In this document: positions 1-64,000 of the stretch, in pieces
Numbering within the stretch: the stretch's first letter is position 1
How the letters are laid out: each line of letters opens with the position of its first letter
Source of the DNA: an uncultured Pseudobdellovibrionaceae bacterium
Lineage (GTDB): Bacteria; Bdellovibrionota; FAC87; UBA2466
Assembly: GCA_964519985.1 (NCBI GenBank)
Contig: CAZFMF010000013.1
Span: 7,515 to 71,514 of the forward strand
Direction of reading: 5' to 3'
DNA: 64,000 bases
Translations under genes and position numbers: made by a program
The notes under the pieces: generated by a model
What the model was told of the DNA's origin: nothing
What the model saw: the letters and a program-made list of their open reading frames with translations, nothing else
Databases searched by the model: none

Positions 1-802
1 GGAGCAAATTCGCCAGCAGCGAATAGAGCGGAATGGCCTTGGGGCCCGAATCAAACGTGCGGGGGAAAGCGGCGAAGTAATTCGAGGAAGGCAAAAGGCT
101 CACCGCCGAGGCGAAACCGGCGAAGGCGACCGCGGCGACCAGAACTCCCAGCGGAGCGAAGCGCCGCAGGAGGAGCGCGCGAAACGCGGCTTCAATCCCC
201 AGCGCCGGCACCGCGTAGAGAAAGAAATTGGGCTTGTAGTAGCCGCAGTAGAAGGTGAGCAGCGCCAAGCCGACGGCCACTCGGGCGAACCGTTTTTCGG
301 ATCGGTCGCAGAGCCGGTAGGAAAGGTAGAAATAAAGCGGCGTGAGCGTGTAAAACCCCAGCGTCACATGCCCCACCATGAAGCGGGCGACGATGAAGCC
401 TCCGCCGGCAAAAAGAAACGTGCCCCAAATACGGCCCGGGACGTCTACCTGCCAGCGCTTGAGCCACTGCCAAAGGCCCCAGCTGCCCAACGCCACTTGG
501 GCCAACATTTCCCAGCGTAAAACCAGGGCGGGGCCGAGGAGTCCCACGAGCGCCACCAAAGGATGAAAGATCGGGATCTGGGGATCGGCGCCGAGCGTTC
601 GTCCGCCGCAGAAGTAGGGGTTGTAGTCGGGCCAACCGGGCGAGGTCCGCCAGAACTTCCAGGCGATTTCGTAATACGTCGACAGATGGTTGTAGTCGAA
701 AGGGCCGACGAGAAAGGCCAATGCGCCGAAGTGCACCGCGTACAGCAGCGCCAGCAGGCCAACGGCCACGCACAAAATACGATTAACGTTAAACGTCTTC
801 AC
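1..802 (-). CDS. integral membrane protein, N-terminal part (gene runs off the left edge)
   Basis: Own translation of the minus strand from GTG at 802 gives VKTFNVNRILCVAVGLLALLYAVHFGALAF... with no stop to position 1 and several hydrophobic helices. It is absent from the ORF track because it is truncated by the window edge. Confidence 0.6.
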   Translation of the reverse strand, partial: MKTFNVNRILCVAVGLLALLYAVHFGALAFLVGPFDYNHLSTYYEIAWKFWRTSPGWPDYNPYFCGGRTLGADPQIPIFHPLVALVGLLGPALVLRWEMLAQVALGSWGLWQWLKRWQVDVPGRIWGTFLFAGGGFIVARFMVGHVTLGFYTLTPLYFYLSYRLCDRSEKRFARVAVGLALLTFYCGYYKPNFFLYAVPALGIEAAFRALLLRRFAPLGVLVAAVAFAGFASAVSLLPSSNYFAAFPRTFDSGPKAIPLYSLLANLL

Positions 803-908
803 GCCAAACGTATTGTGTCATCAGCGGGTGGGCGATGTCACCTTTGAGCGGGGCATTGCCATTCGGGGTCGGGTCTCGGTACCCTGAGGGTTTCCTCCGA
901 GGGCTTTC

Positions 909-1910
909 ATGAACGAATACTCCGATCTCTTGCCACGCACCAAAGACATCACTCGGCTCTTGCGATTGCATTCGGCGCCGTCGGTGGCGCCGCTGTTTGA
1001 GGCAACCTTGTTGCGCCCCATTGGAGACTTCCTGAACGCGTCCGGCAAGCGGTTACGGACTCAAATCTTGGACTTCGGATTTGATGCCGCCGATGCCGGT
1101 CGCACGCCGGCGGAAGTGGCGGCCGAACGTCGGGAAAAGGGCGCCTTCATTATCGAGGCCCTGCACGCGGCAAGCTTAGTTATCGACGATATCGAAGATG
1201 GCAGCTTGGAACGCCGGGGAGCGCCGACGTTGCACCGCCAGGTCGGAATGCCGGTGGCCTTGAATGCGGGCACTTGGTTGTATTTCTGGCCCCTGGAGAA
1301 GATCGCCAGCTGGGGTTTAACTCCGACGCAAGAGTTGCGGCTCTACCGCCTTTGCATCAATGCGCTTTTGCGGGCGCATTGCGGACAAGCGATTGATCTG
1401 GGAGTGGGGGTGGATACGCTGCCGCAAGAAAAAGTCTTGGAAACGAGTTTGGCTGCCATGGAGTTGAAGACGGGTGCTTTCATGGGGCTCGCGGCGGCAC
1501 TGGGGGGCGCGCTCGCGGATGCCGACGACCCGACGCTAGAATGGCTGCGCGACTTTGGGGTGGCGTTCGGAGTGGCATTGCAGATGTTCGACGATATTGG
1601 CAACCTCGCTAAACCGGGCTCCAAACAGTATGAAGACTTGAAGCTACGCCGCCCTTCCTGGATTTGGGCCTGCGCGGCCCAGGGATCGGGTCCGGAAGAC
1701 TACCAGGCCTTCCTAGAGGCCGTCTGGCGCCTTCCCGATGCCTCCGCGCTGGAGCTTTGGCTGCAGCAACAGGCGTTGGTGATTCGGGCGAAGAGTTTGG
1801 CGATTGAACATTTGGATCGTGCCTTCGGTCCTTTGGAAGAACGCCTGGGACCGGAACGGCTGACCTGGGTGAGGGAAGTGGGAGAACGGTTGAGAGAAGC
1901 TTACGAGTGA
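909..1910 (+). CDS. polyprenyl (trans-isoprenyl) diphosphate synthase family protein
   Basis: Two Asp-rich motifs, LVIDDIEDG and QMFDDIGNL. GAGGG Shine-Dalgarno sequence 5 nt upstream of the ATG. Confidence 0.85.
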   Translation: MNEYSDLLPRTKDITRLLRLHSAPSVAPLFEATLLRPIGDFLNASGKRLRTQILDFGFDAADAGRTPAEVAAERREKGAFIIEALHAASLVIDDIEDGSLERRGAPTLHRQVGMPVALNAGTWLYFWPLEKIASWGLTPTQELRLYRLCINALLRAHCGQAIDLGVGVDTLPQEKVLETSLAAMELKTGAFMGLAAALGGALADADDPTLEWLRDFGVAFGVALQMFDDIGNLAKPGSKQYEDLKLRRPSWIWACAAQGSGPEDYQAFLEAVWRLPDASALELWLQQQALVIRAKSLAIEHLDRAFGPLEERLGPERLTWVREVGERLREAYE

Positions 1911-1917
1911 GCCGTGC

Positions 1918-2202
1918 TTAGCGGCGTTGAAGGCAGCTGGCTTCGGCGGAGTCGGCGATCGCCGGAGCGTTCGCCTTGCCGCGCCATTTTACCGCGTGGG
2001 TTGCTAAGCGATCGCACAAGCAATCCACCGCGCGCGACGATAACGTCGACTCGGCGTAACGAAAAGTGCACTGGGTGTAGGTGATTTCGTAGAACGTCTC
2101 ATCGTCCGACGTTTCGATTTCATCGCTTTCGTCCCAAGCGTAAGCCGAGACCGGAAGCATGAGTCCCAAGAGCACAACCAACGTACCGATTAAGAACTTC
2201 AT
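1918..2202 (-). CDS. small exported protein, unknown function
   Basis: Start trimmed to MKFLIGTLVVLLGLMLPVSAYA (signal peptide) within ORF 1918..2319. Acidic, Cys-containing mature part. Confidence 0.5.
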   Translation of the reverse strand: MKFLIGTLVVLLGLMLPVSAYAWDESDEIETSDDETFYEITYTQCTFRYAESTLSSRAVDCLCDRLATHAVKWRGKANAPAIADSAEASCLQRR

Positions 2203-2237
2203 TTGAATCAACCTCGTAGGGGTCGATCTTAAGTGGA

Positions 2238-2252
2238 GCCAATTCCATGCCA
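2238..2252 (-). promoter_or_regulatory. weaker sigma-54-type promoter candidate (TGGCAT-N5-TGGCTC)
   Basis: Minus strand reads TTCTGGCATGGAATTGGCTCC. GG and GC are at the canonical spacing, about 35 nt upstream of the ATG at 2202. The -12 element is TGGC rather than TTGC. Confidence 0.35.
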
Positions 2253-2448
2253 GAAATTCGTGCGTGCGCTGGCGAAGTTTTTGTCGAACCCTTGGACGAC
2301 ATTGTGAAATCGCAATCATATTTGCGCTTTATCCCAGGCTTTTCTTCGACACTGCTTAATCTTGCGACGATTTCGCCCTTTTGCAAAGGCGCCGCGCGTA
2401 GTTAGCTCGGCTCGCTAGGCAAAAGCCGCCTAAAACTTCGACAGGGTT

Positions 2449-2925
2449 TTACAGTCGTTTGGGCTTGCCGAGGGCGAGAATTTTTTCAAACTCTTTTTCC
2501 GTGACGGGTTGTACGCTGAGGCGGGCGCCTTTCTGCAGGACCATCATTTTGGCCAAAGCTGGCTGTTCCTTAAGCATCGAACGGGTCACGGGGACTTGAA
2601 AACGATCGGTCGCTTGCACGTCGACCATCACCCACGGGTTTACGCCCTTTTTCTTGGCGTCGGGATCAAAGTAACCGCTTTTGGGATCCATCGCTTTACC
2701 GTCGGGATAGCCTTCCCGAACGACTTGTGCGAGGCCTTCGATAACGGGATCGTCGATTCCGCTGTGGTAGACGAGGACGCGGTCGCCGTTCTTAAAATCA
2801 TCCCGCATGAGATTGCGCGCTTTGTAATTGCGCACGCCTTCCCAGGCGGTGGTGCGTTGAGGCGCCCGAGTCAGATCATCGAAGGAAAAAACCGAAGGCT
2901 CTGTTTTCATCAACCAATAGCGCAT
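2449..2925 (-). CDS. EVE (PUA-like) domain protein
   Basis: MRYWLMKTEPSVFSFDDL...WEGVRNYKARNLMRD...GDRVLVYHS is the typical EVE/DUF55 N-terminus and length. Confidence 0.85.
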   Translation of the reverse strand: MRYWLMKTEPSVFSFDDLTRAPQRTTAWEGVRNYKARNLMRDDFKNGDRVLVYHSGIDDPVIEGLAQVVREGYPDGKAMDPKSGYFDPDAKKKGVNPWVMVDVQATDRFQVPVTRSMLKEQPALAKMMVLQKGARLSVQPVTEKEFEKILALGKPKRL

Positions 2926-2998
2926 AAGTTTTGGGCGTCTGCCCCCGTCGTAGAAATCGCTCCGCTAGAATACACTCGACGTCCGGGCACAAAGTTCA

Positions 2999-3014
2999 GG
3001 GCATACCCATTGCA
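2999..3014 (+). promoter_or_regulatory. sigma-54-type promoter candidate (GGGCAT-N5-TTGCAC)
   Basis: GG at 3000-3001 and GC at 3012-3013 with canonical spacing, 42 nt upstream of the ATG at 3055. Confidence 0.45.
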
Positions 3015-3054
3015 CAGTCAAGGGCCAAAGCGGATTGCGTTTGTGGGAGGTTCT

Positions 3055-3414
3055 ATGCGCACGTTGATGTGGATGCTTTCGTTAGGTCTCGTATTGTCCG
3101 GCAGTGTTTCCAATGCCGGCGGCGGCCATGGTTACGGTCCGAAACATTCGGGCAGCGGGTACCCGGCCTGTACGATCCAGTACTGCCCTCCGGCATATCC
3201 AATCTACGGATACAGTTACTACCCTTACTACCGGACGAACCGCCGGTTCTCGATCCAAGTCAGCTGGGGCGGGGGCTACGGCGGGTATGGTTTCGGTTAT
3301 GGCGGGTACGGTGGCTATGGTTACGGCTATCGTCCTTACAATCCCTATCCGACGTATCAATCCAATTTCAGCGGCGTGACCTACCTGCCATTCGGCAGCG
3401 TAATGTACTACTAA
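3055..3414 (+). CDS. exported Gly/Tyr-rich small protein (paralog of 55249..55689)
   Basis: GGGAGG Shine-Dalgarno sequence at 3045-3050 and signal peptide MRTLMWMLSLGLVLSGSVSNA. The mature part is GY-rich (GGGYGGYGFGYGGYGGYGYGYRPYNPYP). Confidence 0.7.
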   Translation: MRTLMWMLSLGLVLSGSVSNAGGGHGYGPKHSGSGYPACTIQYCPPAYPIYGYSYYPYYRTNRRFSIQVSWGGGYGGYGFGYGGYGGYGYGYRPYNPYPTYQSNFSGVTYLPFGSVMYY

Positions 3415-3677
3415 CGTCCGTCCCGACTGCGGCGGCGTGGGGAATCGGTGCCGCGGGTGTCGCGACCCACGCCCCCGAAAAACACCTCCGAAGCATCGAG
3501 GTTGTTTTGGGCTGAAGGGGCGGCGCCGCGCGTGCCGCTCGATGCGGCGGACCCTGGATTGCTTGCCGCTTGCGCCGCCTGCATTTCGCGCAGCAGGTGT
3601 TCGCGGTGTTTGACCGGGTCGGAACAGGCGATTGCGAGCGACGGGACGAGCAATAGGGCGATCAAAACCAGTTTCAT
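3411..3677 (-). CDS. small lipoprotein, unknown function
   Basis: MKLVLIALLLVPSLAIAC lipobox, GGAGGGG Shine-Dalgarno sequence, and a strong sigma-54 promoter immediately upstream. Confidence 0.55.
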   Translation of the reverse strand: MKLVLIALLLVPSLAIACSDPVKHREHLLREMQAAQAASNPGSAASSGTRGAAPSAQNNLDASEVFFGGVGRDTRGTDSPRRRSRDGR

Positions 3678-3699
3678 GGGCCCCTCCAACCCTTTTTAA

Positions 3700-3716
3700 G
3701 AGCAACACTAATGCCA
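3700..3716 (-). promoter_or_regulatory. sigma-54 (-24/-12) promoter, TGGCAT-N5-TTGCTC
   Basis: Minus strand reads GCGGTGGCATTAGTGTTGCTCTT. It is intergenic and about 25 nt upstream of the ATG at 3677. Confidence 0.7.
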
Positions 3717-3846
3717 CCGCACTTAAGCCGTATTCCCGGCGTGGACTCGCACGGCCTTTCGGCGCGTGGGTGAACAGCCTCCAGCCAGCTTGCGCGGGAC
3801 TTTACAAATCCAGCCCGCTTGGCGAGACTCCTTTTTCCGATTTATC

Positions 3847-3929
3847 GGAGGGTTAGTCTAATTGGTAAGGCACCGCATTCGAAATGCGGCGCGGGAAACC
3901 GCTTGAGAGTTCGAGTCTCTCACCCTCCG
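3847..3929 (+). tRNA. tRNA-Ser (anticodon CGA), class II with long variable arm
   Basis: Hand-folded cloverleaf: acceptor GGAGGGT/ACCCTCC, anticodon stem CCGCA/TGCGG with loop TTCGAAA, variable arm GCGG-GAAA-CCGC, T arm GAGAG-TTCGAGT-CTCTC. Confidence 0.9.
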
Positions 3930-3930
3930 C

Positions 3931-3957
3931 GTTCATTTCGCCGAAGGCGAAATGAAC
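3931..3957 (+). terminator. perfect 12-bp hairpin directly after tRNA-Ser
   Basis: GTTCATTTCGCC-GAA-GGCGAAATGAAC. No U-tract follows. It is followed by an AT-rich imperfect palindrome (about 3963-3994, centred on CCTTAAGG). Confidence 0.5.
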
Positions 3958-4037
3958 CCTTAACGATTAATCCTTAAGGCTTAATCATTAAACCTCCAGC
4001 GGCGTAGCCGCTCCAAGGTCTTCTCAGCATTTGGCTT

Positions 4038-5333
4038 TCAAAAAAACCCCGAAATATCCCAAACGCTCCCATTCACATAAACCTGGTTCGGATTCTGCCA
4101 GCTGACTTGGACTCTCCGGATATCTTCCGGAGGAACAATCAAACCCAGCGGCCGGCCGTCGGTAGTCGACCAGAAAGCCACGGACCGATTTTGTGCGGTT
4201 GTCCAAAAATAACTTCCATCGGGAGAAAATTTTCCAAACTTGGCGGAAGCCCGGATCAACGTCGGTTGGTTTCCGGGCGACTCGATCGAAAACCGCGTCG
4301 TACCTTCCGCGAGATTGAGCAGGTGCGCCTGGTCTTCGATTTCGAGTAGGAAAAGATCTCGCGAAGTCGGGTGGTGAGAAACAAATGTCCGGTCGGGGTC
4401 TATTTCACCCCGGGAGGAGCGGAGATCAAAGGTGACGGTTTCCGCCGGAGCCTGCAGCCGATGAAGGTGGAGTTGGGCGTCGGAAGTGAAAAAAACGAGA
4501 ACCGCTTCATCGACGTGCAAAAATTTGGACCGGGGCGGCGCCTCCCAGACGGTGTTTCCCTGCAGATCGAGCATTTTAAGGGCTTGCGAGTTTTCCGCAA
4601 TGAACGCGTCTGTCCCCGGCACCTTTCGAAAATCCTCAAACGGTTCGGAACCACTCCGAAAGCAGGATCGGAGCGAGGGTGCCGAGTTTTGTATTTTGTA
4701 GATGCAGATCAGGTGGCCGCCTTGGTCAAAGGGGAGTGGATAGAAAAAGGCAAAATGGTCATCGGCCAGATAGGCTACGCGTTCGATCGCGTAGAAGGCC
4801 GTTCCGACCGTAACCCCAAATCGGGCCAAGTCTTTTGCCGTCGGGGCAAATAGCTTGCTCTCCAGATAACGTTTCTCCCGATCCACTCCTACGTTCCAGT
4901 GCAGCGCCGGCTGAAGGGAGGCCGTCTCTTGCGGCAGGGGCTGATAGGTACTCCAATGGTTTGCGATCGATTGCCGGGCGGCGATCACATGGTCGTTGTT
5001 CACGTGTCCCGCGTGAAATCCGACCGGGGCCCCAAAAAAGTCGCTCTGGCGATCGGGATGGAAGCGCTTCTTTTCCTGCTTTTCATTGAGTTGAAGGATA
5101 CGCCGGTACCCTGAGGAGATGAGCACTAGCTCTCGGCCGTCCCGAAAGAGAAACTCACTGAGATCCGTAGCGATGGAGTAGCCGCCGCCTGCCGGTCCGC
5201 CGTTAGAAATCGGTTTTCCAAGCAAGAGCCGATGCACGCAGCTATCGCCAAGCACAATGCGGCGAGGGCCATTGGCCCAAACGGCCCCCGCGGCCAAAAA
5301 CGCGAAAGCAACCAGAGCGAAACTTACCCGCAC
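4038..5333 (-). CDS. exported protein, unknown function; possible beta-propeller-like C-terminus
   Basis: GTG start with GGAGG Shine-Dalgarno sequence and signal peptide MRVSFALVAFAFLAAGAVWA. The C-terminal FSPDGSYFW...AFWSTTDGRPLG resembles WD40/TolB-type repeats (weak). Confidence 0.7.
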   Translation of the reverse strand: MRVSFALVAFAFLAAGAVWANGPRRIVLGDSCVHRLLLGKPISNGGPAGGGYSIATDLSEFLFRDGRELVLISSGYRRILQLNEKQEKKRFHPDRQSDFFGAPVGFHAGHVNNDHVIAARQSIANHWSTYQPLPQETASLQPALHWNVGVDREKRYLESKLFAPTAKDLARFGVTVGTAFYAIERVAYLADDHFAFFYPLPFDQGGHLICIYKIQNSAPSLRSCFRSGSEPFEDFRKVPGTDAFIAENSQALKMLDLQGNTVWEAPPRSKFLHVDEAVLVFFTSDAQLHLHRLQAPAETVTFDLRSSRGEIDPDRTFVSHHPTSRDLFLLEIEDQAHLLNLAEGTTRFSIESPGNQPTLIRASAKFGKFSPDGSYFWTTAQNRSVAFWSTTDGRPLGLIVPPEDIRRVQVSWQNPNQVYVNGSVWDISGFF

Positions 5334-5423
5334 CGAACCTCCGAAGGAACTTCGGCTATATCAGGTCGCTTGTCGAAACTCTAGAAGGGATACCTCCACT
5401 CTGGCGCCGGAGCAGAACGCAGT

Positions 5424-6404
5424 CTAGCGAACCTTTCTTAGGATCAAGAGCGTATCCACGCCGTAGAAGCGCGTTTCCGGTGGCGCAATGAGGGCAAAGC
5501 CCGCTTTGTGCGCGAGGGAAATGAGTTCGGGTTGGCTGAGAAACGGAGCGGTTTGTCCGGCCAACACCTTGCAATTGACCTCGGTATAAAGGGCGACATC
5601 GAATTGCGTCATCGGCGAACGGTGGTAAGCCGCACTGCCCACCACTTGCTTGAGATGTCCCCGCAGAGCCTCGGCCGATTGATGCGTGGCGCAGGGATCG
5701 TTGAGCACGAGCACTCCGCCCGGTTTCAGAATGGAATGCAGGTTTTTCAGAAACGCCAGTTTCCGGCTCTTATCGCCCAAAGTATAAAGGACGTTGTTCA
5801 GAACGATTCCTTCGGCCGAGTTTCCGGACGCAAGATTTCCATTCAAGTTTGCCGAGATGGTGGTGAGGCGGGCATCGACTTTAAAACGCCCGGCGGTCTG
5901 GCGGGCAATGCGTCGCGCCTGCGCGCTCATATCAAACAGTTTCACCTTACGCTGAGAACCCAAACAAAGTAGTGCGGTCGAGAAATTGCCGGTGCCTCCG
6001 CCGCAATCATAGATCGTTCCGGTTTTGGGAAGGTGCCGCGAAGCCTCGAGCAGCAGGGAGATGTAACCATGAGACATGCCCTCAATCGCGTTGTAGCACC
6101 GCTGAAAGTAGAGGTTCCAAAGGCGTGGGGATTGGGGGCCGCCCAATTGATCGATCACCCGCGCCACTTCGGCCCGTAGTTTTCGACTCGCAAAAACCTC
6201 TTCCAGTACCCGGTCCACCTGCGCGGAGCTGACCCGGTTTTTCGACTTAATGACTTCGCTCTTCCAGGAAAAGGGGGTCGATTCGCTGACCAAGTCCCGC
6301 ATCTGACGGGCATACCGTTCAGAGAACTGCTCCGCGATGGATTGCGGGCGTGGCTGCAATCCCGATAACGCGAATGACTTGGTTTTTTGAAAACTAAAGA
6401 GCAT
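5424..6404 (-). CDS. class I SAM-dependent methyltransferase
   Basis: Motif I IYDCGGGTGNFSTAL and post-I/II pattern LVLNDP. GGAGGA Shine-Dalgarno sequence. Confidence 0.85.
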   Translation of the reverse strand: MLFSFQKTKSFALSGLQPRPQSIAEQFSERYARQMRDLVSESTPFSWKSEVIKSKNRVSSAQVDRVLEEVFASRKLRAEVARVIDQLGGPQSPRLWNLYFQRCYNAIEGMSHGYISLLLEASRHLPKTGTIYDCGGGTGNFSTALLCLGSQRKVKLFDMSAQARRIARQTAGRFKVDARLTTISANLNGNLASGNSAEGIVLNNVLYTLGDKSRKLAFLKNLHSILKPGGVLVLNDPCATHQSAEALRGHLKQVVGSAAYHRSPMTQFDVALYTEVNCKVLAGQTAPFLSQPELISLAHKAGFALIAPPETRFYGVDTLLILRKVR

Positions 6405-6553
6405 TGACCGTCCTCCGGGGTGCCCATTTGCAATCCCGGGACCGCAAGTTTACGCACGCGTTTGCGTCCAAGGGGTCGGTCAGCGCCAAATCTGGGCTGC
6501 CGGCCCTTGGCCTACGACCCAAAAGGGTCAGTGCTTGCCCGGAGTGCAGCGCG

Positions 6554-7996
6554 CTACTCGGGAAGGGAAAGCCAATCGGTTTGCGCCATGGCGCCTTCCA
6601 GCGCGCCCGCCAATTGGGCAATCCGTTTGGGGCAGGGGCGAGAGCGCTTGCTACCAATGAGTTCACGCGTCTGGATCATTTCGACGATTCGCCCGACATC
6701 GTGGCGGATATCCGCACGGCTTCCTACGAAATGCGCTAAGGCAGCGGCGGAGTTTTGATCCTGGGTTCTCATCACCGGCGCATTCGGCTTCAGGGAGTAC
6801 TGGGCGCTCGGCCGGAAGTAGGTCTTGAGCGATTCCAGCGATTGGACGCCCGAGGGCAGCAAGAACCCGTCGTGGGCGGAGGGGATGACCACGATCAGAC
6901 CACCGGTTTTCTGCGGGCGGGGGTACTGGTCCATCTCGCGGCGAAGTGCGTCGGGGTCTAGGATGGAAAGCAGGTGAAGCTCCATCTGGCTCATCCCGTA
7001 GACTTCTCGTTCGAGCGCCGGCACGCCGGCCCCGGCGATGCGCACATTGTTTTCAAGCAGGTAAATCTTGCCGGTTCCTTCTTCGATGATGAATTCGATA
7101 TGGGCGGCGCCGTGGGTGACTTCCATGCGGCGGTTGATCTCTCGCGCCGCCGGTTCGAGCCGGCGGGCCTCTTCCGAAGTCAGACTGAGGAACGGATCAA
7201 AGAAGTAGAGCGTCGTACCATTCCAATCGACCATGAAATACTCGGAAAGGCCGGTGACGACGGTTTTTCCTTCGAAGGTGTAGGTATCGATAAAAAACTT
7301 TCGTCCCCGAATGCGGGGCTGAATGACAAACGTATCCTCCCGACCAAAGGGCCCCATTTTCGAACCTTCGAGCTTGGCTTTGAGCTTCGCTCGGAGGTGT
7401 CGATCGCGCTTGGAAAAGAACTCCATGCCCACGCCGGACACACCGTCGTTAAACTTCACGACGATTTCGTCTTGGGGAAAAGTCTGAATAAAGCGCATTG
7501 CTTTGTCGACCGTGGTCAAAGGCTCGGTGGGAATGCCAAAATCCTTCCCGGCCACTTCCATCTGCCGATCTTTTTTCTTTCGCTCCTCCCGCATTCGCAG
7601 GGAGTTGTGGGGTAGGCCAAGCCGCTCGCCGATCGCGGTTGCCTGATAGCTGCCCTCGTCCATGCCCTCTAAAACACGATCAATGCCCAGAGCTCGAAAA
7701 TCGCTCTCTACCTGGTCAAGCCAACCCACCGCCCTCGGATCGTACCGCAAGCGCGGGCTAGCGGCGGGGAAAGCGGAGAGGTAGCTGCTTTGTGCATCAC
7801 TGTAGGCGTGGGTCTGGACCAGAAACCACTCGATCTCAAACTGGGTCTTATACTTCTCGGCAACCAGCGGATAGAGCGATGCGGAGCTGTAGCAATCGAT
7901 GCAGGCGATTTTGATTTTCTGGGCGGCGTGGGCGGAACCCGCCAAGGCAAGAAATCCCCAGAGAAGCCACCCACCCATTTTCAACGCAATCGACAT
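6554..7996 (-). CDS. ATP-grasp domain protein with N-terminal signal-peptide-like segment
   Basis: Central/C-terminal ATP-grasp pattern (VVKFNDGVSGVGMEFF..., HIEFIIEEGTGKIYLLENNVRIAG). The N-terminus MSIALKMGGWLLWGFLALAGSAHA-AQ looks Sec-cleavable. Confidence 0.8.
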   Translation of the reverse strand: MSIALKMGGWLLWGFLALAGSAHAAQKIKIACIDCYSSASLYPLVAEKYKTQFEIEWFLVQTHAYSDAQSSYLSAFPAASPRLRYDPRAVGWLDQVESDFRALGIDRVLEGMDEGSYQATAIGERLGLPHNSLRMREERKKKDRQMEVAGKDFGIPTEPLTTVDKAMRFIQTFPQDEIVVKFNDGVSGVGMEFFSKRDRHLRAKLKAKLEGSKMGPFGREDTFVIQPRIRGRKFFIDTYTFEGKTVVTGLSEYFMVDWNGTTLYFFDPFLSLTSEEARRLEPAAREINRRMEVTHGAAHIEFIIEEGTGKIYLLENNVRIAGAGVPALEREVYGMSQMELHLLSILDPDALRREMDQYPRPQKTGGLIVVIPSAHDGFLLPSGVQSLESLKTYFRPSAQYSLKPNAPVMRTQDQNSAAALAHFVGSRADIRHDVGRIVEMIQTRELIGSKRSRPCPKRIAQLAGALEGAMAQTDWLSLPE

Positions 7997-8178
7997 TGAA
8001 GGCGGGTTTTTAACACAGGCGCGGGTATTGAGTCTACCGAGGGAATGTAACTCCTTGACGGCATTGTCGAAAGTCCGGTGGTTCCCATCGGGGTAAACTT
8101 TGTGAAATTTCCCGCCGCAATCCCTTTCTCGCTCAAGTCCTACCCCCCGCCCACCGAGACTTCACAAGGGGGATCGCG

Positions 8179-10014
8179 ATGGAGTTCCAAGCAAAACGGG
8201 CTTTGGTTTTCGGTTTTTTGTTGTTTTCCGGTTTCGCACATGCGGAGAGTCTCGATGCGTGCGGGCAGGCGCTGGTCGAAAACCACTCGGCCAACGGTCC
8301 GATTTGGCGGCCGGTAGAATTGTCCTATCTCGCGCAAGGCACCTACGACGATCCCTTTGACCGCAACCGGGTGCAGTTTTCCGGGCGGTTCACTTCTCCC
8401 ACCGGCAAGGTGCTCACGATGCCCGGGTACTGGAACGGGCAGAACGTCTGGAAGATCCGTTTCGCTCCTACCGAAGCGGGGACCTGGAAAATCCAAACCC
8501 GCGTGATCGTTTCGACGGACGGGGTCACCTTTACCGTCGGCAACGACCCCGGCCTGGATTCCGATGATGGGACGTTGAATATCGATCCCGCGCCCGCCAA
8601 CGGCCATCCGCTTTATCGTCACGGTGGCTTTTTGAAGGCATCCAAGAATGGGCACCAGCTGACCTACTACAACGGCACGCCCTTTTATTGGCTCGGGGAT
8701 ACCTGGTGGAACTTTCCGTCGCGCGACACCCTTTTTGATACGACCGACCCTTTGAAAGTGAGTTTTAAAAAGCTCGTCGATACGCGGGTGGCGCAGGGCT
8801 ATACCGTCTACCAAGCGCACGGCTTGCAGCAGGCCGTTCCGGGAACGGCAACTCCGGTCAGCGTCTTTTCGGCCGTCGATGCCACCAGCGATTTCGGGAA
8901 GCGATTTGGAATGGGCTATTGGTGTCAGAACGATCAGTACATCCAGTATGCCGCTTCGCCCACGAAGGGTCTCATTGGCTACATCGGTTTCGGAACCGGT
9001 GCGCAAATGGATGCGTACAGCACCGATCAGCTGAAGCGGGTTTTTGCGTACTACTTTGCCCGCTACGGGGCGTACCCAATCTCCTTCTTGCTCACGCAAG
9101 AGTACAATGTCACGCCGATCGCCGGACGCATCGCGAAGTGGGATGAAGTGGGGCAAATGCTCTACGATCTGGATCCTTACAAGCGGGCATTAACCGCGCA
9201 CCCTTCGGTGCCGAGTGGCGATGCTAAGGAATTTTGGAATAAGCCCTGGATGGCGCTGATCCTCGCCCAGGGAGGCCATTTCGTTTATCCGAGTTTGAGC
9301 ACACGGGAGAAGTACTACCAAGATGCCTACGCGACCGGTAAGCCGTTCGTGCAATCGGAACACAACTACGAGGGGTTCCAAAAAAACGACGCGAAGGGCA
9401 CACCCACTTTCCGCGCCGACGCGCAAATGGTGCGTTGGACGGCTATCGCCGCCTACCAATACGGCGCGGCGGGTTTCACTTACGGGGCTCAAGGCCTTTA
9501 CGGTTCCATCGTCGATGCGAGCAAGCCGGGAACGACCGCTAACTGGGGGCCGGTGCTCACTTGGAAACAAGGTCTGGAGAGTCCGTTGGGATTGGAAGCG
9601 AGTGGAAAGCCGGTAAAATCAGCGGGAGCGAACTACCTCACCGTGCTCAAAGGGCTCTACCAATCGCACTACATCAATCGGATGTTACCCGTGAACGAAG
9701 CGTTGATGATTCGGACGCGGCAGACGGCGTTGCTGCGCAATGACGGCGTTTACCTGGTCTACTACAATCCTTGGATTTACGGGCTTACCGCGCCCACGAG
9801 CAACACCAACACTTTGGTTCTGCCCGCGGGCAATACCACCGCGCTCTACGACGCCGAACTGATCGATCCGAGCGATCGCTCGTCGATCGGTCGTGCCTTC
9901 ACGATCTCGGCGACGATAGACAGTAAAGGGCGCCGAGTGCTCGCGATTCCGGCGTCGCGGGATCTGGGCATGAATACGAATGAGGATTTCTTTTTGCGGC
10001 TCACGCCGCGCTAG
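8179..10014 (+). CDS. exported DUF5060/DUF4038-type (GH140-like) putative glycoside hydrolase
   Basis: Signal peptide, WKIRFAPTEAGTWKIQT (DUF5060-like) and GTPFYWLGDTWWNF (DUF4038 hallmark). Assigned from memory of these families, not from a search. Confidence 0.7.
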   Translation: MEFQAKRALVFGFLLFSGFAHAESLDACGQALVENHSANGPIWRPVELSYLAQGTYDDPFDRNRVQFSGRFTSPTGKVLTMPGYWNGQNVWKIRFAPTEAGTWKIQTRVIVSTDGVTFTVGNDPGLDSDDGTLNIDPAPANGHPLYRHGGFLKASKNGHQLTYYNGTPFYWLGDTWWNFPSRDTLFDTTDPLKVSFKKLVDTRVAQGYTVYQAHGLQQAVPGTATPVSVFSAVDATSDFGKRFGMGYWCQNDQYIQYAASPTKGLIGYIGFGTGAQMDAYSTDQLKRVFAYYFARYGAYPISFLLTQEYNVTPIAGRIAKWDEVGQMLYDLDPYKRALTAHPSVPSGDAKEFWNKPWMALILAQGGHFVYPSLSTREKYYQDAYATGKPFVQSEHNYEGFQKNDAKGTPTFRADAQMVRWTAIAAYQYGAAGFTYGAQGLYGSIVDASKPGTTANWGPVLTWKQGLESPLGLEASGKPVKSAGANYLTVLKGLYQSHYINRMLPVNEALMIRTRQTALLRNDGVYLVYYNPWIYGLTAPTSNTNTLVLPAGNTTALYDAELIDPSDRSSIGRAFTISATIDSKGRRVLAIPASRDLGMNTNEDFFLRLTPR

Positions 10015-10826
10015 ACTTTGAACCAATCCAGGTTCAAGCAGCTGAGCTCTTCGGCCGGCGATTCATCGACGATACGGCTGAATTCCCCGATAAACTGCGA
10101 GGTGAGCCGGCGCAATTTTTGCCGGTCTGCTTCACCCGCCGTGAAAGGGCAGGTGAAAGAGATAAAGGGCTCCTTCTGTCTTGGCAGGCATTCCAACGCC
10201 TTGACGCGCCAATTCAGATGGTGGCGCAAAACGTGGGGGGAGTCGGCCGGCACGTGAGTCCGCGCCACTTTCATCACCAAACGTCCGTCCTTCAGTTCGC
10301 AAAGTCCCCGGGAAAGCAGAAAGCGTACCACTTCTCCGACCAGTCGGGGCGATAGATTCAGTTGCGCCCCCACCGCTTCGGGAGATTGGTACTTTTCGAT
10401 CGAGGTGAGTAAGCGGATCGCACTCACATACCACTGCGAATAGAACTCCGACTTGTCTTCTTCCTGAAGAGTGGCCTGCGGTTTTACCCGACTGGAAGGC
10501 CGCTCCCATTTCGATCGCATTGCTTTGAGTTTGCGATCGTAAAACCGGCGCATGGCTTGTGTGCCGGCGCGATCGCGTACGATGCAAGTCAGCAGGTAGT
10601 CCGTCTCTTCCTCGTCCAAGCCAAAACTATCGGCGAGCAGGTACCCTTGTTCGAGGGTGAGGTGTTTGTCGCCGCGAAAAACTTGGCTGATGAACGAAGT
10701 ATGGACATTGATGTGTTCGGCAAGTCGTTTGTACTGCCCACGTCCTTCACTGGGCATCGCTTGAATGCGTTGAGTCACAAACGCTTTGTAACAATCAAAC
10801 TCGAAGATCTTCGGGGAGACATTCAC
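10011..10826 (-). CDS. TIGR02147/DUF4423 family protein (putative HTH regulator)
   Basis: N-terminal FDCYKAFVTQRIQAMPSEGRGQYKRLAEHINVHTSFISQVF pattern typical of this Bdellovibrio/Fibrobacter-expanded family. Confidence 0.7.
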   Translation of the reverse strand: MNVSPKIFEFDCYKAFVTQRIQAMPSEGRGQYKRLAEHINVHTSFISQVFRGDKHLTLEQGYLLADSFGLDEEETDYLLTCIVRDRAGTQAMRRFYDRKLKAMRSKWERPSSRVKPQATLQEEDKSEFYSQWYVSAIRLLTSIEKYQSPEAVGAQLNLSPRLVGEVVRFLLSRGLCELKDGRLVMKVARTHVPADSPHVLRHHLNWRVKALECLPRQKEPFISFTCPFTAGEADRQKLRRLTSQFIGEFSRIVDESPAEELSCLNLDWFKV

Positions 10827-10945
10827 ACGGCTAGTTTACCGCAGGGTAAATAAGATCGTTGTTTTTTAATTTAATAAATCTATCGGCGGAAAGCGCAAAC
10901 GCCGTATGATTTCTATAACAACGATTCTTCACGAGGAGACCGATC

Positions 10946-11389
10946 ATGAAAAATATTTTAGTCGTCGCTTCGGTATTTTTGGTTAGCGCGACTGGGTTAG
11001 CGATTCCAAAGACGTGTCCCGATTTGTCCGGAGACTGGGTGGGAAAGTGTTCGTTCTCTCAACTTGAAATCAATATCAAGCAATCGGGGTGCAGCCAGAT
11101 TTCCATCAACGACGAAGTCTTGGCCGTGGAGGTTTTTTCCAATGAACCTTTTAAAGCGCCTCTAAGCGGTTTCCGAACGACTTACGTCGAATGGCAAGGC
11201 GACGCGCTGACTCTGCATACCGCCGAGTTGAGAAAGGATCCGGCCTCGAAATGGCAAATGACACCGAGGGCCACCATCGCGACGTACCAGCTATGGGCGG
11301 ATGGCACGCTTCGCCGGAACGGTTCGCATAGTAACGCGGTCAGTTCGGGTGGTTCGCATTGTGTACTGAACAAAATCAACATTCCGTAA
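10946..11389 (+). CDS. small exported protein, unknown function
   Basis: GAGGAG Shine-Dalgarno sequence, signal peptide MKNILVVASVFLVSATGLA, four Cys. Confidence 0.6.
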   Translation: MKNILVVASVFLVSATGLAIPKTCPDLSGDWVGKCSFSQLEINIKQSGCSQISINDEVLAVEVFSNEPFKAPLSGFRTTYVEWQGDALTLHTAELRKDPASKWQMTPRATIATYQLWADGTLRRNGSHSNAVSSGGSHCVLNKINIP

Positions 11390-11405
11390 ACTAGACGGGG
11401 GAAAA

Positions 11406-12506
11406 ATGAAAAACACTTGGGGAAAAATCATGGGTAGCGCGGCAATATCGTGTCTCGCGGCGTTCGCCGGCGGGGCGGATGGCGGTGGAGGAGACACCCA
11501 GTCGCTTGTGGCGACGGCATGGTACGCCGCGGTCCGGCCAATCTACTACTGTATCGAGGTCGATCGCGATTTTGGCATCGGTGCAGCGGAAGCGGATCGC
11601 GCTTTTCGCGATGCGGTGAAAACCTGGGACGTCTATTTGAACAACTTTCTGGGCTATCGTGACCACATCAATACCAACTACCAGGCGGCACCTCGCTGCG
11701 GGGGCTGGGAGGATCTTACGATCTATTTAGGGGTAGCGAATCCAAAAGTGGAAGCGGCCGCAAAGCACTACCAAGCGCCGATCGCATTCGCCGAGCGCCT
11801 TTCGTACGACCATACGACGAATTGGGGCAAAGGGTTTATTTGGGTGAAGAAAGGGAAAGAAAGCCTCGGCACATTCGATCGGGTTCCCGATTGGGCCGCG
11901 CCGCACCGTTTGAAGGCCATGTTGCTTCATGAGTTGGGGCACGTGCTCGGTTGCCCACACATTGAAGGTACGGTGATGGATACGGAGTTTGCGAATCTGC
12001 TGATGAATGCCGACGACGACCTCCGGGCGCAACGGCTGGCGCGCATCGACGGAAGAGTGCAGCTTCTACCCAACTTCCGCGGCGTCAACACGTACGAAGG
12101 GCAGTTGGGACCGGACGACAAGCGCGCGGCCGAAAACACCTTTCAGCGCATCTTTGGCCGCAAACCGGTCGGCGAGGTGAAGGCGAAGCTGGAAGTCGGG
12201 GTCAACGAGAGGACGGGGTTCCCCGTCACGTTAACCGCCACCGATGGCAAAGGAACTGAGAGTGTGGTTTTTCAATTCCCGGACTCGGAGATCTTATTTA
12301 ATATCGGGCCCCGCGTCTTCGTCCAGGAGGGCGACTTTGGCCATCGATCCGAGGCTATATATGGACGGATGGCACTTGCGCACTACACGAAAGGCTCTCA
12401 GAACTACACCATCAGCTATGAATTCAATAGCAGTCGGGCGTTTCCAGTGCGTCTGCGCTACTACTGGAATGGCGTGGATCTGACGTTGTTCCGAGTCAAT
12501 CCCTAA
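11406..12506 (+). CDS. putative metzincin-type zinc metalloprotease (exported)
   Basis: HELGHVLGCPH matches HExxHxxGxxH. N-terminal hydrophobic segment. Lies 16 nt after the preceding gene, so probably the same operon. Confidence 0.7.
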   Translation: MKNTWGKIMGSAAISCLAAFAGGADGGGGDTQSLVATAWYAAVRPIYYCIEVDRDFGIGAAEADRAFRDAVKTWDVYLNNFLGYRDHINTNYQAAPRCGGWEDLTIYLGVANPKVEAAAKHYQAPIAFAERLSYDHTTNWGKGFIWVKKGKESLGTFDRVPDWAAPHRLKAMLLHELGHVLGCPHIEGTVMDTEFANLLMNADDDLRAQRLARIDGRVQLLPNFRGVNTYEGQLGPDDKRAAENTFQRIFGRKPVGEVKAKLEVGVNERTGFPVTLTATDGKGTESVVFQFPDSEILFNIGPRVFVQEGDFGHRSEAIYGRMALAHYTKGSQNYTISYEFNSSRAFPVRLRYYWNGVDLTLFRVNP

Positions 12507-12533
12507 CTTTCCGAGTAGAGCTTGACGGGCGAC

Positions 12534-12568
12534 GGGCGGCATCCGACTTTGAAAGTCGTATGCCGCCC
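12534..12568 (+). other. 17-bp-arm hairpin containing the ATG (12560) of the FkbM methyltransferase gene
   Basis: GGGCGGCATCCGACTTT-G-AAAGTCGTATGCCGCCC with one mismatch in the stem and no U-tract. Confidence 0.5.
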
Positions 12569-13447
12569 GAGCTCGTTCAAGAACGCCAACTGCTCCTCGC
12601 TCAACGCGATCGCAACGCCCGACGGCGTGAACGTTTGATCTATTCGGCCGCGCAGCTGGGTAAGTTTATTCCGTTTGGTTGGCGGCGGGCGCTGGCGACT
12701 AGGCATCCTCGCTTTGGCTACTTGCTGGCACGCGAGCGAGAGGTGATCTTCGATCGTTACCTGGGCGAATACCGTGTGCGCATCGATGTGTTGCGCGCGA
12801 TTGAACGCGAGATGTTGAGCAATGCGTACGAGACGCCATTGCGCGAGAGCCTCGCACCGCAGATCCAAAGCGGCGGGGTAGTGCTCGATATCGGCGCCAA
12901 TGTCGGCGCTCTTTCGCTATTTTTTGCGCAGCGGGTGGGACCGTCGGGGCGGGTCATTGCCTTTGAGCCGGGTTTTCCTTTTTTCGAGCGTTTGAAGGGC
13001 AATCTTGCGTTGAATGGGCCACGGCTTGCCCACGTTGAGCCCCACAATCTCGGCCTCGGGGAAAAAGAAGGGCAGCTCTTCTGGCAGGAAGACCCATCGT
13101 TTCCGGGCAATGCGACGCTGACGTTACCGACCGGCACCGCCGTGCCGGTCACCACCCTCGATCTTTTTCAATCCCGGCATCCGATCGATCGCTGCGACTT
13201 CATTAAAATCGATGTTGAGGGCATGGAGCTCGAAGTCTTGCGGGGGGCCGAGGCATTTGTCGCGCGTTTTCGCCCCCTGATTGCGCTGGAAGCGATCATG
13301 GAATTCGAAGCGTCGTGCGGGAAGCCGATTCGCCGCGAAATGGAGGCCTTGCTCAAGCGCTGGGGTTACCGGCTGGAAGATGCCATTACCCGCGTCCCGG
13401 TGGCTTATCCGCATCTGCCGGCGATGGTACTGGCTCGGCCGAATTGA
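12560..13447 (+). CDS. FkbM family methyltransferase
   Basis: VVLDIGANVGALSLFF...VIAFEP...FIKIDVEGMELEVLRG is the classic FkbM (TIGR01444) signature. Confidence 0.8.
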   Translation: MPPELVQERQLLLAQRDRNARRRERLIYSAAQLGKFIPFGWRRALATRHPRFGYLLAREREVIFDRYLGEYRVRIDVLRAIEREMLSNAYETPLRESLAPQIQSGGVVLDIGANVGALSLFFAQRVGPSGRVIAFEPGFPFFERLKGNLALNGPRLAHVEPHNLGLGEKEGQLFWQEDPSFPGNATLTLPTGTAVPVTTLDLFQSRHPIDRCDFIKIDVEGMELEVLRGAEAFVARFRPLIALEAIMEFEASCGKPIRREMEALLKRWGYRLEDAITRVPVAYPHLPAMVLARPN

Positions 13448-14078
13448 GCTGCCAGTAAAGCGATACCGCGAGCACATGGTTGGCGATCACGCCGCCGCCG
13501 TGGCTGACCAACACATTCAGGTAACCGCTTTGCAATCGTAGTCCCTCTCGGAGCGTGAACTCCGGTCCGAAAAAAAAGCGATTCTGATCAAACCCGCGCG
13601 AAACAACGGCATTTCCGTTGAGTGAAAAAAAGGCTTCGTCCCAAAGGACGAGGCCCCACGTGTCGTTGAAGGCGTAAGTGAGGCGGGCGAGTTCGCGCCA
13701 ACGCCAGAGTATGGCGCCGCTGCCGGCGATGAAACGGTTTTCCATTCGGAAACGGAAGGTGAGCGTCCACGCGCCCCACGCGTACTCGGCCAAAGCTTGC
13801 TGCCAGAAACGGTGCTCATCCCGAAAAGTCGGATAGAACGTCGGTGTCCAGGCGTAACCGAGCCAGAGCGAATGGCGCTTCCCGATCTGGTAGCCGACCG
13901 AGGGGCGAACGAGGAGGCGGTCTTGCCCGTAGCTATTCTCGGAAAAGCGATCCTGTAGCTCGAACGCTCCGAGCCAGTTTTCCCCCCAGGAAGTATTGAG
14001 ATGACCGGCAAGCCAGGTTTCAAAATCGGCGCGGGCCGGCCAGGCAACGAGAACGAATAAGAGTGCAGCGCGTTTCAT
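13386..14078 (-). CDS. DUF2490-like outer-membrane beta-barrel protein
   Basis: Start trimmed to MKRAALLFVLVAWPARA. Alternating aromatic beta-strand pattern (WLGYAWTP, FRFRMENRF). The 3' end overlaps the convergent methyltransferase gene by 62 nt. Confidence 0.6.
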   Translation of the reverse strand: MKRAALLFVLVAWPARADFETWLAGHLNTSWGENWLGAFELQDRFSENSYGQDRLLVRPSVGYQIGKRHSLWLGYAWTPTFYPTFRDEHRFWQQALAEYAWGAWTLTFRFRMENRFIAGSGAILWRWRELARLTYAFNDTWGLVLWDEAFFSLNGNAVVSRGFDQNRFFFGPEFTLREGLRLQSGYLNVLVSHGGGVIANHVLAVSLYWQLNSAEPVPSPADADKPPGRG

Positions 14079-15238
14079 TGGGATATTTTGTACCGCGATG
14101 CGATCCGAACGCAAAGCACCCAGAGGGCGAGAATCGCGAGGAAGACGCTTTGGTGGGATTCCAATGCGACGAAAATTGCGTCACCCACCAGATCGCGGGG
14201 ACTCAACCCTAAAAAGACCGCTAGCCCGAGGATTGCGCGGCGTTCATATCGCGTCGCGAAGACCCAGGCGATGGGGATGATGGCCCAGAGAATGGAGTAG
14301 GTGTGTTGCCAAGGCAGGGGAGAGCTCATCAGAGCCCAAAGGACCCATAGCGCGCTCGCAAAAAAGAGCCGGACGGGATCGCGAGCGGCTTCCGCGAGTG
14401 AAAAACGGGGCAGACGCCAAAACGCCCAAAGTCCGAATGGAACGGCGAGCGACAGCGCAATTAAGGATCGGGATTCCCAACCCAGGAAGGTCGAGGCCAA
14501 CGGAAAAAAACCTTGGAGGGTAAAACCCTGGGCGGTCACGAATTGGTACTTTGCCGTGACCCGCATCTGCTCCCACCACTTCAGCCAGAGCCAAGGGTTG
14601 GGAATCAGGACCAGGACCGCGCCGGCCAGCGCGAGCGCTTGAAAGGTGCGCCGATCGCGCCAACGAAAGACGGTAAGACAGACCAGCGAGTGCACTTTGG
14701 CGCAGACCGAAAGCGCGACCGCGAGAGGCGTTAAAAAAGTGCCGCGGCGTCTCGGCACGAGGTAGGCGCTGAGGATCAATCCCATCGTGACGAAAAGACC
14801 GAAGTTGCTATCGCGAAATTCTCCGTCGACAAAACGGGCGGAACCGAGGAAGGCCACGGCCACCCCGGTCCAAAAGGTCCCGCTCGGTGCGCGGGTACGC
14901 AAGAGGCCCCAGAGCAACCAAGGAATCGCGCACGCGATGGCCCAATGCACGAAACAGTACGCCCACCGCGCCACCGAATGAGGCAGCAGGGCGACCCCTC
15001 CGAAGGGCAGGACGGTAATCGGCGCGTACTTGAAGGCGTAGTCGACTTCATCGACGTAAAAAGGGTTTCCCTGCAGTAGCCGCTCACCGGCTTTATAATA
15101 CGCGTTAAAATCCCGGCCTCCGCCGCGTTGTTGGTGGGTGACGGCGCTAAACGCAAAGGCGAGAGCGCAAAAGATCCAAATTCCCCAAATGGCGCGATGC
15201 CAAAGCGGTAACGACTTAGTGATGGCCACCACCGCCAC
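14075..15238 (-). CDS. DUF2029/glycosyltransferase family 87-like polytopic membrane protein
   Basis: Multi-helix protein with FNAYYKAGERLLQGNPFY...YAFKYAPI motif. Start placed at GTG 15238; 15232 or 15229 are also possible. The long N-terminal extension in the track is Arg-rich and overlaps the upstream gene. Confidence 0.65.
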   Translation of the reverse strand: MAVVAITKSLPLWHRAIWGIWIFCALAFAFSAVTHQQRGGGRDFNAYYKAGERLLQGNPFYVDEVDYAFKYAPITVLPFGGVALLPHSVARWAYCFVHWAIACAIPWLLWGLLRTRAPSGTFWTGVAVAFLGSARFVDGEFRDSNFGLFVTMGLILSAYLVPRRRGTFLTPLAVALSVCAKVHSLVCLTVFRWRDRRTFQALALAGAVLVLIPNPWLWLKWWEQMRVTAKYQFVTAQGFTLQGFFPLASTFLGWESRSLIALSLAVPFGLWAFWRLPRFSLAEAARDPVRLFFASALWVLWALMSSPLPWQHTYSILWAIIPIAWVFATRYERRAILGLAVFLGLSPRDLVGDAIFVALESHQSVFLAILALWVLCVRIASRYKISQ

Positions 15239-15569
15239 CCGCGGCGGGTTCCGCCACCGACGTGTCGCCGAGGCGGAGCAATTGTTCCTTCGTCCGCCCA
15301 ATTCGGGAACGCAGCAATTCCTTCTCTTCGCCGAGCGAGGAGGCCGCCATGGGGTCATCCTTTGCGGTCTTGATCTCGAGTTCAAGATCGCCCATGCGTT
15401 TCTGGGCCGCCTCGAGTTGCTTGCGCAGGCGCGGGATATCGGGATGCTCCTGCTTTTTCTCGCAAGCCGTTATGACGGCTAGTCCTATCCATCCCATCAC
15501 GGCCCACCGCAGCAAGCGGCGGTGAAGAAAGTTTGTTTTAGTTGAGCGGGAAGTTAAACTGGTTTCCAT
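15216..15569 (-). CDS. coiled-coil lipoprotein, unknown function
   Basis: Lipobox LAVITAC followed by a charged helical region and a GGGGGHH tail. The start is ambiguous (ATG 15569 or 15497). Confidence 0.5.
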   Translation of the reverse strand: METSLTSRSTKTNFLHRRLLRWAVMGWIGLAVITACEKKQEHPDIPRLRKQLEAAQKRMGDLELEIKTAKDDPMAASSLGEEKELLRSRIGRTKEQLLRLGDTSVAEPAAGGGGGHH

Positions 15570-17373
15570 GCGTTGGTTTGGGGTCCTTCTTGGGTTGGTA
15601 TTATGCCAGTGCGCCAGCCAACATGAAACCCGCGAGTTTGCTCCCTTTTTCAAATCCGATCCGCCGGGCTATTTCAGTACGTCTTATGTGTACGAGCGCG
15701 CCGAGCTTGAAAGCAAAGGTGACCTCAATCAGTGGGAGCGCAAACGGCTCCAGGACCTTTATGAATTAGAACTGCGCCAACTTTCCCGTGATCGCAGCAA
15801 CCGCGTCGCGGCGCTCAACGCGTCGATACAAAAGCTGGCGGAACGGACGCAGGAACTGACCGAACGGGTCGAGTCGGTGAAGCGGGACGTTTCGGCCCGC
15901 AACTCCCGCCAGCCGGCGGAAAATGCTCCGGTCTTCGTCGACCCGGAGTTTAAGAAGGAATACTTTCAGGCCTATCGTTTGTGGAATCGCGACGAGAACG
16001 ACGAGGCCTTGGTGATGGCGCTGCAGCTTTCCAAACACGCGCGCTTTGAAGACCTCACCGAGAAGGAGCGTTTTAAAGCGCTGAACTTGCAGTTTCGCAT
16101 TGCGCTCGATCTCCAAAATCTCGATGTGGCGGCGGCGGCCTACGGGGCGATGCGGGATCTCGACCACTGCGCGCAAGAAACCGCCGACGCCGGATTTCTG
16201 ATCGCTCTGACCTATCTCGGCGCCGGCGATCCGAAAAAGGGAAGGGCGGTTTTTGAAGAACAGTGCGACCCCGATGAGACGCCGCCCAATAAAGTGAAAC
16301 GGCGGTACTGGTCGGCGCGCTTTCGGGAGGCCGCGGGGGAGTCGGCGCCGGAAGAGTATGAGTTGATCGTGGACTCGAATGTGCCGGGCTACTATTTTTT
16401 TCTCGCCCACGCTCGTTTGAATCGACCGCTCCAGTTTGCCTCGCTGGACGCCTGCACCTACCGCAAACGCGGTTTCAAGACCGCGGCGTCGGTGGCGGGC
16501 TGGTTGAATGAGGCCGAGCTTTTGCTGAAGTACCGATTGCGCAATGACGCCGCCACCTATTTGCAGCGCGCCGTCCAGGCCCTGAAGGATTCCGCCGGAC
16601 CGGATGATATTCCCACGTTACTCTACATCGCCCATCTTTTTCAGGCCGCCGGCGTGCAGCTGGAGGCGTTAAAGGTATACGCGATTGTCACCGAGATCGG
16701 CCAGGGAATGGAAACTCCGTTCACTTTTGATTTCATCAACGAGATGTTCCCCACCCCCCACCGCGAAACGGTGGCGCGAGTCGCGGATGAGTGGAAAGTG
16801 GATCCGGATTTCATTTACGCGATTATGCGTCAAGAGAGTGCCTTCAATCCGGGCGCGGTCTCGCCGGCGAATGCGCGCGGATTGATGCAACTCATGCCGT
16901 TCTTGGCCGGGCAGATTTCCAAGGCGTGGCACTACGACAGCTACTTCTCGAAGAAAACGCTTTTTTTCGCGCGCGAGAATTTGAAGTTTGCGACATTCCA
17001 TCTGCAGCAGTTGCAAACCCAGCTGCCCCACCCGGCTTTGATCGCGGCATCGTACAATGCGGGCGCCAAACGGGCGTCGAGTTGGTGGAAACGCACTCCG
17101 GGATTGCCGCTCGATGTTTTTGTGGAGCTCATTCCGATCGTGGAAACCCGCAACTACGTGAAGCTCGTCTTGCGAAACTACGTCTTCTACAAACTCATTC
17201 GGGGGCAGGGTAAGATCGATTCGAAGGTCGTTCCGCTGCGACTGCCGGACCCCACCGGTATTCAGACCGGGTTTAAACAGTTGCCTACCGGCGGCGCAGC
17301 TGACTGTGATGACCGCAAATCCCTCGCCTGTCCGTTTGGTGCGGGCGCAGAATACGTTGCCTCCTTTCGGTAG
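15568..17373 (+). CDS. soluble lytic murein transglycosylase (SLT domain) protein
   Basis: IYAIMRQESAFNPGAVSPANARGLMQLMP...AASYNAG catalytic SLT motif. N-terminal signal/lipoprotein-like MRWFGVLLGLVLCQC. Confidence 0.85.
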   Translation: MRWFGVLLGLVLCQCASQHETREFAPFFKSDPPGYFSTSYVYERAELESKGDLNQWERKRLQDLYELELRQLSRDRSNRVAALNASIQKLAERTQELTERVESVKRDVSARNSRQPAENAPVFVDPEFKKEYFQAYRLWNRDENDEALVMALQLSKHARFEDLTEKERFKALNLQFRIALDLQNLDVAAAAYGAMRDLDHCAQETADAGFLIALTYLGAGDPKKGRAVFEEQCDPDETPPNKVKRRYWSARFREAAGESAPEEYELIVDSNVPGYYFFLAHARLNRPLQFASLDACTYRKRGFKTAASVAGWLNEAELLLKYRLRNDAATYLQRAVQALKDSAGPDDIPTLLYIAHLFQAAGVQLEALKVYAIVTEIGQGMETPFTFDFINEMFPTPHRETVARVADEWKVDPDFIYAIMRQESAFNPGAVSPANARGLMQLMPFLAGQISKAWHYDSYFSKKTLFFARENLKFATFHLQQLQTQLPHPALIAASYNAGAKRASSWWKRTPGLPLDVFVELIPIVETRNYVKLVLRNYVFYKLIRGQGKIDSKVVPLRLPDPTGIQTGFKQLPTGGAADCDDRKSLACPFGAGAEYVASFR

Positions 17374-17410
17374 CTGAAACCATCACTTGAACGGGTGTGC
17401 ACTGACGGAG

Positions 17411-17445
17411 GACGGAATACGTCCTTCGGGGTGACGTAATACGTC
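17411..17445. promoter_or_regulatory. two related palindromic 13-mers (GACGGAATACGTC / GACGTAATACGTC) 22 bp apart; candidate enhancer (bEBP) sites
   Basis: Sites at 17411-17423 and 17433-17445, enclosed by a longer imperfect inverted repeat (17390-17399 / 17449-17459). They lie about 85-120 bp upstream of the sigma-54 promoter at 17530. Confidence 0.4.
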
Positions 17446-17529
17446 GTTCACACCCCGTTTGCTGACCGGTCGTTTGACGACCGCCGCGGATTTTCCACGC
17501 TTTTTCAGCCTTTCCGCATCGAGTGTTCT

Positions 17530-17546
17530 TGGCACCGCCCTTGCTC
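17530..17546 (+). promoter_or_regulatory. sigma-54 (-24/-12) promoter, TGGCAC-N5-TTGCTC
   Basis: TTCTTGGCACCGCCCTTGCTCAA, intergenic, about 60 nt upstream of the S8 protease ATG at 17606. Confidence 0.7.
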
Positions 17547-17605
17547 AATTAGGCGAGACTGGCTGCCCGTCGGGGCGGTTCACCGTGGGTGTTGGGAGTA
17601 CGCGG

Positions 17606-18961
17606 ATGCTCGAGAAGTTGAAGAAGCAGTGGAGCGAGGGGTTTCGGCCCGTATACTGGGCGTCTTTGGGCGCTCTGGCCTTTGGTTCCGTCGTTTTGGC
17701 GAATCAGCCCAAAACCCCCAAATTTCCTTTTCCCGCGACCGCGAAGCAGATGAACGATCTGCAGTACCCCGAGCTGCCGAAAGAATTGAACGACCGCATC
17801 AAGGGCGTGAATGCCGCCCATGCCGCCAAAAAGAATCCCTTGCCGCAGGCCGATTCCGCGCTTTCGCGCGAGTGGGGTCTAGCCAGTATCGGATTTTTCG
17901 ATGTCTTTACGCAAATGGCGCAGCCGCTCAAAGGTCAGGTCGAATCCTGCTCGAAGGCGATCGTGGTCGCCGTGATTGATACCGGCGTGGATTACACGCA
18001 TCCCGAATTGCGCGATAACCTCTGGGTCAATCGCGGTGAGACGGGTTACTGGGCTCCCCCGAAGGAATTGGCCGACAAGGGTTACGCGTGGAACTGCCGC
18101 GACAAAAGCTGCAACGGATTCGACGACGACGGCAATGGCTACGTGGATGATGTCGTGGGTTGGGATTTTGTGCACGACGTACCGCTTCCGTTTGATACCC
18201 ACGGCCACGGAACGCACATCGCCGGCATCATCGGTGGCAGTGCGGCAAATGGAATGGGGACCTCCGGCGTTTGCCCCAACGTTTCCTTGATGGCTTTGAA
18301 GTATTACGACAATGGCGGCGCGGGCTATAACAACCTCGCCAATACCGTGCGCGCGATCGAGTATGCGGTCGCCAATGGCGCACAGATCATCAACTACAGC
18401 GGTGGCGGAGCGGATCCCGCGGCTAGCGAGCGCGTGGCCGTGGCCGAAGCCCAGAAGAAGGGCGTTTTGTTTATTGCCGCCGCCGGTAACGACGGGCGCA
18501 ATAACGATCGCCGGCCGTACTATCCGGCGAGTTACCCGCTCGACAATATCGTCGGCGTGGCTTCGGTAAATAAATACGAACGCCTTTTGCCTTCCAGCAA
18601 CTTTGGAAAAAGCGTCCACGTGGCGGCACCCGGATTGATGATTCTCAGCACGTTACCGGGCGGAAAGTTCGGCACGATGTCGGGCACTTCGCAAGCGACC
18701 GCCTTTGTGACCGGTGCCGCAGCCTTGCTCGCGAGCCAATCGATGGGCGGATTTGATTACCATAAGGTGAAGAACTGGCTGCTCGAAGGCGCCAAGCCGA
18801 TGAAGCTCAATGGCAGCAAACAGCTGCTGAGCGCGGGGCTATTGTCACTGCCCGGAAGTCTTCAAGCGCAACGCACTTTCTTAGCGAAGAATGCAAAGCC
18901 AGTGGCTCCGGAAGTCGCGGTGGCCGTGCCTCAAGCGGCGACGGCGACCCAAACTCGGTAA
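17606..18961 (+). CDS. subtilisin-like serine protease (peptidase S8), exported
   Basis: Catalytic triad motifs VAVIDTGVD (Asp), HGHGTHIAG (His), GTSQATAFVTGAAALL (Ser). Start trimmed to the ATG with a GGGAG Shine-Dalgarno sequence; a hydrophobic segment follows. Confidence 0.9.
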   Translation: MLEKLKKQWSEGFRPVYWASLGALAFGSVVLANQPKTPKFPFPATAKQMNDLQYPELPKELNDRIKGVNAAHAAKKNPLPQADSALSREWGLASIGFFDVFTQMAQPLKGQVESCSKAIVVAVIDTGVDYTHPELRDNLWVNRGETGYWAPPKELADKGYAWNCRDKSCNGFDDDGNGYVDDVVGWDFVHDVPLPFDTHGHGTHIAGIIGGSAANGMGTSGVCPNVSLMALKYYDNGGAGYNNLANTVRAIEYAVANGAQIINYSGGGADPAASERVAVAEAQKKGVLFIAAAGNDGRNNDRRPYYPASYPLDNIVGVASVNKYERLLPSSNFGKSVHVAAPGLMILSTLPGGKFGTMSGTSQATAFVTGAAALLASQSMGGFDYHKVKNWLLEGAKPMKLNGSKQLLSAGLLSLPGSLQAQRTFLAKNAKPVAPEVAVAVPQAATATQTR

Positions 18962-19063
18962 GAAGGTCATTGCGAGGACCGAAGGTCCGAAGCAATCTCC
19001 CCCCGATAAAATTCCATTTACACCTGGCCCCGGTCGGTGACATATCCGCCACTCGGAGGTTCC

Positions 19064-20332
19064 ATGGGGTTGTATTCAAGAGTGCTTTGGCTTTGTCTGC
19101 TTGCGGGCACCCCTGCTTGGGCAAAAATCCCCACGTTTGCAACGCACTCCTGTGTGGGGCGGATCTTAGAATTTAACTACTACTTCTCGCCGGAGCCGAC
19201 GCGCCGACCTTCATTCCTCCGGGGTTGGTCGACCGGGACGCCTTGGATCTTCTGGAATTCGAACCAGATCTCCAGTCAATTGAGTGCCCTGGGAGCGAGG
19301 CTCGACGGGGTGCCTTTCGACGTCTTACTCGAACTGGGTTTGGTCGATGGCAGTCTTTCGCGCCATGAAAGACTCATCGAATGGTTTCAAGAAGCCGACT
19401 TGCCGGATGTGGCGGAGGCGCCAAGATATCGCTTCGACGGCGAGATGCGGCAAAATTGGATCGTCTGGGAAGATGCATGGATTGCCCGGATCAACGTGGC
19501 CCATTCGGCGGCCCGGCAAATTCTAACGATGCAGGAAGATTTTGGTCTGGACGCCAAGGGATGGCAGCTTCGTGCACATTTCACGCTCGCGGTCATAGAA
19601 TCCATTGCGGCTGTGTTTCCTCATTTACTCAAGGAAGAGCAGTCTGGAACTTGGGTACGCCGTCAGGAGCAATGGCGGGATAGTGCATTGCGGCACTATC
19701 AGAAAGCGCACGCGCTTTTTGCCGTCGATCAACGTGCCAAAGCGTTACTCGATTGGTTGCGGGTAAAAATGTTAGGTCGGCTAGCTCTGAGTTTTGCCGG
19801 AGACGACGACTTCCATTGCACTTGGGGCGAACACATTGCGGGCTGCCCGCAAACGGAGTTTGTCCCCGCTTGGAAGAAAGCCATCGAAGCGCTGGATGAG
19901 ATGGAAGAGGCCCTCCAACCGATTGAGAGATACCTAACGAATCCGTCGGAGTATGGCATCGGTCGTTCGATGCGCGTCGAACTGGAAATGGAGAAGATTT
20001 ATCTCCGGGCCCGATTGTATCAGGCACGGGATCAAGCGGCGGGGCGGATTTATGAAAAACCGGCCGCCTACAACCTTTCCGCTTCGCATCTGGTGCGTGC
20101 CGCGCGCCAGATCATCCAATTGCAGCAGCAGCACGCCTCCATCTTGCCCGCACTCTCCGCGGACGAAAGCCGAGCCCACGAGATTTTGGATCGGTGTTTT
20201 GGCGAGATCAACGGGGCGGTGTATGGCGAGCAAATGGCCGGCGATTGGGTTCAGGTGTTGATCGGACTGCGGGATACCGATCTCGACAGAGCGCTGAAGG
20301 TTCTAGAGAAGCTAGACCCTCCCGGGGGTTGA
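19064..20332 (+). CDS. exported helical protein, unknown function
   Basis: GGAGG Shine-Dalgarno sequence, signal peptide MGLYSRVLWLCLLAGTPAWA. No motif recognised. Confidence 0.65.
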   Translation: MGLYSRVLWLCLLAGTPAWAKIPTFATHSCVGRILEFNYYFSPEPTRRPSFLRGWSTGTPWIFWNSNQISSQLSALGARLDGVPFDVLLELGLVDGSLSRHERLIEWFQEADLPDVAEAPRYRFDGEMRQNWIVWEDAWIARINVAHSAARQILTMQEDFGLDAKGWQLRAHFTLAVIESIAAVFPHLLKEEQSGTWVRRQEQWRDSALRHYQKAHALFAVDQRAKALLDWLRVKMLGRLALSFAGDDDFHCTWGEHIAGCPQTEFVPAWKKAIEALDEMEEALQPIERYLTNPSEYGIGRSMRVELEMEKIYLRARLYQARDQAAGRIYEKPAAYNLSASHLVRAARQIIQLQQQHASILPALSADESRAHEILDRCFGEINGAVYGEQMAGDWVQVLIGLRDTDLDRALKVLEKLDPPGG

Positions 20333-20374
20333 CGTCCTCGCCAAGCGGGTCCGACTGCGCTAGGCTCAGTCGCC

Positions 20375-21313
20375 ATGAAGGTGATTCTAGCGAACCCCCG
20401 GGGTTTTTGCGCGGGGGTGAATATGGCCATCGACAGCCTTGACCGGGCGCTCGAGGTCTTCGGCGCGCCCATCTACGTTTTTCACGAGATTGTGCACAAC
20501 CGGCCGATCGTGGAAGCCTTCAAAGCCAAGGGGGCGATCTTTGTCGATGCCCTCGAAGAGGTCCCGCGGGGGGCGGTCGTCATGTATAGCGCCCACGGTG
20601 TATCGCCGGAGATTCGGCGCAAGAGCGAGGCCGGCGCGCTGCGACCGATCGACGCCACATGTCCGCTCGTGACTAAAGTGCACAACGAAGCGAAGCATTT
20701 TGCCGCTAATGGGTATCGTATTGTCTTAGTGGGCCACGAAGGCCACGACGAAGTTTTGGGCACGACTGGTGAAGCGCCCGATGCGATTACGCTCGTGGAA
20801 CACGTCGAGGATGTTGCGGCCCTTCCGTTTGGTCCCGGTGAAAAACTGGCCTATCTCACGCAAACCACTTTGAGCGTTGATGATGCGCGCGCCATTATCG
20901 AAGCACTTCAAAAACGCTACCCGAGAATTGTCGGGCCCAAGAAAGGCGACATCTGTTACGCCACCCAAAACCGTCAGGAGGCGGTGAGGCAGCTTTCCCC
21001 CCAGGCCGACGTCGTGATTGTGGTCGGTAGCCAGAACAGCTCCAATAGCCAACGGCTCGCCGAGATTGCGCGCAACTCGGGTCGTCCGGCCTACTTAGTC
21101 GACGATGCGGAACATATCGAGCCAAAGTGGGTGGAAGGGAAGCGAACCGTTTTGATTACGGCGGGGGCGAGTGCGCCCGAAGCGATCGTGCAGGGGTGCG
21201 TCAACCTTTTGAAGGAACGCTATGCCGCCGAAGTGGAAAATGCCGTGATCCGTGAAGAGAATGTTGTCTTTGGTTTGCCCCGGGAACTCCGCGTGACGGG
21301 GGCCCAACTATGA
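20375..21313 (+). CDS. ispH: 4-hydroxy-3-methylbut-2-enyl diphosphate reductase
   Basis: MKVILANPRGFCAGVNMAID...HEIVHN...ATCPLVTKVH...GHEGHDEV...SSNS pattern of IspH/LytB. Confidence 0.95.
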   Translation: MKVILANPRGFCAGVNMAIDSLDRALEVFGAPIYVFHEIVHNRPIVEAFKAKGAIFVDALEEVPRGAVVMYSAHGVSPEIRRKSEAGALRPIDATCPLVTKVHNEAKHFAANGYRIVLVGHEGHDEVLGTTGEAPDAITLVEHVEDVAALPFGPGEKLAYLTQTTLSVDDARAIIEALQKRYPRIVGPKKGDICYATQNRQEAVRQLSPQADVVIVVGSQNSSNSQRLAEIARNSGRPAYLVDDAEHIEPKWVEGKRTVLITAGASAPEAIVQGCVNLLKERYAAEVENAVIREENVVFGLPRELRVTGAQL

Positions 21314-21951
21314 AATTCCTATTTCTGCTCGCGCTTTCGTCGTTAGCCTTCGGCGCGAAGTCGGCGCCGGTGGCGCTCAAAGATCTTCACCCCAGCCAGT
21401 TCGCCGTGGGCCGGCGCGCCTTGGCCGACAAGATCGCGGAGGTGAAGGCGGTTGAGGGCAATCCCAAAAAACTCGAAACGTTTTTGAAAAAGAAGGACTT
21501 TCCCGTCGTCGTGGGACCTAAGGGTCGGCTCTACCTTCAAGATGGCCACCATATGGGGCTCGCGCTGATCCAGCGGGGCATTCAAAATGGCTACTACTCG
21601 GTGGAAGAAGACTGGTCGTCGCTCGCTGAAGGCGAGTTCTGGAAGAAAATGATCGCGGAAAATCGAGTGTATCTCCGGGATGAAAATGGCGTCGCGCGAT
21701 CCGTCTCCGAACTCCCATTGCAATTGACCCTGCTCGCCGATGATCCGTACCGCAGTCTGGCTTTCTTTGTGAAAGAGCGGGGCGGCTTTCGCAAATCGAA
21801 GGAGCCCTTTGCCGAGTTTCAATGGGCGGAGTTCTTCCGGTCGCGCGTCCCGGTCGGATCCAGTGATGCCGCTTTCGAAGCCGCGATTACCACCGCGATG
21901 AAGTGGGCGCGCCGTCCCGAAGCCGCCCACCTTCCGGGATTTATTCCTTAA
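21310..21951 (+). CDS. ParB-like nuclease domain (ParBc_2-type) protein with signal peptide
   Basis: LHPSQFAVG...YLQDGHHMGLAL motif. N-terminal MKFLFLLALSSLAFGA. Its ATG overlaps the ispH stop (ATGA). Confidence 0.65.
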   Translation: MKFLFLLALSSLAFGAKSAPVALKDLHPSQFAVGRRALADKIAEVKAVEGNPKKLETFLKKKDFPVVVGPKGRLYLQDGHHMGLALIQRGIQNGYYSVEEDWSSLAEGEFWKKMIAENRVYLRDENGVARSVSELPLQLTLLADDPYRSLAFFVKERGGFRKSKEPFAEFQWAEFFRSRVPVGSSDAAFEAAITTAMKWARRPEAAHLPGFIP

Positions 21952-22029
21952 GCGTCCTGTTGGGCCCGCAATGGTGGAGCGTACTCGACCATTGACGAAC
22001 TGGTTGTAGACTCTACGGCAAAAAATGCT

Positions 22030-24567
22030 ATGACGCCTGAGACCCGCGGAGGGCCGGTGTTGGCAGGGTTTTCGCTGAAACAGTCCGCTCGATATCTGGG
22101 CCAAATGGCTTTTCTGGCGCTGCTATATAAAGGCGCCGGCTGGGCCGGGCTGCAACTAGATGCGGCCGGTGGTTTTGGCAGTGTGATTTGGCCGGCTTCC
22201 GGCTTGGCCTTCGCGGTGCTCTGGTTTCTCGGGCCCTCGCTTTGGCCCGGCATTTTCCTCGGGGCGTTCTGGCTCAATACTTCCGCCGGTCTCTCGTTTG
22301 CTCCCGCGGCATTCATTGCCGTGGGGAATGCGGTGGAACCCTACCTCGCGGTCATTTGGCTACGCCGTCTCGGATTCCAACCGGCGCTCGAGCGCGTGCG
22401 TGACGTCCTGGCGCTGACGGTCATCGGCGGCATGGTTCCTTCCGTCGTCAGCGCTACGCTCGGTTTGTCGACGCTTGCGTTCTTGGTGCCCCCACCGTCC
22501 GCCATCCTCTCTACGCTCTGGTTCAAATGGTGGTTGGGCGACTTGGTCAGCATTGTTTTGCTCGGATCCTTTTTCTTGGTCTGGGGCTCTCGGATGCGGC
22601 CGACCACGCGCGTAAACCCTTTTGAATTAGTCGCATTGGTCATTAGCGGAGTGCTCCTGAGTGCCGTCGCGCTTTACGGGTGGGGACTCGAGCTTTCGCC
22701 GTCCTACGGTTATCTGCGACCTTACCTTCTCTTTCCCGTGGTCGTTTGGGCAACATTGCGATTCCAGCAGCGGGGAACGACGGCCGTCATGCTCTCGCTC
22801 GCGTTCTTGGCGATCTGCGGGGTGTACGTCAAGGGCGGCCCTTTCAGTGCTGCCTTGGCGGAAAACCTTATCTTCTTACAGACGGGAGCCGGAATTACGA
22901 CGGTGACGATGATGATCGTGGCGGCCGCGATCTGCCAATACCGCTCGGCGATGATCCTGATGATGGAAAGCCGCGATCGGATGCGCAAGACCGCGGCCGA
23001 GTTCAAAACGATTTTTGATATCTCGGCGGTCGGCAATGTGCAGGTGGAGTGGGGCACGCGCGTTATCCTGCGGGCGAATCGCAAATTTGCCGAGATCACC
23101 GGCTACTCGCTCGAGGAGCTCGAGGGGATGCACATTGATCGCATCAACCACCCTGCCGATGCCGAGGCGAGTCGGGCTTTTTTCGAACGGCTTTTTGCGG
23201 GTGAAGTTACGGAAGTGAATCTTGAGAAGCGCTATGTCCGCAAGGACGGCAGCATCGTTTGGGTGAATGTCGTGGCCAGTTGTATTTCCGACCATCAGGG
23301 TCGTATGCGTACGATGGGGGTTGTTCAAGATATTACCGCCCGTAAGGAGGCCGAAGCCCAGCTCCTGCAGGCCAAGGAAGCGGCGGAGCAGGCGAATCGT
23401 ACCAAGAGTCTCTTTCTGGCCAATGTCAGTCATGAGATCCGCACGCCGCTCGCGGCGATTGTGGGGTTTGCCGACTTGCTTCTCGACGGGGGACAGACTC
23501 CTACCGAAGGGGCGGAATGCATGCGGACGATCCGTCGCAATGGCCAGCTTCTGACCCGAATTATCGACGATATTTTGGATCTCTCAAAAGTGGAGGCGGA
23601 CAAACTCGAGATTGAAAAGCTCCGCTTCTCACTGTCGGATCTCGTGGAAGACGTCATGGCGCTGGTGCGATTGAAGGCCCAGGAGAAAAATCTCTCGGTT
23701 CTTTGGAGCGCGGAAAAATGTGTTCCGGCGGTGGTGGTCTCGGATCCCACGCGATTACGCCAGATTCTCTTAAATGTTTTGGGTAACGCGGTGAAGTTCA
23801 CAACGAAAGGGGAGATCGAAATGAAGCTTCGGCTCTTGCCCGAGGAGTCGCCGTTGGTCACCCCGCTGCTGGAGATTTCGATTCAAGACACCGGTATCGG
23901 TCTGTCGCCCGAACAGGCGACGGATCTCTTTCAACCCTTTTCGCAAGCCGATAACACGACGGCCCGCCGCTTCGGCGGTACGGGTTTGGGGCTGTTCTTG
24001 TCGCGCCGGCTCGCTCGGGCCATGGGCGGCGATCTCGTTCTCAAACAAAGCATTCCGGGCGAGGGAAGCACGTTTGTGATCACCTTCGCGGTCGAACCCA
24101 TCGCCGGTCTGAACGACGAAAGCCCGATCCGCGTGGGACGGGTGGGGCAACACCAAGTTCTGCGGGGGGTGCGCGTCTTGGTCGTGGAAGATGCACGCGA
24201 CAACCAGATCTTGGTTGAGCGAGTGCTTCGTAACGCGGGGGCGACGGTGAGCCTGGCGGACAATGGTCTATCCGGAGTCGAGCGCGCCTCGGCGGAGGTC
24301 TTCGACGTCGTCTTGATGGATATCCAGATGCCCGGGATCGATGGGCACGAGGCGGCCACCCGGTTGCGTCAACAAGATTTCAAAAAGCCGATCGTTGCGC
24401 TTACCGCCCACGCAATGAACGATGAGCGGCGCAAGGCGCTGCAAATGGGTTTCGACGACTACGTCACTAAACCCATCGACCGCCTGCACCTGGTTTCCAC
24501 CGTCGCCCGTTGGGCCGCTCTAGGACAACGCCGCCTCGGCGGCACCGAATGCATCGGCCACGCCTAA
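22030..24567 (+). CDS. hybrid sensor histidine kinase/response regulator (MASE1-PAS-HisKA-HATPase-REC)
   Basis: N-terminal polytopic MASE1-like region, PAS (ITGYSLEELEG), H-box SHEIRTPL, G-boxes GTGLGL, and a C-terminal receiver (VLVVEDARDN...DVVLMDIQMPGIDG...KP). Confidence 0.9.
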   Translation: MTPETRGGPVLAGFSLKQSARYLGQMAFLALLYKGAGWAGLQLDAAGGFGSVIWPASGLAFAVLWFLGPSLWPGIFLGAFWLNTSAGLSFAPAAFIAVGNAVEPYLAVIWLRRLGFQPALERVRDVLALTVIGGMVPSVVSATLGLSTLAFLVPPPSAILSTLWFKWWLGDLVSIVLLGSFFLVWGSRMRPTTRVNPFELVALVISGVLLSAVALYGWGLELSPSYGYLRPYLLFPVVVWATLRFQQRGTTAVMLSLAFLAICGVYVKGGPFSAALAENLIFLQTGAGITTVTMMIVAAAICQYRSAMILMMESRDRMRKTAAEFKTIFDISAVGNVQVEWGTRVILRANRKFAEITGYSLEELEGMHIDRINHPADAEASRAFFERLFAGEVTEVNLEKRYVRKDGSIVWVNVVASCISDHQGRMRTMGVVQDITARKEAEAQLLQAKEAAEQANRTKSLFLANVSHEIRTPLAAIVGFADLLLDGGQTPTEGAECMRTIRRNGQLLTRIIDDILDLSKVEADKLEIEKLRFSLSDLVEDVMALVRLKAQEKNLSVLWSAEKCVPAVVVSDPTRLRQILLNVLGNAVKFTTKGEIEMKLRLLPEESPLVTPLLEISIQDTGIGLSPEQATDLFQPFSQADNTTARRFGGTGLGLFLSRRLARAMGGDLVLKQSIPGEGSTFVITFAVEPIAGLNDESPIRVGRVGQHQVLRGVRVLVVEDARDNQILVERVLRNAGATVSLADNGLSGVERASAEVFDVVLMDIQMPGIDGHEAATRLRQQDFKKPIVALTAHAMNDERRKALQMGFDDYVTKPIDRLHLVSTVARWAALGQRRLGGTECIGHA

Positions 24568-24651
24568 AAGGTACCCACTTCCTTTTCAGTCATCTCGCAG
24601 TCAGGTACCCGCTACCTTTCCAGTCAAAAGTCAGCAGCCTTTCCAGTCAGG
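24565..24651 (+). repeat. tandem degenerate repeat units (about 33 nt) sharing GGTACCC..CCTTTYCAGTCA; the first 21 nt are identical to 54962-54982
   Basis: Units at 24569-24602 and 24603-24635, plus a partial third unit at 24636-24651. The element starts at the TAA stop of the kinase gene. Confidence 0.6.
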
Positions 24652-24682
24652 CGGCCCGGGTATCGCACCAAAGCCAATGGAT

Positions 24683-26872
24683 CTACTGCGTTCGTTGGAC
24701 GCGGGTGACGGAGATTACGCCCTTCACCCCTTCGAGGGTGGAAATAATCTTGCGTAGGTGCGGTAGGTCGGAAATGGAAATGGCAAAGAGGCAGACGGCT
24801 TTCTTATCTTTGGTCGTGCCAATTTGGGCCCGGCTGATATTGGCGTTTTGATCGACGATGACTTTGCTCATGTCGGCGAGCAAGCCGGGGCGATCTTCGC
24901 AAACGACCCGAACTTTCACCTCGCGGCGGTCCTGCTTGGAATGATCCCATTCGATTTCTACGAGCCGGTGCGGATCGGAATCAAAAATCTTGGGGCACTT
25001 CGTGGAGTGAACGCTAATGCCGCGGCCGCGAGTGATAAAGCCGATCACGGAGTCGCCGGGCACGGGGTTGCAGCAATGAGCGAATCGAACCAGGAGGTCT
25101 TCGACCCCCTTCACGGTGATGGCGGTGCGCTGCTTGTTTTTGAGGTTCGCCGAATCGAACATCTTTTGCAGCGGGCCCTGCGTTTCTTTTTCCGGAACCG
25201 CTTTGACATTCAGCTTGGTGATGACCTTAGCCACTGAAAGTTTGCCGTAACCGACCGCGCTGAGAAGATCATCGGGGGTGCGCAGCGTAAAGCCTTCGGC
25301 GATCTTTTGCAGCGATCCGTCCTTCGTCGCCGACTTGACCGTCATCTTGAGTTTCTTGAGTTCCCGGTCCAGCATGTTTTCGCCTAAGACCTTCGACTTC
25401 TCGAACTCCTCGACCTTGATATGGGCGCGGATTTTGTTCTTGGCGCGCGAGGTGTGGACGATCTTCAGCCAGTCTTTGTTCGGACGCTGGGACGGCGAGG
25501 TTAAAATCTCTACCGTGTCGCCGCTTTTGAGTTTGTACTTCAGCGGCACCAGACGGTTATCGACTTTGGCGCCGATGCAGCGATTGCCCAAGTCGGTGTG
25601 AATGGCGTACGCGAAATCGAGTGGTGTCGCGCCCATCGGAAAGGACAAGAGCTTGCCGGTGGGCGTAAAGATGTAAACCTCCTCCGAGAAGAGGTCGAGT
25701 TTCACCGACTCGAGAAATTCGACGGGGTCGGAAAGGTCCCGGTTCCACTCCATCAGCCGATTGAGCCAAGCAAAGGTTTTCTTGTCCTTCGCCGTGATTC
25801 CCGACTCCTTATACGCCCAGTGGGCGGCGATGCCGCGTTCCGCGGTTTCGTCCATCTCGAGCGTGCGAATCTGGATCTCGATACGTTCCCCGTCGGGCCC
25901 GATCACCGTCGTGTGCAAGCTCTGGTAAAAATTTTCCTTCGGCATGGCGATGTAGTCTTTGAATCGGCCGGGGATCGGAGTCCAGAGCGAGTGGATGATG
26001 CCGAGAGTCGCGTAACAGTGCTCGATACTGCCCACGATGATGCGGAAACCGGTAATGTCATAAACCTGTTCGTAGCTGAGGTTCCCTGCCTCCATCTTTT
26101 TGTGGATGCTGTAGAAGTGCTTCGGTCGCCCACTGACATCGGCCTCGGGCTGCCCGTGTTCGCTCAGGGCGTTGCGGATGATGTCTTGAACCTTGGCGGT
26201 GTAGCTTTCCCGCTCTTTCATCTTCTTGGCGACGCTCGTCACCAGGCGGTAATACACTTCGGGTTTGGTGAACCGCAGTCCGAGGTCCTCGAGCTCGCGT
26301 TTGAGCTCGGACAGGCCGAGGCGATTGGCGATCGGGCCGTAGATGTCTAGGGTCTCGCCGGCGATCAGCACCTGTTTCTCGGGCGGCAAGTGCTGCAGGG
26401 TACGCATATTATGGAGGCGATCGGCTAGCTTGACGAGAATCACACGGATGTCTTTGGCCATGGCCAAGATCATCTTGCGGAAATTCTCCGCCTGTTTCTC
26501 TTCGCTGGTGTGAAAGGTGATTTTGGAGATCTTGGTGAGGCCTTCGACGAGACCGGCGATCTCGGCCCCGAAATGTTTTTGGATTTCTTCGACGGTAGTG
26601 ACGGTGTCTTCCACCGTGTCGTGGAGAAGCCCGGTGGCGATGGTGACGGTATCGAGCTTATACTCGGCCAGGATCGTGGCGACTTCAATCGGGTGAAGGA
26701 TATAGGGTTCCCCGCTCGAGCGTTTCTGGCCCTCGTGCAGCGACCGCGAAAAGTCGTAGGCCTTCCGGATGAGGGTGACATCCGCTTTGGGGTTATCTCG
26801 GCTAACTCGCGCGAGAAGATCTTCGATGCCGGGTTCTATGGTTGCAGCCTGTTCCACCTTAGGCGGGCTCAC
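24683..26872 (-). CDS. spoT: bifunctional (p)ppGpp synthetase/hydrolase (RelA/SpoT homolog)
   Basis: HD hydrolase motif HPIEVATIL...LLHDTVEDT, synthetase RPKHFYSIHKKM, TGS and ACT regions. Start placed at GTG 26872, which overlaps the gmk stop (GTGA); the track start at 26962 would overlap gmk by 94 nt. Confidence 0.9.
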   Translation of the reverse strand: MSPPKVEQAATIEPGIEDLLARVSRDNPKADVTLIRKAYDFSRSLHEGQKRSSGEPYILHPIEVATILAEYKLDTVTIATGLLHDTVEDTVTTVEEIQKHFGAEIAGLVEGLTKISKITFHTSEEKQAENFRKMILAMAKDIRVILVKLADRLHNMRTLQHLPPEKQVLIAGETLDIYGPIANRLGLSELKRELEDLGLRFTKPEVYYRLVTSVAKKMKERESYTAKVQDIIRNALSEHGQPEADVSGRPKHFYSIHKKMEAGNLSYEQVYDITGFRIIVGSIEHCYATLGIIHSLWTPIPGRFKDYIAMPKENFYQSLHTTVIGPDGERIEIQIRTLEMDETAERGIAAHWAYKESGITAKDKKTFAWLNRLMEWNRDLSDPVEFLESVKLDLFSEEVYIFTPTGKLLSFPMGATPLDFAYAIHTDLGNRCIGAKVDNRLVPLKYKLKSGDTVEILTSPSQRPNKDWLKIVHTSRAKNKIRAHIKVEEFEKSKVLGENMLDRELKKLKMTVKSATKDGSLQKIAEGFTLRTPDDLLSAVGYGKLSVAKVITKLNVKAVPEKETQGPLQKMFDSANLKNKQRTAITVKGVEDLLVRFAHCCNPVPGDSVIGFITRGRGISVHSTKCPKIFDSDPHRLVEIEWDHSKQDRREVKVRVVCEDRPGLLADMSKVIVDQNANISRAQIGTTKDKKAVCLFAISISDLPHLRKIISTLEGVKGVISVTRVQRTQ

Positions 26873-27489
26873 AGGCACTCTCTTTCCACTATCTCTCGGA
26901 GTTGCCGGTACGCCCTTTCGAGATCGTCGTTGACGATCTGGTAGTCGAACTTCCGGCTCCATTGCAGCTCATTGTAGGCGTTCCGCAATCGCGTTTCAAT
27001 AGAGGTCGAGGAATCGCCTTTTCGGTTCCGCAGGCGGGTCTCCAGCTCTTGGAGGGAAGGGGGTTCAATGAAAATCAGCACGGTTCGGTTTCCGTACTGT
27101 TTCTTTAGGTTCATCGCGCCCTGCACATCGATATCGAAAAGCACGTTCATGCCCGCTTTGAGGCAATCGTCGATGACTTTTCGGTCGGTGCCGTATCGCT
27201 TGCCGTGGACCTCCGCCCATTCGGCAAAATCGCCTTTGTCGATTTTCTTTTGGAATTCCTCGGGTGAGACGAAGTGGTAATGCACACCGTGTTTCTCGTA
27301 GTGGCGAATCGGACGGGTAGTGGTGGAGATCGAAAGGCAAACCTGCGGGAACTCGGCAATCAGCCGTTCGCAAAGCGTGGTCTTTCCCGCCCCACTCGGA
27401 GCCGAGACAATGAGCAGGCGCGGTTTAAGAGGTGTGCCCCCTTTTGCCGCCGTGTCTTTGCCTTCAGGAGACAAGTTCTCCTCCCTCAA
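26869..27489 (-). CDS. gmk: guanylate kinase
   Basis: P-loop LLIVSAPSGAGKTTL, TTRPIR, EVHGKRYGT motifs. TTG start. Confidence 0.9.
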   Translation of the reverse strand: MREENLSPEGKDTAAKGGTPLKPRLLIVSAPSGAGKTTLCERLIAEFPQVCLSISTTTRPIRHYEKHGVHYHFVSPEEFQKKIDKGDFAEWAEVHGKRYGTDRKVIDDCLKAGMNVLFDIDVQGAMNLKKQYGNRTVLIFIEPPSLQELETRLRNRKGDSSTSIETRLRNAYNELQWSRKFDYQIVNDDLERAYRQLREIVERECL

Positions 27490-27784
27490 CCTCCAGCTGA
27501 CCCGCGTCCGTGCCCCGCTGATCGAGTCGATCGTGAAGGGTTTGGGGGGCCAGTGCCGACAAGACCACGTGCCTGGAATCCAAAACGATCAGCGAGCGCG
27601 TTTTTCGCCCGGCGGTCGCATCCAGGAGCAGGTTGGCTTGTTGCGATCGTTCCCGCAGCCGCTTCATGGGCAGCGAGCCTGATTCGAGGATGGCCACAAT
27701 GCGTCTCGGCACGAGAAAGTTGCCGTAACCGACATTGATGCCCCTCGGGCCCTCTCCGACTAATCCATTATCTTTATTCGACAT
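27464..27784 (-). CDS. remA: RemA/DUF370 family protein
   Basis: INVGYGNFLVPRRIVAILESGSLPMKRL...LLDATAGRKTRSLIVLDSRHVVLSALAPQT matches the RemA pattern. Confidence 0.8.
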   Translation of the reverse strand: MSNKDNGLVGEGPRGINVGYGNFLVPRRIVAILESGSLPMKRLRERSQQANLLLDATAGRKTRSLIVLDSRHVVLSALAPQTLHDRLDQRGTDAGQLEVEGGELVS

Positions 27785-28664
27785 TTTGTACCTGTTCCCT
27801 TAGCTTCTCGATGGCCGTTTTGGCCTCCACGGCGAGCCGTGAAATGCTTAGGTCATCCGCCTTCGAGGCAATCGTATTGGCCTCACGGTGAAGCTCCTGG
27901 GTGAGAAAGTCGAGTTTTCGTCCCACCGGCTGGCGGGCGCCCAAGAGCTTCGAAAACTCCTCGACGTGGGCGCTAAATCTTTGAATTTCTTCTGAAATAT
28001 CTGCCCGCTCGGCGTAAAACGCCACTTCGGTCTCGATGCGCTGGGTATCGACGCTCCCATCGAGTTTCCATTGTTCGATACGCTTTTGGAGGCGCTCGCG
28101 AATTCGATCGGGGTGGGCGGTCGCGAGGCCCGTCCATTGGGTTGCCATCCCACTGAGTAAGCCCAGGGTTTGGGCGAGCGTCTTGCGGGTTTGTTCGCCC
28201 TCCCGTTCCCGTTCCTTGATGAGCAGGTCCAGCGCCTCGTTGAATAGCGCACGTAGCTCGGGGCCCAGGGGCGTGCTTTCGGACCCTTCCTCCGTGGCGA
28301 GGAAGACTTTGCCGGTGGCAGCGAGAAACTCCAGCGTCGGCACCGGCGGCGTTTGGAACTTCTGGTGCAGGTACCGGCAAGCCTCAATTAGGCTCGCGGC
28401 CGCTTTTTCATCCACGAAAAAACGAGTGCCGCCTTCCGCGGGCGCGGGTTGGCCGGTGAGCTTCTGGCGTACCGAAATATCGACGGAGCCGCGCTGGAGC
28501 TTTGCGCGTACCTGCTCGCCCAATGCCGACTCGAAATTCTGCCACTGATTGGGTAGGCGAAAGCGGAGGTCGAGATAGCGGTGGTTCACGCTTTTGATTT
28601 CGATACTCACTTGCGTCGAGCCGATGGCTCGCTCGCGGCGCGCAAATCCCGTCATGGATTGCAT
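27774..28664 (-). CDS. yicC: YicC family stress-induced protein
   Basis: MQSMTGFAR...IEIKSVNHRYLDLRFRLP...ELHREANTIASKA is the YicC/TIGR00255 pattern. Confidence 0.85.
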   Translation of the reverse strand: MQSMTGFARRERAIGSTQVSIEIKSVNHRYLDLRFRLPNQWQNFESALGEQVRAKLQRGSVDISVRQKLTGQPAPAEGGTRFFVDEKAAASLIEACRYLHQKFQTPPVPTLEFLAATGKVFLATEEGSESTPLGPELRALFNEALDLLIKEREREGEQTRKTLAQTLGLLSGMATQWTGLATAHPDRIRERLQKRIEQWKLDGSVDTQRIETEVAFYAERADISEEIQRFSAHVEEFSKLLGARQPVGRKLDFLTQELHREANTIASKADDLSISRLAVEAKTAIEKLREQVQNVE

Positions 28665-29618
28665 TTAGGCTCCCATTCCCAAAACGGATTTTAAGTTGGC
28701 AATTTCTAGTTCCACGCGGGGCAGATCGCGGGAATCGATGAATCGAATTTCCGGATCGGATCGCAACCAGGTGATCTGCCGTTTGAGTAGTCTCCGGGTG
28801 TTCTCGGTGATGAGGGTCACTAGCTGCGCTTGCGTCACTTCCTGCTTTAAGTGCTTGCCGGTTTCGGCGTAACCGATACTGCCCAAGGCCTTGGCTTTGG
28901 GGTGTCGGGCGCTGAGCGTTTTGACCCCTTCGACCAGACCATCGCGCAACATGCTTTGCGTCCGTTGGGCGATGTTTTCGGCGAGCACTTTACGCGAAAC
29001 CGCCATCGCGTACTTCACCCAGATCCAATCGGTCCCCATTCCGCCGGCGGCCTTCAAGTCGCTGGGTTTTTTTCCGCCGCGGGCGAGCGCGACGGCCCGA
29101 ATCAGGCGGTAGGAGTCATTGGCGTGGACCGCGGCCGCCGCTTTGGGATCGAGTTTTTCCAGGGCGGCGTGCAGGGCCGCGGAGTCGAGCGCGTCCTCGC
29201 GGGTAAACTCCTCGGTGATGGCGTCGAGATCGGAATCGTCATAACCGCCGGTCGGGTACATCCCATTCTGCAAGGCCCGCAAGTAAAAGTAGCTGCCCCC
29301 GACCAGAATCGGCAGCTTGCCCCGAGCCGCAATCGATTCGATGGCGGTCTGGGCTTCGCGGACAAAATCATGGGCATTAAACGCTTGGTCCGGTTCTAAA
29401 AGGTCGAGCAAGTGGTGGGGGACCCGTTGGCGCTGGTCGGCGGTCGGCTTGCTGGTTCCGATGTCGAATCCCTTGTACACCGTCGTCGAATCCACGCAGA
29501 CGATCTCACCGCCGAGCTTTTCGGCGACGGAAAGCGCGAACGCAGTTTTTCCGGATGCGGTAGGACCCAGGATCGCCAAACAGAGTTTTCTCGCCGCCAT
29601 TGCTTCAGATCCGTTCAA
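28665..29618 (-). CDS. miaA: tRNA dimethylallyltransferase
   Basis: AILGPTASGKTAFAL...VDSTTVYKGFDIGTSKP...VPHHLLD. Abuts the yicC start. Confidence 0.9.
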   Translation of the reverse strand: MNGSEAMAARKLCLAILGPTASGKTAFALSVAEKLGGEIVCVDSTTVYKGFDIGTSKPTADQRQRVPHHLLDLLEPDQAFNAHDFVREAQTAIESIAARGKLPILVGGSYFYLRALQNGMYPTGGYDDSDLDAITEEFTREDALDSAALHAALEKLDPKAAAAVHANDSYRLIRAVALARGGKKPSDLKAAGGMGTDWIWVKYAMAVSRKVLAENIAQRTQSMLRDGLVEGVKTLSARHPKAKALGSIGYAETGKHLKQEVTQAQLVTLITENTRRLLKRQITWLRSDPEIRFIDSRDLPRVELEIANLKSVLGMGA

Positions 29619-31380
29619 AGTGTTTTTCGATTTCTTTGTAACCCAGTCGGAAAACGACCGGCCTTCCGTGTGGGCAGGTCCAGCCTAATTCCAAAGCATC
29701 GATGTTTTCCAAAAGTGATTCCGCTTCAAAATCGGAAAGCGTTTGCCCCGCGCGCACCACGGAATGGCAGGCAATGGTAGCCAGCACGGGGGTGAGCAGG
29801 CGCTGGGTGACTTCGGTATCGGTCTCCATTTGGGAGGCGACCGCGCGCAGCGTTTCCAAAACCATTTTCTCGGCCCGCGCTTCTTCCACGAGTTCCGGAA
29901 TGGCTTTGAGCGCCCAATCCCCGTCGCCGAAGGCTTCAAGCTCGAATCCCAGGGAGAGCAACTTTTCTGCCGTTTCCTCTAGCACTCCCGCGAGTTCGGG
30001 CTCTAGCCGCAAAATTTTTGGAATCAAAAGCCGCTGGGAACCCATTTTCCCTTCGCCATGCTTGCGGCGCAATTCTTCGTAGCGAAATTTCTCGTGCAGC
30101 GCGTGTTGGTCGATCAGCAACAAGCCTTCGGCGTCTTCGCAAAGGAGGTAAGCCGCCCTGATTTGGCCAAGGTACTTCCAGCGCCGTTCGGGCGCGGCGG
30201 TATAGGTCGCGGTCGGGGCCGAGAAAGTCGGGGCGACCGTATTGAAGTCGGGTTGGGTATAGGTCACGGGACGCGGCGGGGGCGGTTCCCAGCGCGGCAG
30301 GGGCGGGGCGGTGACCGACGCGGTCGTGAGTTGGGCGGGGGGTTCCGACACCTGAAAGGCCCGAATCGTGGGCTGTTGGGCAATGGCTTTGCGAATGGCG
30401 GAGATCAACCACCCGTAAAGCGTCTCCTGCTTCAGGCAGCGCACTTCGGTTTTTTGCGGGTGCACGTTCACGTCCACCCAATCCTTACGAATGTCGAGAT
30501 AGACGACGCCGGACGGATCGTGGTGCGGTCCAAGCGATCCCAGGTAGGCCTGGCGGATGGCGGAAAGCAAGCCGCGGTTACGTACCGGACGTCCGTTGAC
30601 GAAGAGCAGAAGTTCGCCCCGATCCTGGGTCACATCGCCGGGGAGCAGGAAGGCATCGAGCGCGAGATCGTCGGCCTGCTCGCGGACGCGCAAAGGTTTC
30701 CAATCCCAGGAAAAGCATTCCGCCACCCGCGATTCGCGCGTGTTGCCGACGTAGGAATTCACCAGGCGGCCCTGATGGTGGAGGGCAAACTCCGCTTGCG
30801 GGTTGCCCACCGCGAGTTCTTTCACCACGCGAGCGCAGTGGGAGAATTCCGTCCCCGCCGAGCGCAAGAATTTCTTTCGGGCGGGGAGTTGGGCGAAAAG
30901 TCCCCGAACACTCACCGTGGTTCCGGTGGCGGCGCCCATCGGTCGCGGTTCGCCCTGGGACAAGCCATAGTGCACACTCAAGCCCAAGGCGTTTGGGAAA
31001 GCCGCCGGCCGGCTTTTGACGTCCACTTCCGCGACGGAGGCGATACTGGCGAGGGCCTCGCCCCGAAAGCCATAGGTCCCGATCGATTCCAGGTCTTCGC
31101 TGGTCGCGAGTTTGCTCGTGGCGTGGCGTTCCAGGCTCAATGCCAGATCTTCGGGATGAATGCCTCTTCCGTCGTCGATGACCGTAATCTCTGTCATCCC
31201 GCCCTCTTTCAAATGAACGGTAATCCGGCGACTTCCGGCATCGAGGCTGTTTTCAATCAATTCCTTCAGGGCGCTCGCGGGCCGCTCGACCACCTCGCCG
31301 GCGGCGATTTGGTTCACGAGGAGGTCGGGGATGCGACTGACTCGGGCAAGTGTGTTTTCTTCGCGGTAGGTTGACGCCAT
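29605..31380 (-). CDS. mutL: DNA mismatch repair protein MutL
   Basis: LVNQIAAGEVVERPASALKELIENSLDAG, GFRGEAL, and C-terminal dimerisation region. ATG 31380 preferred over the upstream TTG at 31416. Confidence 0.9.
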   Translation of the reverse strand: MASTYREENTLARVSRIPDLLVNQIAAGEVVERPASALKELIENSLDAGSRRITVHLKEGGMTEITVIDDGRGIHPEDLALSLERHATSKLATSEDLESIGTYGFRGEALASIASVAEVDVKSRPAAFPNALGLSVHYGLSQGEPRPMGAATGTTVSVRGLFAQLPARKKFLRSAGTEFSHCARVVKELAVGNPQAEFALHHQGRLVNSYVGNTRESRVAECFSWDWKPLRVREQADDLALDAFLLPGDVTQDRGELLLFVNGRPVRNRGLLSAIRQAYLGSLGPHHDPSGVVYLDIRKDWVDVNVHPQKTEVRCLKQETLYGWLISAIRKAIAQQPTIRAFQVSEPPAQLTTASVTAPPLPRWEPPPPRPVTYTQPDFNTVAPTFSAPTATYTAAPERRWKYLGQIRAAYLLCEDAEGLLLIDQHALHEKFRYEELRRKHGEGKMGSQRLLIPKILRLEPELAGVLEETAEKLLSLGFELEAFGDGDWALKAIPELVEEARAEKMVLETLRAVASQMETDTEVTQRLLTPVLATIACHSVVRAGQTLSDFEAESLLENIDALELGWTCPHGRPVVFRLGYKEIEKHFERI

Positions 31381-31554
31381 CGTATCCTGGTTCAAAAAGT
31401 TCTTAACGATAATCAATCCGTCCCGGGCCCGTCAAACTCGGCCCTGCGCGTAAGATCAGAGCCTTGACGTCGTCGCACTCGATCTCGGCTAGCGATTCGT
31501 TTGGTGAGGAGTGATTTTCAAAACGCGTTCAAAGCCGTGCCTTGAGTGTCGTGG

Positions 31555-31673
31555 CTGTCCAAAGTTTCGACAGTCCCTGTCTACGAGTTAGACAGAGGGG
31601 TAAAGGGTTGAAACGTTAGTGATTGCGGCGACGGGAGTGGATCGCTCTTAAACACTGTCCAACTCTTGGACAG
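31555..31673. promoter_or_regulatory. three CTGTC-N9-GACAG palindromes; candidate upstream activator sites for a sigma-54 enhancer-binding protein
   Basis: Sites at 31555-31573 (CTGTCcaaagtttcGACAG), 31577-31595 (CTGTCtacgagttaGACAG) and 31655-31673 (CTGTCcaactcttgGACAG). The first two are 22 bp apart. All lie 80-200 bp upstream of the promoter at 31751, with an AT-rich stretch (about 31695-31735) between. Confidence 0.5.
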
Positions 31674-31750
31674 GAGTGCCGCTCCACGCAAGTCAAGAAT
31701 TTCCTATTAAATAGTCAAAATGATTGAGGTAGTTGGATTGCCTAAATCTT

Positions 31751-31767
31751 TGGCACTGCCCTTGCTC
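31751..31767 (+). promoter_or_regulatory. sigma-54 (-24/-12) promoter, TGGCAC-N5-TTGCTC, with no downstream ORF
   Basis: TCTTTGGCACTGCCCTTGCTCTA. It differs from the 17530 promoter core at only one position. Confidence 0.7.
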
Positions 31768-31776
31768 TAGGGAATC

Positions 31777-32012
31777 CCGCCGCGCGAGGTGAGAGTCGCC
31801 GGCAATGCTGTCCTAACCGAGGGGGCCGCCCATATCAGGGCCTGCCGACCTCGAAACCAGGCTTACAATCAGGGTAAAGCTCGAAATAGAGCGTTTCAAT
31901 GGGGATAAGGGGGCTTGCTGCCACCCTGTCATTGCGACCGAAGGGAAGCAATCTCGCATCGCATAGCGATGCGGGTTTGCTTCGGCCTGCGGCCTCGCAA
32001 TGACGGGGTGGC
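31777..32012 (+). ncRNA. candidate sigma-54-dependent small RNA (about 0.24 kb, ends in a 93-nt hairpin)
   Basis: The ORF track shows no plus-strand ORF of 60 aa or more here. My hand scan found only short ORFs without a properly spaced Shine-Dalgarno sequence. The extent is inferred from the promoter position (start 12 nt after the -12 GC) and the end of the hairpin. I did not recognise tmRNA, RNase P, SRP or 6S features. Confidence 0.35.
31920..32012. other. long imperfect GC-rich hairpin
   Basis: Outer 18-bp stem GCCACCCTGTCATTGCGA / TCGCAATGACGGGGTGGC (one G-T pair), inner GAAGCAA/TTGCTTC, apical CGCATCGC-ATA-GCGATGCG. No U-tract on either strand. It lies just past the stop (32021) of the convergent lipoprotein gene. 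Confidence 0.7.
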
Positions 32013-32020
32013 GGCCGATG

Positions 32021-32566
32021 TTATTCCACGCGCCGTCGTCGTACCGGCACTCCGCCGCCGGAGTGGGAGGACGGGATGCGGGTGAACGCCCGTTTCACTT
32101 CCTTTCCGTCTTCTAAGGCCGGCAAGGCTTCGAAGTCGGATTCCTGGAGATCCTCCGGGGTGCCGTTATTCACGGGTTGGGTGACGGGCGAATTGGCCGC
32201 CACTTGATTGACTGGTCCACTCACAACCAAACCGGGATTTTGGAAATTACCCCTCGCGCCGATCGTCGAGAGTTGCCCGTTGGCATCGCGAAAGGCGCCG
32301 GCCCGCTGAGCCGCTTCCACATCTTCCGGTCGCAAGGGCGAATGCCCAAAGGCATTGGGATTGGTCTGCAAACCGCGATTGAAATTGGCGAGTTCCAGTT
32401 CCCGTTTGAGCTCTTGGTTTTCTTCCAGAAGCTCCTCATCGCGTTCGTTCGCGCCATTGTTGTTATTGTTTTTTTTGTTCCCCGCAATGCGCGGTTTCGG
32501 ACTGGCGCAACTGGCCAGAAAGAATACCGCTACGAATGCAATCAACAACCCGCTGTAACGCTTCAT
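32021..32566 (-). CDS. lipoprotein, unknown function (Asn-run, low complexity)
   Basis: MKRYSGLLIAFVAVFFLASC lipobox and KKNNNNNG run. Confidence 0.65.
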   Translation of the reverse strand: MKRYSGLLIAFVAVFFLASCASPKPRIAGNKKNNNNNGANERDEELLEENQELKRELELANFNRGLQTNPNAFGHSPLRPEDVEAAQRAGAFRDANGQLSTIGARGNFQNPGLVVSGPVNQVAANSPVTQPVNNGTPEDLQESDFEALPALEDGKEVKRAFTRIPSSHSGGGVPVRRRRVE

Positions 32567-32718
32567 CGCCCCACCTGTGCGTAGAAAAACTTCCCCGCAT
32601 CGGTCAATTTCACTTTGCGTGCCAGGGTTACAGGCATGCGTCCTCTGTCAGAGTGCGCCAGCTTTTCGACGCCAAATTACGTCCCTGCGCGTATTCCGGC
32701 AGTTCTCGATAGGGGGGA

Positions 32719-33630
32719 TTAGCGCACGCAGACGCGATTGCGGCCTTGGTTCTTGGCGTCGTAGAGGGCGCGGTCGGCGGCGGCAATCAGTTCATCCGAA
32801 CTCTTGGATGTGGAGTCCAAGGTCGCGACTCCAATGCTGATGGTGACCGGCATCTGCTTTTCTTCAAACGTATAGTTTTGTTTCTCGATCGCGGCGCGAA
32901 TGCGTTCGGCGACATCGACCGCGATTTGCAGTTTCGTTTCGCGTAACAGCAACGCAAATTCTTCACCGCCGTAGCGGCCTAGGGCGTCTTGTTGCCGGAT
33001 CATCTTGTTCATAATCAGGGCGCAGGTTTCTTTCAAAACGTAGTCGCCGGCCGGGTGCCCATAGGTATCGTTGATTTTTTTAAAGTGGTCGATATCGAGC
33101 AGTAGGATCGTTAACGGGAGATTGCGGCTGCTGGAGCGGGCAAATTCTTCCGCAATCATCTCGATGATCGCTTTGCGATTGAGCGCCTGGGTTAGGGCAT
33201 CGCGCGTCGCCAAATCGTACATTTTTTCGTAGTGCAGATTCTCAATTTTGCCTTCCTTGAGAAACTTCAAAATCGTATTGCCGCAGCGAATGAGATCGCC
33301 GTCGACCAGCAGTTGGTTACCGCAACGTTGATCGTTGATAAAGGTCCCGTTCGTACTGCCCAGATCCTTGCACATGATCCCTTCATTGGTGATCGAAAAT
33401 TCGGTGTGGCGTCGCGAAATCGAAGTCTCACCGATGCTGATATCGGCGGTGAGGTCACGGCCCAGGACCATGGAAGGGTTGGTGAGAAAGAAGGATTTCC
33501 CGAGCGGCTTACCCGAGATGACCACCAAGCAGGGCGCCGAGGATTTCGCCTGTTCGAGGCGAATCTTCAGGGTCTGACTCTCTGCGACTTCGGTTTTATC
33601 GGATAAGGACTTTTCGTCTTCGCCGGCCAT
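32719..33630 (-). CDS. FHA domain-containing diguanylate cyclase (FHA-GGDEF)
   Basis: Start trimmed to MAGEDEK (ATG 33630). FHA (VLGRD...ISRRHTEF...DLGSTNGTFIN), GGEEF active site with RQQD I-site 5 residues upstream. Confidence 0.85.
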   Translation of the reverse strand: MAGEDEKSLSDKTEVAESQTLKIRLEQAKSSAPCLVVISGKPLGKSFFLTNPSMVLGRDLTADISIGETSISRRHTEFSITNEGIMCKDLGSTNGTFINDQRCGNQLLVDGDLIRCGNTILKFLKEGKIENLHYEKMYDLATRDALTQALNRKAIIEMIAEEFARSSSRNLPLTILLLDIDHFKKINDTYGHPAGDYVLKETCALIMNKMIRQQDALGRYGGEEFALLLRETKLQIAVDVAERIRAAIEKQNYTFEEKQMPVTISIGVATLDSTSKSSDELIAAADRALYDAKNQGRNRVCVR

Positions 33631-33656
33631 GGATGAATTATAACACCCTTCGATCG

Positions 33657-34931
33657 TTAGCGAAGGGCGGCGTGCAATAGCTTCTTCGACTCCTCTACGC
33701 CGGGCTGATCGAAGGGGTTGACTCCGTAAAGTTCCCCGGCGAACGCGGTGGCCGTTTCGAAAAAGAAGTAGAGTGCCCCCAGCGCCGAAGGCGTGAGCTG
33801 GGGTAGGGTAAAACGGAAAGTCGGCACGCCGGAATTCGTCAGGCTTTTCTGGGTGGCGGCCAGGGCCTGATGGGAAATCTCCTCGAAGCTGTGTTTGCAC
33901 AAGTAGCCGCTGTCGCCAGGAGCAAAGCCGGCCTGCCCGACCGGCGTGGACTCCCCTTCACCCAGTACGTCCATGAAGCCGACGACCTTGTTGCGCGGGC
34001 CGTCTTTAAAGAGTTGCAGCAGGGAGTGCTGGTCGGTGGTGCCGAGCGCAGCTACCGCGGTGGGGCCGGCATTACGGCCACTCATGTTCACTTTTCCCAG
34101 GCTTTCGCCCCAGAGCTGCACATACCACTCCGCAAACTTCGAAAGCGTGCTCCAGTAGGGCATCAGATAGTGAAGCGAGTGCTCGCATTCTTCATCCCAG
34201 AGCTGAAGCGAACGAGCAAAAAGGTAGGCCGGATTTTCCGCCGGGCTCGTGTTTTCCAAGGCGCCGCGCATCTTCTGCGCGCCGCTCACCAATTCCCGAG
34301 TGTTCACGCCTCCGAGGGCCGCGGGCAGCAGGCCGACCGGTGTAAGCACGCTAAAACGTCCCCCGATATTGGGCGGCACTTCCATTGCGCTCCAACCGTT
34401 TTCCTTGGCGAGGCGTCGCAATTCCCCCGCCTGCGGATCGGTAATGACGAGAAAGCCCCGGTGATCGAGATGAGGGCTGAAGTGATAAAACGCCGCGAGG
34501 GTTTCCGTTGTGTTCCCGGATTTGCTGATCACAATTGTCGCGAGCTTTCCGCGTTTCACCGCTTGAGCGGCGGCGCGGATAGCCGGTGGATCAATGTTGC
34601 TCACCCACGTGAGCGGAAAGCCATCACGGCCGAGGGCCTGCACGGCGCTGGCGGCGCCGAGGTAAGAACCACCAATGCCCAGGATCAAAGCCCCGTCGTA
34701 TTCGGCTCGTATCTTTTTTACCGCCGAAGTCAGGCACTCGGGTTCGGACTGCATCAAAGTTTCGGGCAGGTCGTAAAAACCCACCGCGCCGGCACGAAAG
34801 CGGCTGCGCATCGCTTGGTCCGCGGCGACAAGGATTTTTTCATGCAGGTCAGAGACGCGGGGGCCCGCTTTTTGATTCCAGAGCGGGGAGAGGTCTAGAG
34901 AAAAACCGGGGAGCTGAAAAACCGTCTTCAT
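33657..34931 (-). CDS. pgi: glucose-6-phosphate isomerase
   Basis: ILGIGGSYLGA and ISKSGNTTET sugar-isomerase motifs. Confidence 0.9.
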   Translation of the reverse strand: MKTVFQLPGFSLDLSPLWNQKAGPRVSDLHEKILVAADQAMRSRFRAGAVGFYDLPETLMQSEPECLTSAVKKIRAEYDGALILGIGGSYLGAASAVQALGRDGFPLTWVSNIDPPAIRAAAQAVKRGKLATIVISKSGNTTETLAAFYHFSPHLDHRGFLVITDPQAGELRRLAKENGWSAMEVPPNIGGRFSVLTPVGLLPAALGGVNTRELVSGAQKMRGALENTSPAENPAYLFARSLQLWDEECEHSLHYLMPYWSTLSKFAEWYVQLWGESLGKVNMSGRNAGPTAVAALGTTDQHSLLQLFKDGPRNKVVGFMDVLGEGESTPVGQAGFAPGDSGYLCKHSFEEISHQALAATQKSLTNSGVPTFRFTLPQLTPSALGALYFFFETATAFAGELYGVNPFDQPGVEESKKLLHAALR

Positions 34932-36085
34932 GCACTTCCTATGACTTCATCGAGCTTGCGGGTGAGCACCAGTCTTTGGACTTGGTTGGTTCCTTCCACG
35001 ATCTGCAGGGCTTTGCTGTCGCGCAAGAGCCGTTCGACTACGCTCCCCGTTCGCACACCGTCATAGCCCATGAAATGGACCGCGTCATTGCAGACTTGGA
35101 CGGCCAGTTCACTCGCCAGCAGCTTGATGGAGGAGGCAAGCACCGAAATGCTTTCCCCCCGATCGCGACTGCTCGCGGCCAGTGCCATGAGCGCCCGCAG
35201 GGAAACCAAGCGGGCGTAGGATTCGGCCATGCTGTGTTGCGATCCCTCGTAGGAAACGATGGTCGGATCCTGGCTTGAAGTCCGCAAGTGTTTCCAGGCG
35301 ATTTCCAGGGCCTCGGTGGCGGCGGCGATTCCGGCCGCGCCGATGGAAATGCGCCCGGCATCGAGTTGCGAGAGCGCGACTTCAAAGCCTTGTCCTTCCA
35401 ACCCCAGTCGCTGTTCCTCGGGAATGAAGCAATCTTCGAAGATCAACTCGGCCAAGTTCGACGCCCTTAAGCCCAGTTTCTTTTCCTGTTTGCCGACGCG
35501 AAAGCCGGGGGTGGAAGCGGGCACCAAGAACGATGTGATTCCTTTGGACCGGTGTTCCCCCGTACGCCCCATCACGAGGTAGAGATCCGCCGACCCGGCG
35601 CTGCTGCACCAAATCTTATTGCCGTTGACGCGGTAGCCGCCCGCCTCCCTGCGTACGGACAAGCGCAGGGCGGACGCGTCAGAGCCGGCTTGCGGTTCGG
35701 AGAGTGAAAACGCGCCCAGAAACTTTCCGGAGACTAGCGGACGCAAAAAGCGGTCCTTTTGGGCTTCCGTGCCGTACACCGCCAACGCGCCCTGGACCAA
35801 GTTGGTCACGCCGACCGCCACTGAAAGCGCGAGTGAGCCGCGCCCCAGTTCTTCCAGAAAAGCGTAGTAGCAACGGTAGGGTTTTCCCTTGCCCCCGTAC
35901 TTCGGATCATGCGGTAGGGCATGAAAGCCAAGTTCGACGACGGCATCGAAAAGTTCGCGGCGGAACAGACTCTTGGCATCATCGATTTCGGCGGTGGGAC
36001 GAACGACTTGGTCGACGAAGGCCGCGGTCTTTTCTCGGACCTCCAGTTCATCGGCCTGCATTCCCGGCAATGCGCGCAAGAACAT
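34928..36085 (-). CDS. acyl-CoA dehydrogenase
   Basis: ACAD pattern (LSEPQAGSDA, ...IWCSSA, C-terminal QIVEGTNQVQRLV). Confidence 0.9.
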   Translation of the reverse strand: MFLRALPGMQADELEVREKTAAFVDQVVRPTAEIDDAKSLFRRELFDAVVELGFHALPHDPKYGGKGKPYRCYYAFLEELGRGSLALSVAVGVTNLVQGALAVYGTEAQKDRFLRPLVSGKFLGAFSLSEPQAGSDASALRLSVRREAGGYRVNGNKIWCSSAGSADLYLVMGRTGEHRSKGITSFLVPASTPGFRVGKQEKKLGLRASNLAELIFEDCFIPEEQRLGLEGQGFEVALSQLDAGRISIGAAGIAAATEALEIAWKHLRTSSQDPTIVSYEGSQHSMAESYARLVSLRALMALAASSRDRGESISVLASSIKLLASELAVQVCNDAVHFMGYDGVRTGSVVERLLRDSKALQIVEGTNQVQRLVLTRKLDEVIGSA

Positions 36086-36091
36086 CCGACG

Positions 36092-37234
36092 CTACTCCTT
36101 CTCCGGTAGAAGCGAGCGGGCGATCAATAGACGCATGACTTCGTTCGTTCCGGCGCCGATTTCCATGAGCTTCGCGTCGCGCATGTAGCGTTCGACCGGA
36201 TACTCTTTCATATAGCCGTACCCTCCCAGGATTTGGACCGCATCGAGACCGGCTTGAGTGGCGATCTGTGCGGAAAAAAGTTTGCTCATCGCCCCCAGCG
36301 ACATTTCCCGGTCGCCCCGATCGTAGGCGCGGGCAGCGCCATACACTAGGGCTTTGGCGGCCATAGTTTGCGTCGCCATTTCAGCCAGGCGTTCTTGAAC
36401 CATCTGAAAACTACCGATCGTTTCTCCAAACTGTTTGCGTTCACTCGCGTAGCGCGCCGAATACTGTACGCACGCGTCGGCCACGCCTAGCGAAATGCCC
36501 GAAATAGTAATGCGTTCGATATTGAGGTTTCGCATCATATGCGAAACGCTCGTGTTCTCTTGACCCACGAGGTTCTCGGCGGGCACCTCGCAGTTTTCGA
36601 AGCTCAGCTCCGAGGTGGGGGAGGCGCGCATGCCCATTTTCTTAAGCTTGCGCCCCACTTTGAAGCCGGGGAAATCTTTTTCCACGATGAAAGTGGAAAC
36701 CTCTTTTTTTGAGCTGCCGGTTTTGGCGTAAACCACAAAAACATCGGCCACGGGACCATTGGTGATGAAAGTTTTCGATCCGTTTAAGACGTATTTCCCA
36801 CCGCGTTTTTCCGCCCGCGTTCGCAGTCCCAATGCGTCGCTACCTGCTTCGGGCTCAGTCATGGCCATGGCACCGAACGCCTCCCCGGCGATAAGGCGGG
36901 GAAGGTATTTCTTTTTCTGCGCGGCGGAAGCGTTTTCGTAGAGGTTGTTCACACACAAGATAGTGTGGGCAAGATACGAAAGGGCGGTGGAGGCACAGGC
37001 GTACCCCATTTTTTCCATGGCAATGGTGGCTTCGACACAACCTAGGCCTGCACCACCGAATTCCTCCGAGACCGTGATGCCCAGTAACCCCAACGAAGCC
37101 ATCGTACGGAAAGATTCCCGATTGAAGCCCTCGGTTTCGTCCAGCAACTCGGCTTTGGGGGCGAGTTCCTTCTGAGCAAAGTCCGCGAGGGTTTGCGCTA
37201 GGAGCTCCTGCTCACTCGTCCATTCGTTTTTCAT
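36092..37234 (-). CDS. acyl-CoA dehydrogenase
   Basis: MTEPEAGSDALG, KTFITNG, EIGAGTNEVMRLLIAR. Confidence 0.9.
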   Translation of the reverse strand: MKNEWTSEQELLAQTLADFAQKELAPKAELLDETEGFNRESFRTMASLGLLGITVSEEFGGAGLGCVEATIAMEKMGYACASTALSYLAHTILCVNNLYENASAAQKKKYLPRLIAGEAFGAMAMTEPEAGSDALGLRTRAEKRGGKYVLNGSKTFITNGPVADVFVVYAKTGSSKKEVSTFIVEKDFPGFKVGRKLKKMGMRASPTSELSFENCEVPAENLVGQENTSVSHMMRNLNIERITISGISLGVADACVQYSARYASERKQFGETIGSFQMVQERLAEMATQTMAAKALVYGAARAYDRGDREMSLGAMSKLFSAQIATQAGLDAVQILGGYGYMKEYPVERYMRDAKLMEIGAGTNEVMRLLIARSLLPEKE

Positions 37235-37517
37235 TGGCTCGGATCTCCTGAATCAAACGTTCTTCGGCTTCTAATTTTTCGCTGATGCGTTGGATTTGAC
37301 CGACCAACGGATCGGATGCATCCGGCGGCGTTCCCCCGGCGGTCATCCGTTCGAAGGTTTGCGATCCGAGCAGCATCATCAATCGTTTTCGCTCGCCCAA
37401 CCAATACGCTCCCCGGGCCATGACCACCGCAATTCGGCTCGCCTTGGTGAACCAAAGCGAAAAAGCATTGCGCCAGGCGCGTAAATCTTCTCTCGTAATG
37501 CCCTTGGGTATCTGCAT
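37212..37517 (-). CDS. small hypothetical protein
   Basis: 101-aa ORF heading the acyl-CoA dehydrogenase operon. Charged helical C-terminus. Overlaps the next start by 23 nt. No motif recognised. Confidence 0.45.
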   Translation of the reverse strand: MQIPKGITREDLRAWRNAFSLWFTKASRIAVVMARGAYWLGERKRLMMLLGSQTFERMTAGGTPPDASDPLVGQIQRISEKLEAEERLIQEIRANEKRMDE

Positions 37518-37565
37518 GGCTTGGAGTCGAATCGTACCTTAAGTCACAGGGTACCGACAAACCCC

Positions 37566-39725
37566 TCAACCGCGGGCAAAGATGCGGCGCAGTAGATAGT
37601 ATTCGTTGATCGGCCGGTCGTCCGAAATGTACCACTTGGGATCCCCCAGCACCGACTTCACATCTCCCTCTTTGCCTAAGAACGTCTCCAAGATTTCCCG
37701 GGGGGTTCGGCCGGGGTACCATTCCATTAAATCGGTCTGCGCTTTCGAGGGAATGCGCGCCAAGAGTTCATCCGCGTTACGTACGGGGATGGGTTCACGC
37801 GAGGCGAGATAATGCCATCCCCAGCTTTCGACCGATTGAAAAATGCGAACGTAAGGAAACGAGTTTGAGATGGAGCGGGTGACGGCCTCCAACGTTTTCA
37901 CATCCCCGCCCGGAAACCACTGCGCTAGAATGCCGCCCGGTTTGAGGCGCTGCTTGGCGTCTTCGTAAAACTCGGTGGAGTAGAGCAAGCTTGAACCCGC
38001 GGCTTCCACCGGCGGAGGAGGATCCAAGGTGATTAGATCGAAGCGCTCGTGCGAACGGCGTAAGAAACGCCGGCCGTCGTCGATCACCACATGAGCATTC
38101 GGTTGACGCATCAGCTGTTCGGCATCGTTGAAGTAATAAGGGAAGGCGTCGCGCACGCTGGGCACGAGCTCCGCGACCCATGCATCGATGTCCCAACTGA
38201 GCAGCGACCGAAAAGTAGTGCCCATCCCCATGCAGATGACCAGCGCACTCTTGGGTGCTTGATCCAAGAAGGCGAGCGGCAAATGCGCCATTAGCTTAGT
38301 AATTGGAGTGAGCGTCGTGATACCCACGCCATTGATCAAAAGCTGCTTGTGGGGTCCTTCTCCCGCCGAGATCACGGTGGCGGTGTGATCGCGCCGCACG
38401 ACGGAGTTTTGGCTGACGGCGTGTTCTTCGTACGATCGCGCCGGACCCATGCCCAGCACCAAAAGCACTACCGCGGACCAAGCGGGGGCCATCATTTTTG
38501 CCGGTCGCAACGCGGGGGCCAATACCCACGCAAAGAATGGCAGCGCTAAGAGGATGAGCGAAACTTTGACTCCAACCATCGGTAGTAGCAGATAGCCCGC
38601 CACCAGCGGTCCCAGCACGCAGCCGACGATATTGAACGCGTAGGCGAACCCGCCCCGTCGCGGATCCCCTTGCGAGTAGCGGTCGATCAGCATCGGCGTC
38701 AGATAGCCCAAGACGGCGCAGAACGGGAAAATCGACGTGAGCGCACCCACCCCCCGCAAGACGAGGCGCGGATCATTGATGACCAAAGGCAAGCAAGCGG
38801 TGAGCGCCGCCCAAACGAGCAGGCGGTCCGGTTCGCAAACGTTTTTGCGGGCCAGTGCACGGCGGTAGTAGAAAGAGCCGACCCAAGTGGCGAGCAAGTA
38901 GGTCGCGAGCAACATGGCGAAGGCGTAAATATTAGTGCGCAGTGCCGGCGTGAAGGCACGTGTCCAAACCACTTCCATCGCCATCGAGGCGAAGCCGGTG
39001 AGAAAAAGGATGGCCAGCAATCCATTGGCCCCGGCGACCGATTTGGCTCTGGCTCGCGGCGCAGGGACCTTGCGCTCCCGCACCGGCAACGGCTTTGACC
39101 GATCGGTGACGGCGAGCACGACACTCACGAGGGCGATGAAACCGTTGCAACCCGCGGCGACCCAAAGTGAAGTCGCAAACCCGAACGTTTCAATCAGAAC
39201 AATCGCAGTGAGTAAGGCTCCGGCCATCGCACCGATGACGTTGGCGAGGTACAGGTAACTGAAACTGGTTTGGTTGGTGGGCGCCAGACGTTTGAAGTAG
39301 GCCATCGCGGCCGGAAACGTGGCACCCATCAAAATGCACCACGGCAGGATTGCGGCTGCAATCAGTAGGCCGGAGGCCGCGAGGTAGCGACCGGAATCCA
39401 TATCGCCGAAAGAGAGTAAGAAGGATTCCCCGGCACCGAAAAGCACCGGCAACAAAAAAGCCCCGAGCCCGATGCCGAGCTCAATGACGGCATAGAGCCA
39501 CATGGGTGAGGCGGGGGTGGACGCCACAAAGCGCGCCGCCCGTCCACCGGCCCAAGATCCTAAGGCGAGTCCCACCATAAAAACGGAAAGGACCACCGAA
39601 AGGACCGGCGTCACGATCCCGAAGGACGCAAAGGCCAATCGTAACCAAATGACTTGATAAAGCAGTCCGCAAAAACCGGACAAAATAAATAACAAGAAGA
39701 GAATAACACGGTGGTGCGTTTTCAT
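37566..39725 (-). CDS. fused polytopic membrane / spermidine synthase-like protein
   Basis: Start trimmed to MKTHHRVILFLLFILSGFCGLLYQVIWLR (typical N-terminus). About 12 helices, then an aminopropyltransferase-like domain (ALVICMGMGTT...FDLITLDPPPP). Confidence 0.8.
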   Translation of the reverse strand: MKTHHRVILFLLFILSGFCGLLYQVIWLRLAFASFGIVTPVLSVVLSVFMVGLALGSWAGGRAARFVASTPASPMWLYAVIELGIGLGAFLLPVLFGAGESFLLSFGDMDSGRYLAASGLLIAAAILPWCILMGATFPAAMAYFKRLAPTNQTSFSYLYLANVIGAMAGALLTAIVLIETFGFATSLWVAAGCNGFIALVSVVLAVTDRSKPLPVRERKVPAPRARAKSVAGANGLLAILFLTGFASMAMEVVWTRAFTPALRTNIYAFAMLLATYLLATWVGSFYYRRALARKNVCEPDRLLVWAALTACLPLVINDPRLVLRGVGALTSIFPFCAVLGYLTPMLIDRYSQGDPRRGGFAYAFNIVGCVLGPLVAGYLLLPMVGVKVSLILLALPFFAWVLAPALRPAKMMAPAWSAVVLLVLGMGPARSYEEHAVSQNSVVRRDHTATVISAGEGPHKQLLINGVGITTLTPITKLMAHLPLAFLDQAPKSALVICMGMGTTFRSLLSWDIDAWVAELVPSVRDAFPYYFNDAEQLMRQPNAHVVIDDGRRFLRRSHERFDLITLDPPPPVEAAGSSLLYSTEFYEDAKQRLKPGGILAQWFPGGDVKTLEAVTRSISNSFPYVRIFQSVESWGWHYLASREPIPVRNADELLARIPSKAQTDLMEWYPGRTPREILETFLGKEGDVKSVLGDPKWYISDDRPINEYYLLRRIFARG

Positions 39726-40054
39726 TTTTCGTTCCCCAGAACCGGAGCCGGCTAAGCCATTTTGAGTCTCGCGAAGGGCGAGGTTTGGCAAGAAATTTAA
39801 TGGTCTACAGGCCGCGCGCCGCTCCGGCGCCCGAGTGACTCTTGGAGGGCATGAGTGCGATCGTTCTCGCTCGCCACGAGATTCTTGGTTCGCAAATCTC
39901 ACCAAGGGTCTTTGACCCGGGAGCGACGGCCGATGCGGTTCTCGGGCAAAAAGCCAATTGACATGATGCACTATTTCCGAGACGACGAACGAGTTGGTAA
40001 TGAGACCGAAAGATGGGAGGGGCAATCTCCTACCATCTGATTTGGAGGGGAACA

Positions 40055-40786
40055 ATGTCAAAAAATAGCTGGTGGGTCTTAGGGATGTTGCTAGCGGTGC
40101 CGGGTTTCTCGGCCCCCGCGGAGGAAAGCAAACCGCCCCACGTCGAAGTGCTTTTCGTTTTGGACCAAAGTGCTTGGACCAAGAAACTGCACGAGAACGT
40201 CGCGGTGGGGGTGGAGCCGATCTTTAGAAAGCTGGCCTTTGAAAAGAAAAGTTGGAACGTCGATTTGCGCAGTTACGACGTTCGGTCACTTTACCTAAAG
40301 GAAGGGTCAACCAATTGGTACGACCTTTTGGATTCTCGGTTTTTTGATGCCAAAGAAGGGTCCGCGGAGTTGCAACGTGCACTGAAATCCCTGCGACTTG
40401 AAGCGGAGGGCGCCAAGGTTTCTTCCACGATGCTCGGGGGCCTGTACGAAATCATGCCGATGTCAGTTAAGCACGAAAAGCCATTTCCGAACTTTACGGA
40501 ACGCGTGGCAATTGTCTTGGTGGCGGATTCGCCGGCGACTCTTGCCTCTCCCAAGATTAACGAGAACACCATTCTCACCCGTATCATGAACAATGGGATT
40601 CCGCTCGAGCGGGTCCGGATCTACGGGTTCTTTGGTGGACAAGAGTTTGGTTGCAAGAGCAGTGGTGAACCGTGGCAGTACGCGGGCAGTGCCTACGAGG
40701 TGCTGATTCGCGCCACGGGCGGCGCGGCCTTCTCGGGATGTGGTGACACCGAAGCGGCTTTCAATAAGATCGCGCAGTTCCTATAG
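40055..40786 (+). CDS. exported protein, unknown function (possibly degenerate VWA-like fold)
   Basis: GGAGGGG Shine-Dalgarno sequence and signal peptide MSKNSWWVLGMLLAVPGFSAPA. VEVLFVLDQSAW resembles a MIDAS-region strand (weak). Confidence 0.6.
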   Translation: MSKNSWWVLGMLLAVPGFSAPAEESKPPHVEVLFVLDQSAWTKKLHENVAVGVEPIFRKLAFEKKSWNVDLRSYDVRSLYLKEGSTNWYDLLDSRFFDAKEGSAELQRALKSLRLEAEGAKVSSTMLGGLYEIMPMSVKHEKPFPNFTERVAIVLVADSPATLASPKINENTILTRIMNNGIPLERVRIYGFFGGQEFGCKSSGEPWQYAGSAYEVLIRATGGAAFSGCGDTEAAFNKIAQFL

Positions 40787-40799
40787 AGGGATACAAAAC

Positions 40800-41945
40800 G
40801 TGTGGCGGTGGGGATTCTGTCTTTTCTTTCTCGCCTCGGCGAGCGGGAAGGGCGCGAACTCAGAATGTGCTGACCGCCTGCCAGTCCTTCGCCAGCAGTT
40901 GGCGGCGATACTCCCCAGCGTTCCCAGCTTTCTGCACGTGAATGGTCAGGGGGTGTCGGTTCCCGTCTTGCTTTTTAACCGCACGACGTTTTCTCGGATC
41001 GAGCCATTTCTTTCGCAAACCTATTCCACGGCGATCGAGTTTTGGAACTACAAAGGGTTCGCTACCAAGGACCACGGACTTCTCGGTCTGGGGCGGCGTT
41101 TGATTGATGTGAACCCCGTGGATCGGCGTCGCGAAGGACGCTACGGTTATAGCTGGGAGTCGACGGTGCGCTGGCGCCAGCTAGCGACTTACCTGGAGGG
41201 CCGACGCGCCGGTTTCGAGCAAAAAAAGCCCAATGCCGCCCAAATCGCTCAAGTGGTATTCGTTCCCGAACGTCGCGACGATTTCGATGCGATCGAGGTG
41301 TACCATCGCCTGCGGCGGGGAGCATTTTTTGTGACCGACCAAAGGGTCGACTCCAATCCGTGTCGACGCCTAGGACCTGAATATCACCTGCAGGCCGCCG
41401 AGAATTGCTTCGAGTTTGGAACCGGCGCTTTCAATCCTGTGCACCTGGCGCAGCTGCGTCACCTCCTAGCCGAGTTCGGGGTGAGGGACGCGGACGCTTT
41501 GCTCGCTGAGCCGAAAGTCCTTTCCTTCCTTCGGCAATTTCGCGAGGAGCTCCTTGCCATTCCCCTGGAAGATCCCACGCTGTCGATGGATCCGGAACGG
41601 GAACGCGGGCTATTGGGACCTCAATTGCTTTGGAAGGATCGCTACCGCGAATGGCTCGCGCCTTGGACCGAAGGTCTTACCTTGCAACAAAGGGATCGTT
41701 TTTCTCGGTTGGTATTTGGGTATGCCGCATTCCGGGAGTTTGGACGCGCCGTGGGGGCATTGGACCTCACGGGGGCCCGAGTTCCGGTTATGCAAAATGG
41801 CAAAGAAGTGGCGCGGATCAATGATTTTCTAAACGTTTCCAACCCACGGGTTTTGATGGTTTTGATTTACGACGCCAATGTGCGTGAGGAAGATTTTGTC
41901 CGTGAGCGTTACCGCGCCCAGGGACATGTACACCGCTTTCCGTAG
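40800..41945 (+). CDS. exported protein, unknown function
   Basis: GTG 40800 after an AGAGGG Shine-Dalgarno sequence. N-terminus VWRWGFCLFFLASASG. No motif recognised. Confidence 0.55.
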   Translation: MWRWGFCLFFLASASGKGANSECADRLPVLRQQLAAILPSVPSFLHVNGQGVSVPVLLFNRTTFSRIEPFLSQTYSTAIEFWNYKGFATKDHGLLGLGRRLIDVNPVDRRREGRYGYSWESTVRWRQLATYLEGRRAGFEQKKPNAAQIAQVVFVPERRDDFDAIEVYHRLRRGAFFVTDQRVDSNPCRRLGPEYHLQAAENCFEFGTGAFNPVHLAQLRHLLAEFGVRDADALLAEPKVLSFLRQFREELLAIPLEDPTLSMDPERERGLLGPQLLWKDRYREWLAPWTEGLTLQQRDRFSRLVFGYAAFREFGRAVGALDLTGARVPVMQNGKEVARINDFLNVSNPRVLMVLIYDANVREEDFVRERYRAQGHVHRFP

Positions 41946-42050
41946 TTTGGGCTTTGTAGGGGGGATCATGGTACGTTTCGCGATTCGGTCTCGTAGGCTA
42001 GTGGCGCTGACTCTAATGATAGGTCCGTTTTCTCTGGCCTATCCGCCCGC

Positions 42051-42254
42051 GTGGGATCACGAAACTCCTCTCCGGCGTTCGCGACTGCGAGATCGACCGA
42101 TATCCCCGCGGCTTCGCCCGGGAAAGATCGTTGCGTCGATTTTCTCCGTCTCAAGGGCTACTTCGAAGCCGAGGCGCGGGCGCGCGGGATCTCGATGCAT
42201 GAATTGGATACCGACGTTTGGATGCAGCGAGCGGTGAGAAAAAAGAGACCTTGA
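42051..42254 (+). CDS. possible small ribbon-helix-helix-like ORF (doubtful)
   Basis: The C-terminal RCVDFLRLKGYFEAEARARGISMHELDTDVWMQRAV has a strand-helix-helix RHH-like pattern. The N-terminus is low complexity. Its stop overlaps the -35 of the vapB promoter. Confidence 0.25.
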   Translation: MGSRNSSPAFATARSTDIPAASPGKDRCVDFLRLKGYFEAEARARGISMHELDTDVWMQRAVRKKRP

Positions 42255-42288
42255 CAATGCATATCATTAATGCATAATCATATGCATG
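42251..42288 (+). promoter_or_regulatory. vapBC promoter (TTGACA-N16-CATAAT) interleaved with three ATGCAT palindromes; probably a leaderless vapB mRNA
   Basis: -35 at 42251-42256 and -10 at 42273-42278. ATGCAT at 42257, 42270 and 42282, with ATGCATAT/ATATGCAT outer inverted repeat. The ATG at 42286 lies 8 nt after the -10 with no Shine-Dalgarno sequence. Confidence 0.55.
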
Positions 42289-42471
42289 AGAACTACGCTA
42301 ATCTTAAAGGAAGATATTCTGAAAAAGGCGCAAGAGGCCACCGGCATCATGGAAAAGACTGCCCTCATTCATAAGGGGTTGGAGGCGCTGATCCGACAGG
42401 CCGCGATTGAGCGATTGATCAAGATAGGGGGCACGGATTCGAAGGCGACGGCCGGTAGGCGCAGACGGTGA
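42286..42471 (+). CDS. vapB: type II antitoxin, VapB (DUF2191-like) family
   Basis: MRTTLILKEDILKKAQEATGIMEKTALIHKGLEALI is the typical VapB N-terminus. Its stop overlaps the vapC GTG (GTGA). Confidence 0.8.
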   Translation: MRTTLILKEDILKKAQEATGIMEKTALIHKGLEALIRQAAIERLIKIGGTDSKATAGRRRR

Positions 42472-42827
42472 AGGTTCTGGTCGATACGTCGGTTTGGATT
42501 GGGCACCTCAAGTCGCCCGTACATTTGTTGAGTGCGCTTCTGGCAAATCAGCAGGTTCTCTCTCATAGCGCGGTGGTTGGGGAATTGGCGTGCGGTAACT
42601 TGAAAAATCGCTCCCAGTTTTTGAGTGACTTAATTTTGCTCCCCGCGGCCACTGAGGCGACTCCTTCGCTGACTTTGGAGTTCATTGAAAGACATGGCCT
42701 ATCCGGCTCGGGTCTGGGCTGGGTCGATGTCCAATTGCTAGCGAGCGCAAAGCTTTCGGACGCAAGACTATTGAGTCGAGATCGGCGTCTTGGCAAGGTG
42801 GCGGTGCGACTTGAGCTTGCGGCTTGA
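42468..42827 (+). CDS. vapC: type II toxin, PIN-domain ribonuclease VapC
   Basis: MKVLVDTSVWI (first acidic residue), ...VVGELACG..., GLGWVDVQLLASA, LLSRDRRL. Confidence 0.85.
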   Translation: MKVLVDTSVWIGHLKSPVHLLSALLANQQVLSHSAVVGELACGNLKNRSQFLSDLILLPAATEATPSLTLEFIERHGLSGSGLGWVDVQLLASAKLSDARLLSRDRRLGKVAVRLELAA

Positions 42828-42848
42828 GCTCCCATCGCCCGCTTACCA

Positions 42849-43031
42849 TCTCGTCTCGGCCCTCTCTGGGGTCGAGCGGGCCTCTTGCGCACCCAACTGT
42901 TGTCGCTCGGTCATAAAGCTAGAATCGCCGATGCTCTCATTGCCCAGAGCTGTTTAGACCATAAACTGCAACTGATTACTCGCGACCGAGATTTCCTGCC
43001 CTTCGAAAAGATCGCCGGCTTAAAGCTGTGA
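42849..43031 (+). pseudogene. 3' remnant of a second PIN-domain (VapC-like) toxin gene
   Basis: Own translation in frame with TGA 43029-43031 gives ...LWGRAGLLRTQLLSLGHKARIADALIAQSCLDHKLQLITRDRDFLPFEKIAGLKL*. This is the conserved C-terminal half of VapC (LxTxDxDF). There is no N-terminal half, no cognate antitoxin and no plausible start. The 5' boundary is approximate. Confidence 0.55.
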
Positions 43032-43062
43032 CCGACGGCGATTGAGTGATGGATCAACGCCG

Positions 43063-43863
43063 CTAGTACCCCGACGGCACCGCCGGTGCGGCGGGTGCCG
43101 GTGTCGGATTCGCCGAGGGCCGCGGCAGTGCGTAAGTTTGGCGCGGCGGCACGGGGTAATACCCGCTCGACAAGATTCGCCGTGGAGCCGGGCTGACCGG
43201 ATTCGAGAAATGTTGCGTTGGCGGGCGTGAGCCCGAGGAATAGTGGGTCGTGGCTGGCCTATTGATCACCCTTCGGCCGTACGCATCGTAGGTGGTCACC
43301 GTATCGGATCGGACGGGGGTCCCGGAGACCCCGTAGATCACCGTGCGGTGAATTGGGTAGCTGTTGTCGTTCGCACTCTTAGGTGCCACACCTTGGACAT
43401 TGAACTGGCCATACTCGGGATCGAACTCATCGTCTCGGCCGGTATGAGGCCGAGTGGAAGGCTTGTTAACTACGCGACGCACAATTCCATAAGACTGATT
43501 GTCGTAGGGGTTTCGGTCGAGCTGGCGTTCGAGTTCCAGCATGCGGCCATGATCGATTTCGTAGGAAACCATTGCCCCGCGGCTATCGAAGATGTGGGTG
43601 CGCTCTCTGCTCGAACGTTGAATCTCGTCGTATTGTTCTCGGGAAACCCAAACTCCGGTCGCCTCTACATAGTCTTCCCCGCGAAGGTGGCGAACTTGGG
43701 CGCTCGGCTTCTTAAAAGGAACGTAGACCTGTTCGCCCGTATAAGTGGGGCGGGTCTGAACCGGCGCCGAATAGGTTACCGTCTCGGCTTTTAGCTCCGC
43801 GGCGAAAAGACAGAATAAGCTGGCCGTTGCCACCAGACTCTTCCAATAGAATTCGACTTTCAT
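43063..43863 (-). CDS. exported protein, unknown function, Pro-rich C-terminus
   Basis: ATG 43863 with a GAGG Shine-Dalgarno sequence. Signal peptide MKVEFYWKSLVATASLFCLFAAELKA. Confidence 0.65.
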   Translation of the reverse strand: MKVEFYWKSLVATASLFCLFAAELKAETVTYSAPVQTRPTYTGEQVYVPFKKPSAQVRHLRGEDYVEATGVWVSREQYDEIQRSSRERTHIFDSRGAMVSYEIDHGRMLELERQLDRNPYDNQSYGIVRRVVNKPSTRPHTGRDDEFDPEYGQFNVQGVAPKSANDNSYPIHRTVIYGVSGTPVRSDTVTTYDAYGRRVINRPATTHYSSGSRPPTQHFSNPVSPAPRRILSSGYYPVPPRQTYALPRPSANPTPAPAAPAVPSGY

Positions 43864-44082
43864 GGGTAACCTCACTTTTCCGCCGAGGTACCTGAACGCA
43901 AAGGAAGAGACAACTGAAATCTCGCGCCAGAAGCCGCTTGGAGAGGGAGCGTGAGCAAACCGAAACTTCAGCCTTCGGGCAAGGTTAACGGTATTTTGTC
44001 CGTGAATTGACTTTTTCAGGCGCGACTCCCAACGATGGTCCCAATGGAGGCTTTTCGGTCTTTAAGATCGGGTTTCCGCAAA

Positions 44083-44108
44083 GGGGGGCGCAAACGCGCC
44101 CCTTTTTT
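44083..44108. terminator. GC-rich hairpin with T-run (GGGGGGCGC-AAAC-GCGCCCC-TTTTTT)
   Basis: Lies just downstream of the EEP gene stop (44125, minus strand). The U-run is on the plus-strand side, so it is either bidirectional or ends an unannotated plus-strand transcript. Confidence 0.5.
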
Positions 44109-44124
44109 GAGACGCCTTTGAAGG

Positions 44125-45078
44125 CTACGGCGTTTCGGCCAGCTCGACTTCCGCAAACGCCCCATAATGATCCGAGAGTGGGGACTCGAGCTCTTTCATC
44201 GTCTCATTCAAAACAATCTGCGCGCGCTTGGCCTCGAGGCGCGCCGATTTTCCATTGTGGATGAGGATGTGATCGATTCGATCGGAAGGGTCGTTCGGAA
44301 AACGCCCTGTTTTGATCAAAGGATTTTCGCGATCCCAGGTGGGTTCGGCGACTTTGAGGGTCTCGAAGACATCGTTCATATCTAATGCTTTAATCAAGAA
44401 ATCGAACTCCGCCTTTCCGAGGGCTGGACCGACATTGAAATCTCCGACGACTAGAAAGGGATGTCCTTTTTCCTTCCAAACGGCGGTCGTTTTCTTAAGC
44501 AGTTCCGATTGGCCTTGATGCGCTTTCGTGGCGGCGCGATCTTTGGAAACGCCGGTTTCGCTATTTACGGTCAGGACTTGGAGATGCGTGTTGAGAATAT
44601 CCAGACTTACCGTCGGATGTTTCCGAGGTGAGAGTTCAATACTTAAGGCGCCCTTTCCGCTGAGCACTTCGGCGCCCGATTTGATCGCGTTTTCAAACGG
44701 GACAAAGTGCACGCCGTCATCGGATAGCGTTAGATCATCCTTCTTAAAGGCCGTGACCAAGCCCGACGAAATCCCGACACCGCTCTTGTGGGCGGGACGA
44801 ATCACCTCGTAACCCGCTTTCTCCAGTGCGGCGGCGATGTCTTTAGCATGATCATTTTCCCAGACCTCCTGAAGGGCGAGAACCGTCACTTTGTTCTTCT
44901 CGGCGAAATCGACCAAGGCCGCGGGCAAAACCTTCGCTCTCCCGTTCACATTCTTAACCAGATCTCCGACAAATTGCGCACGCAGCAGGCCAAGATTGTA
45001 GGTCAGCACGGAGATCGTTTGGCCCCGACAGGGGGTGAGGGTGAGGACGAAAGCTAGGAATAGGCCGATGACGCGCAT
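44125..45078 (-). CDS. exported endonuclease/exonuclease/phosphatase (EEP) family protein, sphingomyelinase-like
   Basis: Start trimmed to MRVIGLFLAFVLTLTPCRG. LTYNLG..., LALQEVW, VVGDFN, DRIDHILI, SDHYG motifs. Confidence 0.8.
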   Translation of the reverse strand: MRVIGLFLAFVLTLTPCRGQTISVLTYNLGLLRAQFVGDLVKNVNGRAKVLPAALVDFAEKNKVTVLALQEVWENDHAKDIAAALEKAGYEVIRPAHKSGVGISSGLVTAFKKDDLTLSDDGVHFVPFENAIKSGAEVLSGKGALSIELSPRKHPTVSLDILNTHLQVLTVNSETGVSKDRAATKAHQGQSELLKKTTAVWKEKGHPFLVVGDFNVGPALGKAEFDFLIKALDMNDVFETLKVAEPTWDRENPLIKTGRFPNDPSDRIDHILIHNGKSARLEAKRAQIVLNETMKELESPLSDHYGAFAEVELAETP

Positions 45079-45175
45079 GGGGGGTCTCCGAATCGGCGAA
45101 CTATATATAGGAAACGGGGTTTTGCCGCAACTACCCGGCCCCTCTAGATCCCGGGCCGGGCTACGCTGATGGAGT

Positions 45176-45262
45176 ATCGGTAGGCCGCAAACCAACCTCC
45201 CATAAAGGAACCGAATTTTGACTCCGACTAGACTAGCGTCTTAATGGGCGATAGACGCGAGG
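45176..45262 (-). pseudogene. decayed partial copy of tRNA-Leu(CAA)
   Basis: 45197-45228 matches 46053-46084 (variable and anticodon arms of the intact tRNA-Leu) at 27 of 32 positions, same strand. The D-arm region is loosely similar. No canonical T-arm or acceptor stem can be folded. Confidence 0.35.
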
Positions 45263-45304
45263 GGCGGTTGCGCCGATTTGCGCTATCGGCTAGAAGTCCG
45301 CGTG

Positions 45305-46009
45305 ATGCGCCAATCCTTCATCTATCTCCTGCTCTTGTTGACCGGATCGCATGAAATGGGCTTCGCGGTTACCCCACCGCTGACGTGCGAACAGTTGCTC
45401 AATATCGCCGTTCGAACCCGGCTTGCCGGTGCCAAGCGACTGAAATCGGCGGAAACCGTTGCATTGCCAATGGGCGAATTCACCTACGAGATTATTCTGG
45501 GAGGGAGCGGTGCTAACTATCTAACGACGGATCACCGGTTTGTAGTGAAGTTTTACAATGGGTACCAGCGGGCCTTCGCCTACTACGAATTCCTTGCGTT
45601 GGAGTTTCTTCATGAGCGTGGCTACTCGGTCTCACGCCCACTGGGTGAACCCGTCGTCGTTCCAGTGCGATCTCTGGGGCCGCAGACAGCTTCCGAAGTG
45701 TTTGGAGAGTGCGTTTGGGTAGTGGTGAAGCCGTTCGTGCCGGGAATCGAGGTCGAAGGACTGGATGGTTTGGACCACTACGCGTTGGAGCGCGCGGACT
45801 TAGCGGAGTTGAAACAGAAGATAGATTTTGAGTTCGAGTCGGGTGGCTTCAAGCGGTGGTTAGAAGCCCGCGGTGTTTTGATTGACGAGGTTTTCGATGT
45901 GGGAGAATCGCACGACGATCCGCCGGAAGTGAGAGTGCAAGGCAGTCCGGATACGAAGGACGAGAATTTCATTCGCACGCTGACCCACTGGTTTTTCGTC
46001 GATCCCTAA
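45305..46009 (+). CDS. exported hypothetical protein with faint protein-kinase-like motifs
   Basis: Signal-like MRQSFIYLLLLLTGSHEMGFA. GGSGANYL...FVVKF (Gly-loop/Lys-like) and PDTKDENFI (catalytic-loop-like). Weak, from pattern only. Confidence 0.5.
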   Translation: MRQSFIYLLLLLTGSHEMGFAVTPPLTCEQLLNIAVRTRLAGAKRLKSAETVALPMGEFTYEIILGGSGANYLTTDHRFVVKFYNGYQRAFAYYEFLALEFLHERGYSVSRPLGEPVVVPVRSLGPQTASEVFGECVWVVVKPFVPGIEVEGLDGLDHYALERADLAELKQKIDFEFESGGFKRWLEARGVLIDEVFDVGESHDDPPEVRVQGSPDTKDENFIRTLTHWFFVDP

Positions 46010-46026
46010 CCTGGATACAAATAGAG

Positions 46027-46110
46027 TGCCTCCGGAGAGAATCGAACTCTCACTCCCGTGAAGGAACCGGATTTTGAGTCCGGCGCGTCTACCAATTCCG
46101 CCACAGAGGC
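46027..46110 (-). tRNA. tRNA-Leu (anticodon CAA), class II
   Basis: Reverse complement GCCTCTGTGGCGGAATTGGTAGACGCGCCGGACTCAAAATCCGGTTCCTTCACGGGAGTGAGAGTTCGATTCTCTCCGGAGGCA. Acceptor GCCTCTG/CGGAGGC, anticodon loop CTCAAAA, T arm GAGAG-TTCGATT-CTCTC. Confidence 0.9.
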
Positions 46111-46288
46111 CCAATAGGGACTTCAATTCAGAGCAACGGGTTTATCAGGGGCCCGTTTTCAACGTCAAGATAAGAGGCTGATTCTTTAAGGTTTTAGGTG
46201 TCCAGATTCTGCATATTGATGCGGAGCGTTGGGAACCGCTAAAATAGCGGGACCCCCTTCGGCCTATGCCGCAGGGTCGGGAGGCACA

Positions 46289-46768
46289 ATGAAGTACGTT
46301 CCGCGAATGCCGATCCCATGGGACATGGTCGTGTTCCTGACCATCACCACTACTGGATTCGGATTCTCAGTCCATCGACTACTCGATGAAAAACGGTTTG
46401 CACTCGCACCCGATCGTCAGATCAGTTTGGAGTCACCCACGAGCGAGGCCGTTCCGGCCACCGCCGACTTGGGTTGCCTTGAGCGCAGTCTGCCCACGCA
46501 ACAGCTGAAGAGCGAAGCGGGGACGATCCGCTTGCGGGGTCGTTTTTGCCATCTTTCGAGCCGCGCGATGCGCTCGTTCGACGGCATTCAGATACGTAAC
46601 TTAACGAATGGTTTTGAAGGCACCGTCTTCTTTCAAGGGTACGACGCTTCGTTTGTTACCGACTACGTCTTGCTGAAACCGGGTCGCAATGAAATCCAAA
46701 TCGAGTGGCGCGAAAGCGCCGCGAAGCCCGTGCGCAAAGTCCTCGCTGAAGTCTACGATCACCAATAA
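46289..46768 (+). CDS. membrane-anchored hypothetical protein
   Basis: GGGAGG Shine-Dalgarno sequence, ATG 46289, one N-terminal helix (WDMVVFLTITTTGFGFSV). Confidence 0.55.
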   Translation: MKYVPRMPIPWDMVVFLTITTTGFGFSVHRLLDEKRFALAPDRQISLESPTSEAVPATADLGCLERSLPTQQLKSEAGTIRLRGRFCHLSSRAMRSFDGIQIRNLTNGFEGTVFFQGYDASFVTDYVLLKPGRNEIQIEWRESAAKPVRKVLAEVYDHQ

Positions 46769-46773
46769 ACCCG

Positions 46774-47604
46774 TTAGAAATAATAACCGAGCGAAACCTG
46801 GTGCCGGTGCTCCGTGGTGAGCGGTCCGGTTGGTATCGTGGTCACAATGGCAGCGTTCAGTTTGGGCGAGAGCCAGCGACTGAGCGAGCCCTGGATGGCA
46901 TTGCCGTAGGGAAGGTACGTAATCGTGGCCGAGGGAAGGTCGCGGCCGAGGCTCGCGCTGACCCGCACGGCGAGGGAATCGGGTAGCGCTCCGCCCGAAA
47001 GCGAACTTACGAAACGGGCGTGATAAATCCCGGCACCCCACGTCTCCGCGACAATCTCCATTTTCGAGAAATCGGTCAAAACGTCATAACCCAATTGCAA
47101 GCGGGGGGCGTTCTTCGCCTTTGAGAAGCTCACCGTCGTGTTTTTCACCTGGTTCATTTGCTGCTGCACGCGCTGCACCTGGCGTTTCAAATGGGCGGGC
47201 ACGTTCCGGGGAGTAAAGGCATTGCGGATCATCGCATCGATGCGCGTGCGCAAGACGCCGGAGGCGAATTGCTTGCGCATATCACTCTCACCAATCACCG
47301 TCAGCGCACCCATTTGTTGGAATTCGACCCCGTTTTGATCCAGGGGGGAGAAGCGCGTCTGCATTTCGTGGTAGCGCCAGGTGTCGGCATAACTGCGGGC
47401 CAGACTGCCATCGGTCGAGGAGACATAATTTTGGTAGAGCCAATCTTGAACCGGTGGTTTGGGCAGTTCCATCAGATGCTCGATGTGGCCGTCGGACGCG
47501 GCGGCGATAGCGGCCATTTGGCGGTCGCCTTCGGCGTAGGCGGTGGCCGGCGAAAAGGCGACAAGCCACGCCAGCACGAGTCGCACCCCGCGCGGCGCTG
47601 CCAT
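46774..47604 (-). CDS. outer-membrane-like exported protein (C-terminal ...SLGYYF)
   Basis: Signal peptide MAAPRGVRLVLAWLVAFSPATAYA and a terminal aromatic residue typical of beta-barrel OMPs. The GTG at 47667 is an alternative start. Confidence 0.6.
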   Translation of the reverse strand: MAAPRGVRLVLAWLVAFSPATAYAEGDRQMAAIAAASDGHIEHLMELPKPPVQDWLYQNYVSSTDGSLARSYADTWRYHEMQTRFSPLDQNGVEFQQMGALTVIGESDMRKQFASGVLRTRIDAMIRNAFTPRNVPAHLKRQVQRVQQQMNQVKNTTVSFSKAKNAPRLQLGYDVLTDFSKMEIVAETWGAGIYHARFVSSLSGGALPDSLAVRVSASLGRDLPSATITYLPYGNAIQGSLSRWLSPKLNAAIVTTIPTGPLTTEHRHQVSLGYYF

Positions 47605-47702
47605 GGCCTTGTTCCAACTCCCAACCACGAGTCTCACGTCTTCATCCCTCAAACCGGCCCGCGGCACCTTGGCCCGCGAGAGCCTGTCTAGCGCCTAGGC
47701 GG

Positions 47703-47719
47703 GAGCAAGACGAATGCCA
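47703..47719 (-). promoter_or_regulatory. sigma-54 (-24/-12) promoter, TGGCAT-N5-TTGCTC
   Basis: Minus strand reads CACCTGGCATTCGTCTTGCTCCC, intergenic. The 8-bp palindromes GATGCATC (47735-47742) and CGCATGCG (47747-47754) lie just upstream. Confidence 0.7.
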
Positions 47720-47827
47720 GGTGAAGACCGGACGGATGCATCGTTCGCATGCGTGATTTTCAAAGCGGGAGGTGAAAACAGGGTGTCGAGTTCTTAGGCA
47801 GGGCCGTAAATGGGCCGCGCAGAGACT

Positions 47828-48907
47828 TTATTTGGCGCTGGCGAGTGAGCGGTCGGCAGCCGGCTTAGCCACCGGATTCTTCCCGAGACGTTTATCTTCG
47901 GTTTTCAGTTTGGAAAAGCGCAGCGTTGCATACTCGAAAATATTCGCGCGTTCCGCGGGCGCCGCATCGCCACCATTCCACATTTGGCCCGCGCCGCCTT
48001 CCAGGCTTTCCCCGTCGCCGGGCTCGCCCATCAATTGACTCATCAAGGCGTCGAAAGCTTCCTCGCCTTTGCCGCCACGTTCGCCGGCATCCGATCCCCC
48101 GCTCGCACTGGGACCGGCTTCGCTGGAAATGCCGCTGCGACGACCGCCGCGCGACGGGCCTTCTTCGGCCGCGACTTGGGTCGCACCGGCGTTGCTGCTC
48201 CCACCGCCCTGGGATCCCATGGAGGTATTGGGCAGCGGCATGAAGCCCGCTCCGGACGTGAGCGGCAGGCCCGCGTTCTTTTGGCTGTCATCAAACTGCA
48301 ATTTGCCCTTATCAATGGGATCCAGCGGGGTCGCGGGAGGCGTCGCCTGGGCCTGGAGCTTTTCTTTCGGCTCGCCTTCGGCGGCGACGGGAGCTCCTTT
48401 ATTGGCGTTGAGATCCGGCTTGAAGGTCGGGGCGATGGCAATTTCGTCCGCCGGGGATTCACCGGGCGCGCGCGATGGGGCGTTGTCGTCGAAGGTGATC
48501 TTGGCTTCCTTGATTTCGCCCTGAAGCTCCATTTTGCCGGCTTCGAATTTGGCCTGTTTCGGAATATCGGCCTGAGAAAGTTCCTTGCGACCTTTGTCGT
48601 TTTCCGCGGCGCTCTTTTCGAGTTCCGACGCCTGCATGCACTGCTGGCTAGCGACCATCATCATCATCATTTTGGTCTGCTTGTCAGCTTCCTTCATCGC
48701 CTCTTTCATCATCATCATGCAGTTCACTTTGCCCATGGCGGCGCCGGCCGCCGCCGCTTTGGCCGCGGCCTTGGAACCCATCATGCGATCTTGCTGTTGG
48801 GGAGCTTGCGAAGGGGTCATCTTACCGTCGGTCACCTTCGCGTCTTCGGCGCGTAGGGATCCGGCGATCAATGTCAGCAGAACAAAAATTTGCAGCGTGT
48901 GCTTCAT
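47828..48907 (-). CDS. exported low-complexity protein with Met-cluster/two-Cys motif (paralog B)
   Basis: Signal peptide MKHTLQIFVLLTLIAGSLRA. CMMMMKEAMKEADKQTKMMMMMVASQQCMQ. Conserved C-terminal NIFEYATLRFSKLK. Its ATG overlaps the upstream stop (TAATG). Confidence 0.7.
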   Translation of the reverse strand: MKHTLQIFVLLTLIAGSLRAEDAKVTDGKMTPSQAPQQQDRMMGSKAAAKAAAAGAAMGKVNCMMMMKEAMKEADKQTKMMMMMVASQQCMQASELEKSAAENDKGRKELSQADIPKQAKFEAGKMELQGEIKEAKITFDDNAPSRAPGESPADEIAIAPTFKPDLNANKGAPVAAEGEPKEKLQAQATPPATPLDPIDKGKLQFDDSQKNAGLPLTSGAGFMPLPNTSMGSQGGGSSNAGATQVAAEEGPSRGGRRSGISSEAGPSASGGSDAGERGGKGEEAFDALMSQLMGEPGDGESLEGGAGQMWNGGDAAPAERANIFEYATLRFSKLKTEDKRLGKNPVAKPAADRSLASAK

Positions 48908-49992
48908 TATCGAGTCACCATGGCCACACGGCCTTTTTTGATATCGCCTTCCCGTTTGGACTTGCGGAAGCGATAGCTGGCGTACTGGAAAATATTGGGC
49001 GCGTTGCTGGCCGAAGGCGCTTTGGCGACGGCAACGTCGGCTAGTTGCGCGCCGGCATGTAGGGCACCTTCTTCGGGCCCACCCATGATCTTGGCGAGCA
49101 TGCTTCCGACATCATTGTCTCCACCGCCGGAACGTCCGGAGTGTCCGGTGTCTCCGCCCGCGCCCTCGCCGTGCGATTCGACTCCCAAACCCTTCTTATT
49201 TTGGCGTCCCTTGGCGTTTTTCAAACCGTCCATCGCCTCGAGGGTTCCCGAAGCCAGTTGGCGTAACGCATCGTTGGAGAATCCGCCCAGGGCAAAACCC
49301 GAAGTCGTCGTCGGACCGGTAACCGCTCCAGGAGTGGTGCCGCCGCCTTTGCTTTGCTCGTCGAAAGTCAGGGCGGGGTTTTCAATCGGCTTGAGTTGCG
49401 AAATGGATTCGCCCCGGGCGCCCGAGCCACCTCCGCCTGTCGACCAATCGATATCGGGGCCTTGATCGAAAACTTGCACCGGCGGTGCATTATCCGAGTT
49501 GGCGTCGGCGATCTCGCTCGGCGTTTCGCTGGAAGTCGTGGGATTCGCCGCCGCCGCTTGCTTTGTTTCGCTCTGTCGGTAGTCCTTCACTTCGGGCTTA
49601 TACGGGAGATCCACTTTAGGATCGTCGGTAGCCGAAAGCTTTTGTTTCGAATCGTTGTTTTGCGCGGCGGAGGCCGCGTTCTGTGCGGCCTGCGCGCATT
49701 GCTGCATGGCTTGCGCGCGGAGCTGGGCTTTTTTCGATTCGTCCTGTTCCTCTTGCGCTTGTTTTAAAAGCATCGCACAGCTGATTCCGGCCATCGCGGC
49801 ACCTACGGCGGCCATCGCCGCGGCGGCACCCGCACCATCTTGGCGGTCCTGCGGTTGCTGCTGTGGTTTGGCGGGGGCGGCCAGCTGGGGTAGGGCAACG
49901 TCGGGTGTGCTCGTAATGGGGCCGTCTTCGGCGTAAGTGGGCCGTGTCACGGCGGTCGCCGCCGCTACCCACAGAACCACTAAGTGCTTCAT
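48907..49992 (-). CDS. exported low-complexity protein with two-Cys motif (paralog A)
   Basis: Start trimmed to MKHLVVLWVAAATAVTRPTYA. ...GAAMAGISCAMLLKQAQ...AMQQCAQAAQ. C-terminal NIFQYASYRFRKSK. Confidence 0.7.
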   Translation of the reverse strand: MKHLVVLWVAAATAVTRPTYAEDGPITSTPDVALPQLAAPAKPQQQPQDRQDGAGAAAAMAAVGAAMAGISCAMLLKQAQEEQDESKKAQLRAQAMQQCAQAAQNAASAAQNNDSKQKLSATDDPKVDLPYKPEVKDYRQSETKQAAAANPTTSSETPSEIADANSDNAPPVQVFDQGPDIDWSTGGGGSGARGESISQLKPIENPALTFDEQSKGGGTTPGAVTGPTTTSGFALGGFSNDALRQLASGTLEAMDGLKNAKGRQNKKGLGVESHGEGAGGDTGHSGRSGGGDNDVGSMLAKIMGGPEEGALHAGAQLADVAVAKAPSASNAPNIFQYASYRFRKSKREGDIKKGRVAMVTR

Positions 49993-50040
49993 TCCAAATC
50001 GACGCATAGCCTGCCTTACGCACTGTATTCTGCAAGGCCA

Positions 50041-50056
50041 GGTCCATTTATAAGTT
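50041..50056 (-). promoter_or_regulatory. weaker sigma-54-type promoter candidate (TGGACC-N5-TTGCAG)
   Basis: Minus strand reads TAAATGGACCTGGCCTTGCAG, about 45 nt upstream of ATG 49992. An AT-rich tract lies upstream. Two mismatches in the -24 hexamer. Confidence 0.35.
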
Positions 50057-50172
50057 GTTGATTTTATTGATATTAAATTGTGAAAGCCTGTATACCAACT
50101 GGACGCTGCGTGGCCTCTTGGGCGGCCTGAAAATCGCTGGAATATCGCCATGTTTTGAGATAGGAACGAGGC

Positions 50173-50457
50173 ATGGAAAGACACAAGTCCGCATTGAAAG
50201 CAGCCCGGCAGTCAGAAAAACGACGGGCCCACAACACCACCCTTCGCTCCAACTACAAAACGGTCGTGAAAAAACTCCGGTCGGAGATCACTAAGGCCGC
50301 GGGCGGAAAAGGTAGCAAAGAAGTACTCGTGGGCGCGCTGAACGAAGTTCAGAGCGTTTTGATGAAAGCCGCCAACCGCAATTTGATTAAGGCGCGCGGG
50401 GCTTCTCGCCGAATCGCGCGTTTGAGCGCCGCCGTTAGCAAAGCCTTGGCGTCGTAA
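50173..50457 (+). CDS. rpsT: 30S ribosomal protein S20
   Basis: HKSALKAARQSEKRRAHNTTLRS...NRNLIKARGASRRIARLS is typical S20. Confidence 0.9.
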   Translation: MERHKSALKAARQSEKRRAHNTTLRSNYKTVVKKLRSEITKAAGGKGSKEVLVGALNEVQSVLMKAANRNLIKARGASRRIARLSAAVSKALAS

Positions 50458-50470
50458 GACGTCTTTTCTT

Positions 50471-51052
50471 TCAACAAGGGTGTCCGGGATACTTGGGGAA
50501 CTGCGGGTCGACGTGTGACGACCAAGCCTCGACCCCGCCTTCCAGCACCCGAACGTTTTCAAACCCACAATCCGCCAGGTAGATCGCCGCGTCTAAGCTG
50601 CGTACCCCGAAGTGGCAGTAAAAAGCCAACGGGGTTTGCTTCGGCCACGTTTTGAGGGCCTCTTCCATTAGTTTCCGATCAAAGGGAAGGGATCCGGGCA
50701 AGACTCCCCACTCGCGTTCCCAGTTTTCTCGTACATCCAAGAGCACCGGCTTGCGTTCGGAGTCCATCCACGCCTTTAGTTCGGGCGCCGAAATGAATCG
50801 AGCGCGACTGCGTTCTTCGAGTTGGAACTGCATGAAGGTGATCTGTGGCGGCGGAAGGTGATGCGATCGCGTGAAATCCAGAAAACACAGCGCACTTTCT
50901 TCTTCGGTGGCGACGATTCCGAATCGAGAGCGCAAAAAACTCCCAAAAGCGGGGTAGTGGGAAAGAATTTCACTGATCGAAGTGTCCTCCGCGATGCGGG
51001 GAAGAGGGTTTAAAAGTCTCGAAAACCATTTTTTTAGAAAATTTCTGAACAT
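50471..51052 (-). CDS. rhodanese-domain sulfurtransferase-like protein
   Basis: C-terminal rhodanese fold with active-site loop CHFGVRS. VLLDVRENWE. Confidence 0.8.
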   Translation of the reverse strand: MFRNFLKKWFSRLLNPLPRIAEDTSISEILSHYPAFGSFLRSRFGIVATEEESALCFLDFTRSHHLPPPQITFMQFQLEERSRARFISAPELKAWMDSERKPVLLDVRENWEREWGVLPGSLPFDRKLMEEALKTWPKQTPLAFYCHFGVRSLDAAIYLADCGFENVRVLEGGVEAWSSHVDPQFPKYPGHPC

Positions 51053-51298
51053 TTTCTTTTTTACCCACCGGCGCGACGCCAGCCAGTTTATCGACGATAA
51101 AACTGATTAAATGATAACTGACTTCGTTTCGATCGCGCTAAGATGTTTGAAAGCGTTGAATAATTTCTTGATAAAGAAAAAGTTTTGCGTAAAACTTGCT
51201 ACAGGTGAAGGCAGCAAGAGTCAGTAATGGCTTAGAGATGCAACAACCAAAATCACGTAAACGCAAACACCTTATCCATTCAATTGGGGGATAAAACC

Positions 51299-51394
51299 AT
51301 GGCCAAGAAAAAAGCCGCCAAAAAGGCGAAAAAAGCGACGAAGAAAACTGCGAAAAAGATGACCAAGAAAAAAGCGACTCGCAAAAAGAAGTAA
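51299..51394 (+). CDS. 31-aa Lys/Ala-rich microprotein (histone H1-tail-like composition)
   Basis: GGGGGA Shine-Dalgarno sequence 8 nt upstream. MAKKKAAKKAKKATKKTAKKMTKKKATRKKK*. Its own intrinsic terminator follows. Below the ORF-track size cut-off. Confidence 0.45.
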   Translation: MAKKKAAKKAKKATKKTAKKMTKKKATRKKK

Positions 51395-51418
51395 CTTTCT
51401 TCGAAGCCTTAAAAAGAA

Positions 51419-51460
51419 TTCGGCGGCCTGGGAGAATATCCCGGCCGCCGAAACTTTTTT
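51419..51460 (+). terminator. rho-independent terminator
   Basis: TTCGGCGGCC(T)GGG-AGAATAT-CCCGGCCGCCGAA followed by ACTTTTTT. Confidence 0.75.
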
Positions 51461-51469
51461 GCCGTCCTG

Positions 51470-51550
51470 AAAGGTGCCCGTCTACTTTCGGGACTGGAGT
51501 CACCGAAAGGCGGGAGCCTTTAAAGGTACCGAAAGTAGACGGGCACCTTT
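51470..51550. terminator. 22-bp perfect inverted repeat with 37-nt loop, between the microprotein gene and the flagellin stop
   Basis: AAAGGTGCCCGTCTACTTTCGG (51470-51491) pairs with CCGAAAGTAGACGGGCACCTTT (51529-51550). T-run on the plus side. Lies directly after the fliC stop on the minus side. Confidence 0.6.
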
Positions 51551-51551
51551 T

Positions 51552-52382
51552 TTACCCTAAGAGCTTCAGCGCGAGGGCCGGCATCTGGTTGGCTTGCGCC
51601 AGAATCGCCACACTCGCTTGGTTCAGAATATTCGATTTCGCGTACTCCGCCGTCTCGAACGCCATGTCCGCATCGCGAATCATGGAGAAGGCACCCGAGA
51701 TGTTCTCCTGATAGACCATCAAGCTACGCATGGTCGTTTCCAGTCGGGCTTCCCCGGCGCCGATGGCGCCGCGGACTTCGGCGATCACTTCGAGAGCGTT
51801 TCCGATCGGGTCCAGCGCCTTGCGGGCTTTTTCGACCGTAGTGACGTCCAATTTCTTGATCCCCAGACTCTCCGTGTTGATCTTGAATCCAGTGCTGATT
51901 TGGATTCGGTCAACTTTCGGGTTGTTGTTCGGACCCACCTGAATGGCGATGGTTTCTCCTTCGCCATTCAAGAGCGGTCGACCGTTGAAGAGGGTGGATT
52001 CCGAGATTCGGTCCAACTCCAGCTTCAGCGCTTGGTATTCGTGGTTCAGATAACCACGCTCCTTGTCGCCGTTTGTGTCCGAGGCCGCTTGTACCGCAAG
52101 CTCTTTCATTCGGATACAGATGTTGGTGATCTCGTTGATGGCGTTGTCGGCCGTCTCGAGCATGAAGAACGCATTTTGTGTGTTCTTGATGTTCTGCCCA
52201 GTCGCGCGCATCGTGGAGCGCAAGTTTTCCGATATCGCGAGTCCCGCGGCATCGTCCTTGGCTTTGATGATGCCGGAGCCCGACGCCAACTTATTCTGCG
52301 TGTGCTCTAGCTTTTCGCGGTTGTCGTGCAACTTATGTTGCGCCACAAGCGACTGAACGTTCGTTTTTATGCGCAGTCCCAT
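51552..52382 (-). CDS. fliC: flagellin
   Basis: N-terminal MGLRIKTNVQSLVAQ...LASGSGIIKAKDDAAGLAISE and C-terminal ILAQANQMPALALKLLG conserved flagellin D0/D1 segments. Confidence 0.9.
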   Translation of the reverse strand: MGLRIKTNVQSLVAQHKLHDNREKLEHTQNKLASGSGIIKAKDDAAGLAISENLRSTMRATGQNIKNTQNAFFMLETADNAINEITNICIRMKELAVQAASDTNGDKERGYLNHEYQALKLELDRISESTLFNGRPLLNGEGETIAIQVGPNNNPKVDRIQISTGFKINTESLGIKKLDVTTVEKARKALDPIGNALEVIAEVRGAIGAGEARLETTMRSLMVYQENISGAFSMIRDADMAFETAEYAKSNILNQASVAILAQANQMPALALKLLG

Positions 52383-52570
52383 ACATCCTCCGTTGAACTC
52401 CCCCCGCGAATCATTTCGCGGGAAAGCGGTTTCCTTACCGCTGTGGGAGACGAGACTCTATCTATGGTTCGATTCGGTGGAAAATGAAGGAAGGTTGAGG
52501 AAAAAATGAAGGAACCGACATATTCTTTTGCGGCACCGCGTCGCCAGCTTGTCCTGCTATACTTTTTCCA

Positions 52571-53380
52571 ATGAAAAAACGGCTGCTTCTCATTGATGAA
52601 AGTCTGACCGTGCAGAAGGTGGTCGCGCTGACTTTGGACCGCGAACGCTTCACGGTCGCTAACGCGAAGTCTCGATCGGAAGCAATGAAGGTGGTGCTCG
52701 AAGCTCCGCCCGACCTGATTTTGGTGAGCGATCAAGTGACCGGGCTTACGGCCGCTTCCTTTCCCAAGGAAGTCGAGACCTGGGTGGGGCGCGACCGCCG
52801 CATTCCACCGCTGGTGCTCATCACGGGGCAGGAATTGAAAGAGCAACGTGGCTACCGTGCGGTGCTCAAGAAGCCCTTTGCGCCTCAGGCGCTCCAGAAT
52901 ATTGTCAATGAAGCGCTGGCGGATGCGCCGGGAACGTCCGGAGAAGATTCGGACGACCGAATGCAAAGAGTTTTCAATGATGCGTTCTCCGATGAAGCCG
53001 GATTGGTCTCGGAGACTTTGCGGACGGAAGTGGATGAAAGCGAAGACACGCTGCTCACCATCCCCGCCCCCTCCCGGGAGGGAGGCGCAAAGACCGGACG
53101 GCGTTCGCCGCCCCCGGTCGAAAGTGTAGCCGAGCTTTGGGGAAAAACCGAAGCTCCTGAACCCGGAGGCGTCGTGCAGGTACTCGGAGCGGATGATTCA
53201 ATGGCTTACAAGGCCCAGCTGGAAAAAGAAGTCCGGCGGCAGTTGGAGTCCCACGATTTAGAAGATATTGTGCACCGCTTGCTCGAAAAGCTCGTTCCAC
53301 CGATTGTGGAGCGCCTGGCGCAACAGCGTTTGGATCAGCTTCTAAAGGAGAGCGAAAACTTTGTTGAGCTCAAACCCTGA
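52571..53380 (+). CDS. response-regulator receiver (REC) domain protein with uncharacterised acidic C-terminal region
   Basis: LLLIDES, DLILVSD, KKPF receiver landmarks. No recognisable output domain. Confidence 0.75.
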   Translation: MKKRLLLIDESLTVQKVVALTLDRERFTVANAKSRSEAMKVVLEAPPDLILVSDQVTGLTAASFPKEVETWVGRDRRIPPLVLITGQELKEQRGYRAVLKKPFAPQALQNIVNEALADAPGTSGEDSDDRMQRVFNDAFSDEAGLVSETLRTEVDESEDTLLTIPAPSREGGAKTGRRSPPPVESVAELWGKTEAPEPGGVVQVLGADDSMAYKAQLEKEVRRQLESHDLEDIVHRLLEKLVPPIVERLAQQRLDQLLKESENFVELKP

Positions 53381-54170
53381 GACTCGGCCCATAGCGCATG
53401 AAGTCTTCAAGCGGATCCACCGCGTGGAGACTATCGAATCCACCAACCAGGCCCTGAAGGAACTCTACCAACAGGGCGGGAAGGCGGGGACGGTCGTCAT
53501 TGCCGAAACCCAGACCAAGGGTCGGGGACGGGGCGATCATGTCTGGCATTCGCCTAAGGGCGGTGTCTATCTCTCCGCGTTACTCGCACCGTCCGATCCG
53601 CGCCGCGCCACGGATCTCTCATTAGTAGCGGGAGTGGCGGTGGCGCAGGCCGTGCGGGATCTCCTACCCAAGGCCGTGGAAGTTGGCTTGAAATGGCCGA
53701 ATGACTGTCTGCTGAACTGGAAAAAGGTGGGCGGTGTGCTCTGTGAGCAAATTGCCGAAGACGCGAGTGGTTTATGCGTGGTGGGCATTGGGATTAATGT
53801 GAACCTCACTCCCGAGCAGCTACAGCCGTTCGTTTCGAATCCGTTTTCCGCGACTTCTTTTTTAATTGAGTGCCCCGGCGGCGATTTTAAAGTCAGTCGG
53901 GTAGCGGAAATCGTCCTGAAAAAGCTCGAGAACATCTACTCTTCGTATCGCCAACGTGGGTTTCAGAGCATCCAGTACCTCTGGGAGCGCAATTGTGCTT
54001 TGGTGGGAAAAAAGGTAGAAATCACCGTCTCGGACAAGCCGGCCCCGAACAACAAAGCGGTTGGGGTTTTCCTGGGAATTGATGACCAGGGCGCCATGGT
54101 TTTGGCCACGGGCCAAAAGGGCGAGCGCCGGCGCTTCGTTTCAGGTGAGCTGACGTGTTACTGGCGATAG
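53361..54170 (+). CDS. birA: biotin--[acetyl-CoA-carboxylase] ligase
   Basis: TIESTNQ...AETQTKGRGRGDHVWHSPKGG...KWPNDC motifs. TTG start. Confidence 0.85.
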   Translation: MLSSNPETRPIAHEVFKRIHRVETIESTNQALKELYQQGGKAGTVVIAETQTKGRGRGDHVWHSPKGGVYLSALLAPSDPRRATDLSLVAGVAVAQAVRDLLPKAVEVGLKWPNDCLLNWKKVGGVLCEQIAEDASGLCVVGIGINVNLTPEQLQPFVSNPFSATSFLIECPGGDFKVSRVAEIVLKKLENIYSSYRQRGFQSIQYLWERNCALVGKKVEITVSDKPAPNNKAVGVFLGIDDQGAMVLATGQKGERRRFVSGELTCYWR

Positions 54171-54964
54171 ATATCGGAAATACCCAGAGTTCCTTCGGCG
54201 CCTTCGACGGCGACAAACTCCTCTACCATTGGCGTATCGAAACCCGGGCGTCCCGCACGGCCGATGAATATGCGGCTTTGCTCTTGCCCCTGTTCCATCA
54301 ATTTGGAATCGAGGTCTCGAGTTGGGAAGGGGTGGCGGTTTGCTCTGTGGTTCCGGCGGTTGACGGTCAGGTCGTGGAATTTAGTCGCCGCTACTTGGAG
54401 CGTGAGCCCGTGCGCATTCACTCCGGCTTGCCACTAGGGTTCTCGATGAACCTTTCGACGCCGCATGAAGTCGGCGCCGATCGCCTAGTCAACGTGGCCT
54501 ACGCGATTCGCCGCCTACCGTTGCCATGCATCGTGGTGGATTTCGGCACCGCTACCACTTTTGATCTCATTTCCGAAGACAAGATCTATGAAGGCGGGGC
54601 GATCGCGCCCGGACTGTGGATGGGGGCGGAAGGCTTGGGCGGTCGCACGGCCAAGCTTCCCGTCATCGATCTCGAGTTTCCCACTCACGTAGTGGGCAAA
54701 AGTACGGTGGAGTGCATTCAAAGCGGTATTCTTTATGGATACTGCGCGCTGATCGATGGACTGCTCGATAAGATGGAGAGTGAAATCGGTCAGGAGTGCA
54801 CGGTCGCCCTGACCGGTGGTCTCTCCGGCCGCTTCGAATCGCGTCTCGCCCACCCCGTACGCATCCTCCCCGACCTCACCCTCGAAGGCATCCGCCTCAT
54901 CTATGAAGAAGTCGCCGGCAAAGACTTCGCGATGCGCCCGTTCTCCACCGAACCAATCCATTAA
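54155..54964 (+). CDS. coaX: type III pantothenate kinase
   Basis: LLAIDIGNTQSSFG, GADRLVN, VVDFGTATTFD motifs. GTG start. Confidence 0.9.
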   Translation: MLLAIDIGNTQSSFGAFDGDKLLYHWRIETRASRTADEYAALLLPLFHQFGIEVSSWEGVAVCSVVPAVDGQVVEFSRRYLEREPVRIHSGLPLGFSMNLSTPHEVGADRLVNVAYAIRRLPLPCIVVDFGTATTFDLISEDKIYEGGAIAPGLWMGAEGLGGRTAKLPVIDLEFPTHVVGKSTVECIQSGILYGYCALIDGLLDKMESEIGQECTVALTGGLSGRFESRLAHPVRILPDLTLEGIRLIYEEVAGKDFAMRPFSTEPIH

Positions 54965-54985
54965 AAGGTACCCACTTCCTTTCAG
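54962..54985 (+). repeat. second copy of the TAAAAGGTACCCACTTCCTTT element
   Basis: 21 nt identical to 24565-24585, again beginning at the TAA stop (of coaX). Followed by CAGGTG and a run of 8 T (weak terminator). Confidence 0.6.
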
Positions 54986-55176
54986 GTGTTTTTTTTCGAA
55001 GGGTCGACCGTGGATTGCCCCCGCGTCCGACGATGGGGGAGTTGCGCCCACCGCCGACCTCGATGTCTCAAAGGAGGAGGCCTTTTCTGTCTGAATACGT
55101 TTAAGGCGTTTTCAACTGTGGTGACCTTTTGCGTCCTGTCTGCGTTCCGACGGGCTTCACTTCTCTTTCAATCGCG

Positions 55177-55193
55177 TGGCACACCGCTTGCTC
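55177..55193 (+). promoter_or_regulatory. sigma-54 (-24/-12) promoter, TGGCAC-N5-TTGCTC
   Basis: CGCGTGGCACACCGCTTGCTCTT, intergenic, about 58 nt upstream of ATG 55249. Confidence 0.7.
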
Positions 55194-55248
55194 TTACTGC
55201 CGGTGTCCGAAGTGGTGTGCGGAAGTTATTTTTGAGGAAGTTGAAGCG

Positions 55249-55689
55249 ATGAAAAACTGGATGGGAATTGTCGCAGGTGTGGTTCTGGCCCTCGGCCTCG
55301 TGTCGAAAACGGCTAGCGCCGAAAGTTTTGGTAGCATGATGATGCCGCAACAAATTGGAACGGCGTCGATCGGCGTTTCGGTCGGCGTGTCGATTCCCCG
55401 GCCTCAACCCATGCCGATTCCGGCTTACCGGCCGAATTTCTCGGTTTGCGGCGTGAATCCTTGTGCCGGATACATGAATTACCCGATGCCGGTGGCTTAC
55501 GGTTCGCACGGCATGGTGGGTGGTTACGGCGGCGGATACGGTTACGGCTATGGTTACGGTTACCGTCCGATGAGCCGTTGTGGACACCGTCGCTGCATGC
55601 GCTACACGCGCTGCTGCAATCGTCGCGGTTATTTCCGACTCGGCATCCAGGCTCCCGGCTTTCGCTTGGGCCTTGCCATCGGACGCTAG
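55249..55689 (+). CDS. exported Gly/Tyr-rich, Cys-rich small protein (paralog of 3055..3414)
   Basis: Signal peptide MKNWMGIVAGVVLALGLVSKTASA, GGYGGGYGYGYGYGYRP core, basic Cys-rich tail CGHRRCMRYTRCCNRRGY. Confidence 0.7.
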   Translation: MKNWMGIVAGVVLALGLVSKTASAESFGSMMMPQQIGTASIGVSVGVSIPRPQPMPIPAYRPNFSVCGVNPCAGYMNYPMPVAYGSHGMVGGYGGGYGYGYGYGYRPMSRCGHRRCMRYTRCCNRRGYFRLGIQAPGFRLGLAIGR

Positions 55690-55728
55690 AGTCGCGGCGT
55701 ACGACGAAATCCAGTAAAACCTTTTCAA

Positions 55729-55762
55729 GCCGGGACCTTCTTAGGTTCCGGCTTTTGCTTTT
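55729..55762 (+). terminator. rho-independent terminator
   Basis: GCCGGGACC-TTCTTA-GGTTCCGGC followed by TTTTGCTTTT. Confidence 0.7.
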
Positions 55763-55795
55763 CCGGGCCGGAGTGTCTGTGTTAGTTTTCCGGCC

Positions 55796-56933
55796 ATGGA
55801 AAACGTTCCCGGCCTAGAAGTCCTTAGAAAACAAACTGAAGATCTCACGGGGCGCCTGCAGGCCCTGCGGGGGCGTCTTTGACGTCGACGCCAAGAAACG
55901 CCGCCTAGAAGAAATCGAAGCCCACTCCGCCCAAGAGTCTTTCTGGGGCGATGCCGCGCGCGCTAAGACCGTCCTGAAAGAAAAAAGCCTCATCGAAGGC
56001 CAGGTGAATGGCCTACTAGATTCGGAGCGCCGGCTCTCCGACGCGATCACCATGATTGAGCTCGTCGCCGAGGAGCCTAGCGAAGAAAACCTCTCGGACT
56101 TGCAGGTTGAGATTCAGTCCATTGCCCAGGACCTGCGCCGCATGGAACTGCAGGAAATGCTGAGCGGCCCGAACGATAAGAGCGACGCGATCGTGAGTAT
56201 TAATGCGGGAGCGGGTGGCACCGAGGCCCAGGATTGGGCGCAGATCCTCTTTCGCATGTACCTGCGCTACTGCGAACAACGCGGCTACAAGACCCAGATT
56301 GTCGACCAACAATCGGGCGAAGAGGCGGGCATCAAGTCCGCCACTTTTTTCGCGCGGGGAGAGTACGCATTCGGTTTCCTAAGCGCGGAAATCGGCGTGC
56401 ACCGGTTGGTGCGCATTTCCCCCTTTGATTCGAACGCGCGCCGTCACACCTCCTTCGCGTCCGTTTTTGTGTATCCGGATATTGAAGAGGAAATTGAGAT
56501 CACGGTTGAAGACAAAGACCTACGGGTCGACACCTATCGCGCCGGCGGCGCGGGCGGACAGAAGGTGAACAAGACCGACTCCGCGGTACGCTTAACCCAC
56601 TTGCCGACCGGCATCGTGGTGACCTGTCAGAACGAGCGCTCGCAGCACCAAAACCGCGCGATGGCGATGAAGATTTTGAAAGCGCGTTTGTACGAGCGGG
56701 AATTAGAAATCAAACGCCAGCAACAAGCGGCGGTGGAAGACTCCAAGTCGGATATCGCTTGGGGCAGTCAAATCCGCTCGTACGTCTTGCACCCCTATCA
56801 GATGATTAAGGACCACCGCACCGATTTTGAAACGGCGGACGTGAACCCGGTACTGGATGGGAAGCTCCAGGGATTCGTGGAGAATTACTTGATGTCGAAA
56901 AAAACCGGGAGTGGCGCGAAGGAGAGCAAATGA
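55796..56933 (+). CDS. prfB: peptide chain release factor 2, requires programmed +1 frameshift at 55880
   Basis: Frame 1: MENVPGLEVLRKQTEDLTGRLQALRGRL then TGA. The +1 frame continues DVDAKKRRLEEIEAHSAQESFWGD... into ORF 56004..56933, which carries SPF and GGQ motifs. Confidence 0.9.
55868..55883 (+). promoter_or_regulatory. RF2 autoregulatory frameshift site
   Basis: CGG GGG CGT CTT TGA C: an internal SD-like GGGGG three nt before the slippery CTT followed by the weak stop context TGA C, as in E. coli prfB. Confidence 0.85.
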
Positions 56934-57739
56934 CCTTCTTGATCAGCAACGACGACGGCATCGAGTCCAAAGGGATTCACCTTCTGGCGCAAGCGTTCCG
57001 GGAGCTGGGGGAAGTGATCGTCGTGGCGCCCCACCGGGAACGCAGCACCGCGGGGCATAGTCTGACTCTGCACAAGCCTTTGCGTATCCGCAAAGTCGGC
57101 GAGGGGATGTACTCCGCTTCGGGCTCGCCGGCGGATTGTATCTATCTGGGCGTTCGCCAAATTCTCGGCCGCAACCCGGATTTCATTCTTTCCGGAATTA
57201 ACAACGGTGCGAACCTCGGGACCGATGTGCACTATTCCGGCACGGTCGCCGCCGCGCGGGAAGGGGCGCTGTTGAATGTCCCGAGTTACGCCTTCTCATT
57301 GGTGGAGAGTCCCCACGATCACGCCAAGGAACTGCGCCCCGGACTGAACTTTGAAGTCGCATCCGTGATCGCGCGCCGCGTTTTCCTGGCGACGCGCAAT
57401 CTCCAGTTCCCGAAGCACACCCTTTTAAATGTGAATATTCCCAATCGCCCCCGCGTCGAAGACGTCGGGGAGCTCGTCACAACTCGCCAGGGGATGCGTT
57501 ATTACACCAACGAGGTCACCAAGCGAGTCGATCCGCGCGGGAAGGAATACTTCTGGTTAGGCGGCGCGTACGCGGGGTTTGAGCAAGACGCGCTGTCCGA
57601 TTGCACCGCATTGGAGCAGGGAAAAGTCGCGGTGACGCCCATTACCATCGACTGCACCCATAATGCGTTTTATGCGACACTGAAGGAATGCCGTTTTTCG
57701 TCACTGCAGGAAGAAAAGAGTTTAGGAAAAGCTGAGTAG
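56930..57739 (+). CDS. surE: 5'/3'-nucleotidase SurE
   Basis: FLISNDDGIESKGI...VVAPHRERS...GINNGANLG. Its ATG overlaps the prfB stop (ATGA). Confidence 0.9.
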   Translation: MTFLISNDDGIESKGIHLLAQAFRELGEVIVVAPHRERSTAGHSLTLHKPLRIRKVGEGMYSASGSPADCIYLGVRQILGRNPDFILSGINNGANLGTDVHYSGTVAAAREGALLNVPSYAFSLVESPHDHAKELRPGLNFEVASVIARRVFLATRNLQFPKHTLLNVNIPNRPRVEDVGELVTTRQGMRYYTNEVTKRVDPRGKEYFWLGGAYAGFEQDALSDCTALEQGKVAVTPITIDCTHNAFYATLKECRFSSLQEEKSLGKAE

Positions 57740-57829
57740 TTCCGATGAAATAGGAGATACTCAGGCAGCACCCCGGGATTGACTCCAACTTAGGACTCGA
57801 CTATGTTGCGCCCTTTAAAGCCAAATCAC

Positions 57830-58522
57830 ATGAAGCAGTTTGCAGGGATTTTGTTGAGCCTCCTGCTCGTGTCTTGCACGGGCCTTCAGTCGCGGTACCA
57901 CACGGTGGAAGCCGGCGACTCGTTGAAGAAGCTCGCCCGCCAATTCGATGTGCCCGAGTCGGAAATCGAACGGCACAATCAAGATTTACTGGCCGGCGGT
58001 TTGAAGCCGGGCACTAAGATTTTTGTCCCCTTTGAATCCAATCCCCAATGGGATGCCGAATACTACGAAGCCCCGACGCGGGAAGTGGCGGAAGCTTCGG
58101 CCCGAGATGCGCTCCGTATCCCTTTCATTTGGCCCGTGCGCGGCCCAATCAGTTCTCAATTTGGAAAGCGCTTCATGCGTGGACGCGGCAATCACTTTCA
58201 TGAAGGAATCGATATCGCGGCTCGCAAAGGCACGCCGGTGAAGGCGGCGCGCAGTGGGCACATCGTCTATGCCGGCAATCGGATTTCGGGTTACGGCAAT
58301 ATGATCATTGTTCAGCATGCGGATAAGTATTCGACCGTTTACGCGCATCTGACCAAGATGACGGGTAAGAAGGGGCAGTACGTTGCCCGCGGACAGCAGG
58401 TGGGAACGGTTGGGCGGACGGGGCGCTCGACCGGGTATCATCTGCATTTTGAAGTGCGCGCCCAGCGGCAGCCCGTCGACCCGGTACCCTTCATGTTCCG
58501 TCAATACGCGCGCAATCCCTAA
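57830..58522 (+). CDS. LysM domain / M23 family metallopeptidase lipoprotein (NlpD-like)
   Basis: Lipobox LLLVSC, LysM YHTVEAGDSLKKLARQFDV, M23 HEGIDIAA...GYHLHFEV. Confidence 0.85.
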   Translation: MKQFAGILLSLLLVSCTGLQSRYHTVEAGDSLKKLARQFDVPESEIERHNQDLLAGGLKPGTKIFVPFESNPQWDAEYYEAPTREVAEASARDALRIPFIWPVRGPISSQFGKRFMRGRGNHFHEGIDIAARKGTPVKAARSGHIVYAGNRISGYGNMIIVQHADKYSTVYAHLTKMTGKKGQYVARGQQVGTVGRTGRSTGYHLHFEVRAQRQPVDPVPFMFRQYARNP

Positions 58523-58606
58523 TCACTTGTAGATGGTTGAAAACATTCCTATAATAATAATGAAGCGTGGTTCTCTCGCGCGCCTTACCATCATAGGGAG
58601 ACTTTC

Positions 58607-58960
58607 ATGACGTTGACCAAGGCAGAGCTCATCGAGTCGGTGTACGAGAAGGTCGGTTTCTCTAAAAAAGAAGCCGCCGACCTGGTCGAGCTGGTCTTCG
58701 AGAGCATGAAAGAGGAACTCTGCAAGGGTGGTTCTATCAAGATCTCGGGCTTCGGCAAGTTTCGTGTTCGAGCCAAGAAAGCCCGTATGGGTCGTAACCC
58801 ACAAACTGGCGACGCGATGACCATTTCGGCCCGCAAAGTTTTGACCTTCACTCCGAGCCGCATCCTACGCGATGGGATCAACGGCAAACTCGTCAGTCTT
58901 CCCAGCGCCCAGGGCGACAACGAAGATGACGACGATGATTCCGACGAAGATCAGGCGTAA
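58607..58960 (+). CDS. ihfA: integration host factor alpha-like (HU/IHF family) with poly-acidic C-terminal tail
   Basis: LTKAELIESVYEKVGFSKKEAADLVELVFE...GFGKFRVRAKKARMGRNPQTGDAMTISARKVLTFTPS. The tail is GDNEDDDDDSDEDQA. Confidence 0.85.
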   Translation: MTLTKAELIESVYEKVGFSKKEAADLVELVFESMKEELCKGGSIKISGFGKFRVRAKKARMGRNPQTGDAMTISARKVLTFTPSRILRDGINGKLVSLPSAQGDNEDDDDDSDEDQA

Positions 58961-59063
58961 TCCGCGGTCATTGCTATTTTGCGGCCCGAGCGAGATAATT
59001 TAGATCGGCGTTCCGCTTTTCTCACCGCGGTCTCATTCCATCCCAACTTATTCAGGAGGTCCC

Positions 59064-59672
59064 ATGAAGGGACAGCTTCGGTTCTATTCCGTCGTTATCT
59101 TGGTGTGCCTTTTTGCCCGACCCGCCTCGGCGGCACTGGACGGCGTGTCACGCATTGGCGCCGATATCAAACTTTTCCGCTCGGCCAGTTCGACGGTGAT
59201 GTTGTACGGATGGCGCTTTCTCTACAACCCGAGTGAAGCGTTTTCCATTGGTGGGGCCGGGTTCACGGGGCAGATGACCGGTTCATCCACCGGCAGCTAC
59301 AGTTACGGCGGTCTTTCGGCCGCGTTCAACTTGTCTTTAACTCACACCACGCGTCTGGAGTTTGGTTTGATCGCGGGTGGGGGCGGAGGTTTCGATAGTA
59401 GTAACAATCAATCGGGCGGCATCGTAGTCGAGCCGACGTTGGCCGTGGCATTCGGGCTCGGCAAAAACGTTGGAGCCGCGCTACAGGGGGGATTCTTGTG
59501 GATGCCCACCGCGTCGGCTTTCACCGGGTTCACGGTAGGACTGCGTTTTGAGTTCTTCGCCGATCGGGCGCCGACCGCTCCGCTGCCGGGCGTGAACGCA
59601 GTGGCCCGGCCCGTCACCCCGGTTCTGCCGGCTACCAATCCCAGTCCCATCGCGAATCCAAACAATCAGTAA
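59064..59672 (+). CDS. exported small beta-barrel-like protein with Pro-rich tail
   Basis: Signal peptide ...LFARPASA. Gly/aromatic alternating strands (FTVGLRFEFF). Confidence 0.55.
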   Translation: MKGQLRFYSVVILVCLFARPASAALDGVSRIGADIKLFRSASSTVMLYGWRFLYNPSEAFSIGGAGFTGQMTGSSTGSYSYGGLSAAFNLSLTHTTRLEFGLIAGGGGGFDSSNNQSGGIVVEPTLAVAFGLGKNVGAALQGGFLWMPTASAFTGFTVGLRFEFFADRAPTAPLPGVNAVARPVTPVLPATNPSPIANPNNQ

Positions 59673-60670
59673 GTGTTTTTGAGCGGGGAGGGGAAAAGCG
59701 GGGTCGCTTCGGCGATTCCCGATTCCTCGGACTGCGCCACGAAGTATGCGGCCGCGCCCTGCTTTCGCGCCAGGGGAATCGCTTCCACCTTACCCACCGC
59801 AAAAAGTCCTTCCGCCATGGCCTGCGCTCGCAGCGCCGAAAGATCCATCACCGTGACATTTAGGAGATCGGTCACCAGGGGTTTGCCGGAGCGCGGATCG
59901 ACCGAGCGCACAACCTGCGTGCCGCCGTCCGGCAAGGATACCGAAGCGGCCGCACGATTCTCCATCGGTACCATTTCATTGGTGAGGTGTAGCGGCGTCT
60001 GCGATCCCATCACCGGGCGTTGATAACTGTAGGGCCAGAATTCGCCCATGGCATTGCTGCCGGCCGCGCGCACCACGTTCGCCGATTTGATCCGAAAATT
60101 CTCAATCCCTTTGCGTTTCAGCATTTCGGCGGCTTCGTCGACCGCGAACGCATTCGCCAATAGCCCAAGGTTCACGATGACGCCACGCCGCGATTTCTTC
60201 AACGCGAGCGGATCTTGTCGCGCCTCTACATAATAGTGGCCCACTTTCTGTTTTGCGGTCGCAATCAGCTGCGGACTGGGCTCTTTGGTTCCACCCTTGG
60301 TGTAAAGGTCCAACAATGTCCCCGACGTGGGATCCCAGGCGCCTTGCGTGAGTTTAGCCACGCGCAGGGCCTCGTCTACAGCCAGCACCAGCGAGCGCGA
60401 CGCGGGCACCCAAGCCAGGCGTTCGCTGCGGTTGAATCGCGAAATCTCGGATTCCTTGTCCGCCGCGTTGACGACGCTTTCCGATTGGCGAAACGACTCA
60501 TCGAGCCATTTCTCAATTTCACCCAGCGGCAGTCGCTTTGTCCCGGCGAAGACTCTGACCTCGTAAGCCATTCCGAAGGCGGTGCCGGTGTAAATTCGCT
60601 CCCGCGAAGTCGTGCAAGCACAGAGAAAAATCCACGGGAACGTCACGAGCGCGAGACGAAGCGTTGTCAT
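59666..60670 (-). CDS. apbE: FAD:protein FMN transferase (ApbE family) lipoprotein
   Basis: Lipobox IFLCAC, GTAFGMAYEV, and overall ApbE pattern (GAWDPTSG, IVNLGL). Confidence 0.8.
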   Translation of the reverse strand: MTTLRLALVTFPWIFLCACTTSRERIYTGTAFGMAYEVRVFAGTKRLPLGEIEKWLDESFRQSESVVNAADKESEISRFNRSERLAWVPASRSLVLAVDEALRVAKLTQGAWDPTSGTLLDLYTKGGTKEPSPQLIATAKQKVGHYYVEARQDPLALKKSRRGVIVNLGLLANAFAVDEAAEMLKRKGIENFRIKSANVVRAAGSNAMGEFWPYSYQRPVMGSQTPLHLTNEMVPMENRAAASVSLPDGGTQVVRSVDPRSGKPLVTDLLNVTVMDLSALRAQAMAEGLFAVGKVEAIPLARKQGAAAYFVAQSEESGIAEATPLFPSPLKNTY

Positions 60671-62363
60671 GGTGAATCTATTCTCGCATCTGCTAAACTC
60701 CGTCGCAATGCTGAGCGCCTTTCATTTTATTTTCGTGTGGTGCGCCGGGTCATTCGTCACGGTGGACGCGCTCGCCGCGAGCGTTCCCCTTTTGATCGCG
60801 CCGAAAATTTTCAACGCCGAAGTGGATACCGCCCGACGGGAGTCCGTCTTGCGCGGAGACTCTTCCGGCGTCGGTCAGTTGGAGTCCGCCGCGTGGCTAA
60901 GCGCACTGGGAGGGCTCGAAGCGGAGGCGGGGCGCCCGCATGCCGCCCGCGCAGCGTGGCGCCGTCTCAACGCACTCTGCGACGAATGGCGAGGACTGCA
61001 CTACAAGCAGTTCCAGGGCAGCGACGGGGGGCGCGCGGCGGCGCTGTGTCTTCAAGCCGCGGCGGAGATTTCGGCTCAGGACAGTTTTCCCATTCGCTGG
61101 GGGCTCGGAAAGCAAATTCAAGGCGACTGGCTGGCATTTCAGACGGCGGATCTCGAAGAAGCGGAGCGGCTCAGTCTCACGGGTCGCATTCGCACTTCAC
61201 TATCCCCCGCTTATGGACAGGATTTCCGCGCGGCGCTGGTGGCCTTGCGGATCTTGGAACGTTTGGCGCCCGCGACGCCGGCGACCGCGTATTGGATCGG
61301 CAAGGCGCTCGAGCGACAAGGCAACACGCCCATGGCGGAAGAGGCCTTTGCCCAAGCACTGGCCTCGACCCCACCCGATCCCCGTGCCGGCGCGCGGGCT
61401 CGGCGCATGGCCCTGGGTGATGACGACGAGCCCACGTATGGTTGGACGCCCTATTTGTTTACGTCACCGGCCCGCGGATTTGGGGGCGGCGCACTGCTTT
61501 GGGATGATCGCATCGCGGACACGCGTCGCGCCTACCGCCTCGATGCGTTCTTGAGTAGCCGGGGGAACTACTTCGCCAGCGCGAAAATCGGTGATTCGGC
61601 GACCCTCGCGCCGTTGCAGCTTCAACTCGGCGGGAGCTTCGGGTACCGAAAGTGGGACTACTTTGGCGCCGGAATGGTGGCGGCGCCGGTCCAAACGTTC
61701 GGGGTCACCGCCGCTCATGCGGAACTGGAAATCGGCTCGCCGGCGTACTACGGCTGGCGCCTTTCCGGCGTAGGAGTCCTGCGGCACGTGGATGCGGCGG
61801 GGACCGCACCACTCTCGTTCGAAGGCAGTCAGGGCTTCGGCCATGTTTTGGAGTGGGATGCGACCGATCGTCGGCAGAGCCCACGCCGGGGCGTGCGGAT
61901 CGGGTGGCGCCAGGAGTACCTTTGGACGAAGGCGAGCCAGCTCTTTTTTTCCAGGTCGCTTTTCGAGGCCGAATTTCATTGGCCCATTGCGCTGCGCCAC
62001 CGCCTTTCCCTGCAAGCCGCTTTGGGAATCACCTCGGCTTTTCCCGCGCTGATCAATGGAAACTTTGATCCCGCGACATTGGGGGCGCCGGGCATTCGGG
62101 AGTTTCGTTACCAAAGTGCGGCGATGGCGGCGAGTTGGATCCGGTACCGTTTTCGCCTTTTGAACTGGTTGGGGGCGGGACTCTTTGGGGCGGCGGCGGC
62201 CGCCGATACCTTGGTTTCCAATTTACCGAACCAAGTGAAGCTGGGTGGGGGAATTGATTTTGATTTCGTTTTGGCTCGTTCCCCCCAATTCACGCCGCGT
62301 TGGGAAATGGGCGTCTTCAACGGCGAATGGATTTTCCAAGGGGGCTTTCGCGCCGGGCTTTAG
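60669..62363 (+). CDS. exported protein with N-terminal TPR-like region and C-terminal Omp85/surface-antigen-like beta-barrel (tentative)
   Basis: Hydrophobic N-terminus. The C-terminal Gly/aromatic strand pattern (GGGIDFDFVL...WIFQGGFRAGL) resembles the D15 barrel end. The start is uncertain (60669 or 60708). Confidence 0.45.
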   Translation: MVNLFSHLLNSVAMLSAFHFIFVWCAGSFVTVDALAASVPLLIAPKIFNAEVDTARRESVLRGDSSGVGQLESAAWLSALGGLEAEAGRPHAARAAWRRLNALCDEWRGLHYKQFQGSDGGRAAALCLQAAAEISAQDSFPIRWGLGKQIQGDWLAFQTADLEEAERLSLTGRIRTSLSPAYGQDFRAALVALRILERLAPATPATAYWIGKALERQGNTPMAEEAFAQALASTPPDPRAGARARRMALGDDDEPTYGWTPYLFTSPARGFGGGALLWDDRIADTRRAYRLDAFLSSRGNYFASAKIGDSATLAPLQLQLGGSFGYRKWDYFGAGMVAAPVQTFGVTAAHAELEIGSPAYYGWRLSGVGVLRHVDAAGTAPLSFEGSQGFGHVLEWDATDRRQSPRRGVRIGWRQEYLWTKASQLFFSRSLFEAEFHWPIALRHRLSLQAALGITSAFPALINGNFDPATLGAPGIREFRYQSAAMAASWIRYRFRLLNWLGAGLFGAAAAADTLVSNLPNQVKLGGGIDFDFVLARSPQFTPRWEMGVFNGEWIFQGGFRAGL

Positions 62364-63466
62364 AGCTGAAGACCTTTGCGGATATTTTCGTGCTGGTCCT
62401 TGGCGTCTTTGTAGCCGAGCTCTAAAAGCGCGCGGATATAGCCAGGGCTAAAGAGGAGATAACTGAGTAAGTCACCCGAGTCCTCCGCGCCCGAGCCGGA
62501 GCTAATGAGCTGGCGGAAGTGAAAGGGCGCTTCCTTGCGGAAGAGCGGGGCGATCGCCGCCGGATCCTGACTGGGGCGAATGAGGAACGGATAGACTTTC
62601 CGATCTTCGGCAGTTTGAAATTTGTTAATGCGGCTCACGTTCTCGAAGTCCTGCTCGACGCTATCCAAGAAAATGGAGTTCAAGATCGCGCCCGCCACAA
62701 ACCCCATTCCGACATTCTCGGGGTTATGGGTTGCCGGCGGATCTTCGGCCTTCTTGGGGCGGATGCTCACCGCCAATAAATGCGTCGCGCCCAGACGTAG
62801 GGCGGGACTAAACGGAAAGTTGAAGCGCAAGGAGCCATCGCCGAAGAGCGAATGCCCGATGCGAATCGGTGGAAACAAAATCGGGATCGAGCACGAGGCC
62901 ATAATGTGACGCGCGCGGATACTCGTCCGCTCGGAACGGCGCTGTTCCCGCGACCACGCGGGAATCGGGTGGTGGGAGTCGTAGAATATGGTGGCGCAAC
63001 CGTTGTTGTAGTTGGTGGCGGTGACGGAAACGCCGTCGATGAGCCCCAGTTGAACGGCCTTCGAGATTTTCCAGAAATGGATGTTGTTGAGTAGCGTCAT
63101 CGCGAGCGGGCTGGCATCGAGCAGGGATTTGAGTAGCAAGCGGCGAGTGATCTTTGAAACAAACATGTCGTACATCCATCGCATGCCCATGGATGCGATC
63201 GAGCGAAAGTTCGTGCGAAAGACTTGGTCGAACGACAGTTGTTCCCAGAGTTTGTAGAGCTGGGCCGCGGCATCGGGAAACGGTTCCCCCTGGGCGAGAT
63301 AACAGGCGTTGATGCTGCCGGCCGAGATCCCACTGAAAATGCGGGGTTTGAACTCCGGAAAATGCTCTGCGACATAGCGCAGAACCCCGGCCTGAAAGGC
63401 GGCGCGGGCACTGCCGGCGGCAAGCACGAGCGCGTACTTTTTTACGGACGGATTTTCGGGGGGCAT
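62360..63466 (-). CDS. patatin-like phospholipase
   Basis: Oxyanion AAGSARAAFQAG, nucleophile elbow GISAG, catalytic Asp motif FGDGSL. No signal peptide. Confidence 0.85.
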   Translation of the reverse strand: MPPENPSVKKYALVLAAGSARAAFQAGVLRYVAEHFPEFKPRIFSGISAGSINACYLAQGEPFPDAAAQLYKLWEQLSFDQVFRTNFRSIASMGMRWMYDMFVSKITRRLLLKSLLDASPLAMTLLNNIHFWKISKAVQLGLIDGVSVTATNYNNGCATIFYDSHHPIPAWSREQRRSERTSIRARHIMASCSIPILFPPIRIGHSLFGDGSLRFNFPFSPALRLGATHLLAVSIRPKKAEDPPATHNPENVGMGFVAGAILNSIFLDSVEQDFENVSRINKFQTAEDRKVYPFLIRPSQDPAAIAPLFRKEAPFHFRQLISSGSGAEDSGDLLSYLLFSPGYIRALLELGYKDAKDQHENIRKGLQL

Positions 63467-63486
63467 GGAACCATTCTACACCGATC

Positions 63487-63855
63487 TCAGCGCGCGAGGT
63501 ACAGGTGCAAACCTCGCCCATTCACCCGCTGGGGGTTTGGCAATGCGACCAAGGTGTGCGGTTGATTTCCGTCTAACGCGCAAGGGGCCACGCCTTGATA
63601 CAGCGTGCCGCTTTCCCCGAGAATTTGATAGCCCAGCTGCACGATGCGCGCGGAATCTTGTAGGGTGCGCCGGTAAACGGGATTAAGCGCCAGCTCCACG
63701 GTAAAACGGCTGGGTTGCGTTTCGGCGAGGCGCGCCGATTGAAACCAGGGGCCGAGTTCAGCGCCGAGATTGACCGGTAAAGTTTGGGTGGGTTGCCGTG
63801 AGGCATCCGGCCAAAATTTCCAAATCCCTCCGAGTAGGATCAGGACCGCCCATAG
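63487..63855 (-). CDS. membrane-anchored hypothetical protein lacking an in-frame canonical start (possible frameshift)
   Basis: The open frame reads ...LWAVLILLGGIWKFWPDASRQPTQTLPVN...LHLYLAR*. The first ATG/GTG/TTG in frame is at 63699, after the hydrophobic anchor. An ATG at 63853 is in the +1 frame. Confidence 0.35.
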   Translation of the reverse strand, partial: LWAVLILLGGIWKFWPDASRQPTQTLPVNLGAELGPWFQSARLAETQPSRFTVELALNPVYRRTLQDSARIVQLGYQILGESGTLYQGVAPCALDGNQPHTLVALPNPQRVNGRGLHLYLAR

Positions 63856-63857
63856 GC

Positions 63858-64000
63858 TTAAGAAAAGTTTTCTTTCCGCGTTGATAAAGCCCCCTTGAGG
63901 ATCAGCACGAATTCGCCCTTGGATTTCTCAAAGCGTTTGAACTCCGCTTCGATTTCCAGGAGCGATCCCCAGATCAGGCGCTCTTGATCGGACTCCAGCT
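63858..64000 (-). CDS. rsmI: C-terminal end of a probable 16S rRNA 2'-O-methyltransferase RsmI-like protein (partial)
   Basis: Own translation gives ...LESDQERLIWGSLLEIEAEFKRFEKSKGEFVLILKGALSTRKENFS*. The KGEFVLIL.G ending is typical of RsmI. Only 47 residues are visible. Confidence 0.45.
   Translation of the reverse strand, partial: LESDQERLIWGSLLEIEAEFKRFEKSKGEFVLILKGALSTRKENFS

Follow-up and report, generated by a model that had tools for sequence, protein, structure and literature searches.

The locus and the question it raises

What does a sigma-54 promoter serve when all the genes in front of it are read in the opposite direction? The question is raised by a 640-bp intergenic region that extends from the ATG of mutL (31380) to the stop codon of a lipoprotein ORF (32021), in a stretch of 64,000 nt of DNA (hereafter the window) that belongs, by comparison of its MutL, in Bdellovibrionota, with 60-69% identity to the MutL of MAGs labelled Pseudobdellovibrionaceae. 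Beyond the lipoprotein ORF lie genes encoding an FHA-GGDEF protein, PGI and an acyl-CoA dehydrogenase, all on the minus strand, and since only minus-strand genes are found for more than 4 kb downstream, the plus-strand promoter is left without a gene to serve. A first-pass annotation of this DNA had suggested that an orphan, enhancer-dependent sigma-54 promoter drives a small RNA lacking any ORF. This suggestion finds support in the Rfam searches, the analysis of reading frames and the conservation described below, and the segment 31555-32015 (Table 1) has the appearance of a complete, self-contained gene whose product would be a ~240-nt non-coding RNA of an undescribed family. Judged from the sequence of the locus and its relatives, it is likely that we are dealing with an enhancer-dependent sRNA gene.

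Table 1. Features of the mutL-lipoprotein intergenic region and its flanking genes (positions in the window; A4, alignment of ten loci)
Feature	Position	Strand	Basis or remark
mutL	29605-31380	minus	Pfam
Activator site 1 (putative), CTGTCCAAAGTTTCGACAG	31555..31573		Exact palindrome; TGTC begins 196 bp 5' of promoter GG
Activator site 2 (putative), CTGTCTACGAGTTAGACAG	31577..31595		Exact palindrome; 22 bp from site 1
Activator site 3 (putative), CTGTCCAACTCTTGGACAG	31655..31673		Exact palindrome; 96 bp 5' of promoter GG
Conserved block GTGCC-N7-GCAAGTCAAG, directly 3' of site 3	31676..31697		A4 conserved columns
AT-rich spacer with conserved TAA(GTAnTTGAA) block at 31708-31721	31698..31750		A4: TAA invariant, flanks conserved
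Sigma-54 promoter TGGCAC-TGCCC-TTGCTC (-24/-12)	31751..31767	+	Exact element match
Variable 5' extension of predicted RNA	31777..31866	+	Present in window, R86, L001, L004, L179
Core motif m1, AAUCAGGGUAAA, predicted single-stranded	31867..31878	+	Same relative position in 9 members
Hairpin HP1, GCUC-GAAAUA-GAGC	31879..31892	+	Hairpin at same position in 9/9 members
Core motif m2, GUUUCAAUGGGGAUAAGGGGGCUU, single-stranded, G-rich	31893..31916	+	GGGGA at 31901-31905
Terminal hairpin HP2, 99 nt, 44 bp	31917..32015	+	Folds at -78 kcal/mol, z = -10
Convergent lipoprotein gene, 181 aa, lipobox LASC	32021-32566	minus	Lipoprotein signal peptide predicted

Architecture of the promoter region

The exact sigma-54 element reported at 31751 was recovered; for its TGGCAC-N5-TTGC portion (31751-31765) the window contains three matches, this one included, against 0.16 expected. 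In the alignment of ten loci (A4), TGG-A..N..TGCT-TA is invariant; that is, the GG and GC elements and the 10-base spacing between them are unchanged and the adjacent bases vary. The earlier remark that the promoter core is almost identical to that of an S8 protease gene also proved accurate, as a Peptidase_S8 gene is preceded by an element, at 17530, that differs from the promoter at 31751 by a single base. From the usual distance between -12 and +1, transcription is predicted to start near 31776-31778.

Upstream of the promoter lie three copies of the palindrome CTGTC-N9-GACAG, which the first-pass annotation had placed at 31555, 31577 and 31655. They are indeed the only matches in the 64-kb window, all within 31555-31673, where 0.02 matches would be expected (the background frequency of TGTC-N9-GACA is one per 57 kb, as counted in 1.4 Mb of generic MutL loci). 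Relative to the promoter GG, sites 1, 2 and 3 stand at -196, -174 and -96, and this geometry is a property of the whole group: in the related loci the TGTC of site 1 begins 194-199 bp upstream of the GG and site 3 is found 95-96 bp before it, so that the distances between sites and promoter are kept within +/-3 bp. Site 1 is invariant over TGTC-N9-GAC in A4, and the GACAG of site 3 is kept in nine of the ten loci, with a gap of 74-77 bp to TGGCAC in the eight loci measured; site 2 is likewise conserved, yet more degenerate, at 21-22 bp from site 1. Overall, the invariant columns of A4 comprise the half-sites, GC..TCAA after site 3, TAA(GTAnTTGAA) in the spacer and TGG-A...TGCT-TA of the promoter, everything between them being variable; outside its conserved block, for instance, the spacer is only 59% identical to that of the closest relative. 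The block GTGCC-N7-GCAAGTCAAG next to site 3, in turn, looks by eye like the WATCAR half of the consensus for IHF (as quoted in PMC3045617), and it may be an IHF-type or another architectural site.

How might such a region work? An NtrC-family enhancer-binding protein (bEBP) recognizing TGTC-N9-GACA would bind upstream at all three sites, whose centres fall near -212, -190 and -112. The conserved AT-rich spacer would supply a bend, and the bound activator would next open the sigma-54 promoter, such that the RNA would be made only when the activator is switched on. Neither the 64-kb window nor the surroundings of the related loci contained a bEBP gene, as recognized by GAFTGA/ESELFGH motifs.

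A module confined to one clade

Related loci were gathered by following MutL homologues to their encoding contigs. The module, i.e. sites and promoter followed by the predicted RNA, was found in nine distinct relatives, namely L001-L005, L172, L176, L179 and the pair L171 and L306 (L177 represents the same place as L176). The two members of the pair share a 30-nt overlap and were joined into R86, the locus of the closest relative, whose MutL is 86% identical to that of the window; over all nine loci this value spans 60-86%. All nine have retained the sites, the promoter and the CTCTAG that follows it, whereas the flanks have diverged. The conservation in relatives that the first-pass annotation had called for thus exists, with the sites, promoter and terminal hairpin at fixed spacing in nine loci.

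What does the module keep company with? In every locus that has it, the promoter points towards the lipoprotein gene, which is convergent and presents its 3' end. An EamA gene has come to lie between mutL and the module in L004, L005 and L179, and there, too, the module has remained beside the lipoprotein gene. More distant relatives (52-53% MutL identity) show otherwise identical synteny and have neither the lipoprotein gene nor the module, and in L178 the lipoprotein gene is present and the module absent. A search of 185,579 species genomes with the combined pattern of site 1, site 3 and promoter returned four contigs, all of them known members, which indicates that the arrangement is specific and restricted to one clade. 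When nhmmer was run with the 5' domain of the window's RNA, only R86 was found, and the RNA family is therefore not detectable from primary sequence alone.

Organization of the predicted RNA

Even though the primary sequence drifts across the family, the members have in common an order of elements, m1-HP1-m2-HP2, in which a single-stranded AAUCAGGGUAA-like motif is followed by a short hairpin, a single-stranded GGGGA stretch and a long GC-rich hairpin. This layout comes from manual segmentation, with HP1 and HP2 registered by eye because the MAFFT alignment of the core (A3) missed the hairpins, and from a sample of only ~10 sequences falling into five close pairs. The RNA would accordingly consist of a lineage-specific 5' extension and a conserved core ending in the long GC-rich terminal hairpin. 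The extension is missing in L003, L172, L005 and L176, and the core, which begins at +92 in the window, begins at +6 to +9 in four relatives. As regards m1, TCAGGG is enriched (z = 6.4), and HP1 recurs with seven different stem sequences among nine members, its loop being GGGG or CGGG in four of them.

Comparison of the window with R86 sets the beginning of the RNA apart from its surroundings. The first 140 nt from the predicted start are 90% identical (129/143), as against 78% for the first 900 nt of mutL, 59% for the AT-rich spacer, 56% for the terminal hairpin and, at the protein level, 49% for the lipoprotein. The description of the transcript as 'highly structured' held only for its 3' part: the terminal hairpin folds far better than expected (z = -10), whereas for the 5' 140 nt shuffled sequence folds just as well (z = -0.55). 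As folding z-scores are ordinary outside the hairpin of the window, structure of this kind is unusable as evidence for the 5' domain.

The long hairpin had been annotated as 93 nt (31920-32012) without a U-tract; it is somewhat longer, as given in Table 1, and a U-tract is indeed missing from both flanks. Its 3' end falls 5 nt short of the stop codon of the lipoprotein gene opposite, and it is probably a terminator shared by the RNA gene and the lipoprotein gene; in four members of the family the hairpin lies 3-6 nt from that codon. Stem length varies between 8 and 44 bp across the family, the window copy being greatly expanded, and seven of nine members have GGGG or GGGGA in the loop. In R86 the outer stem has been kept, and the interior is shorter and different, with GGGGA motifs. 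In L002 only 41 nt separate the predicted start site from the lipoprotein stop codon, and its transcript must therefore overlap the lipoprotein gene in antisense. The possibility that HP2 is a repeat or a mobile element was considered as well and rejected, as no second copy was present in the window or in any related locus.

Could the transcript nevertheless encode a microprotein? Short frames do exist in the window: one of 39 codons beginning with GTG at +13, one of 34 codons beginning with ATG at +123 and one of 56 codons beginning with TTG at +139. A Shine-Dalgarno-like sequence precedes just one frame, which is located within the hairpin. Indels of 1-3 nt, three of which separate the window from R86 within 140 nt, break every frame, and the +13 frame, the sole ORF shared with this closest relative, is shifted after 12 codons. 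Similarity at the peptide level is limited to sister pairs that are near-identical as DNA, and members of the family that are not sisters have no ORF in common. We have therefore rejected the microprotein reading, which appears extremely improbable, and the earlier statement that there is no plausible coding frame stands. The same can be said of the statement that the RNA is of no recognizable class: Rfam returned nothing at gathering score for the window or ten relatives, and only chance-level matches at E <= 10 within 31400-32200.

The activator site elsewhere in Bdellovibrionota

Is the palindrome a regulatory site in other genomes too? A scan was made for TGGCAY-N5-KTGCT preceded, at a distance of 60-90 bp, by one CTGTC-N9-GACAG. 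Among the 80 matches listed, at least 23 belong to Bdellovibrionota (Bdellovibrionia, Bacteriovoracia and Oligoflexia), a strong excess for a small phylum when set against the general make-up of the collection rather than a computed expectation. In at least 20 of these 23 listed matches, the promoter is followed within 10-85 nt by the start of an ORF that encodes a signal peptide or lipobox, and the targets matched by Pfam among the matches listed include two S8 subtilases, an Endonuclease_NS, a PEP-CTERM protein and a sugar transferase. The direct placement of a single site and a sigma-54 promoter in front of genes for exported proteins suggests that the site behaves as a working enhancer. 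Within this apparent exported-protein regulon, the triple-site, gene-less version in the window is, on the evidence of the scan, the exception.

An ordinary member of the regulon may be present in the window as well: at 47718 on the minus strand, a sigma-54-like promoter, with a degenerate site (CTGCCTAAGAACTCGACAC) 66 bp upstream, precedes a gene for a signal-peptide protein. In a Bacteriovoracaceae locus, a promoter of the same kind stands before a hairpin RNA with a C-rich loop. No activator gene was found beside those Bdellovibrionota loci that carry the site. A literature search likewise yielded nothing on the TGTC-N9-GACA motif, on a Bdellovibrio sigma-54 regulon or on a CsrA-controlling RNA in this phylum. 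For predatory bacteria of the Bdellovibrio type, very little has been described of regulatory RNAs, of the sigma-54 regulon or of how CsrA is controlled, and the CTGTC-N9-GACAG motif offers a handle for finding the activator and its regulon, just as the locus itself offers a concrete candidate for an sRNA gene. Since the apparent regulon includes secreted proteases and a nuclease, it also contains candidate predation factors.

Possible modes of action

The predicted RNAs are marked by G-rich motifs. GGGGA occurs 19 times in the nine RNAs against 6.3 expected, a count reached in none of 1000 dinucleotide shuffles, and its complement, TCCCC, does not occur in them at all. The mean probability of being unpaired is 0.54 for GGGGA, GGGA and CAGGG motifs versus 0.25 for other Gs, and many of the motifs are located in hairpin loops. 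Together, this strand bias and placement in loops argue for a plus-strand RNA that displays G-rich motifs. We favour the view that such an RNA acts in trans through these exposed motifs, most likely as a decoy for a GGA-binding protein of the CsrA type, and that it would in this way link the regulon of the activator to post-transcriptional control. Because CsrA recognizes GGA in loops, it is the obvious candidate partner. Homologues of CsrA are common in Bdellovibrionota and have been implicated in predation, their own control being undescribed (PMC13443453); none is encoded in the 64-kb window or in any related locus retrieved.

How far can this thought be carried? The window RNA has just two GGA triplets (one in GGGGA, one in GGGA) in 245 nt, and that of L001 has one; classic CsrA sponges are far richer in them, so that the case for a decoy is weak where the RNA of the window itself is concerned. 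Protein titration via the exposed GGGGA/CAGGG motifs, with CsrA as the candidate, is accordingly put forward as a tentative proposal that we would place well below an even chance. For the locus as a whole, the best explanation we can offer is a non-coding RNA driven by sigma-54 and a bEBP and acting as a decoy of a CsrA-type GGA-binding protein, an explanation that is plausible and yet falls somewhat short of being probable. The most far-reaching version, in which a phylum-wide sigma-54 activator of secreted hydrolases (S8 proteases, nuclease) and other exported proteins also drives a CsrA-titrating, G-rich decoy RNA in one clade, is unlikely. Were it true, it would provide the first CsrA sponge RNA in a lineage whose CsrA is presumed to be under the ancestral FliW partner switch, and it would link the predatory secretome directly to post-transcriptional control. 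Binding of the G-rich motifs by CsrA would also change the view of CsrA regulation outside Gammaproteobacteria.

Other explanations were weighed as well. Perhaps there is no transcription unit at all, the palindromes serving another regulator (of mutL or EamA, for example), the promoter being fortuitous or vestigial and the hairpin being simply the terminator of the lipoprotein gene. A terminator hairpin would be expected after a gene anyway, and the folding energy of the 5' domain is ordinary; the invariance of the GG and GC elements and of their 10-base spacing in ten loci, the fixed distance from site to promoter, the tendency of the module to travel with the lipoprotein gene and not with mutL, the same combination of site and promoter 10-85 nt before real genes elsewhere in the phylum, and the conservation of the downstream 140 nt beyond that of mutL all speak against it, and we regard it as very unlikely. 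The constant presence of the convergent lipoprotein gene raises a different thought, namely that the promoter controls this gene in cis, by collision or antisense, so that the sequence of the RNA would matter little. It agrees with such control that the gene adjoins the module in every module-bearing locus, with the terminal hairpin 3-6 nt from its stop codon in four members, that both are missing from the distant relatives of the same synteny as if they formed one cassette, and that the sites and promoter are still intact in L002, whose transcript cannot avoid running into the coding sequence. Yet the part of the transcript that lies outside the lipoprotein gene is the most conserved of the region (90% as against 49% protein identity for the lipoprotein), and interference alone would not require that much conservation in a part that does not overlap. 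With a 44-bp hairpin separating the two genes in the window and with L178 carrying the lipoprotein gene without the module, control in cis appears distinctly unlikely.

A further rival is an RNA that is made from the same promoter and acts by base-pairing, its seeds AAUCAGGGUAA and AAUGGGGAUAAG engaging C/U-rich regions of mRNAs or a C-rich sRNA, with the pairing altering the translation or stability of the target. Most of the known enhancer-dependent sRNAs, such as Qrr and GlmZ, act through pairing. The two single-stranded stretches that are best conserved lie between hairpins and measure 11-12 nt, as seeds typically do, and the Bacteriovoracaceae RNA with its C-rich loop suggests that G-rich and C-rich partners may coexist in the phylum. 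What disfavours pairing is that the motif is repeated and degenerate (GGGGA occurring in loops and linkers) rather than one fixed seed, that complementary 8-9-mers in the 64-kb window are at about chance level with none standing out, and that the window contains no Hfq gene. Base-pairing is thus a fairly unlikely alternative, and the decoy, with the reservations just expressed, is retained as the working explanation in the comparisons that follow.

Comparison with known systems

Where does the locus stand among known sRNA systems? Judging by its features, it is a new family within the known sigma-54/bEBP-dependent regulatory sRNAs, represented in one clade of an understudied predatory phylum. 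The sequence hallmarks of the enhancer-dependent class are present: a promoter with correctly spaced -24 GG and -12 GC, upstream sites at conserved positions, and a conserved non-coding sequence in place of a gene on the same strand. With the Qrr RNAs of Vibrio, which depend on LuxO and sigma-54, it shares an orphan sigma-54 promoter, upstream bEBP sites and a short regulatory RNA, the latter being a prediction here. LuxO sites are of the type TTGCA-N3-TGCAA, however, whereas the palindromes described here are TGTC-N9-GACA; there was no match to RF00378, and Qrr RNAs differ from the present RNA in being ~100 nt long and Hfq-dependent with a conserved 32-nt seed.

Protein-sequestering RNAs offer a second set of comparisons. 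CrcZ and CrcY of Pseudomonas are sRNAs of this kind that depend on CbrB and RpoN and whose A-rich motifs bind Hfq/Crc, and GlmY, too, acts as a protein decoy. The likeness to CrcZ/CrcY would lie in the enhancer-dependent sigma-54 promoter and in the repeated short motifs that are, as proposed here, offered to an RNA-binding protein; the CbrB site differs, and there is no relationship in sequence or in Rfam. CsrB, RsmY and RsmZ similarly expose GGA-containing, G-rich motifs in loops and linkers and end in a terminal hairpin. Unlike in those RNAs, the motif here is GGGGA or CAGGG and not A(N)GGA, and it occurs in one to five copies per RNA (two in the window); their promoters are GacA/UvrY-dependent and not of the sigma-54/bEBP type, and Rfam gave no match to the CsrB/Rsm clan.

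The closest parallel in promoter design is found in the Enterobacteriaceae, where glmY/glmZ have three TGTC-N10-GACA boxes for GlrR more than 100 bp upstream, IHF sites at the proximal box and a sigma-54 promoter (PMC3045617). The window locus likewise has three TGTC...GACA palindromes and a sigma-54 promoter, along with conserved AT-rich blocks that look IHF-like by eye, its half-sites being spaced by N9 instead of N10. The resemblance does not extend to the RNA, whose architecture and motifs differ and which has no match to RF00128 or RF00083 at E <= 10 (31400-32200), nor do its relatives; neither does it extend to the surroundings, as there is no glrK-glrR (qseEGF) beside the locus and no bEBP in the 64 kb, and the phylum is a different one. 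It is this match in promoter design that leads us, by analogy, to read the locus as an enhancer-dependent sRNA gene, and on that reading it would be an independent instance, in a distant phylum, of the glmY-type design of three TGTC palindromes, a bend and a sigma-54 promoter.

Origin of the lipoprotein gene and its neighbouring RNA module

In relatives whose MutL is 52-53% identical (L307:5853-5924 and L308:5944-6000), the FHA-GGDEF gene directly adjoins mutL, and the interval between the two lacks both the convergent lipoprotein gene and the RNA module (the activator sites, the sigma-54 promoter and the predicted RNA), which makes the pair look like a cassette that was inserted into a single subclade. 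At another locus (L178:3608-4924), a homologous lipoprotein gene is retained, its 3' end overlapping EamA, a gene inserted next to mutL in some relatives, and the RNA module is absent. An apparently shortened member occurs at L002:3724-3964 (also fetched as L180 and L302), which retains all three sites and an intact promoter. There the lipoprotein stop codon lies just 41 nt from the predicted start site; the RNA body seems to have lost about 100 nt, and any transcript would run antisense to the lipoprotein coding sequence.

The hairpin that ends the window's predicted RNA also varies. No counterpart of its inner ~85 nt (31925-32008) exists in R86 (L306), the closest relative, which retains only the outer GCCGCCAC/GUGGCGGC stem, enclosing a different interior. 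Judging from this comparison, the near-perfect palindrome appears to have arisen recently, by expansion or insertion; no second copy of it was found in the window or the fetched loci. On the mutL side, the TTGACG box of a sigma-70-like promoter (cgtcaaac on the plus strand) recurs, as judged by eye, upstream of the mutL start, or of that of the inserted EamA gene, in four relatives (L001, L002, L003 and L005).

Other sigma-54-like promoters in the window

The promoter CTGGCATTCGTCTTGCT has, 66 bp upstream, a copy of the palindrome with two mismatches (CTGCCTAAGAACTCGACAC), and downstream of it lies an ORF (46774-47604, minus strand) whose product begins with a signal peptide, MAAPRGVRLVLAWLVAFSPATAYA. 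This ORF may be an ordinary member, in the window genome, of the CTGTC-N9-GACAG regulon. The Peptidase_S8 promoter differs by one base from the promoter at 31751 and is probably served by another activator, because the inverted repeats upstream of it are different ones, GGACG-N5-CGTCC and GACG-TAATA-CGTC. None of the three further -24/-12 matches has a TGTC-N9-GACA palindrome within 260 bp, and a Pfam search of the ORFs following the one at 55177 returned no match.

Promoters in the window and in loci from other genomes
Feature	Location	Strand	Remark
Sigma-70-like promoter, TTGACG-18-TATCGT	window 31406-31435	minus	upstream of mutL
Sigma-54-like promoter, CTGGCATTCGTCTTGCT	window 47700-47800	minus
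Sigma-54 promoter before Peptidase_S8 gene	window 17400-17545	plus	gene region 17600-18961
Sigma-54-like -24/-12 match	window 55177	plus
Sigma-54-like -24/-12 match	window 3715	minus
Sigma-54-like -24/-12 match	window 3000	plus
Site and sigma-54 promoter before S8 subtilases	L236, L243		n=2 among matches listed
Site and sigma-54 promoter before Endonuclease_NS	L247
Site and sigma-54 promoter before PEP-CTERM protein	L241
Site and sigma-54 promoter before sugar transferase	L207
Orphan promoter of the 31751 type	L260:2193-2313 and ~130 nt downstream	minus strand of locus	Bacteriovoracaceae MAG CAZCBS010000049.1

A putative activator site shared across Bdellovibrionota and a second orphan promoter

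Among the Bdellovibrionota matches listed (L184-L261), a sigma-54 promoter with a single CTGTC-N9-GACAG site 60-90 bp ahead of it precedes genes for exported proteins; in these matches, such genes span at least three classes of the phylum. This pattern looks like a bEBP regulon that spans the phylum and comprises secreted proteins, possibly predatory ones.

At the Bacteriovoracaceae locus L260, one CTGTC-N9-GACAG site and two degenerate copies are followed by TGGCAT-N5-GTTGCT, and no ORF starts within 200 nt of this promoter. In place of an ORF, the region holds a 20-bp hairpin, its 20-nt loop C-rich (CACCCCCUACCCCCCAAUCCCC), and then UUUGUCCCCCAAAAAUCUC (-46 kcal/mol); an Rfam search of this candidate RNA gave no match. 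As a candidate sRNA, it may belong to the same regulon as the RNA predicted in the window; it is rich in C, the window's RNA in G.
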